A DNA stretch of 63,683 nt, counting the filler, from Folioceros fuciformis (taxonomy: Eukaryota): assembly GCA_049999805.1 (NCBI GenBank). It is 4 parts of 4 records of this genome, joined end to end, with 100 filler letters (N's around TTAATTAATTAA, not from the genome) between each part and the next. Parts side by side here need not be neighbours in the genome. Positions count along the whole stretch, not along the records: positions 39,156 to 54,258 come from JBNGIO010003124.1; 3 more parts are not named here. One strand, 5' to 3'. The translations under genes and the position numbers were made by a program. The notes below the pieces were generated by a model. It did not search any database and was not told the DNA's origin. It saw only the letters and a program-made list of their open reading frames with translations. Positions 1 to 63,683 of this stretch are shown piece after piece. Every line of letters starts with the position of its first letter. The stretch's first letter is position 1.

Positions 1-2148
1 TGGTGTTGCCAAAAATTAGCCTCTGGGCTTCTCTGCTTCCACTGGAATAGATGTAGGTCTGCCAAGAACATGTGCGTGAATTACAAGCGCCACAAAGACA
101 TGCAGATGGCCAGCTGCAGCCGGTAGCAGGGGATCACTGAGAGGGCGACCTTGTTTCCAAGAGAGTCCCACTGGGCCAATGCTTCAGGCACATCCTCAAA
201 AACCTCCCCCAGAAGCTCACCCTTAGCATATCCAGAACGCCATATATGGCCCTGTCAAGAAACGCGCATTAGAAGGAGCAGGAGGAGGAGAAGGAGAAAC
301 GTTGTTCCATGCCGTTCATGATGCTGGTCTCGTGATAGAAACATAGGCACCTGCAGTTCCTTCAACGCAGTAATCTTCCTATCAGCAGCTATCATGGCAT
401 TCACATTAGCCACCAATGCCGTGATAATGCCTAACTCTGTGCTCTCACTTTCTGAAGGAATCGGCTGAGCACCGGGTACTTCTGCCTTCAGGTCGTCAAG
501 CACCTGCTCATGAGAGTATCAGCGAGTGCAGATTACCACAGCCATCCCACCACCACAGCAAAGAGGTGTAACCGTTACCTGCTGGCGGAGAAGTCTGATG
601 TCGTTCTGCGTTTCTTCCGAATTATACGTTGATCTGAGATGGACTTCCACGTTATCCCGGGCATACGGAAAAAGTACATCTGTCACAAAAGATATTGGCG
701 TGGTGGTCCCTTCGATGTCCAGAACGTATATATGCTGCACCTCACGCACATAAAGTCCCTCAGACACAAGACAAGACAAATGACCTTCGCTAGCAGTCAT
801 GACTTACTGGAAGCTTCTTATCTGGAAGTGACCCGTCCACAGAGAACGATGGCTTGGCAGAAGCAGCAAGCTTCAGTGGACCGTGCTTTGGGTCAGCTGG
901 ATCCAGACCCAACTGATGGAGCTTGAGGGCAGCCTCGAATAGATAGTGATAGCATTCGGCCTGCACTGTCACAAGACTCACGGTGGGCCCTGGACTCCAT
1001 ACAACATGCTCCAACCACAAAAGAATGTTGCTCTGGACTGCTAACAGCATTGACTAATATATCTCACTTGCGTCTTGGCACTGATCCAAGAATCCCCCCA
1101 GATATAAATTCCATGGTTCCTGACAAGCACTGCCGAGCTCTTCGGGTATGCAACAATCTGCAGGGGAATTCCCAACACCACATGAGTGTCATTGCACTTA
1201 CTCCTTCTTAAGCATGTGGTTAGACATACAGAAGCTCTGTCTGTCTGACTTATGGCAGGCCAAGAACCTACCGCTTCAGCAAGGGCATCCGTAAGCTCGT
1301 ACTCTCGCGCAGAATTCTCAATGATTGGCACAACAAGCTCATCGTAGTAACCATGTCCAGCGATGCCTTTGATCATCTCCATGTGTGTGATCTGGCACAG
1401 GCAACGAAAGGAGTACGTCACGATCCATTTTCTAACCTGATCAGACCAGACCTTCCTTAATCTAGCAGCAACAACGTGGAACCAGACCACATCATGCTGA
1501 CATGTGGGTCGATCAAACGATTGTTGCTCAAAGAAGAATTAAGCTAGCATACCCGGAATTCCTTTGCCGTCGGGTCTATCATAGTTGCCAAGCAAGACTC
1601 CAATCCATGACTGTGTATGACAGCCCCGGCATTCCTCATCAAGTATGCCTGAGAGCAAACAAGGCAGATGCAGTTCTCCAGTAAGAACCATCCGCAGCAC
1701 TCAAAACGATAATGCTTAAGCCTGACCCGGTATACCTTCAAAAACAAAGGGGCACATTCGCTGCATTTGGGTGGTCTGTGAGGGGCAGGCTTTGCAGGTG
1801 GTGTGCGAAGAGCAGACCCATCTGCCCGCAACACATACATATCCTCCGGAAGCATCCTCTCTTTCTGCACTCCTAGCAAACCCAAAACCCAGAAGGAAAT
1901 TCGGTCACCAGCTCCACATGGACCCGACGTAGACCCAACAAATTCAGCACGCAAAGCGGACCTGATGGAGCCATGACGATAAGCCTCTCAGGCGGCGGCA
2001 CTTTCTCATCGTGGACCTTCAATGTGATGCTACCGCCCGTGCCCGAGACCCATCCCAGCTGATAGAATTGCTTGCACAACTGCGCAGCCAGATCCATGGC
2101 TTCCTTCACAGCATCACTCTCCAGCGCTGCCTCCACCTCCTCACCCAT
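1..2148 (-). CDS. DEP1: Bifunctional methylthioribulose-1-phosphate dehydratase / enolase-phosphatase E1 (multi-exon, 3' end outside the window)
   Basis: Exon translations: [106 protein letters not shown] (class II aldolase/MtnB) followed by [56 protein letters not shown] (HAD/MtnC). GT-AG introns, e.g. exon 1 2148-1962 and exon 2 1872-1736. Confidence 0.95.
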
Positions 2149-2962
2149 CGATCAAGCACAGACACAATTCGCACACCCTCAACACTGACAGCCCGATTTG
2201 TGATTCGTGGCCTTGGGATCTTGTTATCCCAAAGGAATGGACGACGTACGTAAACCAGGCTCAAACAAATCGAGACCAAGACACCCTGACAGACAGCACC
2301 ATCACGGGAGGAACGTATCGAGACGTTCAGCAGCTGCTGCCCACGAGCTCCATCACTGATTCATTCTCAGCACCTGCTCCTGATGGAACCTGACACTTCA
2401 CGGATAATTTGGAGCAATTTTGGGAACGTTCATCCCTGAACGCAATTGAGAAGGTTATCACATTTGAGTCTCCAGTTTGGTGTGTGAAGGAGGTTCTAGA
2501 CCAGCAACCGGGTAGTCTAATGTTTCTGTTTTTTCCTCCACAATCGAGGTTGTTTCATCACATTTGCGGCTGAACTGTTGTGTGATATGGAGCTCGTCAC
2601 AAGGAATTGGCAAAAGTCCGCTGTCTCTTCCGGTTCTCAAGTCCAGTCTACGATATCATCGTCGAGCATGATTTTATGGGTTTCATCGCTCTGCACAGGA
2701 GCATCAGCAACTTCAAATCAAAACTCTTGAATAATTTACAATAAGAACTGAATGAATCCCTAAGCAAGTCTCTCTGGTGAAGCCCACCTATTCAGGTTCC
2801 TTCCCAAGACAGGAACCCCAATCCCAAATCTGTCCACTGCAAAATTTGCTACATCATGCCATAAAGTAGGGGCAGGGGGCGGGAATGGCTGGGCTGGCGC
2901 TGGGCTGCCTCTGGCATAACGACTTCATTGCCACCTGAGCGACTCTTCGAATTTTACCGAAG

Positions 2963-4103
2963 CTAGACTACAGCAGTTTTGAACGACGGACTCGGATCTC
3001 TTAAAAGCCCTTGCCGTTGAGATGAGAGTTGCTGACGTACGTGATCAGTCCCGAATCTTCGAATTGAGTACCTCATCACCGGGAACAATACGAGATAGAG
3101 AAGGACAAGTATGAGGGGCGCGAACATCAACCACCCTACCAGCTGCAAAGGGCCAAGCAGAGAATCATGTACTCAGCATGGTAGCATGGTGTCTTCTCAA
3201 AAGAGGTGCATTTCAGACCACATCAAGACTGCTCCAACTTACCGCATGCAACAACCCTAGCAACACTGCTTTAGAGGCTCGACCAGTGATGGCACTCCAA
3301 AGTGCACTCTTCGACAGGAGCAGGTGCTTGCCTCCAGTAACCCATTCTCCAGTGCGCAGAAAAGGCACTATCAAGCTGCAAACAGTTCGCACATATTCAA
3401 GCTACAGTAAGAGGGGGTCCATGACTTTCAACGACAAAGATTCATCTGAACACAAACAAATGGCAAGACGACGTCACCTACGTAATCTCTATGGGGGTGG
3501 CAAGTAAATTTGCAAGCATCAATGTAGGAGCATGACAATGAGATCCCAGCAGCACAGCTGCAAACCCACATAGTATGACTGTCACACCTGCACATAAGAC
3601 AAGCAAACCGATTCAGGTCATGAACCTAGCTATTCCGGAACCGGAGCATTGCAGACATCGATAATGGTCCAGTACCATAGATGGGAAATATTCCTAGAGT
3701 CAGGCCAAGCGCTGCTGAGAAAGCCAATTGCTTCGGTTCACTGCCTCTGCGTCCCCACCAAACCCACTTTCGCAATGAGCCCATGAAACTCCTGCAATGC
3801 ACTCATGGATACACCAGAATCCCCACCCTCTACGCCGCACCGCAATGCAACCCAATGCGATGGTCCCAGATACCTGGAAACAATCAGATAAAGGGGATCC
3901 ACGATCTTCACTCTGGCCCATCGCACCAGCCACCAGCTCCGGAAGCCGCTGTGCCCTGCCATGCCCTCCTCGTGGATTCTCTCTTGGCTGCCACTGCCTA
4001 CAGAAACGCGTATCTGGTCTGAAGAAGAGACATTGTTCGCATCTGCCTGCTCCCTATCCAAAGCCTCCCGATCTGAATTCGACAGCAGAGACTCACTCGA
4101 CAT
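2963..4103 (-). CDS. DUF2062-like conserved plant membrane protein (about 5 exons)
   Basis: Spliced translation KIVDPLYLIVSR|GSEPKQLAFSAALGLTLGIFPIYG|VTVILCGFAAVLLGSHCHAPTLMLANLLATPIEIT|LIVPFLRTGEWVTGG...LLGLLHA|LVGWLMFAPLILVLLYLVLFP matches the recalled plant DUF2062 pattern. ATG at 4103, stop at 2963. Confidence 0.85.
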
Positions 4104-4899
4104 TGTGGGTGTAAAGGCGTTCTAAGTTGGGAACGAAATCAGAGAAATTCAGAACGAGGCGCCACGGATCTGCCATTGCTGCGCTCCAGACTTTGTTGGC
4201 AGAACTGGCCATTGCCATGCCCAGATGCGCTTGCTGCTACGTGTTGCTTCCTGGGTTGAAAATCGATTAATGCTGCACCTTCTCTTAACTAAAACCCAAA
4301 CCACACCACTAACCACGGTTACCCGCACCAGTTCGTGGCCGACTCATCAACGGCTCGTGGCACGCCATATGCTCACCACGTGGATAGATCCGATCTCACC
4401 TCAGGTTTAACATTTTATCCCTAATGTTAGGGCATGCATCTCAAATCTCCGAAGCAATGAATGCTTCACTCGTGTGAAATCCTACGTGGCATGTCATACC
4501 CCGTCCATCCAAAGCATAGTACTAAAATTTGTGGAACGACATATGGTACCACGAATTTTACGGTATATTTATTCTCAATGTATTTCTATATTTAAACCCT
4601 AAAATGGATCATAAAGAACGTAGTAAAATACTTAATAAATAATAAATATACCAGCATGAAATGATAATACTCAAAATCACGATGAGAGGCGCCCACCATC
4701 ATTTCCAACAAGAATAACCTACCATTCAAACTCAAGATCCAAGTTTTCACCATCATGCTCATAGTTAGGAGTGTGTTGAGGATGTGACGAAGTCATTGAG
4801 GAATCACTGAAGGAACTTGAAGTGTGGGAAATATTGTCCAAAGTTTGCTTAAGAAATCATGGATGTTGCTGAGAATGGGAGTGAGTCGTGAGGAGTAAC

Positions 4900-6560
4900 T
4901 CTTTGTCGGAATCGGACATGTGTTGGAAGGGCAGTGTGGTTGTGGGGGCGTAAGGTGTGTACGCCCGTGGAGCCAAATTGTATAAGTGTGTAACTATGGG
5001 GTGTCAAGTAACCTCAACCCGCTACTCTGGAAACCTGGGCAGGAACCCCCGAGTAGAAACCCATGGTGATACAGGAAACAACATGTGTTAGTTAGGACTT
5101 CGCAGTGGGACCCACCATGGCAGTGGAATCTGCTACCGGTTGTGGAGACCTCTACCGGTCACAGAGTGGCAGTGGTTGTAGAAACCCCTACCTCGGTGGT
5201 GGAGTGAGGACTGAAGCTATAGAGCCGAGTCTGTGGTAGCTAGACCACCTGCGGGGTAGTGGTAGTGGAGCTGGGGGTAGGTAAGACCTGACCTAGGTAA
5301 GAATTAATTTTAGAAGAAACCTGTATGACTTGGCACAAATCATTCCTTTGGAATCAAATCCCACGGCTACAATGGCATAGAGGGTCTGTGTGGACCTCGC
5401 GGTGTCCTTGGACATATTATTTTCCTCCACAAAGTCTAAACAACATACTTCTATAGGCTTCTGACAGAGGATTGGAGTGAGAAGGAAATGGGGAGGAGCA
5501 CGGATGCAACAGAGGTGAACAGTGGTATGAGGGGCAAGGAACAGGGGTGATAGGATCCGGGAGTGAAGCCGATACCCACCCCAAGCCTTGCCGTGAGGTA
5601 GTAACCAAGGAGGAGAGGAGAGGTGGAGATGAAATTCAACCTCAATACAGACCGAAGACGAAGTTGCTAGGACTTAGTGCATTGTAGACTTACTATTGGT
5701 GGTTTGCCAGACAAGTCGTTGTAGCCAAAAATCATCGGGTGCATCCCGTGAGCATCGTGGTTCTTCTTCGTTCCGAGGGACGGTTGTTCGATCCCTCCGA
5801 GGTTTGTCGTACCCCGCTCAAACGCGGCTAGGGTGTCTCAAGCTGGGTGAAGGGAGCCCAAGATAGCGATCTCTCTACGGATCATGGGGTGGTAGGAAAG
5901 GAGATGGAGTGCACGGGTCGAGATGGAAAGAAAACTCCGAGGCCATTGTTTGATTAAGATGCAAGGTCTTTATACAAAACCAAACCACAAGTTGATCGGA
6001 CCTACCAAGCCCAACCTAAGTTGATCGGACCAGTAGCTGGAGGTCCAGGGAACTGGGTTCTACATGATGAGGCTCCAGACTACTTGGCGCTGTGTGTTCG
6101 CTAGAGGGAGGGGTCGGAGTAGTCGAAGCTACTATAGCCTCCGCGGTCTTACTCAAGACCTGGAGGACTTCGCCATGGAAGAACGCATGGCTATCATCCA
6201 GTTGGTGGATGTCATCCACGACCATGCGCCGAAGCATTCGATACTTCGATCGCCATCGGGCCTCTAGCAAGTCAACGTGTTTTGCGGCAACAAAGGCAAA
6301 GTACTTTCGGAGTTCTTCGAAGGCCTTCAATGTGATCGTGGCCAACTCCACCAGATATAGGTGAGAGACAGCCTCCGTCTGGGCTCATGGTAGCGTAACC
6401 TCCCGATGATCTTCACGTACCTCGTAGTTCGCGAGCTGAGCCTGCAACTCCTTCGTTTTGGCCCGAGACTTGTTGGCTTGCCTAACCAGCGTCTTCCATT
6501 CTTCCTCCCATGATTGCCAGTGACTTTGCATATTCTCGCGCATCCGCATCATATCGAACT
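4900..6560 (-). mobile_element. Heavily decayed, unclassified retroelement-like sequence (gag-like fragments)
   Basis: Broken coding-like stretches on the minus strand (e.g. 6016-6351, helical and Pro/Ser-rich), no introns or host-gene similarity recognised. Boundaries approximate. Confidence 0.3.
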
Positions 6561-6680
6561 TCTGTCAAGCATGATCGTGTGCTATCGCTTAGATGCATGC
6601 AAACAGTAATTAGTTAATAATTAAGTGATGCTAATAAATAGCATTTTGTTAAGTAATAACTATTTAGTTAAGATTATTAG

Positions 6681-6703
6681 ATAATATAATATAATATAAT
6701 ATA
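6681..6703. repeat. (ATAAT)n microsatellite
   Basis: ataatataatataatataatata. Confidence 0.8.
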
Positions 6704-6779
6704 AAGTCAATTCAATAAATACACAACTAGATGTGAGGATGTGGCTGCAACAAGTCTCAAGTTGCAGGCATAAAAGCCT

Positions 6780-9720
6780 AGCTCAGCAGTGTCCGCTACA
6801 ATTGTAAGCTCGTATTCTCTTGCTTTCTATGGAATAGGCTTTCTCTGGAGGGAGCATTCTTTTGAGTGAATCCTCTTTGAAGTGCATTCTCTTGTTAGAA
6901 ATCCGGTTGAGGTGTGCGTGTGTGCAGTGTGCAAGATCATGTGACCCAATCGAGGATTTGAGTTGCCAAGCTACAGCTTTGAGAAGTGTGGATGCAGGTA
7001 GAGGAGATTTTGTGGTGTCTGAAAGAAGCAAATGCTTCACTCTTACAAGCTTACAGCTCTTAGGCAGGCTCGTTGAGAGAATATGAGTTGCTCAAAGGCT
7101 AGATTAAGCTTGGAAGTTTCAACTCTCAAGGCTTGTTGCAAGACACTAGTTGTTGAAGAGCTGAAAAGTTGGGAAGGTAGCCAAGTCATGAGTAGAGGCT
7201 GACAACGAGAAGGAGCTTTTAAGGCCACAAGGAAGAGCTTCAGCAAGTCAAATGGAGGAGCTAGTTGTTGGAAGATCATGGCACAACGAATTCCTACACA
7301 CTTGGAGGCATCATGGGTATGAGATTCATGGTGTAAAAAAAAAAGCAGCAACTCGATCGCCAAGAAGATGCCCTTAGCTTTGTCACGAGGGTAGTGCATG
7401 GGGTGCAGCCTGACCGCGAGGGCAGGGTGGGGGTGCAATGAGCTTAGGTACAGACTGTTGTTAAGCGCGCGTGTGGATGAAGTACCTAAATAACGAACTT
7501 GCCCAATCAAAGTGCATTGATCGCCACCTGCTCCATGTACTTTCGGTAATCAGGAGCCAGCCAGTACAGCTAGACAGTGTTCTTTGGCTCCTTCACACAT
7601 ATGGCCACCGGATCCACCAGGATCTTGCTAGCAAGTACCATGTCTCGTTACATCATAGTTGGGACATCACGGTCACCCCTATCTAAGAGCTGGAACACCG
7701 ACTAGTCGCCCAGCATAATTTCAAAATACAAAGCCCGGAGCACTAAGGTGCCCATTTCGAATACCTCTCCACCCCACGCCGAGTCAACATAGTCTTCCTC
7801 TAGAACTTTAGGAGGAGACAATGCCTTCAACAAATTTGACTTTCTTAGCATTGTCGGGTGAAGCCAACACCATGAATGTGTCACCAACTTCTATATTTTC
7901 TCCAATCTCCTCAACATCATCGGGCGCTCCGCTCGCTCCACTAGGACTCGAACTTTCCTTGGGCAGCCTTGACCTCAAAATCTGCCACCTTTTGGTTTTA
8001 GGGGTTTAAGCCTTGGCTCTTGATAACCATGTGGTTTGTGTCTGGTTTGTCTCTAGCAGCTTGCACCCTCTTCCTCTTCCATGGGCACATAGGTCACCTT
8101 AGTGTCATGGGTACCGTCTCCACCTGTGGGCATTTCATCACCACTGCTTGGCCATCTTCTACAATAGAGGCTATGAGCACATATGTGGCCAATTCACCAT
8201 CTTTGTCCAGTTCACCACCCCTAGCAATGTCTAGTATCACTAGAATGCCATTTGTGTGATTAATTGTCACTTCAGTCCCATCGAGCATTTCACCACTAGA
8301 TACAACACATATCTCACGAGCCACTTCATTGACGTCTGCCAAATCTCCTTGTGGGGCAACATCTCCTTTAGTAGGTGGCACTTCCAGTATGTTGTCCACT
8401 ACATCACTAGCTGCCAATTCACACTGGTTGGCCACTTTGTCGGCCAATGCCACATCTTCTGTAGTGGGCACTACGTTATTGTCGTCTACAGGGACAGTAG
8501 GGTCGACTGCTACACCGGCTATCAAGGGCATTTCCCTCTCAACCATGAGCTGATGCAAGTGCATCGGATGTGGAGAAGGAGCCCACTGTGATAGTGGCAA
8601 CTAACTCAGATGAGGTTTAGGCTGATGGTGGCAGGTTGCTCGTGGGCAACCAACAAAATTGACAACTCCAACATTGGCTCCAGCACAGTTTGGGCTCCCT
8701 TTTCCACCTCCTCCTACACATGCACGCTACTAGGAGTCAACACTGAGCACCTTATCACACTGTTCCCTATTGTTTGAACATCGTCCTCACTGAGAGGGAC
8801 TGGGTTTATCCTTGGAACAACAATGTTCGATGGGTTTAGCACATAATTTTGCATGTGCCAGCAATCCTACGTTTGTGGCTTGCCATGATGAGGAAGGGCT
8901 ATCCTTGGAGGAGTGATCTCCACATGGCTTGGTCCAAGAGTGTGGGCTAGCGGGGACAAGGGTGGAAGGCAACTGCATATGCCTTCACATGAGCCAAGGA
9001 CACACCAATCAAAGCATATGACAACAACTCCCCTAGTTTCATAAACAAAAGACATACGACACACGTCACTCACTTGGAGAGTCACTTCAACAACTTCCTT
9101 GATGGCTGGCGTACACGGGCTTGATTTTGGGTACTTGAGTACACAACCCCTCCCTTTAAGCAACCCTCTAGCTGTTTGAAGTCCCACAGCAGCTCATGGT
9201 ACTCCCCTGTCCACTCCAACTCCTGGTTTAGTTGCCAATGTTTCATCTGTACAACACTTGTGAATGGCCACCCTTTGGCTTTCAGCCATTGTGGGGGCAC
9301 TTGCAACTTTCAATCAACCCGTGGACAGCTCACAACAAACTAAAATGTTTGGTACAGACAAGCATCATGGTAGGAAAACAAAGTTGTTGCATGAAAATCA
9401 CCTTCAGTCACAAGACAAAGTAATGAGCGAATGCACAAAACAAACATGAGCGCTATACGCCAAATCCAGCCTGTCTTACCGCGAAATGAGCCTAGAAGCA
9501 GGATGTCCAATGCCTGAAAACGGTAGGAACTCAAGCACCAAGCTTCTGAAAAAAAAGGAAGCTACCACCCAACTCGCCACTCATGCCTCGAAACAGGAGC
9601 AAGGAACCATGATGTCGAGTGCTAGAAAACCACAAGGACTCACACCACAAGCACTTGATAAAAAGGAATCCACCACCCACCTTCCCACTCATTCCTGCAA
9701 ATAGGAGCCTCAAAGGAGGA
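6780..9720 (-). mobile_element. Degenerate L1-type LINE 5' part (ORF1 remnant and 5' UTR)
   Basis: Frameshifted zinc-knuckle-like GVVVICFD..LG/HVKAY near 8975-9035, preceded by KEVVEVTLQVSDVCRMSFVYE (typical pre-knuckle context of plant LINE ORF1), then a long acidic low-complexity region. Degenerate direct repeats at ~9540-9600 and ~9650-9710 resemble 5' UTR monomers. Confidence 0.5.
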
Positions 9721-11068
9721 TGCCTTGTGCTGCAAACATGGGAAGTCGAATGGAGGACAGTGTTTCCCCCCCAACTGTGAGTAACACATAGGCCAACAAC
9801 ATGTCAAAAAAAAAAACCCAACGTGAACATGAAGTTCACAATCTCTTGCACACTCATATGCACCCGCAAGCATCATAACCTTAAACCTTCGTGCCCCCTA
9901 AACAGGTGCTTGCTTTCCGTTCTTAAACTTCCCTCTCATCACTGGCAACAACAATGCCTAAACTACTAGATGTTGCAGAGGCTAGGTTAATGAAACCCAC
10001 CTTTGACGCACATAGGTCTACAAAAATGGCCCCAAATGAGTAGTAAACGTTCTAGTCCTCCAAAACGATGGAAGCCATCTCCCATTCTGCCCCACAATCT
10101 TCATACCATGAATTGAGAACCAGATCTCGCAAGGGTACCAGGTCCCTCCTAATAGTTGCGGCAGCAACAGCAGAGGATTAATAGGGACAACCAATGAGCA
10201 CCAGGGGAAAAAAAAAAATTATCCCTAGATGTGTTCTCTTTGCATAGTGGCTTCGTTATGTAGCGACCGCAGCAGTATGTATGGGTGCCAAAGCCCTCTT
10301 TTCCAACAGCAGCATCATGGATGAGCAGCATGAGGTAGTCACCAGCCAAACGAGCAAGGAGTCAAGCAGATGCACAAGGCCACAAACTTGGTTCAATAGG
10401 TAGCAACCAACAGTAGAGACAGGGATGGGGAGGGCACTCATGCCAGGAGCATCAGCGTTGTTGCTATCACCATGGATCACTACGAGCACACCACCCTTCA
10501 CTACCAGAAGAACAAATCGCCACCACAAGAAATGACCCAACCGACCCAACTCGCTAGAATAGAATCTTGAAACCGAAGTCACATATAAAAGAAGGTAATT
10601 AAAACTTACAAAAGTAACTTTTTTATTTTGGTAAAAATTAAAACATAACATAGATCAATCCTAAAAAAATATTTTTTCTATGATAATAAAAGTAATTACT
10701 TAAAATAAAATGTGGAAAGGTAACATAAATATACAAACCACCATTCTCTCTTTGTCACAACATGACCTTTTGTACTTGTGCCAATTGGTTCAAAAGTGTG
10801 GCACCAAAGCATGCTTACATCCAACTATGGCCTTTTAGGCATGTTATCCCTAGGGAGATATTGCATGCCAGCAATGCACTAGGAATTGGACCAAGAAATT
10901 GGAAACTACTAGGTTCTGTGAGGCACACATAGTTGAGTGTTCTTCATCTTACAGATCCATTTTTTCCATTATTTAGATTACTTTCGTTCCACACACATCT
11001 TTGCCATAACCTCCAGCTCCGCGCTGACATGACCACAACGAGAGACCAATTCTCATTCTCTGCGTGAG

Positions 11069-11197
11069 AATTGGGCTGCAACAAGCATTGCGTTGTTTGA
11101 GAAGGCTAATCAAGAGGACGATTGGGTTGCAACAAGCATTGCATTGTTTGGGAAGACTAATCAAGAGGACCATTGGGAAGACTAATCAAGAGGACCA
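11069..11197. repeat. Tandem repeat, ~51-bp unit x2 plus a partial copy
   Basis: attgggYtgcaacaagcattgcRttgtttgRgaagRctaatcaagaggac repeated, then a third gggaagactaatcaagaggacc. Confidence 0.85.
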
Positions 11198-11704
11198 TCA
11201 GTTGTGCCGATTGAGCTAGAATTATCTTACAATTTAAGCATTGGTTTTGGTGACAACATGAACTTTCTTTGTTTCTATACTATGTGTTAAGATATGTTTG
11301 AGAATTGCAAATAATTTTGTATGACATCAAGGTGATTGAGTATTTTAACGCAAATTGTGAACAATCCAAGTAGTAGCATTGGATGATAAGAATTGCATTG
11401 GACAAGTTGAAACACTTCATACTCTTAGATTAAAGACAAACACATTATGAACATTTTAGCTTATTAGGGTTAGTCAAACCCATAATTTAGATATAGTAGG
11501 GTTTAAAGTGATATGTATTCATCCCGATTGTGAAAAACCTTTGATTTGTGACCACAATGAGTTTGACTCACTAAGAAAATATCACAATGAACCAGATCAT
11601 TATGGGGATACCATGATGAATTTAACTCCATTAAGAAATAGCATAATGAATTTATCCTGTTAAATAGAAATCATTATGAGTTGAACTCATAAGAAGCTAT
11701 AAAT

Positions 11705-11933
11705 AGTAATAACTATTTTAGCTCAAATATAACTCTAAGTAATAACTATCATAAGAAGCTATAAATAGTAATAACTATTTTAGCTCGAATAGAACTTTAA
11801 GTAATAATTATTTTAGCTCGAATAGGACTCTAAGTAATAACTATTTTAACTCGAATAAGACTCTAAGTAATAATTATTTTAGCTTGAATAAGACTCTAAG
11901 TAATAACTATTTTAACTCGAATAGGATTCTAAG
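11705..11933. repeat. AT-rich 33-bp minisatellite, about 6-7 copies
   Basis: Unit agtaataactattttagctcgaataggactcta with point variants. Confidence 0.9.
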
Positions 11934-12061
11934 CTTAAATATGGGTAGTCAAGCCCTTTAACATACGTTGGGAAGAAAAACACTCACTCCACTTTGCTTC
12001 TTGGCTAGCCCAATTTCTAGTCACTTGCAGCTGGGTAGTTTTCAGTCACTTGGAGCTAGGT

Positions 12062-12156
12062 AGTTTTTTCGGTATAGCAAGTGATGCTTGGGAGTTTTTT
12101 GGGTATAGCAAGTGATGCTTGAGAGTTTTTTCGGTATAGCAAGTGATGCTTGGGAG
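12062..12156. repeat. 31-bp tandem repeat x3
   Basis: Unit agttttttcggtatagcaagtgatgcttggg. Confidence 0.9.
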
Positions 12157-12890
12157 GTAGTCAATCTGTATGGTTTTTTATTTTATTGTAAATAATATAT
12201 ATAGGTCTCATAGCTATCTTTCACCTTAAAGAAGAATAGGAATACCTTTGGTGATGTTGACCAACTGCCTTGTGCATGAGCATGAGAAAGAAATTGATTT
12301 TAGGAGTGGAATGAAAGGAAGGGGGAAAGAGAGCGACGGAGGGACATGGAGTTTATTTATATTTAGCGTAGCTTTTGAGGTGTTATTTATGATTATTTGA
12401 TTATTTCGTGGGCTTAGCGCTTAGCCTTAGCCGGGACCCGGGGGCCAGTGCGGGTCCGGGAGCTTAGTAGGATCCAAGCCTGGCTAGCTTGATGGGAATG
12501 AGAAAACATGGGCGTGTGCAGTGGAGACAGAGGATGGGCTTGGCACCCTTTGGGTTTACATGGATGCGAGACAAGGCTGGAAAATGGAGTCTGATGGACT
12601 GTGCACATGTGTGATGACACAGAGCGTGATGAGCGTCGGCGTGGGTGTCGGCAGCAGCAGCACATTCCCGTCCCGGCTGCGGAAACGGAATCCTGGCAGG
12701 AAGCAAGCACTGCTGCTGCAACGTGATTATACCTGCTCCTGCAATGCCAATGTAGGGTCGGAGTTGCACCGAAGAACGCGGCCTGGGCTCCCACTTCCTA
12801 ACCAAGCCACCAGCGAAGCTTGGTCGCCAAATATGAGCTAGGACACAGGTTTTCTAATGTTGCACCACCCAGGTGCTTAGCAGCACGGAT

Positions 12891-15800
12891 ATGGCAGCTA
12901 ATTTAAGGTTGGATACCTGCTCCACCGCTGCAGACGCCTCCCCGTTCCATTCCTCCAACCATCGCAGCAACTTCGGGGGTCATAATTCTACCTTGGAACG
13001 CTCCGCTAGCGTCCGGGATGTGCACGAGGGTAGCCGTGTGGTGGCAGCAGGAACAGGAACAGGAACAGGAGCAGGAGGTGGTGTGCCCGGCAACCCTTCT
13101 GCCAGCACTGCTCCCAACGGAGCCTTGTCGCACCAGGACAATTCTTCCCTCCTGAATGTTCTGTGGCTGGATAGTCTGCCAGTAGGGGAGCCGCGCCAAC
13201 GCCAATCGGAACTTCGTAAGGCAATCAGTGTGGCAGTAGGTGCGCCCATGGATGCCACTCCTGGAGGGGCCCAGCCTAAGCATTTACATATGCAGACACC
13301 TGCTGAGATCAAGCAGCTTAAGGCATGCCTGACGGACAATTGCACCAAAGCAAGGTGGGTTTCTCGAACTTGCCTGCCTCGTCATCCTCCTAGTACATAG
13401 TCCTTATCTAACTCGATTGCCGTGTTCCTCATGTCGACCTAAAGTAGTGACCACTTCGTAGTCAGTCTGTTGTGGACTCCTCCTATTTTCACGAACATCT
13501 GTTTTTGTATGTGTGTAACTGTGTTTGTGGGTATGGGATGCAACCAAGTTGCTAGTAGGTGCAAACATATCTGGATATAGGGGTGATGTCAGACATGACT
13601 TTTTTTTTTTTGGGGTTGCTGGACATGGTGCACCACAACACGTTGAATCACTGGAGACATGTATTCTGAAGATCTGTTGCAGCTTCCTATTGTGGTCTTG
13701 TTGCTGATGCCTAGGTTGTGTTGTTTTTTGATACATCAGGGAACGTGTGAATAAACTTGGGGAAGCGGTGACTAAGTTGGAGAAGTTCCAAAGTGGTGCA
13801 ACTAGGAAGCGGTCTAGACCAGATGCAGGTTCCTACGAGAGGACAGTCTCCATGGAACGCTCTGGAACTGCTGCTTATGTTTCCAGGGGGGGCCCAGGAT
13901 TTCCCACAAATCATGCTGGCAGCTCTGATTCTGGAATGCAGAAAGTTGGGGACAAAAGTAGAAACGCATCCCAGGCCACCACCAATGCTGCCCCTAACAG
14001 TGCAGCACCGAACAAGCGGATGCGCACGTCCTTGTCTTTAAGTGCTCAGAGACCTTTGCCTGACAGGGAGAGAGATCAGGCAAGGCTGAGTAGCTTTGCG
14101 CCCTCCCCTGTGGAGGACAAAGACAGATCTGTGCCTCCCAATGGTGACAAGGCAAAGATGAAAGGGCGCAGGTCTGGCATGAAGGCAGATGTTGCTTCAG
14201 GAGCAGTGAACAACGGCCCTGCTGAAGGTGAACGTGATCTCAAGTGGAATGCCCAACAACAGCGGTTGACTGCTGATACTCGGTCCAGACCAATTGATGT
14301 GCATGGGTTCAGGTACACTCCTAACTTAGTCATGAGCATGGGGCAGTCCCTTTTCTTCGTTGGAGTTTTGGTTAATATGACTCTTACGGCTTCCTAGAGT
14401 TGGATTTTTGGGCACCAACTTTGTGTCATTGTCTTTCACCGAGAGTTGCAAATGTTGAGCTCTTCCCTTTCTTCTGGATGTCAGGCCTCTTAGAGAGGAG
14501 AACCCATCTCCTAGTCCGACTGTAACCACCAAAGCAAAAGCTGCGAGGGCTCCAAGGTCTGGCTCAGGAGCAGGTGGAAGCACCGTCTCTCATGTTCCGC
14601 GTGGATCCTACCCTGGAGACAGTAGAGAGCGCTCATCTGGTACGGTGGTCAAGTGTGCACAACCCACTCCTTTGAATAACAGAAAGCGGCCAGCTCCAAC
14701 AAGGTCCTCATCTCCTCCCACGCACTGGGTGGGTCAGAGGCCTCCAAAGATGGCCAGGATAGCACGGAGGATGATAAATGGTGCTCCTGGTATTCCTGCA
14801 TCTCGAGAGGGGAGCACCTCAGCAGAAGGTTCTGCTGGCCGTGAAGCCAGTGCAAGACCTAACAGTGCCGGGGCGCCTGGGTCGGGTGCTGCACGGAGGG
14901 TTGGAGGCCCGAGCACTCAGGTTCCTTCACACAGTAAGCCCAGAAGTGAAAGGAATGCCCAGCCTGTAGGTCCCTCTGAGAGTGACGAATCTGACGAGGA
15001 CAATGACAAGCTGAAAGAAAAAGGGAGAAAACATGGGATCTGGGATGAAAAGCCTGTCTGTGGGAATCAGAAAATGGGAAATGTTACTGCCCAGGCTAAA
15101 AAGACTCGAGTTGTGCCAAAGGAAGAGGTTGGTGATGGCATTCGGAGGCAAGGCAGGAGTGGTAGGGGCCCCTCTACTCCAAGAACTGGTGTAAGATCAT
15201 CGATAACTGAAAAAGTTGAGGGCCCTGTTAATGCTAAACAGCTGAGAAGCACGCGAGTGGCTGTTGAGAAAGCGGACAGGTTGGTTTTGAATTCTTCCTC
15301 AAGTCAGAAGATCAAATGTATTCTACTTATGCCTGCTCGTTTTTTGATTCCGGCTCCTGGTCAAGGTTATGTTGTCAGTTCTTGTAGCTCATTTCAATCA
15401 AATTGATTGTGCACATTCAGTCTGGTTGGAAGACCGGGGAGGCCATCACTGAAAAAGAATGTTATTGATCGCAAGCCCGTAACTAGACCACGCAGACCGA
15501 TTGGTGGCCTAGCAGGAGATTTGTCAGGTTTTTCCTTTGGAAGTTGTTTTTTGGATCTTTGATTTTGCTAAAGTGTTTGGACTTTTTCTTGAACATATAC
15601 ATTGTCAGACTGCAAATCTTGCTTCAAAGTATTGTACTTGTATCTATTATCTTCTCTCCTAATCTTTGCTGCTTTTGATGTTGCTGTACAGGGGAGTCAG
15701 ATGACGACATTGAAGAGCTTAATACTGCTATAAAACAAGCAGGGAATACAAGTGAGTGTATCGTTTCCAGCAAATACTATGGTGCTTAGTAGCTTAGAAT

Positions 15801-18800
15801 ATTCGATCCACCAGAATTCGTACATGGTGCTCAGAGCAGTAAAATGACGGTAGTAGTCTAGTTTAACACTATTTGATTTTGTGGTCTCTCCAGCTGCTGC
15901 ATGCCTCAACGTCTTCTGGAAGCAAGTGGAGCCTTATTTTGCTTTTGTGTCCCAAGAAGACCTTGGCTTTCTTCGTCAGCAAGTAACATCTGTTGCCTGT
16001 TTTTTCAACCATATTGGGGAGATGAATACGTTGGATGGATTGTCTCCTTCTGACCTATGTTTGATGCTTGTTGCTGTGAACTCACTTCATAAACTGAGGT
16101 CTGGTTGTGTATTATTTTTGCTTCATACAGGTGGGGCCTTTGTATGATATAGAGAATGTGGCTCAGATTCCTGGCCGTGGAGAACAACCTGGGAAGGTCT
16201 GTCCTTGCCCCTGCCCGGTGGCAGTTCACTTGTCATTAGTGCATCGCGGGTGATGAAAACAGTGATGGGTGAGAATGAACTGTCTTACATTTTGCGTTTT
16301 TGTAGGTGACTTTACTTGCGAAGTGTGTTCCACCAGTCAATCCAAATGTTGACATTATTGGTGGAAGATCAGTGGGTATCAGCAATGGCATTGGTGGAAT
16401 CGAAGAAGGCATGGTTAAGAAGCTCATGCACGACCAGAACCACAATCATGATGGTTGTAAAGGGCCAATGAGATCCGTGTGGGTTGAGAAGGGTTTCTCC
16501 ATCGCCCAGAGACTCGTAGCAGCTATCATCCACGAGAAAGACATTGATGATGCAAGGAGAAGCCAGGATGGAACTTGCGAAGTTGATGGATTGGGACTTG
16601 TTTTGGGCTCCCCTGTTGGAGCCAATAGTCTAATTGAGAACAATCGGGCTGATCATGAAAGGGAGGAAGAGAGTGACGGGGATTTCGGGAGACATGATCT
16701 TGAAAGATGGAGTAAGCACTCTAGAGAAAGTCAAGCGTTTGATGAGAATGGTGTTTCCAATGGTCATGGGTATTCGGGTGATGGCAACTTCACCCACAGC
16801 AGTGAGTTGGGTGAAGGAGATAGTGTATTGCGGGATGCAGAAGTCGACGTGTCTGATGCTCCTTTGGAGGCCGTCCCTTCTGAAGAGATTCTTCGAGGGG
16901 GTGGGTCGAGAAACAAAGAAGGCAAACAAGACACAGGTAGACCCTTCGGATCAGTAGCAGGAATGGCAGCCTGGAAATTCCAGTGGGAACGTATGAGTGT
17001 GGATGAGAGGATACAAGTTGAGCTCCAAAGCGTTGGACTGATAGTGGAACATGGGGTAAGTTGGAGAGAATGTGAATGTCATCCATGGTGGTTCAAGTTC
17101 CCGCATCTAAAACATAGTGTCACCTATTTGGTGTGCAAAGCAGGTGCATATGGGCTCACGAGAAGAAGATTCTTGCAAGGAGCTGCAGAGCCTTCAGCGC
17201 GAATGTAATAACCAGGTGCGTGTCATGGCTAAATTTTCATCTTGGATTTTGTTGTACTACTGTGCTTCTAATTTTTGTGATAGTTGTGCCAGAGCTTCTC
17301 TCACACATACTTGTCCCTGCTTCAGGCGTGTGTGAACCAGGTGCGAATACGTGCCCTTGAGAACACGGTCAGGGAGAATGACGAAAGGTATGAAGCTTAC
17401 CATCTGTCAAAATTGTGTTATGATTATCTATGTCTGGGGACTTTCCACTTTAGCGTCATGGCCTAAAGGGAAGTGGTCAGTTAGACCAGGATAGTGTTCC
17501 ATAATCATCTAAATTAATTTTGTCTGCAACAGGGGACGGGAGCGTCTTGTGTTATCGAAATATGTGGAACTGGCTTACAATCGGCGAATACTGGTATTCC
17601 CTTCATGTATTTGTAGGGTAGGCTGCATGGCCATAATCTTACATTGGGCCAAGTTCTGACCAAGGAGAGGTGCAGCTATGGGCTGTTCAGTATGCTTCAC
17701 ACGTGACGACAGCTGGGTGATTTGACGAGTACTGCTCCTGTTGTGCAGGGTGGTCGTGGTGGGAAGGAGGGCAGCTCGGGGGGGAAAGGGTCTTCTGGTA
17801 AGGTTGCAAGAACAACCGCATTGGCTTTTGCCAAAAGGGCGTTGGATAGGGTGCGGAGGCATGAGGCAGGTGAGAATTGCTTGTATAACGCGGGTCTCTG
17901 GGATGCATTAAACTGTGGGAATCCAAGAGAGACGTTATCAAACATCATTCCAGTCAGAAATATGGAGACTGACAGTCCTGCACAACTTGGTGAAGTTGCT
18001 GCTAATGTCCCCAGTGGACAGAGCCAGCTATCAGGTATTACATTTGCGTGCGTTCTTCCTGCCTATTTCCCAATGAGGCTACTTGACATCAGGTCCCTGA
18101 AGTGTGGAACTCGAAAACTCGCAGCTGGTGCAGCAGCGGAAGGGGTGGGACGTCTTTCCTCAAGGCTGTATGATTCAAGAGGTAAAGTTGATACAGAGGT
18201 ATTTGAAGGGTACACGCACTCGATCGGTGTAACTGAACACATGAAGGTAAAGGAGGAACCCTGGCTCTCCCGGGTGAAAGAGAAGGAAATGCTCCTGGAA
18301 GATGTTGGACAAGCTAGTGTAGGACATGAATTCAGTCAGACTGAGAGACTGAGCTGCCTTGGCGGCACGAAAGGGAAACGCAGTGAGCGGGACTGGGGAG
18401 GTAAAGGCCAAGGTCAACATCAAAGTCATATGAAAGACACTGGTACAATAGTCAAAGGTATGCGGCAGGGTATGTCAAGTGTCAAAGGGGAAAGGAAGAC
18501 GAAAACGAAGCTGAGGCAGAAGATTGCATCGCTCCCCAAAGGTGTGAATGGTTTGGTGGGTAGGTCAAATGAGCATCACGGAGGAGGTGCACCGTTTGCC
18601 TCTCAAGACCCTAGTGGGAATGGCGTAGGCAAGGGAGAATCTGTTTTGAGCGCAACAAGATCACGACAGGAGTCAGATGAGCAAGTAGACCTCTCGCACA
18701 TTGCTATTCCGGGAATTGACGAGTTTGGAGTCTCTGAGAATTGGTTGGATTTTGAAGAGATAGGTCTACAAGCAACAACCGGCGAGGCCATGATGGGTCT

Positions 18801-18846
18801 AGATGTTCCAATGGATGATCTCTCCGAGCTTCACATGATGATGTAG
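12891..18846 (+). CDS. ADA3-like / plant SAGA complex subunit (At2g19390/At4g29790/At5g22450-type family), multi-exon
   Basis: Family motifs across exons: EIKQLKACLTDNCTKAR|ERVNKLGEAVTKLEK, PNKRMRTS, NNRKRPAPTRSSSPP..WVGQRPPKMARIARR, GDGIRRQGRSGRG, ESDDDIEEL, FWKQVEPYFAFVSQEDLGFLRQQ, QRLVAAII, MSVDERIQVELQSVGL, ALAFAKRAL, GGTKGKRSERD, KGERKTKTKLRQK, C-terminal GLDVPMDDLSELHMMM. An acceptor AG at 12871-12872 suggests a 5' UTR intron. ATG at 12891. Confidence 0.88.
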
Positions 18847-19959
18847 GTTTCATTGAGGAAGGAGTGGCTGGCCTTGTCACATCCGTTGCTGAAGGGGTTG
18901 CAGGGCCGGTTTCTAACCTATCCTGCAACTACGTTCCCTGGAATTTGTCGAAAAGCTTGCTGTTAGGACCAGAGAAAGTACTCTGAATCCTTCAGCACCT
19001 CTGAGATTGGATTGACATCACCGACGGCAACTGTACACTCTGGGCAAAGTGATTGTAGGAACCTTGTACACAATAGGTGACCCCCTTTGGTCTGGTAGCA
19101 TCTTATGCATGTTGGGAGGTTTGTCATGCCGAATTGGGTGGCAAGTTGGGTTCCCTCTTCCCACACCTGGGCTCTACTCTGTATCTTCAATAACAGTTCT
19201 TCGTCGTCCTTGTATTGTAGTCTTGAATAGTTAAGCAGTTTCAGGCCACTATTGTATTAGCGGACATACTGCTGGTGGTTATCTGCAGATTCTTCATTGG
19301 CGTGTACTTTCTCCGCCCAAGAGACTTCATCTTTGCTTCCCACTCACTCTCCTCTGAACACTGGTTGCTTAAGACCGGTTGCCCGGCCACGGCTCTCTCC
19401 AGCTTCCACATGAGGCAATCGCAAGGAAAGTGCAGAAAGCAACTGCTCAAAGACGCGCAAGTCCCATCTTTCCGTGTAAGTGTTTCTAGTGTTTTTCATG
19501 GTGGCTTTTCCCACTTGGGAGGTGTTTCGTTGACGGTGCTCTCTTCTGATGAAGATGCGCAGCGTGTAGAGAGCACGTTATAGAAGTCTGGCTAGCTTTG
19601 CGACCCTCGTGAGACATGTTAGAAGCTACCATGTTCACAGTTTTCTAAATTTTTTGCAAAATTTTTGGAACTGGGACATGCATGTTCGTTTCCACTGGAA
19701 CAGGCATGCAGCGGTTCCACCCGTGCTCTTTGCCCTGCTCTTGCTCCCGCCACTGCCGCTCCCAAAATGAACGAGCCTGCTGCTGTGTGGGGATGGGATG
19801 ACAAGTGTGACAAGTGCAACGACTTTTCATTGTGAAAAAGGTCGGGTTGGTTAGGAGCGATGTAGTACGACACATAACAATGGCTCACAAGTGCTCTTCA
19901 AAAAAATAATCCATGTAAACACTTGTAGAGAATGAGATAAAAATTACGAAGAAGAAGGG

Positions 19960-20400
19960 AGAAGTATTTGCTGAGGTTGGGGCCATGGATTACAACATCC
20001 AGGGCGAGCGACACCCTCGAACAACGTTCTTCATGAATTGCCTCCCCCTTCTCCAAAGAGCATTTTCCAAGTTTGCAGTACATCCATCGTGCCTCGCAAT
20101 ATGCCATGAAAATCTTACATATTCTGTACTCGGAGCACTTGGTTGCACGGGAAAGTGTCTGCAGCATACCCCTTGTTCACCGCAAAGCATGTACTCGGCG
20201 ACCCACGTTGTCATCCTTCCTGACAACCTTTAGAGGAGGGACTTGGAAATGCAGCAGTCCGTCTGCACCATAAGTCCCAGAGCCTCCACAGCTTCAGCCC
20301 AATGCCCCTCATGACACAGCTGGCTCAGCGTTCTAGCCGTTCAGAAGCCCATTTTTGATCCTGCATGACTGCCTGGTTGAGACTATCTCGAGAGCTCGCC
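19960..20400 (-). pseudogene. Degenerate PLS-class pentatricopeptide repeat (PPR) gene fragment
   Basis: Minus-strand pieces in shifting frames: LSQLCHEGHWAEAVEALGLMVQ, GRRVHAL, GYAADTFPCNQVL, MYCKLGK, CSLEKGEAIHEE..LALDVVI. These are L/S/P-motif-like fragments separated by stops and frameshifts. Confidence 0.65.
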
Positions 20401-20639
20401 ATGGACGGAGAGGCATCGTGACTCATCCAAGGAGACGAGCTGCTCGTCAACCCAAGCTGGCTCAATCATGAACCGTCGGCACGGGTCCACGCCGACACTC
20501 ATGTTGAGCTGATGTAAGAAAGTACCAAGCTTCGTGATCAGAAATTCAGAGAAGGGGTTCTCTTTCAGCTGACGGTCCTGGCAGCAGCACCTGATTTCTT
20601 CTTTCCGGAGTGACCACAGTCTGTAGAGTTTTCAGCATC

Positions 20640-22099
20640 ATGGGTGCATTGGCAGCTTCCGCACCACGCCCGCTTCAGAGTGAGCTCGTGAGCTGGTTCA
20701 ACGACAAGCTTCACCACTCGGAGGCAAGGCAAGAGCGGCTTCGGCTTCCTTGCTGCAGGGGGCCGAAGACGGGCGGGCGGGAATGCTCTTCTGCAAAGGC
20801 AAAAGTTTTGGCATCCTCCAACATGGGTATCAGAGTGATTGCTCCTTCTGGCCACTTCATCCCGAGCTTTCCAGTGCGAAGAGTGGCTGTGGATTGCACC
20901 ATTGTTAACTCACCTGAAACGGTGCAACATGGAGGAGACGGGCCCGGGGACCCGTCGGTGGTGGCAGACGTTGCAGAGCAACAGGATATTGAAGGGGCCA
21001 CGGAGTCTGCAGAACAGAAGATGATGAAGGAGGTGGATCCGCACAGGGTGTATGTTGGAGGAATTGCCTTCAACTTCCAGGGCCAAGACTTGAGGAAGGG
21101 TATGTCTCTCCTGATGACTGGGAACGTGCAACCTCGCCATTGCGGCCTTATCACACGAACCAGAACTACCATTGACAGTACCAGATCTGGGTCCAAGTAG
21201 AGTTGTGTTTTGTGTCTCGTGCGCAGCTCTGCACAAGCTTTTCAGCCAGTTTGGGCCTGTGAAGGAGATAGAAATTGCAACCTTCGCCACAGACAACACT
21301 TTCATTCAGGTGATTTTCTCTTGTGCTCTGCCTGCCGCAAACACTTTCACTTCTGTCTCTGATTTGTTTCCTTCATCTCGCCAGCAAACAGGCAGGCATA
21401 GAGGATTCGGCTTCGTTGTCATGGAAGACCCGGCAGACGCTCAGGCAGCTGCCACGTGCCTGAACGGACAGAGTTACTGGGGCAGAGACCTGATGGTAGG
21501 CACCCATCCTCTCGGTATCCCTCCTGCCTGCACCTTTCCACCCCAACCCTCCCATCCTCTCGGTATCCCTCCTGCCTGCACCTTTCCACCCCAACCCTCC
21601 CATCCTCATCAAATGCTCGGTTCTTGCAGGTTCGCCTGGCCTACAAGAAGGCAGCACAGACTTTGCCCCTTCCTGAACACCCTTGCCAGCTGTACGTCGG
21701 CAATCTAGATAAAACCATGACAAACCGTGACTTGATGAAGATCTTCAGGCAATACGGCCGTGTCCTTCAGGCCAAGGTGTTCACCGCTTCCCTTGCTCCC
21801 ATACTGGATCTGAGCCATGACTGCTCATGCTAACACTCCTTCCTACATGCAGATCATCAAAGAGTACATCACTGGCCAGTCAAGAGGGTTCGGCTTTGTC
21901 ACATTCGCAGAGGAGGTACCCTATGTTCTCTTCCTCCAGCCTCCCACCAGTTTTTCCATGCCTTAGAATTCATCTGACCAGAAGCAACCCTGGGTTCATC
22001 CAGGAAGATGGCCGACGAGCAGCACAAGCACTGGATGGAGTCACTTTAGCCGGCTCCACAATTACTGTCAACATAGCCAGGGAACCTCGATACTCTTGA
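20640..22099 (+). CDS. Two-RRM RNA-binding protein, probably plastid-targeted (cpRNP/PSRP2-like), multi-exon
   Basis: RRM1: RVYVGGI...LFSQFGPVKEIEI...TGRHRGFGFVVM...LNGQSYWGRDLM|VRLA. RRM2: LYVGNLDK...FRQYGRVLQAK|IIKEYITGQSRGFGFVTF...ALDGVTLAGSTITVNIA. Basic Ser/Arg-rich N-terminus followed by an acidic linker. GT-AG introns. Confidence 0.88.
21503..21607. repeat. Perfect 48-bp tandem duplication inside an RRM-gene intron
   Basis: cccatcctctcggtatccctcctgcctgcacctttccaccccaaccct x2 plus partial. Confidence 0.9.
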
Positions 22100-22229
22100 A
22101 CTTTCAAGTAATTTCAGAGGTCACGAGCTCTGCATGGAGGCAGTTTTGGCCGGCTCCACAAGAACCGTCGACATAGCCAGGGAACCCCGATACTCTTGAA
22201 CTTTCAAACAACTTCAGTCCTCATAAGTC

Positions 22230-23970
22230 TTCATCAAGGAAAGGACGGGGTGAGTGAACCCATCGTCAAAATGGACATGAAGGGGATCTAGATCCAAGGG
22301 ACAAAATGGAAGAAGGAGCGACAAACGTCGTGTCTGAAGTCATTATGTCCTGGCTAGGCAGATTTAATGGTCCTGTTATATACATACTTACGTGCCTCCA
22401 ATAATATGCATTTACATATGTAATTAACAACATGATTGGCCTGCTTCTCAATCTTTGAACTCATATTTTCTATGATTGAAAAAGACATGAAAGTCTCATT
22501 ACTCCAAAGATTGGAGGAACAATCCCTTAGGGCCAAAGGCAAAAAGATGTATTGTTCCCAACGAATATCATTTTCAAAAACTACTTACTGTTCTCAAAAT
22601 GTCATGATATGGAATAATAAAAGTCCTACCTACAACTGGTGCCAAAAAAGCCACTTGACCTACACTTGTTGCTGTTCTAAAAATTGCATTGGCCAATGCA
22701 CGTTGCAAAGCAATGGATACACGTTGTCGAAGTAAAACCACCACAGAGGAAAGAGGGAGAACACCATTCCTATTGTTCTGATAAACCTTGGCGCACTCCT
22801 TGATAAACCTTGAAAAGTCCTTGCCCATAGCTCCATGAGTCTTAAGAGCAAGGGAGATGAAAGTATGTCTGTCTTGCAAGGGAGAATACTTATGGATTTT
22901 GGCACTTGCACAACCCTCTGCCGCCCAACCAAGGGGGTTGATGATGACGTGCTCACAAATCGAATCCTTAATGGGATTCGTAACAACCACATCAACAACA
23001 CAAACATGTTCTCCCCTAGTAAAGAAAAAGGTCGGCTCTAAGTGAAACCCTGTTGCGCAAAGTATGTGGACGCTCCCTATACGGAAGAAACCCACACTTC
23101 CTAGCCATTGAGAACTTGACATCCCAACTACATCATGAGTGGCAATGCGGTGCCGACAACGTGCCAAATGGGACCTTGTATCGACAATGGCAACCCCACA
23201 ACTGCATGTAGAGAGAGAAAAAGCTAAGGGGTGGGCCAAACCTAAGCAAAATCTCATCGCGGTGGCGAAAGTTGCTAGTGCAATTCGAAACGCCTAGATG
23301 CAAGGTCGAGCTAAAAGCCAAGAGCCCGCTCCTTTACCTAAACAAGATCGAATACGAGCTCGAGAAGACCTAGGGATGGATGAGTATGAAAGAAGGGCTC
23401 TTAGTGCTTGGCCATATCGCTTTTCTAGGAGGGAGGCTTGGAGACCCTTCAACCCTTCCCTAGAAAAGGAGGAGAAAGGAGGTAGAGCCTCACGAGCCTC
23501 CAAAGGTAGAGAATCCCTCGCTTGCCTAAGAGATACTTGTAAAGGGAAAACGTCTTTCTCAACACCTGAAATAAAACTTTCAAGAACAGGGGAATCTTGT
23601 AGCAAAAAACGAGAGGCCAAAATTGGAGTTGAGAGGGCCCAGCTGTCGAGAAAGGCAGCTGGGGCAGAGGCCTCCATGGCTAAAAGACCAACCCCTCCAA
23701 AGACGACTGGCAAAGAAGCCTGCTTCCGAGCCAAATCACCGATAACACACTCGAAGGTGCCCGGACCTATGATGTTCCCAAGAGCCTGCGTAACTTGATT
23801 AACAAACTTCTTGAGACTTGATAAGAAAAATGGAGAAGACGCAACAGTTCTAGTGAGGTAACCTGGTCGCCATGCAAAACAAGAAGAAAGGATACCAAAC
23901 ACAATATGAGGATCACCGATTTGTGAGAGGTCCATGATATGAGCCAAATCTTCATCCAACGCTTCATCCA
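22230..23970 (-). mobile_element. CRE-clade-like non-LTR retrotransposon, 3' part (post-RT region, zinc finger, restriction-like endonuclease), inactive
   Basis: QASLPVVFGGVGL..SAPAAFLDSW, ARIRSCLGKGAGSWLLARP, MRFCLG..CSCG..SHLARC..IATHDVV, VVDVVVTNP..AA..ASAKIHKY..TFISLALKTHGAMG, LRQRVSIALQRALANAI. Internal stop near 23294. Interrupted at 23970 by a Copia LTR. 3' boundary approximate. Confidence 0.8.
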
Positions 23971-24130
23971 TGAGAATTTACGGAGAGTAGTTTGGAACAA
24001 CAAAACTTGATACAAAACAATAAATTGAATACAAAATTGTATGTGTATGTTGTTTAAATACTAAACTCTGAAACGGTTCACTTAATGAAACCCTAAGTTC
24101 TTTATCCTAATGTTGGCTTTATTTCCAACA
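23971..24130 (-). repeat. 3' LTR (160 bp) of Copia copy A
   Basis: tgagaattta...tttccaaca, homologous to 55347-55506 and 62000-62155. Polypurine tract (minus strand ttagagggag) at 24131-24140. Confidence 0.9.
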
Positions 24131-24367
24131 CTCCCTCTAAAGCAACTTTAGGCATTTAACGTGCATTTCCACGACGACACGTGTATTCAAACCCATCACG
24201 GAACATGATCCCTCCACACAGAACGGCGTAACCCAAACCCAAGCGTAAAACCCCTTACGCAAACGACGGACTACGTCCTCGCGCAAGCGTCTGCCGCCGC
24301 CAACATCTCCCTCGCCTACCTGGCTGCGATCAGGCTTAACTTCCACGCCCGCCATCGCCTTACAGAG

Positions 24368-24760
24368 ATGCAGACGCGCAGTGGCAAGGGCTATGTTGCC
24401 TCGGAGAAGACGCCACGGAGAAATAGGGCACAGCCGTCGCCGAGCACAACATCGGGAGAGCAGGAGATCCAGGGAAAATTGCGATGGCTTAGATGTGGGT
24501 CATTGGAGGAGCTTGCACAGTTCATGAACAGCTGCCCAATCAACCCTGGACCTGTTCCAGGGACAGCCCAGGCACCTCGAGAAGAGGGACCCGCACCCCA
24601 GCAGCCTGACTTCCGCTTCTCGGAGCTTGCGCTGCCTGCCCTAGTCGCACAGCTGCGTTTAGCTACCGACAGGATCAGGGAGCTGGAGCACATCCTTGCT
24701 GCTGGAGAAGGGCCTGCGCCAGTTGATGACGAAGAGCAGGATGTGAAGCCATCTTTGTAG
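24368..24760 (+). CDS. Antisense accessory ORF of the Copia element (unknown function; the frame is open further upstream)
   Basis: 130-aa ORF MQTRSGK...DVKPSL, intact and colinear with 55753-56145, with many synonymous differences. Followed by a plus-strand GT-AG intron candidate at 24795-24896. Confidence 0.65.
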   Translation: MQTRSGKGYVASEKTPRRNRAQPSPSTTSGEQEIQGKLRWLRCGSLEELAQFMNSCPINPGPVPGTAQAPREEGPAPQQPDFRFSELALPALVAQLRLATDRIRELEHILAAGEGPAPVDDEEQDVKPSL

Positions 24761-24982
24761 GGGGCACCGTACTGCAGGAAGATTAAGTACTAAGGTAAGC
24801 TTCATCCTTCGTGCAGCACAGCATTGTTGCTCCCTCTGTTTCCTCATGGACTGACGCCGCATCTGACCTAACTATGTGTGCGTGGGGCATGTGCAGTTAT
24901 ATGTGTCTGCAAAGATGTCGAAGGCACCACTCAACAACACCTAGGGAACCTCCGGGTTCCCACCCCAACCTACACAGATAAG

Positions 24983-27900
24983 TCACTGCCTGTCCATGTG
25001 CATAGAATAGTCAGCCAGGCCCAAGCCTGACAGATGCTTATAGTGTTTGTACTTCACCAAACCCTTTGTTAACACATCTGCCACGTTGTCCTCTGTGCCT
25101 ATGTAACCAACCTTCACAGCTCCATGCTCCACAACATCTCTGATGTAGTGGTGCTGAATTTCAATGTGCTTAGTGCGCGCGTGGAACCTGGGATTGGCTA
25201 CGAGGGCAAGTGCAGACATATTATCACAGAGAATTGAGGTAGGTGCTTGCTGAGTTTGCCCTAAGTCATGCAGAAAAGTTCTTTCCCATTCGGCTTCCTT
25301 TGAAGCATCAGTTAGGGATTTATACTCTGCTTCTGTTGATGACAGGGCTATTGAGGAATGCTTTTTGCAAGACCAATTCACGGCTGAGGATGAGAGCAGG
25401 AAACAATAAGTCGAAAGGCTTTTCCTGGAATCGCTGTCTGATGCCCAATCAGCATCCGTAAAACCAGAAAGTGTAAGTTTCCCTTGCCCAGTCCTTCTGT
25501 AGAAAAGTCCATATGTATGGGTACCCTTTAGGTACCTAAAAATCCTCTTAACTGCTGTCCAGTGTGCCCTGCCAGGTTTCTCCAAGAACTGCGATACTGT
25601 ACTAACGGAGTACTGAATATCTGGCCTGGTCCAGTTAGCAACAAAAATTAAGCTACCTATAGCGTGCCTGTAGGGTACATCGAGCATATCCTGGACCTCT
25701 TCTGGAGTCTGCGGGCAGTGTAAACTGGTAAGCTTGACCCCTGTAAAATAGGGAGTGGTAACAGGCCTAGCCTCATCAAGTTTGAATTTCCGAAGAATGT
25801 CGTTGATGTACTTGTGTTGGTGAACAATAATCAGGCCTTCCTCTCGTATCCTTAGGATCTGAACCCCAAGGCAATATTTAAGCTCTCCAATGTCCTTCAT
25901 CTCAAACTTGGAGCTCAACATGTGTTTTACTTCAGCTAACAGAGATTGGCTGTTTGTTGCGAGGATGACGTCATCTACATACAACGCCAAAACCACGAAG
26001 TCCTCACCTCTGCTCAGCCTATACACATTGGAGTCGGCAGTGCTCTGGACGAAAGAGATATGTATGAGGTAAACGTGCATGGTTGTATACCAAACCCTAC
26101 CACTCTGCTTTAAACCATAAATGCATTTTAGTAGCTTCAGAACTTTGGTGGGGTGTGCAGGATCCTCATATCCCTCTGGCTGCATCATATACAGGTCCTC
26201 ATCAAGAGCACCATAGAGGAATGCCGTGCAAACGTCCATTTGTTGTAGATCCAGGTCCAACTCCGCTGCAAGGGCAAGGATGATCTTGATAGATTGTGAA
26301 CGAACCACAGGAGAAAAGGTCTCTTGATAGTCCAAGCCTTCGATTTGGGTAAATCCCCTGGCCACAAGTCTTGCTTTATAACGTGCAATTTCTCCTTGGG
26401 CATTCAGTTTTAACTTAAAAACCCACTTGCAGGAGATAGGCTTGCGTCCAGGGGGCAGATCGACAAGATCCCAAGTCTTGTTCTTAAGCAAGGATTGGTA
26501 CTCGTCCTCCACTGCGATTTGCCACTTGGAAGCATCAGGTCCTTGCATGGCCTGCCTATAGGAACTGGGTTCCACAGCTGGGAGGATGTCAACGGTAGCA
26601 CCATAAACTGCAGAGGATGTCCGGAAATCCAAGGACTGATATGGAGGCTCCCTCCACTGGTCAGGAGGGGGCCTGTGCCTAGTCGAGCGCCTGGGGGCAG
26701 GTGCTGGCTGATCTGGAACAATCTGAACAAAATCCTGGTCAAGAAAAACAAAATCCCGATCGGCATCTTGATCAGGAGGTTGATCTCCAGCCACCTCGTC
26801 AGCCAGGTAGGGGTCCTCCACTGAAGCTGCATCCTGATCGTCGTTACTGTCAGTCTGATCTAATGACAGGTCTGCATCATTTGGGGCAGAGTCTGATGGA
26901 TCCTGCGCAGCAACAGCTGGTGGGGCAGCGTCATCAGAAGGAAAGGTAACAGTATCTGCAGCTGCGTCCTCATCCAATGATGCTCCCTCAGAGGGGACAG
27001 CAGCATGTGGAGAGCCAGCTATAGATTCCACAAAGGTAACACTGCGTGCTAAGACCAGTGCTTGTGTGTCAGGGTCATATAGTTTATATGCTTTGACATG
27101 CTCGCTGTAACCCACAAAGATGAGACTACACGATCGGTTATCTAACTTTTTGCACTTGTCAGCAGGGACAAAAGCAAAAGCCTTGGAGCCGAACACTCGT
27201 AAGTGAAGTAAACTAGGCTTCCTGTTCCAAAACACTTCAAAAGGAGTTTTTCCTTTAACCGAGCTGGTAAGGACCCTGTTCAAGATGTACGTAGCTGTGA
27301 CGACAGCCTCTGCCCAATATGCTTGAGGCAAGCCGGCCCACAGCAACATACTCCTGGTCATACCAAGCAAGGTTTGATTTTTGCGCTCGGCTACGCCATT
27401 CTGTTGTTGAGTATAAGGGACAATCAACTGCCGGCTAATGCCCTGCTCAGATAAGTAATCGTCAAAAGCTTGATTGACGAACTCTGTTCCATTATCACTT
27501 CGCAGGATCTTGAGCAGGCAGCCAGATTGGCGTTGCACTATGAGAAGCCAATCCTTGAAATAACTCAGTGTTTCACTTTTCAGGTGCATCGGATACGTCC
27601 AAGAGTACCGGCTGAAATCATCTGTCAATGTCAGGTAATAGAGAGCACCCCCAAGGGAAGGGGTGTGTATCTTCCCAGAGATAGCAGCATGCACAAGCTC
27701 TAACACCTTGGTAGCTCTATGTGCAGTCTTAGGGAATGGAAGTTCCTTCTGTTTTGCAAGTATACAGGACTCACAAATGGGAAGATCCTTGAAACAACTA
27801 GGTAAGGGTTCCCGATGACAACCAAGATTAGACATATCAATGAGCTTATTTCTGTTGGCATGCCCTAGCCTAGCATGCCAGAGTGTAGCCAACTGGCTGG

Positions 27901-28399
27901 ATTTCATATTAACAGTGAACACTGCATGGTGAGCAGACTGTGGGAGACATCTTATCTCGAGCCTATACAAGCCATGGTCTAGAACGCCTCTAAATGCACA
28001 GACACTGGGAGAGATCTTCCTGTAGAAGCAGCAAGCATCATCAATTACACGTATCTCATACGTGCGCATCTGCATGATCTTACTCATCGACAGAAGATTT
28101 TTTGCCATGTCTCGTACGTACAGAACGCCATCGATGTCCTGCATGGACCCATCATTGAAGAGGAAAGTACAGGTACCATATCCTTCAACTTGCAAGCTTG
28201 TGTCACTTCGCTCATCTCCTAACAAGACTTTGTCCTTCATGTGGCGCAGGGCCAACGTGGAGAACAGAGTTCTGTCGTTGCATATGTGGGTGGTAGCTCC
28301 TGAATCGAGATACCAGTCACCAACATCATGAACGGTGCTTGTGAGGCAGACTGTTAAGATCTTCACTGTTGCTTTTCCAGTATCTCCCTTGTCCTTCAC
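24983..28399 (-). CDS. Copia Pol polyprotein (protease, GAG-pre-integrase, integrase, RT, RNase H)
   Basis: WYLDSGATTHIC; WHARLGH..CESC; ILRSDNGTEF..QQNGVAERKN; YKARLVARGFTQ, QMDVCTAFL, LYVDDVIL; FTDADWA..SSTEAEY..HARTKHIEIQHHYIR. The first integrase Asp is changed to Ala (VHAAISG versus VHADISG in copy B). Confidence 0.97.
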   Translation of the reverse strand: MKDKGDTGKATVKILTVCLTSTVHDVGDWYLDSGATTHICNDRTLFSTLALRHMKDKVLLGDERSDTSLQVEGYGTCTFLFNDGSMQDIDGVLYVRDMAKNLLSMSKIMQMRTYEIRVIDDACCFYRKISPSVCAFRGVLDHGLYRLEIRCLPQSAHHAVFTVNMKSSQLATLWHARLGHANRNKLIDMSNLGCHREPLPSCFKDLPICESCILAKQKELPFPKTAHRATKVLELVHAAISGKIHTPSLGGALYYLTLTDDFSRYSWTYPMHLKSETLSYFKDWLLIVQRQSGCLLKILRSDNGTEFVNQAFDDYLSEQGISRQLIVPYTQQQNGVAERKNQTLLGMTRSMLLWAGLPQAYWAEAVVTATYILNRVLTSSVKGKTPFEVFWNRKPSLLHLRVFGSKAFAFVPADKCKKLDNRSCSLIFVGYSEHVKAYKLYDPDTQALVLARSVTFVESIAGSPHAAVPSEGASLDEDAAADTVTFPSDDAAPPAVAAQDPSDSAPNDADLSLDQTDSNDDQDAASVEDPYLADEVAGDQPPDQDADRDFVFLDQDFVQIVPDQPAPAPRRSTRHRPPPDQWREPPYQSLDFRTSSAVYGATVDILPAVEPSSYRQAMQGPDASKWQIAVEDEYQSLLKNKTWDLVDLPPGRKPISCKWVFKLKLNAQGEIARYKARLVARGFTQIEGLDYQETFSPVVRSQSIKIILALAAELDLDLQQMDVCTAFLYGALDEDLYMMQPEGYEDPAHPTKVLKLLKCIYGLKQSGRVWYTTMHVYLIHISFVQSTADSNVYRLSRGEDFVVLALYVDDVILATNSQSLLAEVKHMLSSKFEMKDIGELKYCLGVQILRIREEGLIIVHQHKYINDILRKFKLDEARPVTTPYFTGVKLTSLHCPQTPEEVQDMLDVPYRHAIGSLIFVANWTRPDIQYSVSTVSQFLEKPGRAHWTAVKRIFRYLKGTHTYGLFYRRTGQGKLTLSGFTDADWASDSDSRKSLSTYCFLLSSSAVNWSCKKHSSIALSSTEAEYKSLTDASKEAEWERTFLHDLGQTQQAPTSILCDNMSALALVANPRFHARTKHIEIQHHYIRDVVEHGAVKVGYIGTEDNVADVLTKGLVKYKHYKHLSGLGLADYSMHMDRQ

Positions 28400-28784
28400 A
28401 GCTATGCTGGCAGACTGTCTGGTGGGCTACGTCTGCTGGGGCTCCCTTGCCTTCTTCTTGCGGCAGTCGCGTGCCCAGTGGCCAGGTGCTCCACACCAAT
28501 TGCAGTTTCCTGTTTTCTTTGTGCTTGAAGGAACAGAATTAGTAGCAGTACTTGAAAAGTACTTGCCTTTTGTTTTAGTGGGCTTGAATTTGACTGCCAA
28601 CACTTTGTCAGCTTTGGACTTTGTGTTTCCTGTTGTAAATAGTCAGCTTTGTTCCTCCTGATGCAGAGCAGCCACTATGTCATCGACAGTGAGGATGCTT
28701 GCATTTCCAGCGGCAACAGCAGCCTGTGATGTACACAGAGGTCCGTTGTACGAGCTGACAAATTGTTGAAGTGATGCTGGCAAA

Positions 28785-28884
28785 NNNNNNNNNNNNNNNN
28801 NNNNNNNNNNNNNNNNNNNNNNNNNNNNTTAATTAATTAANNNNNNNNNNNNNNNNNNNNNNNNNNNNNNNNNNNNNNNNNNNN
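28785..28884. other. Artificial contig-join spacer (44 N + TTAATTAATTAA + 44 N)
   Basis: Identical 100-bp construct occurs three times; the linker has stop codons in all six frames. Confidence 0.97.
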
Positions 28885-30107
28885 GACTTGGGAGAGGCAA
28901 GCCATATTCTTGGCATGCGTATTCGTCGAGATAGACAGAAGCGTTTGCTGTACTTGTCTCAGACTGAATACATTAATAAGGTGCTTCAACGCTTCAATAT
29001 GGAGAAGGGGAAGGTATTAAGTACTCCGTTGCCTCCATATGTGAAACTGTCGAGCAAGGATTGCCCAAGCTCTGCAGAGGACAAAGCTGAAATGGAGAAG
29101 GTTCCATACTCATCAGCTGTAGGGAGTTTGATGTATGCAATGATTGCTACACGTCCTGACATTGCCTTTGCAGTGGGAATGGTTAGCAGGTTTATGTCAA
29201 ACCCTGGCAGGAAGCATTGGGAGGCAGTGAAAGGAGTTATGAGGTACTTGAATGGTACAAAAGCTTTGTGCTTATGTTTTGGTAGTGAAGATGCATCTGT
29301 CGTGGGCTATACGGATGTTGATTATGCAGGGGATATGGACAAAAGGAGGTCCACATCAGGTTATGTCTTCATGTGCACTAGAGGAGCAGTTTCATGGCGA
29401 TCGCGTTTGCAATCGTGCATAACGCTATCTACCACAGAGGCCGAGTATGTTGCAGCGACTGAGGCGTGCAAGGAAGCCATGTGGCTTGCTCGTTTAGTGG
29501 GAGATTTGGGGATCAAGATTGAGCTGCTAGTGTTGTATTGTGATAGCCAGAGTGCTATCCAATTGGCGAAGAATCCAGTGTTTCATGCGAAGACCAAACA
29601 TGTAGAAGTGAAGTATCACTTCATTCGAGAGGTGTTGGAAGACAAGAGGGTACAACTTGTCAAAGTTCACACCAGTCAGAACCCTGCAGATGTTCTCACC
29701 AAGGGGCTCTCTTCGGAGCAATTCGCACAAGCTCGGACACTCATGGGCATGAGGTAGATCACTGTCCTATCAAGGTAATTGGCCTTTAAGGGACGGTTGT
29801 AGGGTTATTAAAGCCCAATGTGCCTAGACTAATGTGTTTAGTCTAAGATTAGTGTCTAGTTAAGTATCATTAGTTTAGATTAGCTTAAGCTAATCTCTAG
29901 GAAGCTTCTTGTTCAGCTTCCTGTGGGCTTCTTGTGAAGCTTCCTAGGGAGCTCTTCTAGAGGGTATAAATACCCCCTTGAGCTCCCTTGCATATTGAGA
30001 CCTTTTGTGAGATTGTGACCTCTCTTTCTCCTCTCCTCCTTGCCTCCTCCTCTCCTCTCCTTCACCATGCTCCTCTAGCCATCCTTCACCAAGGAATGTT
30101 CATAACA
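28885..30107 (+). mobile_element. Ty1/Copia element 3' end (Tnt1/Tork-like RT C-terminus, RNase H, PPT, 3' LTR)
   Basis: ORF 28888-29757: LGEASHILGMRIRRDR, PYSSAVGSLMYAM..TRPDIAFAV, GYTDVDYAGDMDKRRSTSGY, LSTTEAEY, FHAKTKHVEV. Purine tract at ~29788-29797, then LTR TGTAGG (29798)...TAACA (30107) with TATAAAT near 29965. Confidence 0.92.
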
Positions 30108-31402
30108 AGTTTTGCTAGAGATGAAGGTGAAGTGGCCTTGCTTCAAATATCAGAAGGTAGAAGTGAATGAGGATGGGTCCTCGAAATCTAGAATCAAGCT
30201 TGTGTATCGGGAAACTCATCCTTCAATTATGGTTGATTATCTCAAAGAAATGCTCTCCAACTTTATTGCTCATGACTTTGTCTAGAGATGGCAAGCCCTG
30301 GAGTTCAAAAAATGCATAGACTGGTATCCTGAGGATGTGGTTGTCTCTATCATCAACTTTTCACAAAACTATTCGTTCCAAGTGCAAAACGAGATACATC
30401 TATGTATTGGCATAGTGATCAAATCACTATCTTAGTCCATGTCACATATATGCGGATGGGACGAGTGGTTGAGGAGGACCCCTACTATAATGTTCAAAAG
30501 TTTTACCACTTTTATATTAGTGATGACATGCAACATGACACACTCTTTGTTCAACACACTTTGATGCTACATTGGGACTGGTTGTTGTCCAATGGATATA
30601 AGAAACCACATGAGCATTGGATTTGGTGGAACGGTAAAGCCTCCCAGTTCAAAGCTTGCAAGCCAAGCTATTTTGTGGCAAGGTACCCAAGCCTGACTAG
30701 TGGATGCAACATGTTATGGAGTTATTTTGGCTCTAGCCATGGCAACGGTGAGCACGATGGGGCATGTGTTATTTTGAAGAGGGCACTTCAAGCCCAGGAG
30801 TTGACACCATCATCAACAAAGCTACAATGCGCTGCAGACGTGATAGACTTCCTACGCGGTAGCATTTCAAATGGAGCAACATCCTCCTATGCAAGTGGTG
30901 AGCGGCAAGTACAGAGGGTTTTTTGGCTAGTGGGTAAGGATGAAGTCAACCAAAGGCAAATGTGGGGGTGTGCACCAATTCCAAGTTCTAAGACCATGCG
31001 TAGCATTTACGGGGATGCACTCGATGGGTCCAACCCTCGGCTAAAGATGCACCATCTATCATGCTTTTGTGCGGTGTGCATGGACAACAACCATGCTGCT
31101 TGTGAGACAGTGCCCCACACAGGCATTTGGCATTCAGTTTCCTTGAGGCCAAACATCATGGATGCCATTGGGTGGATACAAACCCGTAGGTGCACTGCAC
31201 CTTCATTCATAAATGTAGATCATGGTGATGGGGTGACAAACAGAGGTAATGAGGGTGTTCTGAATGAGGATGTCTCTTAGATGGTTGACATATTGGAGCC
31301 TGGAGACAACTTCCTAGTTCGAGCAAATCCAACTAATGAAGGGTCTGCTTTTTATTTGGTAAAGTGCATTGTTCCAGTGCATGTGCTTATAGAGCATACA
31401 AT
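30108..31402 (+). mobile_element. Sola-superfamily (Sola2-like) DNA transposase pseudogene
   Basis: VVSIINFSQNYSFQVQNEIH.MYWHSDQITILVH, FYISDDMQHDTLFV, IWWNGKASQFK, WSYFGSSHGNGEHDGAC..LKR, LSCFCAVC. These are decayed versions of the DF.ENY / SDG...QFK / FF.S.HGKG..DG motifs. Flanked on both sides by LTRs. Confidence 0.7.
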
Positions 31403-31602
31403 TGCAAAGTAAAGCATAGAAGTAGTCTAGCGTTAGCAGTCAATAGTTAAGTCAAGTTGATCAAGTTAGAGCTAGGGTTAATTAGCCGATTATGAAAAGA
31501 CACACAATTATTGAAAACCCAACCGTCATTGTATATAGCATACACACAAACCTTTGTAAGTGTGAATATTTTTAAATGTAGAATGCTTCTTCCAAATTTG
31601 CA

Positions 31603-31612
31603 TGGTATCAGA
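31603..31612 (+). promoter_or_regulatory. Primer binding site (initiator tRNA-Met)
   Basis: TGGTATCAGA immediately after the LTR-terminal CA. Confidence 0.85.
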
Positions 31613-32293
31613 ACAAGGTTGATAAGTGACGCATAGCATCAATGCCAGCAACTGCCACCCGTATGCTTTAAGGGAAATGGTGCTCCCTCAATCTTTTCTG
31701 AAAAAAAAAAGAAATAAAATGCAAGGCAACAAATGAAGCTATAAGGATTTGTTGAGGAGACAAATGCTCAGTGTGGTTGCAAAAACAATCGTAACAATTT
31801 TGGTCGTGTGACTCACATTTGTGGCACAGAATCCATGCAACTCACATTTGTTGTGCAGAATCCAAGCAACTCATGTTGAGATTTGGTAGGCCATAGCCGT
31901 GGCACCGTGGCCGTGGTCGTGGGCTTAGGGAACCCCAGCCCTTGTAGCAATGCCATAGCGCGCCCCGCCGTGGCACGATGCAGCATAGTAGTGATGCTAG
32001 AGGCGCAAGTCTGGCAAAGAAATTCGGCAGAAATTGCATTGTGGTAGTGACCCAATGTGGGGTCATGCTCAGCAAAGGACAGCAGCAATCCCGACGGTAG
32101 CGATTGGAGGCAGGAGCATGTCAAGGTGGTAGCAATCCATGGCAGACACAGGCCGCGGCGGGAGAAATTGATGGCTGGAATGTTGAAGTGGGAATGCAGT
32201 CTCGCTACCAGCAATTAGACACAAGAGAAGGGCATGGCGCCAACACAGGTGAAGCACAATCCCCGTGGTTGTAGTTGCCTGGCAGTGTGGTGA

Positions 32294-32592
32294 GGGAGCA
32301 GATCGCGGTGACACTAGAGGCTGGAGCAGAGCGCAGTGACACTGGTGGCTGGAGCAGATTGCGGTGACACTAGAGGCTGGAGCAGAGCACGGTGACACTG
32401 GTGGCTGGAGCAGATTGCGGTGACACTAGAGGCTGGAGCAGAACGCAATGACACTGGTGGCTGGAGCAGATTGCGGTGACATTAGAGGCTGGAGCAGAGC
32501 GCGGTGACATTAGTGGCTGGAGCAGATTGCGGTGACGCCGGAAGTTGGAGCAGATTGCGATGACACCGGAGGCTGGAGCAGATCGCGGTGAC
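32294..32592. repeat. 28-bp tandem array (~11 units) with alternating A/B variants in the Copia leader
   Basis: ggctggagcagagcgcRgtgacactggt alternating with ggctggagcagattgcggtgacactaga. Confidence 0.92.
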
Positions 32593-35419
32593 CCTCCTCA
32601 TCTGCGAGAGAGGAGAGGCAACGATTGCCACCTTACTCCTAAGCCATGCACATGCTCCTACACTCAATGCCAAGATCGTTTGGAACACAAGGGGAAAACC
32701 AGGTATGGAATGGCAAACCAAGACTAGCCCAGGGCCACCTGATGCAACCCGCCGCCATGCTTGATGCTTTTTGAAGAGGTCAGGTTCAGTTGAGAGGTCA
32801 CCAGGTAGAAGCAAAGGGCAGCATCTGGATCCTCCCCTCACCTCGTATCAAGGGGCTACCATGGCAACTGTGACACGGCTTGACTTCAAGGACAAGGATC
32901 GATTTTCTGGAGCAAACTACGACGTCTGGGCTCGGAGGGTCAAGACCTTGCTGCAAGTCGAGGAATTGTGGGACATCGTGGATGGCACAATCTCCAAGTC
33001 AGGGGCCAACACATCGCAGGCCGTTGTTGCAGCATGGACAAAGAAAGATCTCAGAGCAAGAGCCATACTGGAGGCCACTATTGACAGTTCGATGATCCAC
33101 CACATAGATGATGCATGTGAGTCACACATGGCATGGATGGCTTTGTCACAGATGTTTGCGACTACCAACCAATCCTCCCTAGTACATGCTACCAGATCTT
33201 TCTGGAACTGTAAGATGAAGGACACGGACAGCGTTGAGGAGCATGTAATGTGGTTTCGCCACCTTAGGCAAAAGTTGGCATCTGCAGGTACGATAGTCAC
33301 GGAGTTGCAAGCTTCAGGGGCTTTGCTCATGTCATTGCCAGACAAATGCCGGGTGTTTGTCAGCACACAAAACAGCAGCTTGAGGACTGCTACTGCAAGT
33401 TCTATGTCCTTATCTAGTACAATTGGTGCCCTACTCAAAGAGGAAGCGACCCTACATCCAAGCCGTGGAGGCCAAAGCTCACACAGCCAAGTCCTTTATA
33501 CTGGCAGAGGAGGAAGAGGGGGTTGTGGTGGCCACTTTGCTACAAGACCACCATCGCAGGGCAGAGGCTAGACAAATGAAGGTCGAGCTCTGTCGAATCC
33601 CAATCATAGGAAAGTCACTTGCAACTGGTGTCGTATCTTAGGCCACATCGAAGCCGATTGCCAAAAGAAAAAAGCCGGGGAGCCAAGAAAAGCATCAGAG
33701 GCTCATGTGGCTGCCCGGGCCAAAACGACAAACCCAAATGCCATTCTCACTTGTGCCTCGCACACACCAAGGCTGATCACAATTATTGGTTTGTCGATTC
33801 AGGTGCCTCAACACACATATGCTACACTCGAGAAGGCTTTATCAAATACAATAGCTATACACCTGGGCAGTTTGTTCTACTTGGAGATGAGAGTGGACTT
33901 GCCGTTGCCGGCTATGGCACCGTGCAAATCCAGCTGCAAGATGGGTCTACTCGCCTTCTTCACCAAGTGCTACACGTTCCACAGATGTGTAAAAATCTAC
34001 TGTCTGTTTGGCATCTTTGCAGGGATAGACTGTCAACATCTCATTCGACGAGGACCATTGTGAGCTGCAAGAGACATAGACAGATCACATCCTGGCCCTT
34101 GGTACCTTGCACCCTGATTTATACAAGCTGGATTGTATTACATTACCTGCTAGAAGTCCACAAACCGACTCAACATCCCAAGTAATGCTGGCCAAACGTC
34201 TTACACATACTGATCCTCAACTCTTGTGGCACTCAAGACTTGCACATCCGAACTTCACGAAGATGAAATGGATGACAGAGTAGGAGTTGTATCGTGACCC
34301 ACTCGCTTGGAAGGTCACTGACACACATGTATTATGTGGTGCCTGCATCCACAGCAAGATTGTCAAGAAGAAGCCTAAGAAGGGTGAGCATGACCATGCA
34401 TCTGACTTATTGGAAATGGTCCATACTGATCTCTGTGGCCCAATGTCAACACCATCTCTTGGTGGTTCCCTTTATTTCATGGCTGTAATTGATGATTACA
34501 GTAGATACACCACCACATATTTCCTACGCCACAAGAGTGAAGCCTTAGAAATGTTCAAGCAATATGTTGACTTCTCTCAAAGACAAACTGGGAAGACCCT
34601 CAAAGTGCTTAGAACTGATAATGGAGGCGAATTTATTAGCGGCGATTTCCAGTCATTTTAGTTGGCATTGCCCGTTAACTCACATCATCTCACACATCCA
34701 GCCAAAACCCATTGGCAGAGGCTAAAAACAGATACCTCCAAGAAGCAGCTAAGGCCATGCTGTATCAATCTGGTTTACCCAAGCAATATTGGGCATATGC
34801 AGTACAGACTGCAACATATGTGCAAAACCGCTTGCCAACCTCTTCTTTCACAGGAGCTACCCCATATGAGAGATGGACTGGCTGTCGACCATCCATTTCA
34901 CATCTGAAAATATTTGGCAGCCATGTGTATATCCACATTCCACGGACCCAAAGAACGAAGCTTGATTACCATGCCCGTGCCATGACCTTCATTGGGTACA
35001 CCGAGGGGATCAAAGGGTACAAGGTATATGACACTAGCTCTGGCTATGTTACTCACACCCGTGTTGGTATATTTGATGAAGACACCCTGTTGGTTGCGGC
35101 TTGTGCCCGAGAAGGGGGGAGACAAGATGATGTGATGACTGACTCTATGTTCTCTGAACTCCATAGCGATAGTGATTCTAAAATTGAGTAGATAACTCCA
35201 AGTGTGAGTCAGCCACGAGCAGCTCTGCCACAAGCCCCAATCCATACTTCAGCTCCAGGCTCAAATCCGCCACTACAAGATGATGCAGATGATTGTGATG
35301 CATATGAGACCAATACAAGTGTGGGTGAAGCTCATACCAATGTGCCAATACAGCCTGAACCTGGTCAGCCTGCTACGCTTAGGAGGTCAGCGAGACACCA
35401 TACAAGTTCTCCCCTGGAA

Positions 35420-38400
35420 TGTAGTATTTAGAATTGCATGCAGAAGCGTCTTGAACAAAGATGCTATATAAACAAAAGTCAAACAAGTGTGTTCATAGGT
35501 GGGCTTTTATAGGTGGTTTCCTCAAGGGATGTGTCCTTTCACTACCTCAGCTAACTACCTATATTAATTGCTAGGTCTAGCTGACTAACCATATTGGTAC
35601 AGAACCAACGTGGTCTGCTAATATTTCTAACTCTCCCTCTCAGACACGTTGCTGTTCTGAGGGCTAAGAAACGGAGATCACCACTAAGAATAACGAGCAC
35701 AGGAAGGCTACCATCTTCAACTCGACCATCACATCTTCTAGTCGCACCTGCTGACGCTGAGTCCGTCGTCGACAGCAACTCACGCAGTAGAGCACCAGTC
35801 ATGACCAGAGTGGAAGCAAGTCCTCTAGTTAAGTTATCTTTGGTGGCGATGGAGCAACCACGGAAAGCCTCACCAGATGTGTGATTTGTGTAGCGTCACA
35901 TAGCTACTACAATCTACAAGTCCTAGCCCTTCTCTGTGGAAACAGTGTTTAAACTTGGGCAAAGACTTTGTCAAAACATCAGCCGTATTATCATCTGTTG
36001 ACACATACTGTACCTTCACTAAGCCCCTCTCAGCAGCATCTCTAACATAGTGATGTTGAATCTCGATGTGCTTAGTACGGGCGTGAAACATAGGGTTGGA
36101 GACTAAGGCGATGGGTGACATATTATCACAGTTAATAATCGTAGGTCCTGCTTGTTGCATACCTAAGTCTTCGCATAACTTCCTTTCCCACTCTGCCTCC
36201 TTTGTAGCTTCTGTGAGAGCTTTGTACTTTGATTCCGTGGAGGACAAATATATAGAGGCTTGTTTTCTACAAGACCAATTCCCAACTGTGGACCCGGCAA
36301 GGAAGCAATAGGCCGAAAGACTCTTTCGAGTATCTGCATCGGAAGCCCAATCTGCATCGACATAGCAAGTCAATTGTAGACTCCTTTTGCCACTGGGCTT
36401 GAAGCAGAGACCATAGTTAAGAGTACCCTTGAGGTACCGCATAATTCTTTTAAGTGCTACCCAGTGATCCCTTCCTGGGTTCTCAGAGAATTGCGCAACT
36501 GCATTAACAGTATTAGATATGTCTCGTCTTGTCCAATTGCTTAGAAACATGAGGGTGCCGACCACCATACGATAAGGCACACTCTCCATTTCCTTTTTCT
36601 CTTTGTCAAACTGTGGACAAGAAGACGAGGAGAGCTTAACTCCAACAGCACCTGGGGTGACAGCTGCTCGTGCATTCTCCAAGTTGAACCTCTTGAGCAT
36701 CCCAGCTACATATCAACCTTGATGAAGGTAGATAGCTCCAGAGGACCTGTCTTTGTGTACGTGCATCCCAAGAATGTATTTAACTTGACCCAAATCTTTC
36801 ATTTCAAACTCTTTGCTGAGATCAACCTTGATTTGGTTAACCAGCTCCACATTATTACCGGGGATAACTAAGTCATCCACGTATAACGCTATTAAAACAA
36901 GTGAGCTGTCCTTATGAAGCACATACAAGTTAGTATCTGCTTCGCTTTGCACGAGACCAATCTTCTTAAGATAAGAGTCAATTCTCTTGTACCACAGTCG
37001 AGGACTTTGTTTTAGCCCATAAATAGATCGAAGGAGTTTACACAGCTTTTGTGGGAATCTCTTATCCTGATAATCCTCAGGTTGATCCATGTAGATCTCT
37101 TCTTCCAAGTGACCATAGAGGAAGGCTGTACAAACGTCCAGCTGATAGATGTCCAAGTTAAGTTCTGCACACAAAGCAAGGAGCATCCTTATCGAAGCTG
37201 CTTTAACGTTAGGGGAGTAGACTTGATCGCCTTGATAGTCAACTCCTTCTTTCTGACTATAGCCCTTGGCGACTAGCCTCGCTTTATAACGTATGCGGGG
37301 CTCAACCTCTTGAAACTTTATTTTGAGTACCCACTTGCACTTGATAGTTGTCCTTCCTTGGGGTAGATCCACGAACGGCCAAGTGTTATTCTTGACTAAA
37401 GAGTTATACTCATCATCAACAGCCAGTTTCCACTTGTTAGCCTCAGGTCTAGCATAGGCTTCATGAAGCGTGAGAGGATCTCCCTCTGAAACAGCAGAAC
37501 TCATAGCAAAAGAATAGGCAGCTGGATCAAGATTTGTATACCCAGCTTGATTAAACTCCAAGTCAAATGGCTTCTCATGCCAGAGGTGTCTTGGGAGTCG
37601 TTGACGCGTAGGGTACCTACACTCAGGAACAACGACTTCAGGTCTTGGGGGTGATGGGGTCGGTAGAGAAGTATCTGGGGCCGCACCAACATGTATGTCC
37701 CCCAACTCCAAAGGCATTTGTCCTTGTGCATCATCCATGGGCCGATCATCTTCCCCCTCTCGAGCAGGACCCGGAGGAACCGAAACTGCTTGAGGTAGAG
37801 GAGCCATGGTGGGAACAGAACTATCAAGAAAAGACGAAGGGCTGATATCAAAGTTAACAGAAAGGCCATCAATGGAGCGGGGACTGGTGGAGGTAGAAGC
37901 AAAAGCATCATCCTCAGCCAAGAGTGGATTAGAGGAGAGGATGCTAGCCTCATCGAAAGTGACAGTCCGAGCATAAATAGGAGTCCGAGTAGCCATGTCA
38001 AGCAACTTGTATGCCTTGCGATCCTCCCCATAACCCACAAAAACCAACTTTTGTGCTCGGGAAGAAAGCTTATCATGGAGTGGGGAGGGAACATAAGCAT
38101 AAGCAGGAGAGCCAAAGATGCGCAAATGACCGATCAAAGGCTTGTACCCATGCCAACACTCAAAGGGAGTACGGCCCGCCATTGACTTAGTCAGTAACCT
38201 ATTCTTGATGTAGGCGGCCGTAGAGACTGCCTCAGCCCAAAAAGACTTAGGCAAGCGAGACTGGGCTAGCATAGCCCGCGCCATGGCCATAAGGTCGCCA
38301 TTGGCCTTCTCAGCAACACCGTTCTGAGCAGAAGTGTAGGGAACCGTGAATTGTCGCAAGATCCCTCGCTCCTCACAGTAGGCTTTGAACTGATGGTTGT

Positions 38401-39055
38401 TGAGTTCTCCAGCATTGTCGGATCTAATGTACCGCAGCTTGCAACCAGTGTGCAACTCGGCCATAGAAACAAAAGGGGAGAACACAACAAAGGAGTCACT
38501 CTTGAGACGAAGGGGGTACGCAAACGAGTAGTGGGAATAATCGTCCACTATCGTCATAAAATGGCGTGCTCCGCCTAGAGAAGTAACAGGGAGAGGTCCA
38601 CACAAATCTATGTGAATTATCTCCAAAGGCTGAGAAGCTCTATGAGCAGGAAGACTAGAGTAGGGAGAGCTCCGCTACTTGGCGAGCACACACGCTTCAC
38701 AAAGAGGTGGTGTCTTAGCCAAGGAAGGCAACTTATCTCGATACAAGTCCTGTTGTGTCATGGCAAGGAGCTTGTCATGATTGAGGTGCCCAAGGCGACA
38801 GTGCCAGAGGTGAGCATTCCTTGATGGAGGAAGCCCTGGTGGTGTGGCAACCTTAGAAGATTCTACTACGGCTGCAAGTGTAGGGGTTACAGGGGTGCCT
38901 GTGAAAATGTAGAGATCACTCCAGGGCTGCCCTCTGGCTACAGGTTGCCTTGGTTGAGAGGAACGATAGAGGAAGCAATCCTCACGGCCAAACTCCAGCC
39001 GAAAATCTCCATTAACCAGAAGTTGGCGAACGGATATCAAATTCTTAGCCATCTG
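35420..39055 (-). mobile_element. Ty1/Copia element (3' LTR, PPT, RNase H, RT, integrase; 5' part lost at gap)
   Basis: LTR ~35420-35632 and PPT (minus strand tgagagggag). ORFs 35870-36700 (YVDADWA, HARTKHIEI), 36713-38626 (IHIDLCGP, IRSDNAGE, YKARLVAKGYSQ, LYVDDL) and 38675-39052 (LWHCRLGH..CEAC). Confidence 0.95.
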
Positions 39056-39155
39056 NNNNNNNNNNNNNNNNNNNNNNNNNNNNNNNNNNNNNNNNNNNNT
39101 TAATTAATTAANNNNNNNNNNNNNNNNNNNNNNNNNNNNNNNNNNNNNNNNNNNN
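39056..39155. other. Artificial contig-join spacer
   Basis: 44 N + TTAATTAATTAA + 44 N. Confidence 0.97.
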
Positions 39156-39296
39156 AAGATCATACCCTTCCTCGTCGGTGCGTTCATGCTTGATCTCGGC
39201 TTCATAGCCTTGGCCTCCGGCAGACTTGCTATCCGGGTGCTAGACCGTATGGAACAAAACAAGAAGCCGAGGACCCGGTTGTCCCCAGATCCATGA
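39156..39296 (+). CDS. 3' end of a PGG-domain membrane protein paralog (5' part lost in gap)
   Basis: KIIPFLVGAFMLDLGFIALASGRLAIRVLDRMEQNKKP...* aligns with KIIPVLIGAVLLDACFVGFLSGKVAIRMLDSIEQDNNP of 42369-43067. Not in the ORF track. Confidence 0.8.
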   Translation, partial: KIIPFLVGAFMLDLGFIALASGRLAIRVLDRMEQNKKPRTRLSPDP

Positions 39297-39825
39297 GTAG
39301 AGCACTCTCCAAACAAGGATACAAGGTACTAATTTCCGCGGTGTAGGTCGCGTCTTGCCGGTTTATGCGGTGTCGGGTGGACGGAGAGCATCTTGTTGTA
39401 GGACATCCAAAGGATTTGTGCGATAGTGCGATAGTAGAACCTGAAGAAGATAATGATCACGATAAGATTCATACCTGTACCTATCGAGGTATGTATCGTC
39501 GAGTTAGCTAGTACGAGGCGTCGTAGCCAAAGAACATTTGAAATGTACTTACTGTACTTGCCCTGTAGGAGCTAGTCTTCACATTTGCGCATAGTAGACA
39601 CGGCTTCAATACAAAACAAGTACGAATGAATTTATGATCAGATGAGATACATGGATTATAGTACCACATAACGGAATGGATTAGGGCCACGGATGTAACA
39701 TAGACTTCCATTTGACATGTAACATTGACTTCCGATCGGAAGCGTAGCCAGGCTAGGTGGTTCTGGGGACTGAGATCGGAAGTCAGGCTAGGTGGTTCTG
39801 GGGACTGAGATAGTAATCGGTCAAA

Positions 39826-40848
39826 ATGACAGCCAGGTATACAATGCTAGCAGGCTTTAGGATAACACCTACAATTGTTGGCCTTTACGATAACACCTAC
39901 AACAACTGTATTCCTTCCGTGGTCTTCCACTCCTGCCATTATTCAGCATTTCTTATGTTTCCACGTATGGGCGGTGCCGCGGCACACGCCCTGGGCAGGT
40001 TACGGAGAAAGGAAGCCCGGGGTTTGAGAGACATGACGGACGTGCTCCTGGCACGACCTGAAGTGAAGAAATACGTGGGTGATAAGGAAAGGAGTAAACA
40101 GAGTCTGCAAAACTCCGCCAACGGACTGCTTGTGGTGCGCACTCTTACGTCCGGGCTCTCCTTTGCAGCAACCATAACACCACGCCCATGGATTCTGGTA
40201 GACTCCATGTCCCCGTCCCCTGCTCCTCGCTCACTCGGGGACGTTGGAGATGGGCTGCTAGTCCCCCTCGACAACTTCTGGTTGTTCAATCACCTCACCT
40301 TCTTCTTGTCCCCAGTGGGTTTCACCGCTGCCATCGCTTGCTTTCTCCCTCCCCGCATCGGCTCCGAGAACTTATTCGAGGAGGCCGTGGAGGTGGTGCG
40401 GCTCAATCGGCTTGTCGTCCTTAGCACCGTCATGGTCCTCGCAGCTTCATTTTGCGCCAACTGCGCCCTCCTATCAGTTGGGTGTGCGAACCTGGGGGTA
40501 AGGTTCCCGGAGGGCACTACCAAATTGTTGGTCGTCGTGCTCCTAGCAGTCTCTTACACTGCGTCCCTTCTCGCAGTGATTGAACCCCACGTGTCGGGCG
40601 GCGTCAACAGCTTCGGGCCTGATCCCTTTGGCCTGGCAGCGGACGCTGTCGAACTGCTAGCATGCAAAGATCCCCCCGCAAAACGAAAGGTGATGTGGTG
40701 CAAACTGTTTCGCACGGTCTTGGACACGGTCGTCCTCGGTGCAAACTGTGTCGCACGGTCTTGGACAAAGTCGTCCTCGGTGCAAACTGTTTCGCACGGT
40801 CTTGGACAAGGTCGTCCTCTTCTCACTGTCCACATTCATCTTCTATAA
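39826..40848 (+). CDS. PGG-domain (ankyrin-TM family C-terminal) membrane protein, possibly truncated or a pseudogene; true start probably at or after 39967
   Basis: QSLQNSANGLLVVRTLTSGLSFAATITP, FWLFNHLTFFLS and further hydrophobic helices. The ORF 5' end lies in a repeated non-coding motif and the 3' end runs through a 41-bp triplication. Confidence 0.65.
   Translation: MTARYTMLAGFRITPTIVGLYDNTYNNCIPSVVFHSCHYSAFLMFPRMGGAAAHALGRLRRKEARGLRDMTDVLLARPEVKKYVGDKERSKQSLQNSANGLLVVRTLTSGLSFAATITPRPWILVDSMSPSPAPRSLGDVGDGLLVPLDNFWLFNHLTFFLSPVGFTAAIACFLPPRIGSENLFEEAVEVVRLNRLVVLSTVMVLAASFCANCALLSVGCANLGVRFPEGTTKLLVVVLLAVSYTASLLAVIEPHVSGGVNSFGPDPFGLAADAVELLACKDPPAKRKVMWCKLFRTVLDTVVLGANCVARSWTKSSSVQTVSHGLGQGRPLLTVHIHLL
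40698..40819. repeat. 41-bp tandem repeat x3
   Basis: ggtgcaaactgtttcgcacggtcttggacacggtcgtcctc with few variants. Confidence 0.92.
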
Positions 40849-41299
40849 ACTTTATGGACAGCGATCTTCTAAACTGCACGGACAGCCATCTTCAATAAAC
40901 TGTAGGGAGCTTAAGAGCCTGTTACAAAATGTGTAGGGCCAACCAAAGGGTTGAACCTCTGCAATACTCTTCTTAGCATTTTTTTTTCTTAGTATTTTCT
41001 TTTCACTGTTCAAGATAAGTGAAGAATTACTTGGTAGAGGATACTCATCCACTCTTAGCTCTAAAGGTTCTACTCACCCATCAAAATACAAAAGTTATGC
41101 TAAACATAACAAGTAGTCAGTGTTTTTTGTAACATATTTCATATGTACACTCAGGTTTTTTAACATTTTTTACCTGTTTTTAAATAAGAAGAAAGCATTT
41201 TCAATGGCTACTCGTTTAGAAGAAAACCAAGAATTGAATGCTCTTTGTTTCGCATTCACAAGCATTTTGAAGCCTTCAACGAATGTGAATACACCCCCT

Positions 41300-41358
41300 A
41301 AAACATAACTTAAAGTAAGAAGTAGAGCTAAAACATAACTTAAAGTAAGAAGTAGAGC
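41300..41358. repeat. 30-bp tandem duplication
   Basis: aaaacataacttaaagtaagaagtagagc twice. Confidence 0.85.
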
Positions 41359-42368
41359 ATAGGATTGATCTCATGGCCTTGTAGAGGTAATGGGAAGACT
41401 TCCACTAAATATGACTTTCGGGCATTTGCAAAGTCCACACAAAGAGTAGTTTCTCAAGTTGCCAAAATTAGTATGAACAATATATACATCATATTCTAAT
41501 CGAATCCTATATTGTATGAATCCTATATTGTATAAATCCTCTTAGTACAAAGAATGTAATTACTATTTTTGGAAAGTTTGGACAAGAAGCAAAGATCCAA
41601 AGGTACTTTCCGTCTCTTTTTCAATAAGAGAAATACTCCAAATTCATTAGTATACAATGCTTGCATGTTTTAGATAACACCTACAATTGTTGGCCTTTAG
41701 GATAACACCTACAACAACTTAGAGAAGTCTACAGTCTTCAAAGAAAATTGCTTTGGCCTTTAGGATAACACCTACAACAACTGTAGAGAAGTCTCTAGTC
41801 TTCAAAGAATATTGCTTCTTATTGGTTCCGTAAGGTCCATGTCTTGCACTCCTGCCATTATTTAGCTTATCTTTCCGCCATCCTGGGTCTACACCATCTC
41901 CATGATCCCCCCCACATGTGAAGAGGGTTCCTAAACCCGGTCCACCGGGTGTATGATCCCCACGAGACCCCCCTGCGTCAACGTGCAATTCAGAGTCCAC
42001 TCCCACCGCACCCGGCGCCGGCAGGGCATAGATGCGGATTGACGATTGTCACACGTGAACACGGGCACAGCTTGTGAACGCCTGTATATGATGGCGCTGG
42101 TCGGGGTGGAGTGTGGGAATGCTTCTACTTTGGTCACTGCCCTTGTCTCTTGTCCTCACAGCCTCAGCGTCAGCCTCGCCACGGACGCATTCTGAAGTGA
42201 AGTTCATTACACTTGAGAAGGAGGAATGAGAAATGTGGCGGTCGCCCCTGTGAATCATCACCAGGTGAAACTTCGCAGCTGCAGCTAGCCATATGAAGGG
42301 TTTCCTCTCCGCATTCTAGTCTGACTCGTTTTTCTCGGCTACAGACCTCTCGGCCGAATTCGGAGGAT

Positions 42369-43067
42369 ATGGAAGATGGAGGTGGAGACCAAACTCAGAC
42401 CACTAAGGTGAGTAGGCGCAAGACTCACCCTCGCGATGCGGCGATAAGTGGCGTGCCGGATTGCCTCTGATGCATCTGCTGGTTATGGATGCAGACGGGG
42501 AACGACAGCGGCCAGCAGCATCCGCAGGGTGAAATATCGCCGTCGGTAAAGCGCTGGCCGCTTCAGGACTTGGACAGCCAGGAGCAAACGGTGATAGCCG
42601 TGTCCGCCTTGGTCATCACGCTCGCATTTTCCGGCGCGCTGCAGCCTCCTGGGGGCATCAATACGGACCCGAAAAACGAATCCGTTAGGCAGGGATCGGG
42701 TAATCTTTCGGGATCGGTGTCTTTCTGGGTCTTCTTCGGCGCAAATGGCGTCGCAATGGCGGCTGCTTCGATCGCTGTCTTCTTGGTCCTGTTGAAGAGC
42801 AAGAGGGAAACGCGAAACAAGTGGTTTCGGCGGGCTGGGTTGGCGCTCTGCTTTATTTCTATCCAGTCCTCCTTGCTTGCATTTGGTGTTACGGTGTGGA
42901 TTATCGCAGGCGACCGGCGGTACAAGATCATCCCGGTCTTAATCGGTGCGGTCCTGCTTGATGCCTGCTTTGTTGGATTCCTCTCTGGCAAAGTTGCAAT
43001 CCGGATGCTAGACAGTATTGAACAAGACAACAATCCGCAACAAGCCGAGGACCTGGCTGTCCCCTAA
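42369..43067 (+). CDS. Stand-alone PGG-domain membrane protein (2 exons: 42369-42407, 42495-43067)
   Basis: QTVIAVSALVITLAFSGALQPPGG..GSGNLSGSVSFWVFFGANGVAMAAASIAVFLVL, four hydrophobic helices. Exon 1 MEDGGGDQTQTTK, donor GTGAGT, acceptor TGCAG, in frame. Confidence 0.88.
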
Positions 43068-43470
43068 GTCCAAGTCCAAGTCCAAGCTGGCTAGTGGGAA
43101 GATTAAGGTGAGTAGTAAAGGAGGCTCCAAAGGATTCGTGCAAATACGTCACCAGGTGTAGGCTTCGCGATGTTGCTTCTTGGCCTCCCGACTGGAGCGA
43201 ACACGAAAACTTCGCGTCGCCGCTGTAACACAAGTAATTTGATTTCTACATTCAAATGTATCCCGAATAGCCGTACGTCCTCGTATGTATAAGCTGTGGA
43301 GATAGACGGGAGGTAGGCGGTGGTGTCGCACCGGCGTGCACGACGGTGAAGCGCACGCCTGGGCAGGACGGGTGGCCTCATGGTATGCATGCTCCTGGAC
43401 AAGGTGGATGGCCTGTGGTGGGGCCTACGTGCTTGGAAAGCCGTGCCTCGTACCTTTGTCCGGAGGTTTA

Positions 43471-45320
43471 GCTTGAAGCGCCTTTCACGACGAAGCCGAC
43501 AAAAGCAACCGCGCAGTAATAGTTACCTACCATAAAGAAAGGAGAATGTTATTTTAAACATCTTTCTGCCATCTTTCGGCCCGCCGTTTGTCAGGCTTAC
43601 GGTGCAGTGTTTCGATTTATGTCAGGGTTTTTTCAGCTTCTGGTCCCATGGGTTGGCCCGAGATTTATAATGAAATGGATTAAGCCTATCGAAACGTGCC
43701 CTAAAACTCAAACCTACGCTTAAGTTGGCCACAAAGTTGTTGTGGCCATACGCAAGATCCCGTTCCTGCTTGTTGCGGCCGTCCCGCAAGATTGTGTTCT
43801 TGCTTGTTCCATCTGCAGGGTGTGCCTGTGGCTTGGCCTTGTGGGGTTAAGTATTCTATTACTTTGCGGTCAATGGATGAAGCGATGGCTGTTTTGGCTG
43901 CTTTTTCTCAACTGCCAGATTCGGATGATGAAGTTGTGGCTCTAGGATTTGCAAGTCAATATGAGGCAACACAAAGCAGGCGGTCAAACTCTCTCAAGTC
44001 TCTCATCTGGTCAGAAGAGGCAACGTCCACGCTAATTGACTCATACCATGAGATGCATCTTGTGCATCTCAAAGTTGGAAATGTAGGGAACAAGCACTGG
44101 TCTGAAATAGCCAAAGAGGTGGCTAGTACTTATCTATGTGGCAAGAAGTGCAAGCAGAAGCTAGAGAATCTTAAGAAAGAGTATCGCAAGGAGACGGAGA
44201 TGAAGTCAAGCACAGGTTACATGAATTCTACTTGGCCTCATTTTCCATTGGCCATCAATACACCCCACCATGTTAGGTAACCCCGTAAGAGTTTGGAACT
44301 TGGCTGAAATAACTTGTTGCCTATGTTGGGAAGGCCACGTCATAAAATGTGAGAATAATTTTTTTGGATTGCTTAACACTTCAGTAATGTATAAAGTGTA
44401 TTGTAACACTATAGCTGCACCAACTCCATACATATCAGCAATAATATGTGGCAACAAACCACGAGCAAGGCGGTGAAGCACCATTGCCACTGCATGATCT
44501 AGTTGTAAAGGTTCCCGTAAGGAAGACAAAACAATGTGAGATTTTAGTAAACTAACCAATGAAATGAAATTGGGATAAAACATTATGTAAGCAAATCGCC
44601 ATTGAGCATCACGAACTCTCGCCCCGTCCCTATGCCAAGCTATCATGTGCACATCCCTCCATAATGCTATTTGACAAGGATATTTCCACCAGGCTCTATG
44701 TTGGAGCCGCGTATTCTCCTATAGTCATCATAGATATAAAAATAATAATAATAACAAAATTCAAAAAGAAGGGATCATTGAAAAAAATGAATGTTCAAGG
44801 AAGAAGATGGACATCATTCTAGATAGATAATTGTAAATGAGGAGGAACGCATCTCATCATTGTAGAAAATAAATAAATAAATAAATAATCCATAACTACA
44901 TGGATAAAAATCCTATATTATTGCACACAAAAAGGGAAGAGCAAGGTTACACACCAAATGCAACGAGGGATGGGAAGGGCTGCACACCAAAGTGAAAAGA
45001 GGGGAGGGAAACTCTAATGACCTAAAATGTGAGAAGGTGGCCTTATATAGGTCCCGGTCGTATTACAAAAAGGCATTTAACATTAAATCCATATTACCAA
45101 TATCGGGCTTGGACGAGACGCCCGTCCCGAGTTTGGTGCTTGACCATTAAATGTAGGCCTGCGCAGGTCAAGGTCAAGCTGTGAGACACTGCACCGTGAA
45201 AGCCTAACATCGATCCATCACAGCGCTTTCGCAGTTTTTCTTTCTTTAGCCTTTATAATGGATGGTAACCGTATCGACGCTGTTCATTTTGTCACCTACG
45301 TTGTGAAAGGCGTTTGAGCC
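43471..45320. mobile_element. PIF/Harbinger DNA transposon, internally deleted copy 1 (Myb/SANT ORF on +, transposase 5' half on -)
   Basis: Imperfect TIRs gcttgaagcgcctttcacgacg / cgttgtgaaaggcgtttgagcc. Trihelix WSEEATSTLI..HWSEIA..CKQKLENLKKEYRK..STWPHF (43792-44245) abuts minus-strand transposase LHRLARG..IADMYGVG..GLPNMVGCIDG. Confidence 0.88.
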
Positions 45321-45658
45321 TACTGGGTGGACGGAGAGCATCTTGTTGTAGGACATCCAAAGGATTTGTGCGATAGTAGAACCTAAAGAAGATAATGATC
45401 ACGATAAGGTTCATACCTATACCTATCAAGGTATGTGTCATCGAGTTAGCTAGTATGGGGCATGGAATGGTACTTACTCTACTTGCCTTGTGTGAGCTCC
45501 TGTTCACATTTCCGCAAATTAGACAAGGCTTCGATACAACACAATTACGAATGAATTATCATCAGATGAGATACATGGATGGATGGAACATGACAATGGC
45601 TCATATGAGCAAGTCCACTTAACAAAGTTATGAGGGCACTTGTCAACCTGGCACTTTG

Positions 45659-48600
45659 GGTTCAAACGCCTTTCACAACGTAGGCATAGGCGACAAAATG
45701 AATAGCGCGGTTACAGTTACCATAATGAAGGCAAAACAAAGAAAAACTGTGATAGTGCGGTGATGGATTGCTGCTAAGCTTTCACGATGCATTATCTCGC
45801 AGTTTGACTTACGGAGGCCTACATTTAATGGTCAAGCACCAAACCCGGGACAGGTGTCTCGTCTAAGCCCGGTATTGGTAATATGGATTTAACGTTGAAT
45901 ACCTGTTTATAATACGGCCAAGACTTATACAAGGCCACCTTCTCACAAACATTTTAGGCCATTAGAGTTTTCCTTCCCTCTTTCCACTTTGGTGTGCAGC
46001 CTTTCCTTCCCTCTTTGCATTTTGGTGTGCAACCTTTCTCTTCCCTCTTTGTATTTTGCAATAGTATAGGATTTTTATCCATATAATTATGGATTATTTA
46101 TTTATTTTCTATGAGATACACTCCTCCTCCTCGTTTAAAATTATCTAGAATGATGTCATCTTCTTCCCTATTTGATCATTCTTTTTTCTCCCAATGATCC
46201 CTTATTTTTGAATTATGTTATGATTGTTATTTTTATATCTATGATGACTATAGCAATTGAAGAGGACAATACATGGCTCCAACATAGAGCCTGGTGGAAA
46301 TATCCTCGTCAAACAATATTATGGAGATATCCTCGTCAAACAATATTATGGAGATATCCTTGTCAAACAATATTATGGAGGGATGTTCACATGACAGCTT
46401 GGCATAGGGACGGGGGGAGAGTTCATGATGCTCAATGGCGATTTGCTTACAGAATGTCTTATCCCAATTTCATTTCATTGGTTAGTTTACTACATTCTCA
46501 CATTATTTTGTCTTCTTTACAGAAACCTTTACACGTAGATCATGCAATGGTTAGTTTGCTACAGTCTCACATTATTTTGTCTTCTTTATAGGAACCTTTA
46601 CAAGTAGATCATGCAGTGACAATGGTGCTTCACCGCCTTGCTCGTGGTTTGTCGCCACATATTATTGCTGATATGTACGGAGTTGGTGCAGCTACAGTGG
46701 TACAATACACTTTATACATTACTAAAGTGTTGAAAAATCCATAATAAAATTACAAATTATTCTCACATTTTATCACATGGTCTTCCCAACATAGGCAACA
46801 AGTTATTTCAACCAAGTTTCAAACTCTTACAGGGATACCTAACATGGTCGAGTGTATTGATGGATCTCATATCAAGTTAGCCCAACAACCTGATAAGAAA
46901 GATAACCCAGTTGGTGTCGGCATGACATACATTCTATTGTGTTGCAAGGTATTTGTGATGTAGACAAATTCGTTCTAGATATGTGTTGCACATATCCTGG
47001 AGGAGTACATGATGCAACAACATTGAAGGAAAGTAGTGTATGGAAAAGGACGATGGATGGCAAGATTTTGACTGAGCCAAGATTATAAGTTGAAGGAAGG
47101 ATTGTGACCCCTTACATGGTCGGGGATAGCGCATATCCACTTATGCCATTTTTATTGAAACCTTATAATTCAACAAGTAGGCAGGAAGACAAGGCCGTGT
47201 TCAACAGGAACATGCGTCAAGGGCAGGTGAAGATTAAAAATGCATATGCCTTGTTGAAGAACAAGTGGAGAATTTTGAAGAACTGGAATGTGCGTTTGAA
47301 GTATCCTTCTAAAGTTGTGATTGCATGTTGTGGTCTACACAACTTTTGCATTATGGTGAAAGAGCCACAACCTAGGGACATTAATACAGATCTATATCAA
47401 TTACATGAAGAGGGACATGTCAATTTGTGGCAATGTGTCTCCAATTGAATATTGTACAATGAAGCCAAGAAACAAAGGAATGCATTGTTTAACCATTGGA
47501 AAGCCTCAAATATTGAGCGAAATTAAGTTTATAAAGAATTTAAGTTTGCTTCAAATTCAAGTTATCTTTTTATTACAAAAAAAAATATTTGATTTAATAA
47601 TAATATTCATAAATACATGGATATTTTCGAAGACACAAAACTCTAGTGTCCATTGCAGACCCACAAGCTAAAGCCTCTCAAGTGCTCTCATATGTATTGA
47701 TAAGTAGAAATTGCAAGGCTCTCACAAATATGTGTGTAAACTTCAAAATGGAAACGAGCATAAACAGGGCTGGCATATACTCATAAGTAGGAATTGAAAG
47801 GCTCCCATAAGCATGCATACAAACTTCAAAACGGAAACAGCATAGACAGGCCTGGTATAAACTTGTAAGTAGAAATTGTGAGAAACAAACATGCATATAA
47901 ACTTCAAAATGAAAGCATATAGGCATATACTCGTAAGGAGAAATTAGAAGGCTTCACAAGCATGCATGCAAACCTTAAAATGGAACACAAGTTCCTGTCA
48001 TCAAGGCTCTCTCTGTCCTGCCTTTGCTTTCTTAGGAGACCTCCTTGTAGCTAAGGCTTCTACCATGCGAACCTAGTTCTCCATCTAAATTTGCTCTCTC
48101 CTAATGTCATGTTCTAACATAAGCTTTTGCATCTCCAACTGGTTCTTCCTCTCATGTTCTAAGAGTAGCTTCTGCAACTGTAATTGATTTGATATTTTGG
48201 CAGACTCAATAGTAGCTAAACTTTGAGCAAAGAAGTAAGCCCGTTGATCAGTTGGTTTCCAAGGCCTATAGAAGACCGTCTTCTCTTCATACTTCTTCCT
48301 TGCATAGAGTCAAGGAACTCCTTGCTATGTCAACTAGGGGATTCCTCCCTATCTTCTTCTTAAGATTCACTGCCAAAACAAGTTCACATCTGTCTACATC
48401 ACATGCATGCAAAAGGGATCACACATGAAGGGTCCCAGAAAAACACAAGGTGTATAGCCTATACCTAGGAGGAGGGGCTGTTGGTAGTGGCCTTGGTAAA
48501 CTCATAGTGTCTGATGCAAGAAATGGAGAGCTTGGACAAGAAGGTGGCACCTTAGAGTTGTCCTTAGTGCCCTCAGTGTTAGTATCATGCAAGTCAGATT

Positions 48601-48762
48601 AAGGAGTGCTGGAATCACTCTCTGGAACGATGCTAACCCCACTCCTTGGATCTTAAGCGTTAGGAATATCTACAAACTTGGGGTTGCCTTCACAAATAGA
48701 AGCCATAGCTTGAAAATGAGGCCAAGTAGAATTCACCTGACCTATGCTTGGAGTTTGAATCT
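45659..48762 (+). mobile_element. PIF/Harbinger copy 2 (transposase pseudogene ~46150-47510 on +, Myb/SANT ORF on -, interrupted by a LINE)
   Basis: Terminus ggttcaaacgcctttcacaacg. DDE motifs MVECIDGSHI, SIVLQGICD, PGGVHDATTL, YMVGDSAYPL, IKNAYALLKNKWRIL, CCGLHNFC. Minus-strand VNSTWPHFQAMASI matches the Myb ORF of copy 1. Confidence 0.92.
47700..47985. repeat. Degenerate ~75-85-bp tandem repeats between the two Harbinger ORFs
   Basis: Recurrent aaacttcaaaatggaaac...taagtagaaattg...gcatgcata blocks. Confidence 0.7.
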
Positions 48763-51575
48763 CTCGAATCCTTGCAAACAAGGTTCCAAGGGAAGATGCG
48801 CCGCCAAGAAGCGTTCTTCCGATGGAAGGACTGGGCGCTAGGTGGTGTGCAAGCCATGGCTTGACGGAGGTTTGACGGTCGGTGGAAGCAATGAGCCCCC
48901 CGCGGGGGAACTTGACAGTCCCCACATGGGCTGAACTGGCTAGTATCTGCACAAGCGTGCAGAATAGACAGAAGCCTAACACAGGAGAGGATGCAACTAA
49001 TCTGGACGGGCTTAGGTGGAAGAAAACAGTGCCTAAGAAGGAGGCTCAAGTACGGAATCTTGAGAACGACACCGCTTGTGGGAGGTCAAATGAGGATGCA
49101 AGTACAGAATCTACCTCGACTCTGGCGAATGAGGAGGCCGGCATCCAGCTTGGTCCTTTAGTGGACATCCTTACCGAGGAGCGCTTTTTTCAGCATGAGG
49201 AGATTAGACTGTCCGGTAGTTCACGGGTGGGGTGACTTTCTGCTGGAGGGCCGCCTTCTGTAGGCGAGTTGGAGGAATGGGTTGCCTCAGTCATAGGGTG
49301 TCCCCCCGCTTACGTCTTCCTGCAGGACAACGGCTCTTTTCAGGTGAAATGTGACGAAGCTGCTGAGGCCCTTGTGCGATTGCAAACAACACATCCTTTC
49401 AGAGGCTCAACCCCGGTGATGGTTGAGGCTTGGTCTCTCGGCAACACACTCATGCAGTCCCAAATCAAGCGTCACTTTGTCTGGGTGCGGCTACCTGCAT
49501 TACCAGTGCAACTTATTCCACTAATCAACAGGATGCTGGAAACCATTGGACGGGTGGTTGAGGTGCCACAGGTGGACTCCCGGTTTTTTGATAGAAACAA
49601 GCCTCCCCGCTTCAATGTAAGAGCAGATAACCTCTCCTCGTTGCCCGCTGGGGTGGTGGTTCGTGATCCGGCAGACTCCTCAAAGAGCTACACACAGCTT
49701 TTCGAGTACCCTGGTCTTCCTGTTAAATGCGGAGTATGTGGCCTGACTAACCATCTTAAGCGAGATTGTCCGCTTCGCTCAAGTGCAGAGGCAAGAGTGT
49801 CAACTCTGAGAAGACACAATCTGAACTCCTACCGGGGTTTCAAGGTATTCAGAAGAAGCCTTGGAGAGCTAACTTGGCTACAAAGAGGTGGGCTCGCTGA
49901 ATCTAGGAAAACTTCTTCCCGAGGCTTGTTGACGCAACCATCACCTACGTGAAAATATGTGTCATCATGAGGAAGAAGGTGGAGAATACCTTCTACTATT
50001 GGATGCCGAAAAGGGAGGAGTTGCAGGCCTTACCTACTCGGTCACTACAGCTAGGAGTCGCAGAGGAAGTTCCTATGGCTGAGCTGTGGGAGATTGTCAG
50101 GCTGAGGGCCATGAGTATTGTACAAGAGGGTCTGGATGCGGGGGAAGTGTACGCAAGCAAACTTTTAAAGGAGGCTAGGTTCAGCGCAATCTGTCACAGA
50201 GTCGAAGTTTCCTCGGCGATTCTATACTTCACCACACTACTAGACTTGGGGAGGGAGAGTCGGATCCCGATCTCCAACAACCCGTAGTGGATGGGGGAGT
50301 CGAAGGTGCTTGCCTTAGTCAAGGATGCTAAGTTCGGTAGAGGCCGGGTCACTCTTGCCACCAGAATAGCGTTTAAGGGTCATTTGGGCTTCTTAGGATT
50401 GCTCACCTTGCCGATCACAATTAAGATTCCAGGGGAGTGGGAACTCAAATGGAAGGAGGATATGGAGGAGGACCGAGCTGTGCCGATGGATGTCGAGACT
50501 CGTGAAGAGGTTCCCTCCCATCATGCGGGTCTGCAAGGAGGTCTGGACCCGCAGGAGCAGGTGCAAGTTGTCTTGAAACCAAGACTTGACATGGAATCCG
50601 AACGGAAGCTGTCGGCAGGTGCAAAAGCGGTGCGGGGCGGAACCACTCCTCAACAAAAACTCACAGGTGACTTCAATGTTGGGCTGGTAGGGGGCAAGAT
50701 GTCTAAGGATGCATGCCGAGAGCCAACAGGTCTACATAAGAGCACCACCTCCTCATCACCGGAAGCAAGTCCAGACAACTTCCAAAAGTCTGGCTCTCGT
50801 CTCGCAAATTTGTAGCGAACAGGCGTAGGAGTCAAGGAGCTGGAACGCTCAGTGAGAGCTAAGAAGGTTCCAGGCGGTAAGAACCATAAGGGTGCAAGGG
50901 CAAGGAAGAAAGAGAGGCTAGGTGATCCTCTGCTGTGCAAGGTGCAGGACAGAGGTTCCTCAGTCTGCAAGGACCCCGTAGCTGGTGCTTCTTCCTGCAG
51001 CGAAGACGTGACTAGAATTCTTACTAGCCACCTGTCTGGCCGTCCAGGGAGCATGCATGTCTGGACAGGACGAGCTCGAAGGCTGGAGGTGGGGTGAGCA
51101 GCTGGCATACCCCTTTTAACGAGGAAGGCATGGAGCGGATTTCTTCTCAGCAGGAAGGTGAACATGAGGACCTTGGGTGTGCCCCCCTTCAGGTGGTACA
51201 GCGGGTGTCGGACCCTAAGCAGGAAATCCTTTCCCCTGGGCAAGATTTGGCCCGCCACCTACCCGGTGGGGCGCCTAATGAGCTGTTGGATGGAACGCTT
51301 GGCAGTGCTACACTCCCCCATTCTGGGGAAGGAATTTGCGCGGACCAAAGCAACGAGGTTGCCCCTGAGTCTGGGGGCACTGGATGGTGTGAATCGCAAC
51401 CGGGTGGTGTGGGGGATGGTGAAGAGCAGCCCTTGCATCGGCTCCAGTTCTCGTCTTTGGAATAGCAGGGACCCCCTAGGCTTGATGGATGAGGAACAAT
51501 TTTGGGCGGTGGAAGTGCTGTGCAACTCAGCGATTTCGGCGATCCTTTGTAGCGTAAAAAGGATCGATAGGCTAG
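48763..51575 (+). mobile_element. L1-type LINE, 5' part (ORF1: DUF4283-like RRM, CCHC knuckle, long extension), degenerate
   Basis: ORF 49269-49952: VFLQDNGSFQVKC, PVMVEAWS, VWVRLPALPVQL..LETIGRVV, FEYPGLPVKCGVCGLTNHLKRDCP. Continues through stops and frameshifts. Cut by a Copia LTR before any ORF2. Confidence 0.85.
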
Positions 51576-54258
51576 CGTAGGAAAGAAGCACAAATGAGTG
51601 AGAATTAATTAATATGTGTGAGTAAGGCCTTTTATGGCCGTGTCCCGTGAACCTGTACGATGGTTGACGGGTAACAATTTGTAAGGGCACGTTTCGTGCT
51701 CGTTCGTATTACGTGTGTATGCTTAACCTAAATCTACGCTTAATAACGAGAAGCGGGCTATCCTAGGGCAACCATCTCTCGGTACCCCCACTTAGACTGC
51801 ATTCCCGTCGTTGTGAACTCACTTGCGCCGTAATCTCCGGCCGTCCTCAGCTTTTGCACACACTCCGTCTGCAGAACGGATTGCAGCTATGCTGAGTGTT
51901 GGCGGCCTTTCTCACTTGGATGGAAGCTTTGTCCTTTTGCTCTTGCTTGCACTGCTGGTTGGCGTCGCTCTCTAGGAACAAAAACGATTTGCCGAGAGGT
52001 ATCTGGTGCCCCAGAGGACTCGCAGGTCTTCAGTGCAAGACAAGGAGGAGCGGCTTCTTCAAAGGATGAGATCACTACATGGAGAGTTGCGGCAGCTCGA
52101 GGGGTTGCCTTCTTGTTTTGATGCAGAAGACTTCCGCAAGCTGTCGCCGTGTCCGGGTCTCGCAATGATTCTTGAGTCCGCTCACAGTGATGCAGAGGGT
52201 AACCTGGTCTTCAGGTACGCTCCCTTTTGGAGGTGCCCTGAAGCGGCGGCAGAGATGGTAGGCTTGTAGTTGATTTACCTGTACACGCACAAGAGTGAAG
52301 CAAGGTAGCAATTCCCTTGTGTGTCCATCTGCCCCCACTGTTTGTGACAAGGCTAACCCTCAGTGAGGGTGCGTGCTCGTGCTGTGCAGCTGTGCAGGTG
52401 TCAAAAGCTTGCTTGAGTGCCAAGCCCCAAACCCTTGCAGTGAGCGGTGTGACGGTCCTTTGGAAGTGGCTTCGTGAGTAAATCTGCTAAATTATGCTCT
52501 GTGGGTACATATACTAGATCGATTTCCCTAGAGGCTACAGTCTGCCTAATGTAGTGCTGCTTGACAGCTATGTGTCGGGTCCATCAATGATGCACTGGAT
52601 TTCTGGACAAGGCTATGGCTGACTGGTTGTCACAGTATACAGTAGTAGCTCCGGGTTGAGGAAAACCCACAGATGCCATGAACGCCTAGGCGGTTGTAAA
52701 CAGTTTCTTGAGCAACTGCAGTTGCAGCTGTATATTCCGCCTCTGTACTGGATAGGGCTACAACTGTCTGCTTCTTCGATGTCCAGTTGACCACACCTCC
52801 ACTTAGCATGGTACAGTTGGTAGTGATGGACTGCTTGGAATCCTCATCTCTTGCCCAGTCTGAATCCGAGTAGCAGATAAGTAACGGGAACTTCCCTTGT
52901 GATTTATAGCTAATGCCAACGTGTTGAGTGCCTTTCAGGTAGCGAAGGACTCTTTTGACACCTGTCCAGTGGGCATTGCCAGGATTGGCGAGAAACCTTG
53001 AAAATATTCTGGTTGTTGGAGACACATCCGGTCTTGTCCACCCACTGATCCAGATAAGGCACCCTGTGAGCATGCTGTATGGCTTCTTTGCCATTTCCTG
53101 CATTTCTGCTTCAGTCTTTGGACTTTGATCAACAGAGTATTTTTCTCTTACCGCCATGGGAGTGATGGCAGTTTTGCAATTTGTCATCATGAACGTTTCT
53201 AGCATTTGCCTTACATAATGTGCCTGATGGCAAAATATGCTTCCCTTATCAGGACTAATGCAAATCTGTATGCCTAGAAAGAAGGTGAGCTGTCCAAGAT
53301 CTGTCATGGAGACCTCGGCCATGAGAATTGACTTAACCTTCTTCATAATTCCTAGGGAGTTAGCAAAGATCAGCGCGTCATCAATGTACAAAGCTAAGAT
53401 TGCAAACTCCTGCCCATTTCTGTAGATGTACACATTTGTGTCAGCATCACTTTGGACGAACCCTGACTTGAGTAGATAGTCATGGATTTTCTGGTACCAT
53501 ACTCTTGGTGCCTGCTTCAAGCCGTACAGGCTTTTCTTAAGCCTGCAAACCTTATGTGGTTCAGTTTTGCTGACGTAGCCCTCAAGTTGCGTGATATACA
53601 TCTCCTCCTCGATTGTGCCATGCAGGAAGGCGGTTTTAACATCCATGTGCTGGATGTCCAGCTTGTGTTCAGCAACCAAGGCAAACTGCATTCTGACTGA
53701 AGATGTCTGTACCACAAGTGAGGAGGTTTCGTTGAAATCTAACCCTTCAATCTGCTTGTAACCATGGACTACGTATCTAGCCTTGTATTTGGCTACCGAC
53801 CCATCTGGATTCAGCTTCTTCTTAAACACCCACTTTTCTGTAAGTGCCTTACGCCCTGGAGGCAGATCGACCAGTTCCCACGTGTTGTTATGTATGAGAG
53901 ACTGGTATTCAGAGTCGACGCCAGCTTTCCAGAGTTTGCCTTCAGGGGAGGACAACGCCTCCTTTAACGTGGCTGGCTCCCCAAGGTCCTGTGCAGCTAA
54001 CAGGGCCTGGGCAACATAATTGTGTGGTGTGCTCGACTCGTGAGGTAAGGGATTGGCTAGACTGGCAGTAAGGTGCGCTTGTTGCTGCCAAAATTCTTCA
54101 TCCAGTTCATAGCTTAGAGGCTTGTGTGTCCACTGACTTGTGTCTGTGGTATGACTCCTACCAGATCGTCTAGGTGCTTGTGGCTCAGGAGCAGACTCTT
54201 CTACATCCTCGGATGCATGTTCCTCATCATTCTCCTCAGGTTCTGGTGAGGGCGAAGA
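51576..54258 (-). mobile_element. Ty1/Copia element (third family), 3' part
   Basis: ORF 52630-53955: WELVDLPPGRKALTEKWVFKKK, YKARYV, HMDVKTAFLHG, LYIDD, YSDSDWA, LSSTEAEY. The frameshifted RNase H end runs to ~52450. PPT-like (minus strand ctaagtggggg) at ~51785-51795. LTR ~51576-51784, ends imperfect. Confidence 0.9.
51889..52269 (+). pseudogene. Antisense accessory ORF of the third Copia family (TM segment + coiled coil; one in-frame TAG)
   Basis: ATG 51889: MLSVGGLSHLDGSFVLLLLLALLVGVAL*EQKRFAERYLVPQRTRRSSVQDKEERLLQRMRSLHGELRQLEG...EMVGL*. Followed by a plus-strand intron candidate at 52305-52397. Confidence 0.55.
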
Positions 54259-54358
54259 NNNNNNNNNNNNNNNNNNNNNNNNNNNNNNNNNNNNNNNNNN
54301 NNTTAATTAATTAANNNNNNNNNNNNNNNNNNNNNNNNNNNNNNNNNNNNNNNNNNNN
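54259..54358. other. Artificial contig-join spacer
   Basis: 44 N + TTAATTAATTAA + 44 N. Confidence 0.97.
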
Positions 54359-55647
54359 CTTTTTCAACTTGATTGGTGTCCTTTCAATTTCTAGCTCACG
54401 ACTCTCCTATCCCTTCTTGCAAATTTATCAGAAAATTACTGGGTAGGGAGGCCGGGCAATGCCCGCTAAAATTCACAAGATCGTGTGGCGATGCCCATCA
54501 ACTATGGGGCCATTGCACAATTCCAAATTCTCGCTAAACTGCTTCACCAACGCATCCAATTGCTGTTTAATGGCATTGATTTCCAAGAAGATCTGTCCCG
54601 TAAGTGCCTGATTACGAGTTGTGTGTCGAAACAGCGACACTTGCAAATCTCCTAAGGTAATAACAGGTTCGTCATAAATCTCATTAAGCAGAAATCGCTG
54701 AGATGCCTCCTCTGCTTGATTGACTTGGCTGTAAGGTTGCTCACAGCCCTCTATTGTTTGTGAATTCCTTCTATCCTATGATACCCTAAACCTGTTAATT
54801 ATGGCAGGGTAATCCGGAGGTGTAGAAGGCCGATTGCGCCGCGGAACCTGTGACCGAGCAGGAGTTCTATGCAAAGAAGGTGATCGTGATAGTCAGCCTG
54901 TGCGCCTTTGGCAATCCCTGTCTCTGATATATCTATCAGTGATAAAATTGAAGAAGCTCATGTTCGCGGGCACATGGTTCCTATTGTGGCGAGGCATTTT
55001 CCAACGTAGGAAATGTATGCATGTCTCTCTTAGCAATGCAGCGGAAGATAGATTATACCACGCTCTGATACCATGACAATATTGCTTAGAGAGAACAACA
55101 AACTTGAATAATGAATAATGTATATATGATTACAAAGTGTTGGTCTTAAATACTAAACCCTAAGTAACATGTCTAACCCTAGTTTAGGTAACCTAGCGAC
55201 CGTGGTTACTATAATAAACTATGGGGTTTAACAACCCCTTCATTGGCTCCTCTCCCTCTAGCATGTCTAGTGCCACCCCTTGATGGCCCTGCTCTTTTAG
55301 ATCAACCCCTCACTCGTGCCACATGTTCCTGCTCGAGCAGAGGAAATGAAAAATTGCGGAGAGCAGTTTGGTGCAACAGAACTTGACACAAAATAATGAG
55401 AGATTTTTTTTTTTGAATCTGTGTATTGTTTAAATACTAAACCCTAAAACGGTTCACTTAATGTAACCCTAAGTTTTTTATCCTAATGTTGGCTTTATTT
55501 CCAACACTCCCTCTAAAGTAACTTTAGGTATTTAACGTGTATTTCCACAACGAGTAGCAACCACCTTCTTGTTCAACACCACCACGGAACGGGATCCCTC
55601 CACACAGAACGGCTTAGCCCAAACCCCAGCGTAAAACCCCTACGTGA

Positions 55648-56145
55648 ATGATGGACTACGTCCTCGTGCAAGTGTTTGCCACCGCCAACATCTCCCTCGC
55701 CTTCCTGGCTGCGATCAAGCTCAACTGCCACGCCCGAGATCGCCTTGCAGAGATGCAGACGCGCAGTGGCAAAGTCTATGTCGCCTCAGAGAAGACGCTA
55801 AGGAGAAGAAGGACACAACCGGCACCCAGCACAACACCGAGAGAGGAGGAGGCCCAGGGAAAACTGCGATGGATCAGGTGTGGGTCATTGGAGGAGCTTG
55901 CACGGTTCATGAAAAGCTGCCCAATCAACCCTGGACCTGTTCCAGGGACAGCCCAGGCACCTTGGGAAGAAGGACCCGCACCCCAGCAGCTTGACTTCCG
56001 CTTCTCGGAGCTTGCGCTGCTTGCCCTAATCGCGCAGCTGCGTTTAGCCACCGACATGGTCACGGAGCAGGAGCATATCCTTGCTGCTGGAAAAGGGCCT
56101 GCGCCAATTAATGACGAAGAGCAGGATGTGAAGCCATCTTTGTAG
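55648..56145 (+). CDS. Antisense accessory ORF of Copia copy B (165 aa)
   Basis: Open from ATG 55648 (MMDYVLVQVFATANISLAFLAAIKL...) through MQTRSGK...DVKPSL. Homologous to 24368-24760. Intron candidate at 56180-56282. Confidence 0.65.
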   Translation: MMDYVLVQVFATANISLAFLAAIKLNCHARDRLAEMQTRSGKVYVASEKTLRRRRTQPAPSTTPREEEAQGKLRWIRCGSLEELARFMKSCPINPGPVPGTAQAPWEEGPAPQQLDFRFSELALLALIAQLRLATDMVTEQEHILAAGKGPAPINDEEQDVKPSL

Positions 56146-56368
56146 AGGGCGCTATACTGCAGGAAGATTAAGTACTAAGGTAAGCTTCATCCTTCGTGCA
56201 GCACAGCATTGGTTGCTCCCTCTGTTTCTTCATGGACTGACGCCGCAGCTGACCTAACTGTGTGTGTGTGAGGCATGTGCAGTTATTTGTGTCTGCGAAG
56301 AGGTTGAAGGCACCACTCAGCAACACCTAGGGAACCTTCGGGTTCCCGCCCCAACCTACACAGATAAG

Positions 56369-59300
56369 TCATTGCATGTCCATGTACAAAGAATAATCAG
56401 CCAGGCCCAAGCCTGACAGATGCTTATAGTGTTTATACTTCACCAAACCCTTTGTTAACACATCTGCCACGTTGTTCTCTGTGCCAACTTTCATAGCTCC
56501 ACGCTCCACAACATCTCTGATGTAGTGGTGCTGGATTTCAATGTGCTTAGTGCGTGCGTGGAACCTGGGATTTGCTACGAGGGCAAGTGCAGACATATTA
56601 TCACAGAGAATTGAGGTAGGTGCTTGCTGAGTTTGCCCTAAGTCATACAGAAAAGTTCTTTCCCATTCGGCTTCCTTTAAAACATCTGTTAGGGATTTAT
56701 ACTCTGCTTTTGTTGATGACAGGGCTATTGAGGATTGCTTTTTGCAGGACCAATTCACGGCTGAGGATGAGAGCAAGAAACAATAAGTCGAGAGACTTTT
56801 CCTGGAATCGCTGTCTGATGCCCAATCGGCATCCGTGAAGCCAGAAAGAGTAAGTTTCCCTTGCCGAGTCCTTCTGTAGAAAAGTCCATATGTATGGGTA
56901 CCCTTCAGGTACCTAAAAATCCTCTTAACTGCTGTCCAGTGTGCCCTGCCAGGTTTCTCCAAGAACTGCGATACTGTACTCACAGAGTACTGAATATCCG
57001 GCCTGGTCCAGTTAGCAACAAAAATTAAGCTACCTACAGCGTGCCTATAGGGTACATCAAGCATATCCTGGACCTCTTCTGGAGTCTGTGGGCACTGTAT
57101 ACTAGTTAGCTTGACCCCTATAGAATAGGGAGTGGTAGCAGGCCTAGCCTCATCAAAGTTTGAATTTTCGAAGAATGTCATTGATGTACTTGTATTGGTG
57201 CACAATAATCAGGCCTTCCTCTCGTATCCTTAGGATCTGAACCCCAAGGCAGTATTTAAGCTCTCCAATGTCCTTCATCTCAAACTTGGAGCTCAACATG
57301 TGTTTTACTTCAGCTAACAGAGATTGGCTATTTGTTGTGAGGATGACGTCATCTACATACAACGCCAAAACCACGAAGTCCTCACCCCTGCTCAGCCTAT
57401 ACACATTGGAGTCAGCAGTGCTCTGGACGAAAGAGATACTTACGAGGTAAATGTGCATGGTTGTATACCAAACCCTACCACTTTGCTTTAAACCATAAAT
57501 GCATTTTAGTAGCTTCAGAACTTTGGTGGGGTGTGCAGGATCCTCATATCCCTCTGGCTGCATCATATACAAGTCCTCATCAAGAGCACTGTAGAGGAAT
57601 GCTGTGCAAACGTCCATTTTTTGTAGATCCAGGTCTAGCTCCGCTGCAAGGGCAAGGGTGATCCTGATAGATTGTGAGCGAACCACAGGAGAGAAGGTCT
57701 CCTAATAGTCCAAACCTTCAATTTGGGTAAATCCCTTGGCCACAAGTCTTGCTTTATAACGTGCAATTTCTCCTTGTGCATTCAGTTTTAACTTAAAAAC
57801 CCACTTGCAAGAGATAGGTTTGCGTCCGGGGGGCAGATCGACAAGATCCCAAGTCTTGTTCTTAAGCAAGGATTGGTACTCGTCCTCCATGGCGATTTGC
57901 CACTTGGAAGCATTAGGTCCTTGCATGGCCTGCCTATAAGAGCTAGGTTCCTCAGCTGGAAGGATGTCAACGGTAGCACCATAAACTGCAGAGGATGTCC
58001 TGAAATCCACAGACTGATATGGAGGCTCCCTCCACTGGTCAGGAGGGGGCCTGTGCCTAGTCGAGCGCCTGGGGGCAGGTGCTGGCTGATTTGGAACAAT
58101 CTGAACAAAAAAAGCCTGGTCAGGATCCTGGTCAAGAGCAGGGTCAGGGTCGTCGTTTTGTTAGTCTGATCTGCTGATAGGTCGGCATCATTTGGTGCAG
58201 GGTCTGCTGGATCCTGTGCAGCAACAGCTAGTGGGGCAGCGTCATCCAAAGGAAAGGTAACAGTATCTGCATCCGTGTCCTCATCCAATGATGCTCCCTC
58301 AGAGGGGACAGCCACATGTGGAGGGCCAGCTATAGATTCCACAAAAGTAACACTTCGTGTTAAGAGTAGTGCCTGTGTTTCAAGATCATATAGCTTATAC
58401 GCTTTGACATGCTCGCTGTAACCCACAAAAATGAGGCTGCGTGCTCGGTTATCTAACTTTTTGCGCTTGTCAGCAGGGACAAAGGCAAAAGCCTTGGAAC
58501 CGAACACACTTAAGTGAAGTAAACTAGGCTTCCTATTCCAAAACACTTCGAAAGGAGTTTTTCCTTTAACCGAGCTGGTAAGCACCCTGTTCAAGATGTA
58601 CGTAGCTGTGGCGACAGCCTCTGCCCAATATGCTTGAGGCAAGCCGGCCCACAGCAACATACTCCTGGTCATACCAAGCAAGGTCTGATTTTTGCGCTCA
58701 GCTACACCATTTTGTTGTTGTGTATAAGGGACAATCAACTGCCGGCTAATGCCCTGCTCAGATAAGTAATCGTCAAAAGCTTGATTGACGAATTCTATTC
58801 CATTATCACTTCGCAGAATTTTGAGCAGGCAGCCAGATTGGCGTTGCACTGTGGGAAGCCAGTCCTTGAAATAACTCAATGTTTCACTTTTCAGGTGCAT
58901 CGGATACATCCAGGAGTACCGGCTGAAATCATCTATCAAGGTCAGGTAATAGAGAGCACCCCCAAGGGAAGGGGTGTGTATCTTCCCAGAGATATCAGCA
59001 TGCACAAGCTCTAGCACCTTGGTAGCCCTATGTGCAGTCTTAGGGAATGGAAGTTCCTTCTATTTTGCAAGTATACAGGACTCACAAATGGGAAGATCCT
59101 TGAAACAACTAGGTAAGGGTTTTCGATGACAACCAAGATTAGACATATCAATGAGCTTATTTATGTTGGCATGCCCTAGCCTAGCGTGCTAGAGTGTAGC
59201 CAACTGGCTGGCTTTCATATAAACAGTGAACACTGCATGGTGAGCAGACTGTGGGAGACATCTTATCTCGAGCCTATACAAGCCATGGTCTAGAACGCCT

Positions 59301-60748
59301 CTGAAGGCACAGACACTGGGAGAGGTCTTCCTGTAGAAGCAGCAAGCATCATCAATTACACGTATCTCATACGTGCGCATCTGCATGATCTTACCCATCA
59401 ACAGAAGATTTTTCGCAATGTCTGGTACGTACAGAACGCCATCGATGTCCTGCATGGACCCATCATTGAGAAGGAAAGTGCAGGTACCATGTCCTTCAAC
59501 TTGCAAGCTTATGTCACTTCGCTCATCTCCTAACAAGACTTTGTCCTTCATGTGGCGCGGGGCCAACTTGGAGAATAGAGTTCTGTCGTTACTTATGTGG
59601 GTGGTAGCTCCCGAATCGAGATATCAGTCACCAACATCATGAACGGTGCTTGTGAGGCAGACTGTTAAGATCTTCACTGTTGCTTTTCCAGTATCTCCTT
59701 TGTCCTTCACAGCCACGCTGGCAGACTGTTTGGTGGGCTGCGTCCGCTAGGGCTCCCCTGCCTTCTTCTTGCGGTAGTCGCATGCCTAGTGGCCAGGTGC
59801 TCCACACCAATTGCAGTTTCCTATTTTCTTTGTGCTTGAAGGAACAGGATCAGTAGCAGTACTTGAAATGTACTTGCCTTTTGTTTTAGGGGGCTTGAAT
59901 TTAGCGGCCAGCACTTTGTCAGCTTTGGACTTTGTGTTTCATGTTGTAAACAGTCGGCTTTGTTCCTCCTGATGCAGAGCAGCCACTATGTCATCGACGG
60001 TGAGGATGCTTGCATTTCCAGCGGCAACAGCAGCCTGTGATGTACATAGAGGTCCGTTGTACGAGCTGACAAATTGTTGACGTGATGCTGGCAAACTGCT
60101 CAACAGCTGGACCACAGCGTGTTCCTCCTCAATCTTATAATTGTAGGAAGCAAGCTGAGCACGGAGGTGGCGAAATTTGCTGGTAAAACCTCCCACTTTA
60201 CCTCCGTCTTTCATCCTTAGGGCATAAAATTCTTGCCACACAGCACACTTGGTCATGATGTTAGTAACCTGATAGGTTTTCTCGAGCTGATTCCAAATCT
60301 CTATACCCTTTGTCAAGTACTCAACGTCAGGAACAAGGAGTGAATCCGAGCCATTGATGATGACAGCTACAGCTACTTTGTTGTGAACTGTCCACATGTC
60401 TTTATCTGCTTGGCTACCAGTTTGAGGGTCCGGTTCTAGAAAACTTCCACCCACAACATTCCAAACTCCCCGGGCTATCAGGAGAGCTTTCATGCGTACT
60501 TTCCACACATGGTACAGCTTCCCGTTGAACCTATCCTTTTCTTTCAATTCTGATGTGAAAGAAGGACTTGTAGCCATGGTTTGTCTACTTGTGACAGGTA
60601 CTAGTGGCAGATAATTCCAAAAATAGGATATATTGGCAGCCTGCAGGTCTTCTTCCCTCTCAGATGAGGTGGAGCTATGATGGAAGTGATCTAAGACTGC
60701 ACCTAAGCTGATGTCAGATGCACTATGTGCACTATCGGTATCGGACAT
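56369..60748 (-). pseudogene. Gag-Pol of Copia copy B, broken by several stops and frameshifts
   Basis: Fragments 59939-60748 (RFNGKLYHVWKVRMKALL), 59189-59566, 57788-59017, 57702-58010, 57153-57686 and 56369-57205 align to the 24983-28399 protein. Confidence 0.95.
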
Positions 60749-61986
60749 GCGTAAAATAGCTAAGTCCCTTTCAAAACTATGGCTGGAAAAGAAAACCTAT
60801 GACTAGGTTAGTTATGCTCCGATGTATGTAATCCTAAACGATACTCATGTGATACTAACGATGCGTGTCCAGGGGGCTAGTTGAGGAGACAGCCTGGGAG
60901 GAGATGGATACTGATGTATTCAATCCTTCACAGGCTAGCTCCCGCATCTGACTTCCTGGATGCAAAAAGGTGTAAATGTGAAAAGGACACAACTTTTCAA
61001 AAGTATCGTTTGAGTTCTTTAATTAGGGTTTCTAATCGACACTTCTTAGTCTTGTGAACAGACATGTCAGTTGATGGACCAAACAAAAGCAAAGAGATGC
61101 AAGCAGGCCAAGGGTCAGCAATGCAATTGTGACGCTTTGAATCCACGCCCTTAGTGACTTCTCTTGAGAAACTCCTCTTCAATCAGCACATCTTGAGAGA
61201 CGGTGTCGCTCGCTTGCAAGTCTGCATCGACACACAAATTTCCAGAATTGACAGAAACATCTCACAGATTGCTGGAATGATGCGTGCGATGGATCTTGGC
61301 CAAGGATTTTCCACAGAATTCTTGCTAGCGAGCAAAGATTCCATCCTGTGACCCTGCTTCCGCTGGCGGGGAGCGCTGGAGACGCGAAGTGATGCGCATC
61401 ATCAACAGTGGAAACCTCCACTGAAATTTGCTTGTCTTCAGCCAATCTCTCAACTTGTTTCTTGTAGGAAGCAGATTTCTCAGCAGCAATTGCGTCGTCT
61501 TCTGCAGATGTTTCTCCCCTCAGCCACCTAATTGTCCTGTTGTAATTTGGATGATTGCAGACTTCTCCAAAAGCTTGTAATTCCCAATCAGCAATAGGAC
61601 TGAATTCAGGTGTGTTGGGGGATGAGGCTGAAATTGTGGACTCCTCCTCGGCACGCTTGACAAAATAGTTGAGAACGAGGATCAGGCTGGTTCCTAGCAA
61701 TGCACCGGGCACGGTAGAGGGAATCTACTTCAGAGGTTCTCAACTGCTGCAGCCTGATGGCAAGCGCCCTGGAACTTGCTGTGTCCTCATTTCTAGCAAC
61801 CCACTGTCTTAGGCGTATGTCGGGGTAGTTAGCCTCATACAGATCCAGAACAGAGTCTGTAGGAACTCGATTTGTGTTTTGTAGCCTTCTTGTACTACCA
61901 CAAAATCGTCTCCTTTGTTGGCATCGATCTGCACGAGGTCTACCCCGGCCAGGCACCATGCCTTGAGGAAAGTAGAGAGCATTTGG

Positions 61987-61999
61987 TGCTCTGATACCA
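61987..61999 (-). promoter_or_regulatory. Primer binding site (initiator tRNA-Met) of Copia copy B
   Basis: Reverse complement TGGTATCAGAGCA directly inside the 5' LTR. Confidence 0.92.
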
Positions 62000-62227
62000 T
62001 GAAAAATTGCGGAGAGCAGTTTGGTGCAACAAAACTTGACACAAAATAATATGAGATTTTTTTTAATGTGTGTATTTTTTAAATACTAAACCCTAAAACG
62101 GTTCACTTAATGTAACCCTAAGTTTTTTATCCTAATGTTGGCTTTATTTCCAACAGGAAATGGAGAGAGATCAGGAGGCCATGTTAGAGCATTAGCCCAC
62201 GAAACCAAGTGATCTTGATTCCTCTCA

Positions 62228-63683
62228 TGCTCCTTCGTCTCCACCAAGGCTTGTTGTTGCTCCTAAGCATAGATCTCCCACCAGTGCGCGACTATCTCAA
62301 CATGAGTGGAAGGAACTCCCCTTTGACATAGAGTTTAATCACGTTGGCCTAACCCATGTTCGACCCTCAAATGATCACTATGCCTTAAGTGTTGTTGTAG
62401 CAGAGGGAGAGATCCCAAGAATCTTATCTCAAGAAAGTAGGTCTCATTCAGAGTGAAGCAGATCCTAATATTTATGTGCTGCGTAAGGATAGTTCACTTG
62501 TATTGGTCGCTCTTTATGTGGATGACATAGTCATTGCAGGAAATAATGTCGAGCTAGTAAACAAGATTAAGGTTGACCTTAGCAAGGAATTCGAAGTGAA
62601 GGACCTTAGTAGGGTTAAGTATATTTTTGGCATGCATGTACATAGAGATGGTACAAGTGCTATTTACCTCCGTCAGGGTAGGTACACAATCGGTATGCTC
62701 ACACACTTCAATATGGAGAATGTTAGGGCATCAAGCACTCCAGGTGCCATTGGCATCAAGCTCTCATCTACCTCATGTCCACAATCCAAAGAGGATAAGA
62801 GGGAGATTGAGAAAATCCCTTTTGCATGGCAGATGAACCCTTATATTCTTGAGTAATCAGACAAGTCTAGATATCTCTAACTCAATAAATAATGTGTCTT
62901 AGTTCTTAGAGAATCCAGTTTAGGATCACTGGATAGCTCTTAAGCGTATAATGCAGTACATGAATGGTAAAATGAACTTTGATCTTTGCTACAAGCCTAG
63001 TGTCAAGAAGCACTCTCTGCTTACCTGTTTTGTAGATGCAGATTGGGCTTCATATGTAGATACACGAACGAGCATATATGCTTATTGCTTCCTTGTTGGT
63101 TCTATGGAAGTGAATTGGTCTTACCGTAAATAAGCAACTCAATAGAATCCAAGTATAAAGCACTCACAAAAAGCCACTGAGGAGGTTGAGTGGGAGAGGA
63201 AGTTATGTGAAGATCTAGGAATGCAGCAAATAGTTCCAACTATTCCCTGTTGTGATAACATGTCAGCTATCGCTCTAGTGGCTAACCATGTTTTTCATGC
63301 ATGCACGAAAGACATAGAGATCTAACACCATTATGGTCGTGATGCTTTAGAGAGGGGAATTTTCAAAGTACAGTACGTACCTACTAACGATAACACAACT
63401 GATGTGTTGATGTTATCCTTGTCCAAGTTTAAACATTGTCTCCATAGAGAAGGGCTTGGACTAATGGATTGTAGTAGTTTCATGACATTAGACAAATCAA
63501 TTATCTGGTAGGCTGTCGTGGGCTACTTCAGCGACTAAGTGGAGTCAGTTGAGGCATCGTAGAAAGGGCAGATGCGGAGGGGCTGGAACTGATGACATGG
63601 GGCGAAAGGGTAGTTTGGCGAGTTGATCCGATCCACCAACGGAGTCGGCGTGGCTTCGATACTCCTACAATGAAGTGAGGGGG
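62228..63683 (+). mobile_element. Degenerate Ty1/Copia 3' part, related to the 35420-39055 family, with an internal RT deletion
   Basis: PSSPPRLVVAPKHRSPT..ELPFDIEFN resembles PSPPRPEVVVPECRYPT..EKPFDLEFN. It jumps directly to LRKDSSLVLVALYVDD, then FVDADWA. Many stops. Ends in the PPT-like aagtgaggggg at the window edge. Confidence 0.9.

What the first reader, a model, noticed from the sequence alone, without database searches (positions are those of the whole stretch)
51800..52450. A second, unrelated Copia family has the same antisense ORF + 3' UTR intron layout, with a clear TM helix
Seen: in the equivalent position of a different Copia element, ATG 51889 opens a frame with FVLLLLLALLVGVAL (TM-like), one TAG (plausibly a CAG>TAG decay), a coiled-coil-like EERLLQRMRSLHGELRQLEG, and a TTG TAG end at 52269. 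It is followed ~35 nt later by AAG|GTAGCA, GGCTAAC and TGTGCAG| (52305-52397). No sequence similarity to the first family's ORF is visible, yet orientation, size, stop-to-donor spacing and intron length are alike. The ORF track missed the TM part. Inference: a lineage-wide antisense accessory module; a membrane-anchored coiled-coil protein in the env position would be unusual.
Basis: partly seen in the sequence, partly recalled or inferred. Interest (0 to 1): 0.72.

Follow-up and report, generated by a model that had tools for sequence, protein, structure and literature searches.

The report
Backwards membrane-protein gene in Copia elements
A plant Copia jumping gene carries, backwards behind its polymerase gene, an extra gene for a small protein predicted to sit in a membrane; the gene is broken in this copy but open and under selection in relatives, and its protein likely anchors the element's particles to cell membranes.

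Summary
The antisense ORF 51889-52269 is a real gene, decayed in this copy. The stop is in 2 of 21 copies with letters there; 18 read one sense codon, not the glutamine guessed. dN/dS is 0.26 over 8 subfamily representatives. The protein has one N-terminal hydrophobic helix, a basic flank, a short amphipathic helix (not a shown coiled coil) and a conserved Cys/hairpin domain. Homologues occur in other Copia families here and among unannotated public proteins; no Pfam or fold match. It is unrelated to the first family's ORF, but both families lie in one RT clade carrying at least three unrelated antisense gene types. Antisense splicing is supported in two sister families by frame-preserving coding introns. 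The named intron is only partly conserved: donor 12 of 21, acceptor at 52389, and it holds a second polypurine-tract copy, 21 of 21. No RNA could be tested. Best reading (0.4): an accessory membrane anchor for particles. Antisense ORFs here are known from Gypsy elements; this scan noted antisense genes in Copia elements of other genomes.

The parts
51550..51784 (-). 3' LTR of the Copia copy, about 235 bp, TA...TA ends
   Evidence: full-length relatives L031 and L032 have LTR pairs 98.7% and 95.7% identical, 5-bp target duplications and a tRNA-Met-type PBS
51785..51792 (-). main polypurine tract (AGTGGGGG)
51889..52269 (+). antisense accessory ORF, 126 codons, broken here by one in-frame stop at 51973-51975
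51916..51972 (+). predicted single transmembrane helix (residues 10-28, Kyte-Doolittle 19-mer 2.53), basic C-terminal flank, predicted N-out/C-in
52045..52098 (+). amphipathic helix (residues 53-70)
   Evidence: hydrophobic moment 1.0-1.2 in five relatives; helix at pLDDT 82-85 in the domain model
52132..52230 (+). conserved C-terminal part: invariant Cys, short helix, D-x-x-G-x-L-x-F-x-Y-x-P-(F)W hairpin motif
52305..52389 (+). putative 3' UTR intron of the antisense RNA (donor 12 of 21, CTAAC 20 of 21, acceptor 18 of 21 copies); use not shown
52332..52339 (-). second copy of the polypurine-tract octamer, inside the putative intron, 21 of 21 copies
52401..54238 (-). pol (RT, RNase H), broken by stops and a frameshift; stop at 52401-52403; contig ends at 54258
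24263..24760 (+). first family's antisense ORF (second copy 55648-56145); unrelated sequence, same position, own putative intron 24795-24897 with PPT copy 24830-24837

Best explanation
This is a Copia accessory gene on the strand opposite gag-pol, broken in this copy and under purifying selection in the family, whose small protein is predicted to be a single-pass membrane protein that likely anchors the element's particles to an internal membrane. Shown: gene, selection, position, homologues, spread through one RT clade, exchange of gene type between families, loss from some multiplied copies. Inferred from sequence: transcription from within or beside the 3' LTR and splicing next to the end of pol; an intron on the antisense strand is never removed from the genomic RNA, so reverse transcription cannot lose it, and it lets the gene span a second PPT copy; a donor under 50 nt behind the stop would avoid nonsense-mediated decay (rule recalled). 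Inferred by analogy: N-out/C-in insertion in the ER, with the cytosolic helix and Cys/hairpin domain binding Gag, RNA or a host trafficking factor, which would place particles at the nuclear envelope or plasmodesmal ER and raise inherited insertions. It would act in trans and be dispensable in cis.
For: dN/dS 0.26, third positions most variable; open copies in several subfamilies; hydrophobic helix plus basic flank kept in homologues at 25-35% identity and in unrelated antisense ORF types of the same clade (L199, L208, L186, L089: 19-mer hydropathy 2.1-2.7), so the anchor is the shared trait; coding introns that restore the family's Y-x-P-W motif in a homologous sister group and keep frame in a third type; host introns look alike (about 100-110 nt, GTAAGC, TGTGCAG). 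Precedent: insect sORF2, a small TM protein with basic patch and amphipathic tail, in elements that pass between cells (PMC11952523, passages and section 8); plasmodesmal or chaperone roles proposed for env-like ORFs (PMC7264820).
Against: No experiment, RNA or structure ties the protein to particles. No myristoylation motif and an ectodomain of only about 9-13 residues. Known plant antisense ORF products are nuclear or predicted to bind DNA (PMC7264820, PMC11963269). Copies lacking most of the gene (L027, L029) or the helix (L012, L013, L022) have multiplied, and sister families lack the module. Some first-family copies have only a weak hydrophobic stretch (1.5). This family's donor is lost in 9 of 21 copies, and CTAAC is also the reverse complement of a sense-strand donor-like GTTAG.
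Confidence: 0.4

Rival explanations
1. A regulator of the element or of host silencing, like retroviral antisense genes: the protein is parked in a membrane and released or made without its anchor, and the antisense RNA, which runs into the end of pol, damps the element.
For: First-type ORFs have an internal M-x-T-R-S-G start behind the hydrophobic stretch and a basic region; the acceptor lies 12 nt from the pol stop, so the RNAs would overlap; Grande gene23 is nuclear and regulatory roles are proposed (PMC7264820).
Against: This family has no in-frame ATG between the anchor and the middle of the helix, no nucleic-acid-binding domain, and the anchor is kept in every full-length homologue examined.
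Confidence: 0.27
2. A selfish membrane-active protein (small pore former or copy-number restriction factor) that favours carrier cells or blocks competing elements.
For: Size and single helix fit viroporin-like proteins (recalled); three unrelated types exchanged within one clade suggest conflict.
Against: No antidote partner was identified; the hydrophobic helix lacks conserved polar residues; purifying, not diversifying, selection within the family.
Confidence: 0.13
3. A FAST/sORF2-like cell fusogen or true envelope substitute that lets particles cross plasma membranes.
For: Same order of parts: short N-terminus, TM, basic patch, amphipathic tail, 106-145 aa.
Against: No MGxxxS/T motif in any of 13 aligned proteins; walled cells; antisense orientation in a Copia.
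Confidence: 0.08
4. Not a gene: the frame is a by-product of a sense-strand frame or of conserved cis-elements.
For: The mirror frame also shows dN/dS 0.39; no RNA support was obtainable.
Against: Mirror frame has 16 stops against 3; conserved ATG; protein-level homologues at 25-35% identity; frame-preserving introns in sister groups.
Confidence: 0.03

Closest known systems
Antisense ORFs between pol and 3' LTR (aORF-3R) of Grande, RIRE2, Retand, PvRetro13, Boty (PMC7264820, main text read; PMC11963269, passages)
   Same: Position, orientation, presence in most copies, conservation, unknown function
   Different: Retand is a Gypsy lineage of flowering plants with a 2.9-6.6 kb region and a TRP28 domain; products are nuclear or predicted DNA-binding. 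Here: Copia, 0.5-0.9 kb region, 110-165 aa, predicted membrane anchor, intron-bearing, no Pfam domain
Sirevirus (SIRE) env-like ORF and multiple PPTs (PMC6317226, PMC2829016, passages)
   Same: Copia, extra ORF between pol and 3' LTR, extra identical PPT octamers in the linker, tRNA-Met PBS
   Different: SIRE ORF is sense and was counted at 250 codons or more; octamer AGGGGGAG, about four copies clustered near the LTR, AT/TG junction; here antisense, two copies of a family-specific octamer, the second near pol, TA or TG LTR start
MDG1-group sORF2 and reovirus FAST proteins (PMC11952523, passages and section 8)
   Same: Small single-pass protein, predicted N-out/C-in, basic patch, amphipathic tail, in an env-less LTR element
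   Different: Sense ORFs of insect elements, mostly myristoylated; no sequence similarity shown; here antisense, plant, no MG motif
Small single-pass plant virus movement proteins (TGB3, closterovirus p6; recalled)
   Same: Size, one N-terminal helix, ER-type anchor
   Different: No Pfam or BFVD match; analogy only

Membership tests
Ty1/copia LTR retrotransposon | RVT_2 RT, integrase before RT, LTRs, PBS, PPT, target duplication | tested here: met
   RVT_2 1e-72 in this copy; gag-to-RNase H order, LTR pair, PBS and 5-bp duplication in L031, L032
aORF-3R (structural class) | [quoted passage not shown] | tested here: met
aORF-3R (structural class) | Own antisense transcript | tested here: inconclusive
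   No RNA holder listed; indirect support from coding introns in sister groups
Retand-type antisense ORF | Gypsy host element and TRP28 (PF04195) domain | tested here: not met
   Element is Copia; no Pfam match above cut-off in 18 proteins
Sirevirus env-like ORF | Sense orientation, long ORF | tested here: not met
   Antisense, 126 codons
Sirevirus | AGGGGGAG octamer 10 bp before LTR with AT/TG junction | tested here: not met
   AGTGGGGG directly followed by TA or TG
Named REXdb Copia lineage (Lyco, Bryco, Gymco, others) | RT/RH/INT clustering with reference elements | not testable with these tools
   No reference set held; full tRNA-Met-type PBS argues against Osser, Bryco, Bianca and TAR as described in PMC6317226
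FAST/sORF2-like | Short single-pass protein, N-out/C-in, basic patch, amphipathic tail | tested here: met
   Hydropathy, charge and moment; predictions only
FAST/sORF2-like | N-terminal myristoylation motif MGxxxS/T | tested here: not met
   0 of 13 aligned proteins; also absent from 2 of 6 sORF2
FAST/sORF2-like | Fusion or cell-to-cell transfer activity | not testable with these tools
   needs experiment
Coiled-coil protein | Three or more heptads | tested here: inconclusive
   One helix of about 19 residues, amphipathic; no coiled-coil predictor or oligomer model run

The most novel reading that the evidence does not exclude
A Copia clade of seed-free plants has a dedicated, spliced antisense slot for small membrane proteins, refilled at least three times with unrelated genes, and these act as movement proteins that carry retrotransposon particles through plasmodesmata into the cells that make the next generation.
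Probability: 0.2. Interest if true: 0.87.

Novelty: new variant of a known kind. Interest (0 to 1): 0.63.

Why it matters
Copia elements outside the SIRE lineage are held to be plain gag-pol units. Here a whole clade carries a second, oppositely read, intron-bearing gene for an undescribed small membrane protein, below the 250-codon cut-off of the standard survey (PMC6317226). Small, simple ORFs in a likely seed-free plant make the old question of what env-position genes do in walled cells, and whether plant retrotransposons move between cells, directly testable.

Tried and rejected
RNA: no RNA holder listed; the one run offered, a guess as RNA, gave no contig on the ORF in the window copy or in L031: no evidence either way. 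The idea that the stop is a splice acceptor and the 'TM' a pyrimidine tract was rejected: 18 of 21 copies have a sense codon there. A sense-strand intron from the GTTAG opposite CTAAC was judged unlikely, since no copy of 26 lacks it cleanly; the large deletion in L027/L029 ends in short repeats, not splice sites. A regex intron count did not separate carriers from non-carriers (16 of 55 against 12 of 34) and is not used. A hairpin over the donor is weak (mean z -1.25 and -1.12). Whole-protein model pTM 0.27, domain model pTM 0.38; nothing in PDB by Foldseek, best VIA Z 2.4, nothing in BFVD; ESM Atlas under 0.9 twice; Pfam nothing above cut-off. Scans of metagenome and viral contigs found no context for the distant homologues. 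No public homologue of the first-type ORF among proteins of 39-289 aa. P0003, P0006, P0011 are repeat-protein hits and were dropped; P0002 looks like a C-to-T converted twin of P0001 and is not counted as independent. The pairwise RNase H column was in the wrong frame; only its correct-frame line (0.107) is used. The bacterial promoter scan is not relevant. The careful tree and a dimer model were not obtained.

Full report
Setting. The window is a string of contigs joined by N spacers; the finding lies on G000:C3124. The element is a Copia on the minus strand: RT at E 1e-72, pol stop at 52401-52403, PPT at 51785-51792, 3' LTR 51550-51784. This copy's pol is broken and the contig ends at 54258. 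Two full-length relatives (L031, L032) have LTR pairs 98.7% and 95.7% identical, 5-bp target duplications, a tRNA-Met-type PBS and TA or TG...TA ends. The host is a land plant: its Rubisco small subunit matches PDB chain 9chz_I best, 137 bits against 118 for the next; I recall that entry as hornwort Rubisco, so 'seed-free plant, hornwort-like' is likely, not shown.

The ORF is a gene. A DNA search gave 38 matches, a lower bound; I aligned 26 loci of the 30 fetched after dropping 4 duplicates. All 23 with letters at the start column have the ATG. At the stop position 21 have letters: 2 stops (this copy and its 96% twin L002), 18 one sense codon that is not glutamine, 1 other at a deletion edge. 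Six copies are open for 124-138 codons. Across 8 subfamily representatives (28 pairs, not independent) dN/dS is 0.26 (dS 0.64, dN 0.17); four other frames give 0.97-1.19; the mirror frame gives 0.39 with 16 stops against 3; RNase H gives 0.11.

The protein. Residues 10-28 form a hydrophobic helix (19-mer 1.9-2.5 in five copies) with no net charge before it and 3-6 K/R in the next 20 residues, which predicts N-out/C-in. A 19-residue amphipathic helix follows (moment 1.0-1.2), then an invariant Cys, a short helix and a D-x-x-G-x-L hairpin ending in Y-x-P-(F)W. A profile search of 1.84 billion proteins gave 11 hits at E up to 0.001: 7 unannotated proteins of 100-145 aa with the same layout at 25-32% identity, 1 near-twin of this family and 3 repeat proteins that I dropped; an eighth distant one came. 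All lie on short unnamed contigs whose context I could not see. No Pfam, Atlas or fold match was found; the models are of low confidence, so this shows no new fold.

The clade. I fetched 100 of the 150 scored RT hits (2920 candidates), added known carriers, and kept 93 rows with enough RT and downstream DNA. The tree is the quick one, SH-aLRT only. One 57-row clade (97) holds all profile hits: this protein family in the window's family and in L109 and L110 (RT 59% and 51% identical), and the first family's type in 9 rows. Further antisense ORFs in that clade include a sister group (65 matches) related to this protein (HHalign 61%, E 8e-5) and a Cys-rich type (41 matches). The first type is unrelated to this one (0.3%) and to the sister group (0.1%), yet most types begin with a hydrophobic helix and basic flank. 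The other clade (36 rows) has no profile hit, and at least 20 of its rows have a PPT-like run within 50 nt of the RNase H end; three of its rows have a longer 3' region that I did not examine. Several rows inside the 57-row clade lack the module (L129, L175, L136, L173, L128).

Splicing. In the sister group 26 loci were aligned; 24 could be parsed, of which one (L246) had its donor misplaced by the script though the alignment shows it. Of the other 23, 17 have TAY-G|GT at one position, 5 young copies and 1 other have lost it. The 74-95 nt interior is unalignable, the acceptor is mostly GCAG, and the next exon continues P-W for about 17 conserved residues, restoring the Y-x-P-W motif that is unbroken in the window's family. 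In the Cys-rich type 8 of 11 loci with a donor show a phase-1 intron followed by a conserved exon in one frame. Host introns look the same. This supports a spliced, translated antisense RNA in the clade. For the window's family the case is weaker: of 21 countable copies (5 set aside for gaps or insertion) the donor is in 12, CTAAC in 20, the acceptor at 52389 in 18. The donor is missing from one subfamily of 8 plus L008, including open-ORF copies; a weak GT about 25 nt upstream might replace it. The first family's intron has a strong donor 34 nt behind the stop; relatives show 0-36 nt, all under the roughly 50 nt that, as I recall, triggers nonsense-mediated decay.

Second PPT. The best-kept motif in the putative intron is the reverse complement of the PPT octamer, 21 of 21; L031 has the octamer only at these two places (12 of 200 shuffles reach two). 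In other groups the second copy matches that group's own PPT variant (AGTGGGAG, AGAGGGAG); L155 is a counter-example, and in L199 the copy lies in the exon. Extra PPTs are known from Sireviruses, Athila4, Calypso, Ty1 and HIV-1, with unclear role (PMC2829016, passages).

Mechanism. Copies that lack 80% of the gene or exactly the amphipathic helix have multiplied, so the product is accessory or supplied in trans. What unrelated gene types share is the anchor, so I take membrane attachment as the selected trait and a particle anchor as the most likely role (0.4), ahead of a regulator (0.27), a selfish membrane-active protein (0.13) and a fusogen (0.08). None is tested.

Literature. Antisense ORFs in this position are known, from Grande, RIRE2, Retand, PvRetro13 and Boty, with nuclear or DNA-binding products where studied (PMC7264820, main text; PMC11963269, passages). 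For Copia the survey names the sense ORF of SIRE as characteristic and counts only ORFs of 250 codons or more (PMC6317226, passages); its supplements, which I could not see, may list antisense Copia ORFs. Ten searches of open papers (listings only unless named above) showed no paper on small antisense membrane proteins in Copia; subscription journals are not covered. This scan has unreviewed notes of antisense genes in Copia elements of other genomes, not tested here and not counted as support.

Verdict. Real, lineage-wide, an undescribed protein family in a known kind of slot; function inferred. New variant of a known kind, interest 0.63.

Noticed in passing
L031:7481-8128 (-) and relatives: The same family carries a conserved extra sense ORF of about 215-230 aa before gag, overlapping the gag start (36 matches, 47-100% identity, many open), and a short Cys-containing ORF right behind the PBS: a three- or four-gene Copia.
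   Followed up: partly
window 52332-52339, 24830-24837, 56216-56223: Second PPT octamer near the pol end that tracks each family's own PPT variant.
   Followed up: partly
L031 LTRs 1818-2055 and 8606-8843; window 51550-51784: Non-canonical TA...TA (or TG...TA) LTR ends with a short terminal inverted repeat and no spacer before PBS or after PPT.
   Followed up: partly
L199:1704-2129 (-), L247-L266: A third antisense type: hydrophobic helix, two CxxC pairs, basic tail, spliced onto a helical second exon.
   Followed up: partly
window 24795-24810 and relatives: A GCTTCATCC motif just inside the antisense donor is kept across families with about 45-50% RT identity; unexplained.
   Followed up: no
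L217-L220, L224: A young subfamily of the sister group has lost the shared donor and may use a later one.
   Followed up: no
window 49236-51549: The Copia copy abuts a LINE-like ORF1 region (DUF4283); contigs of run X1 follow related DNA up to about 51540 and then diverge.
   Followed up: no
G000:C6165:234556: An RT match in an open frame of 3875 codons, unusually long for a Copia.
   Followed up: no
L188, L189, L215: Rows outside the carrier clade with 360-500 nt between pol and PPT, content not examined.
   Followed up: no
window 44252-46863: Nested long inverted repeats around 45500 beside a Myb/SANT-like ORF (43705-44277), possibly a fold-back DNA transposon.
   Followed up: no
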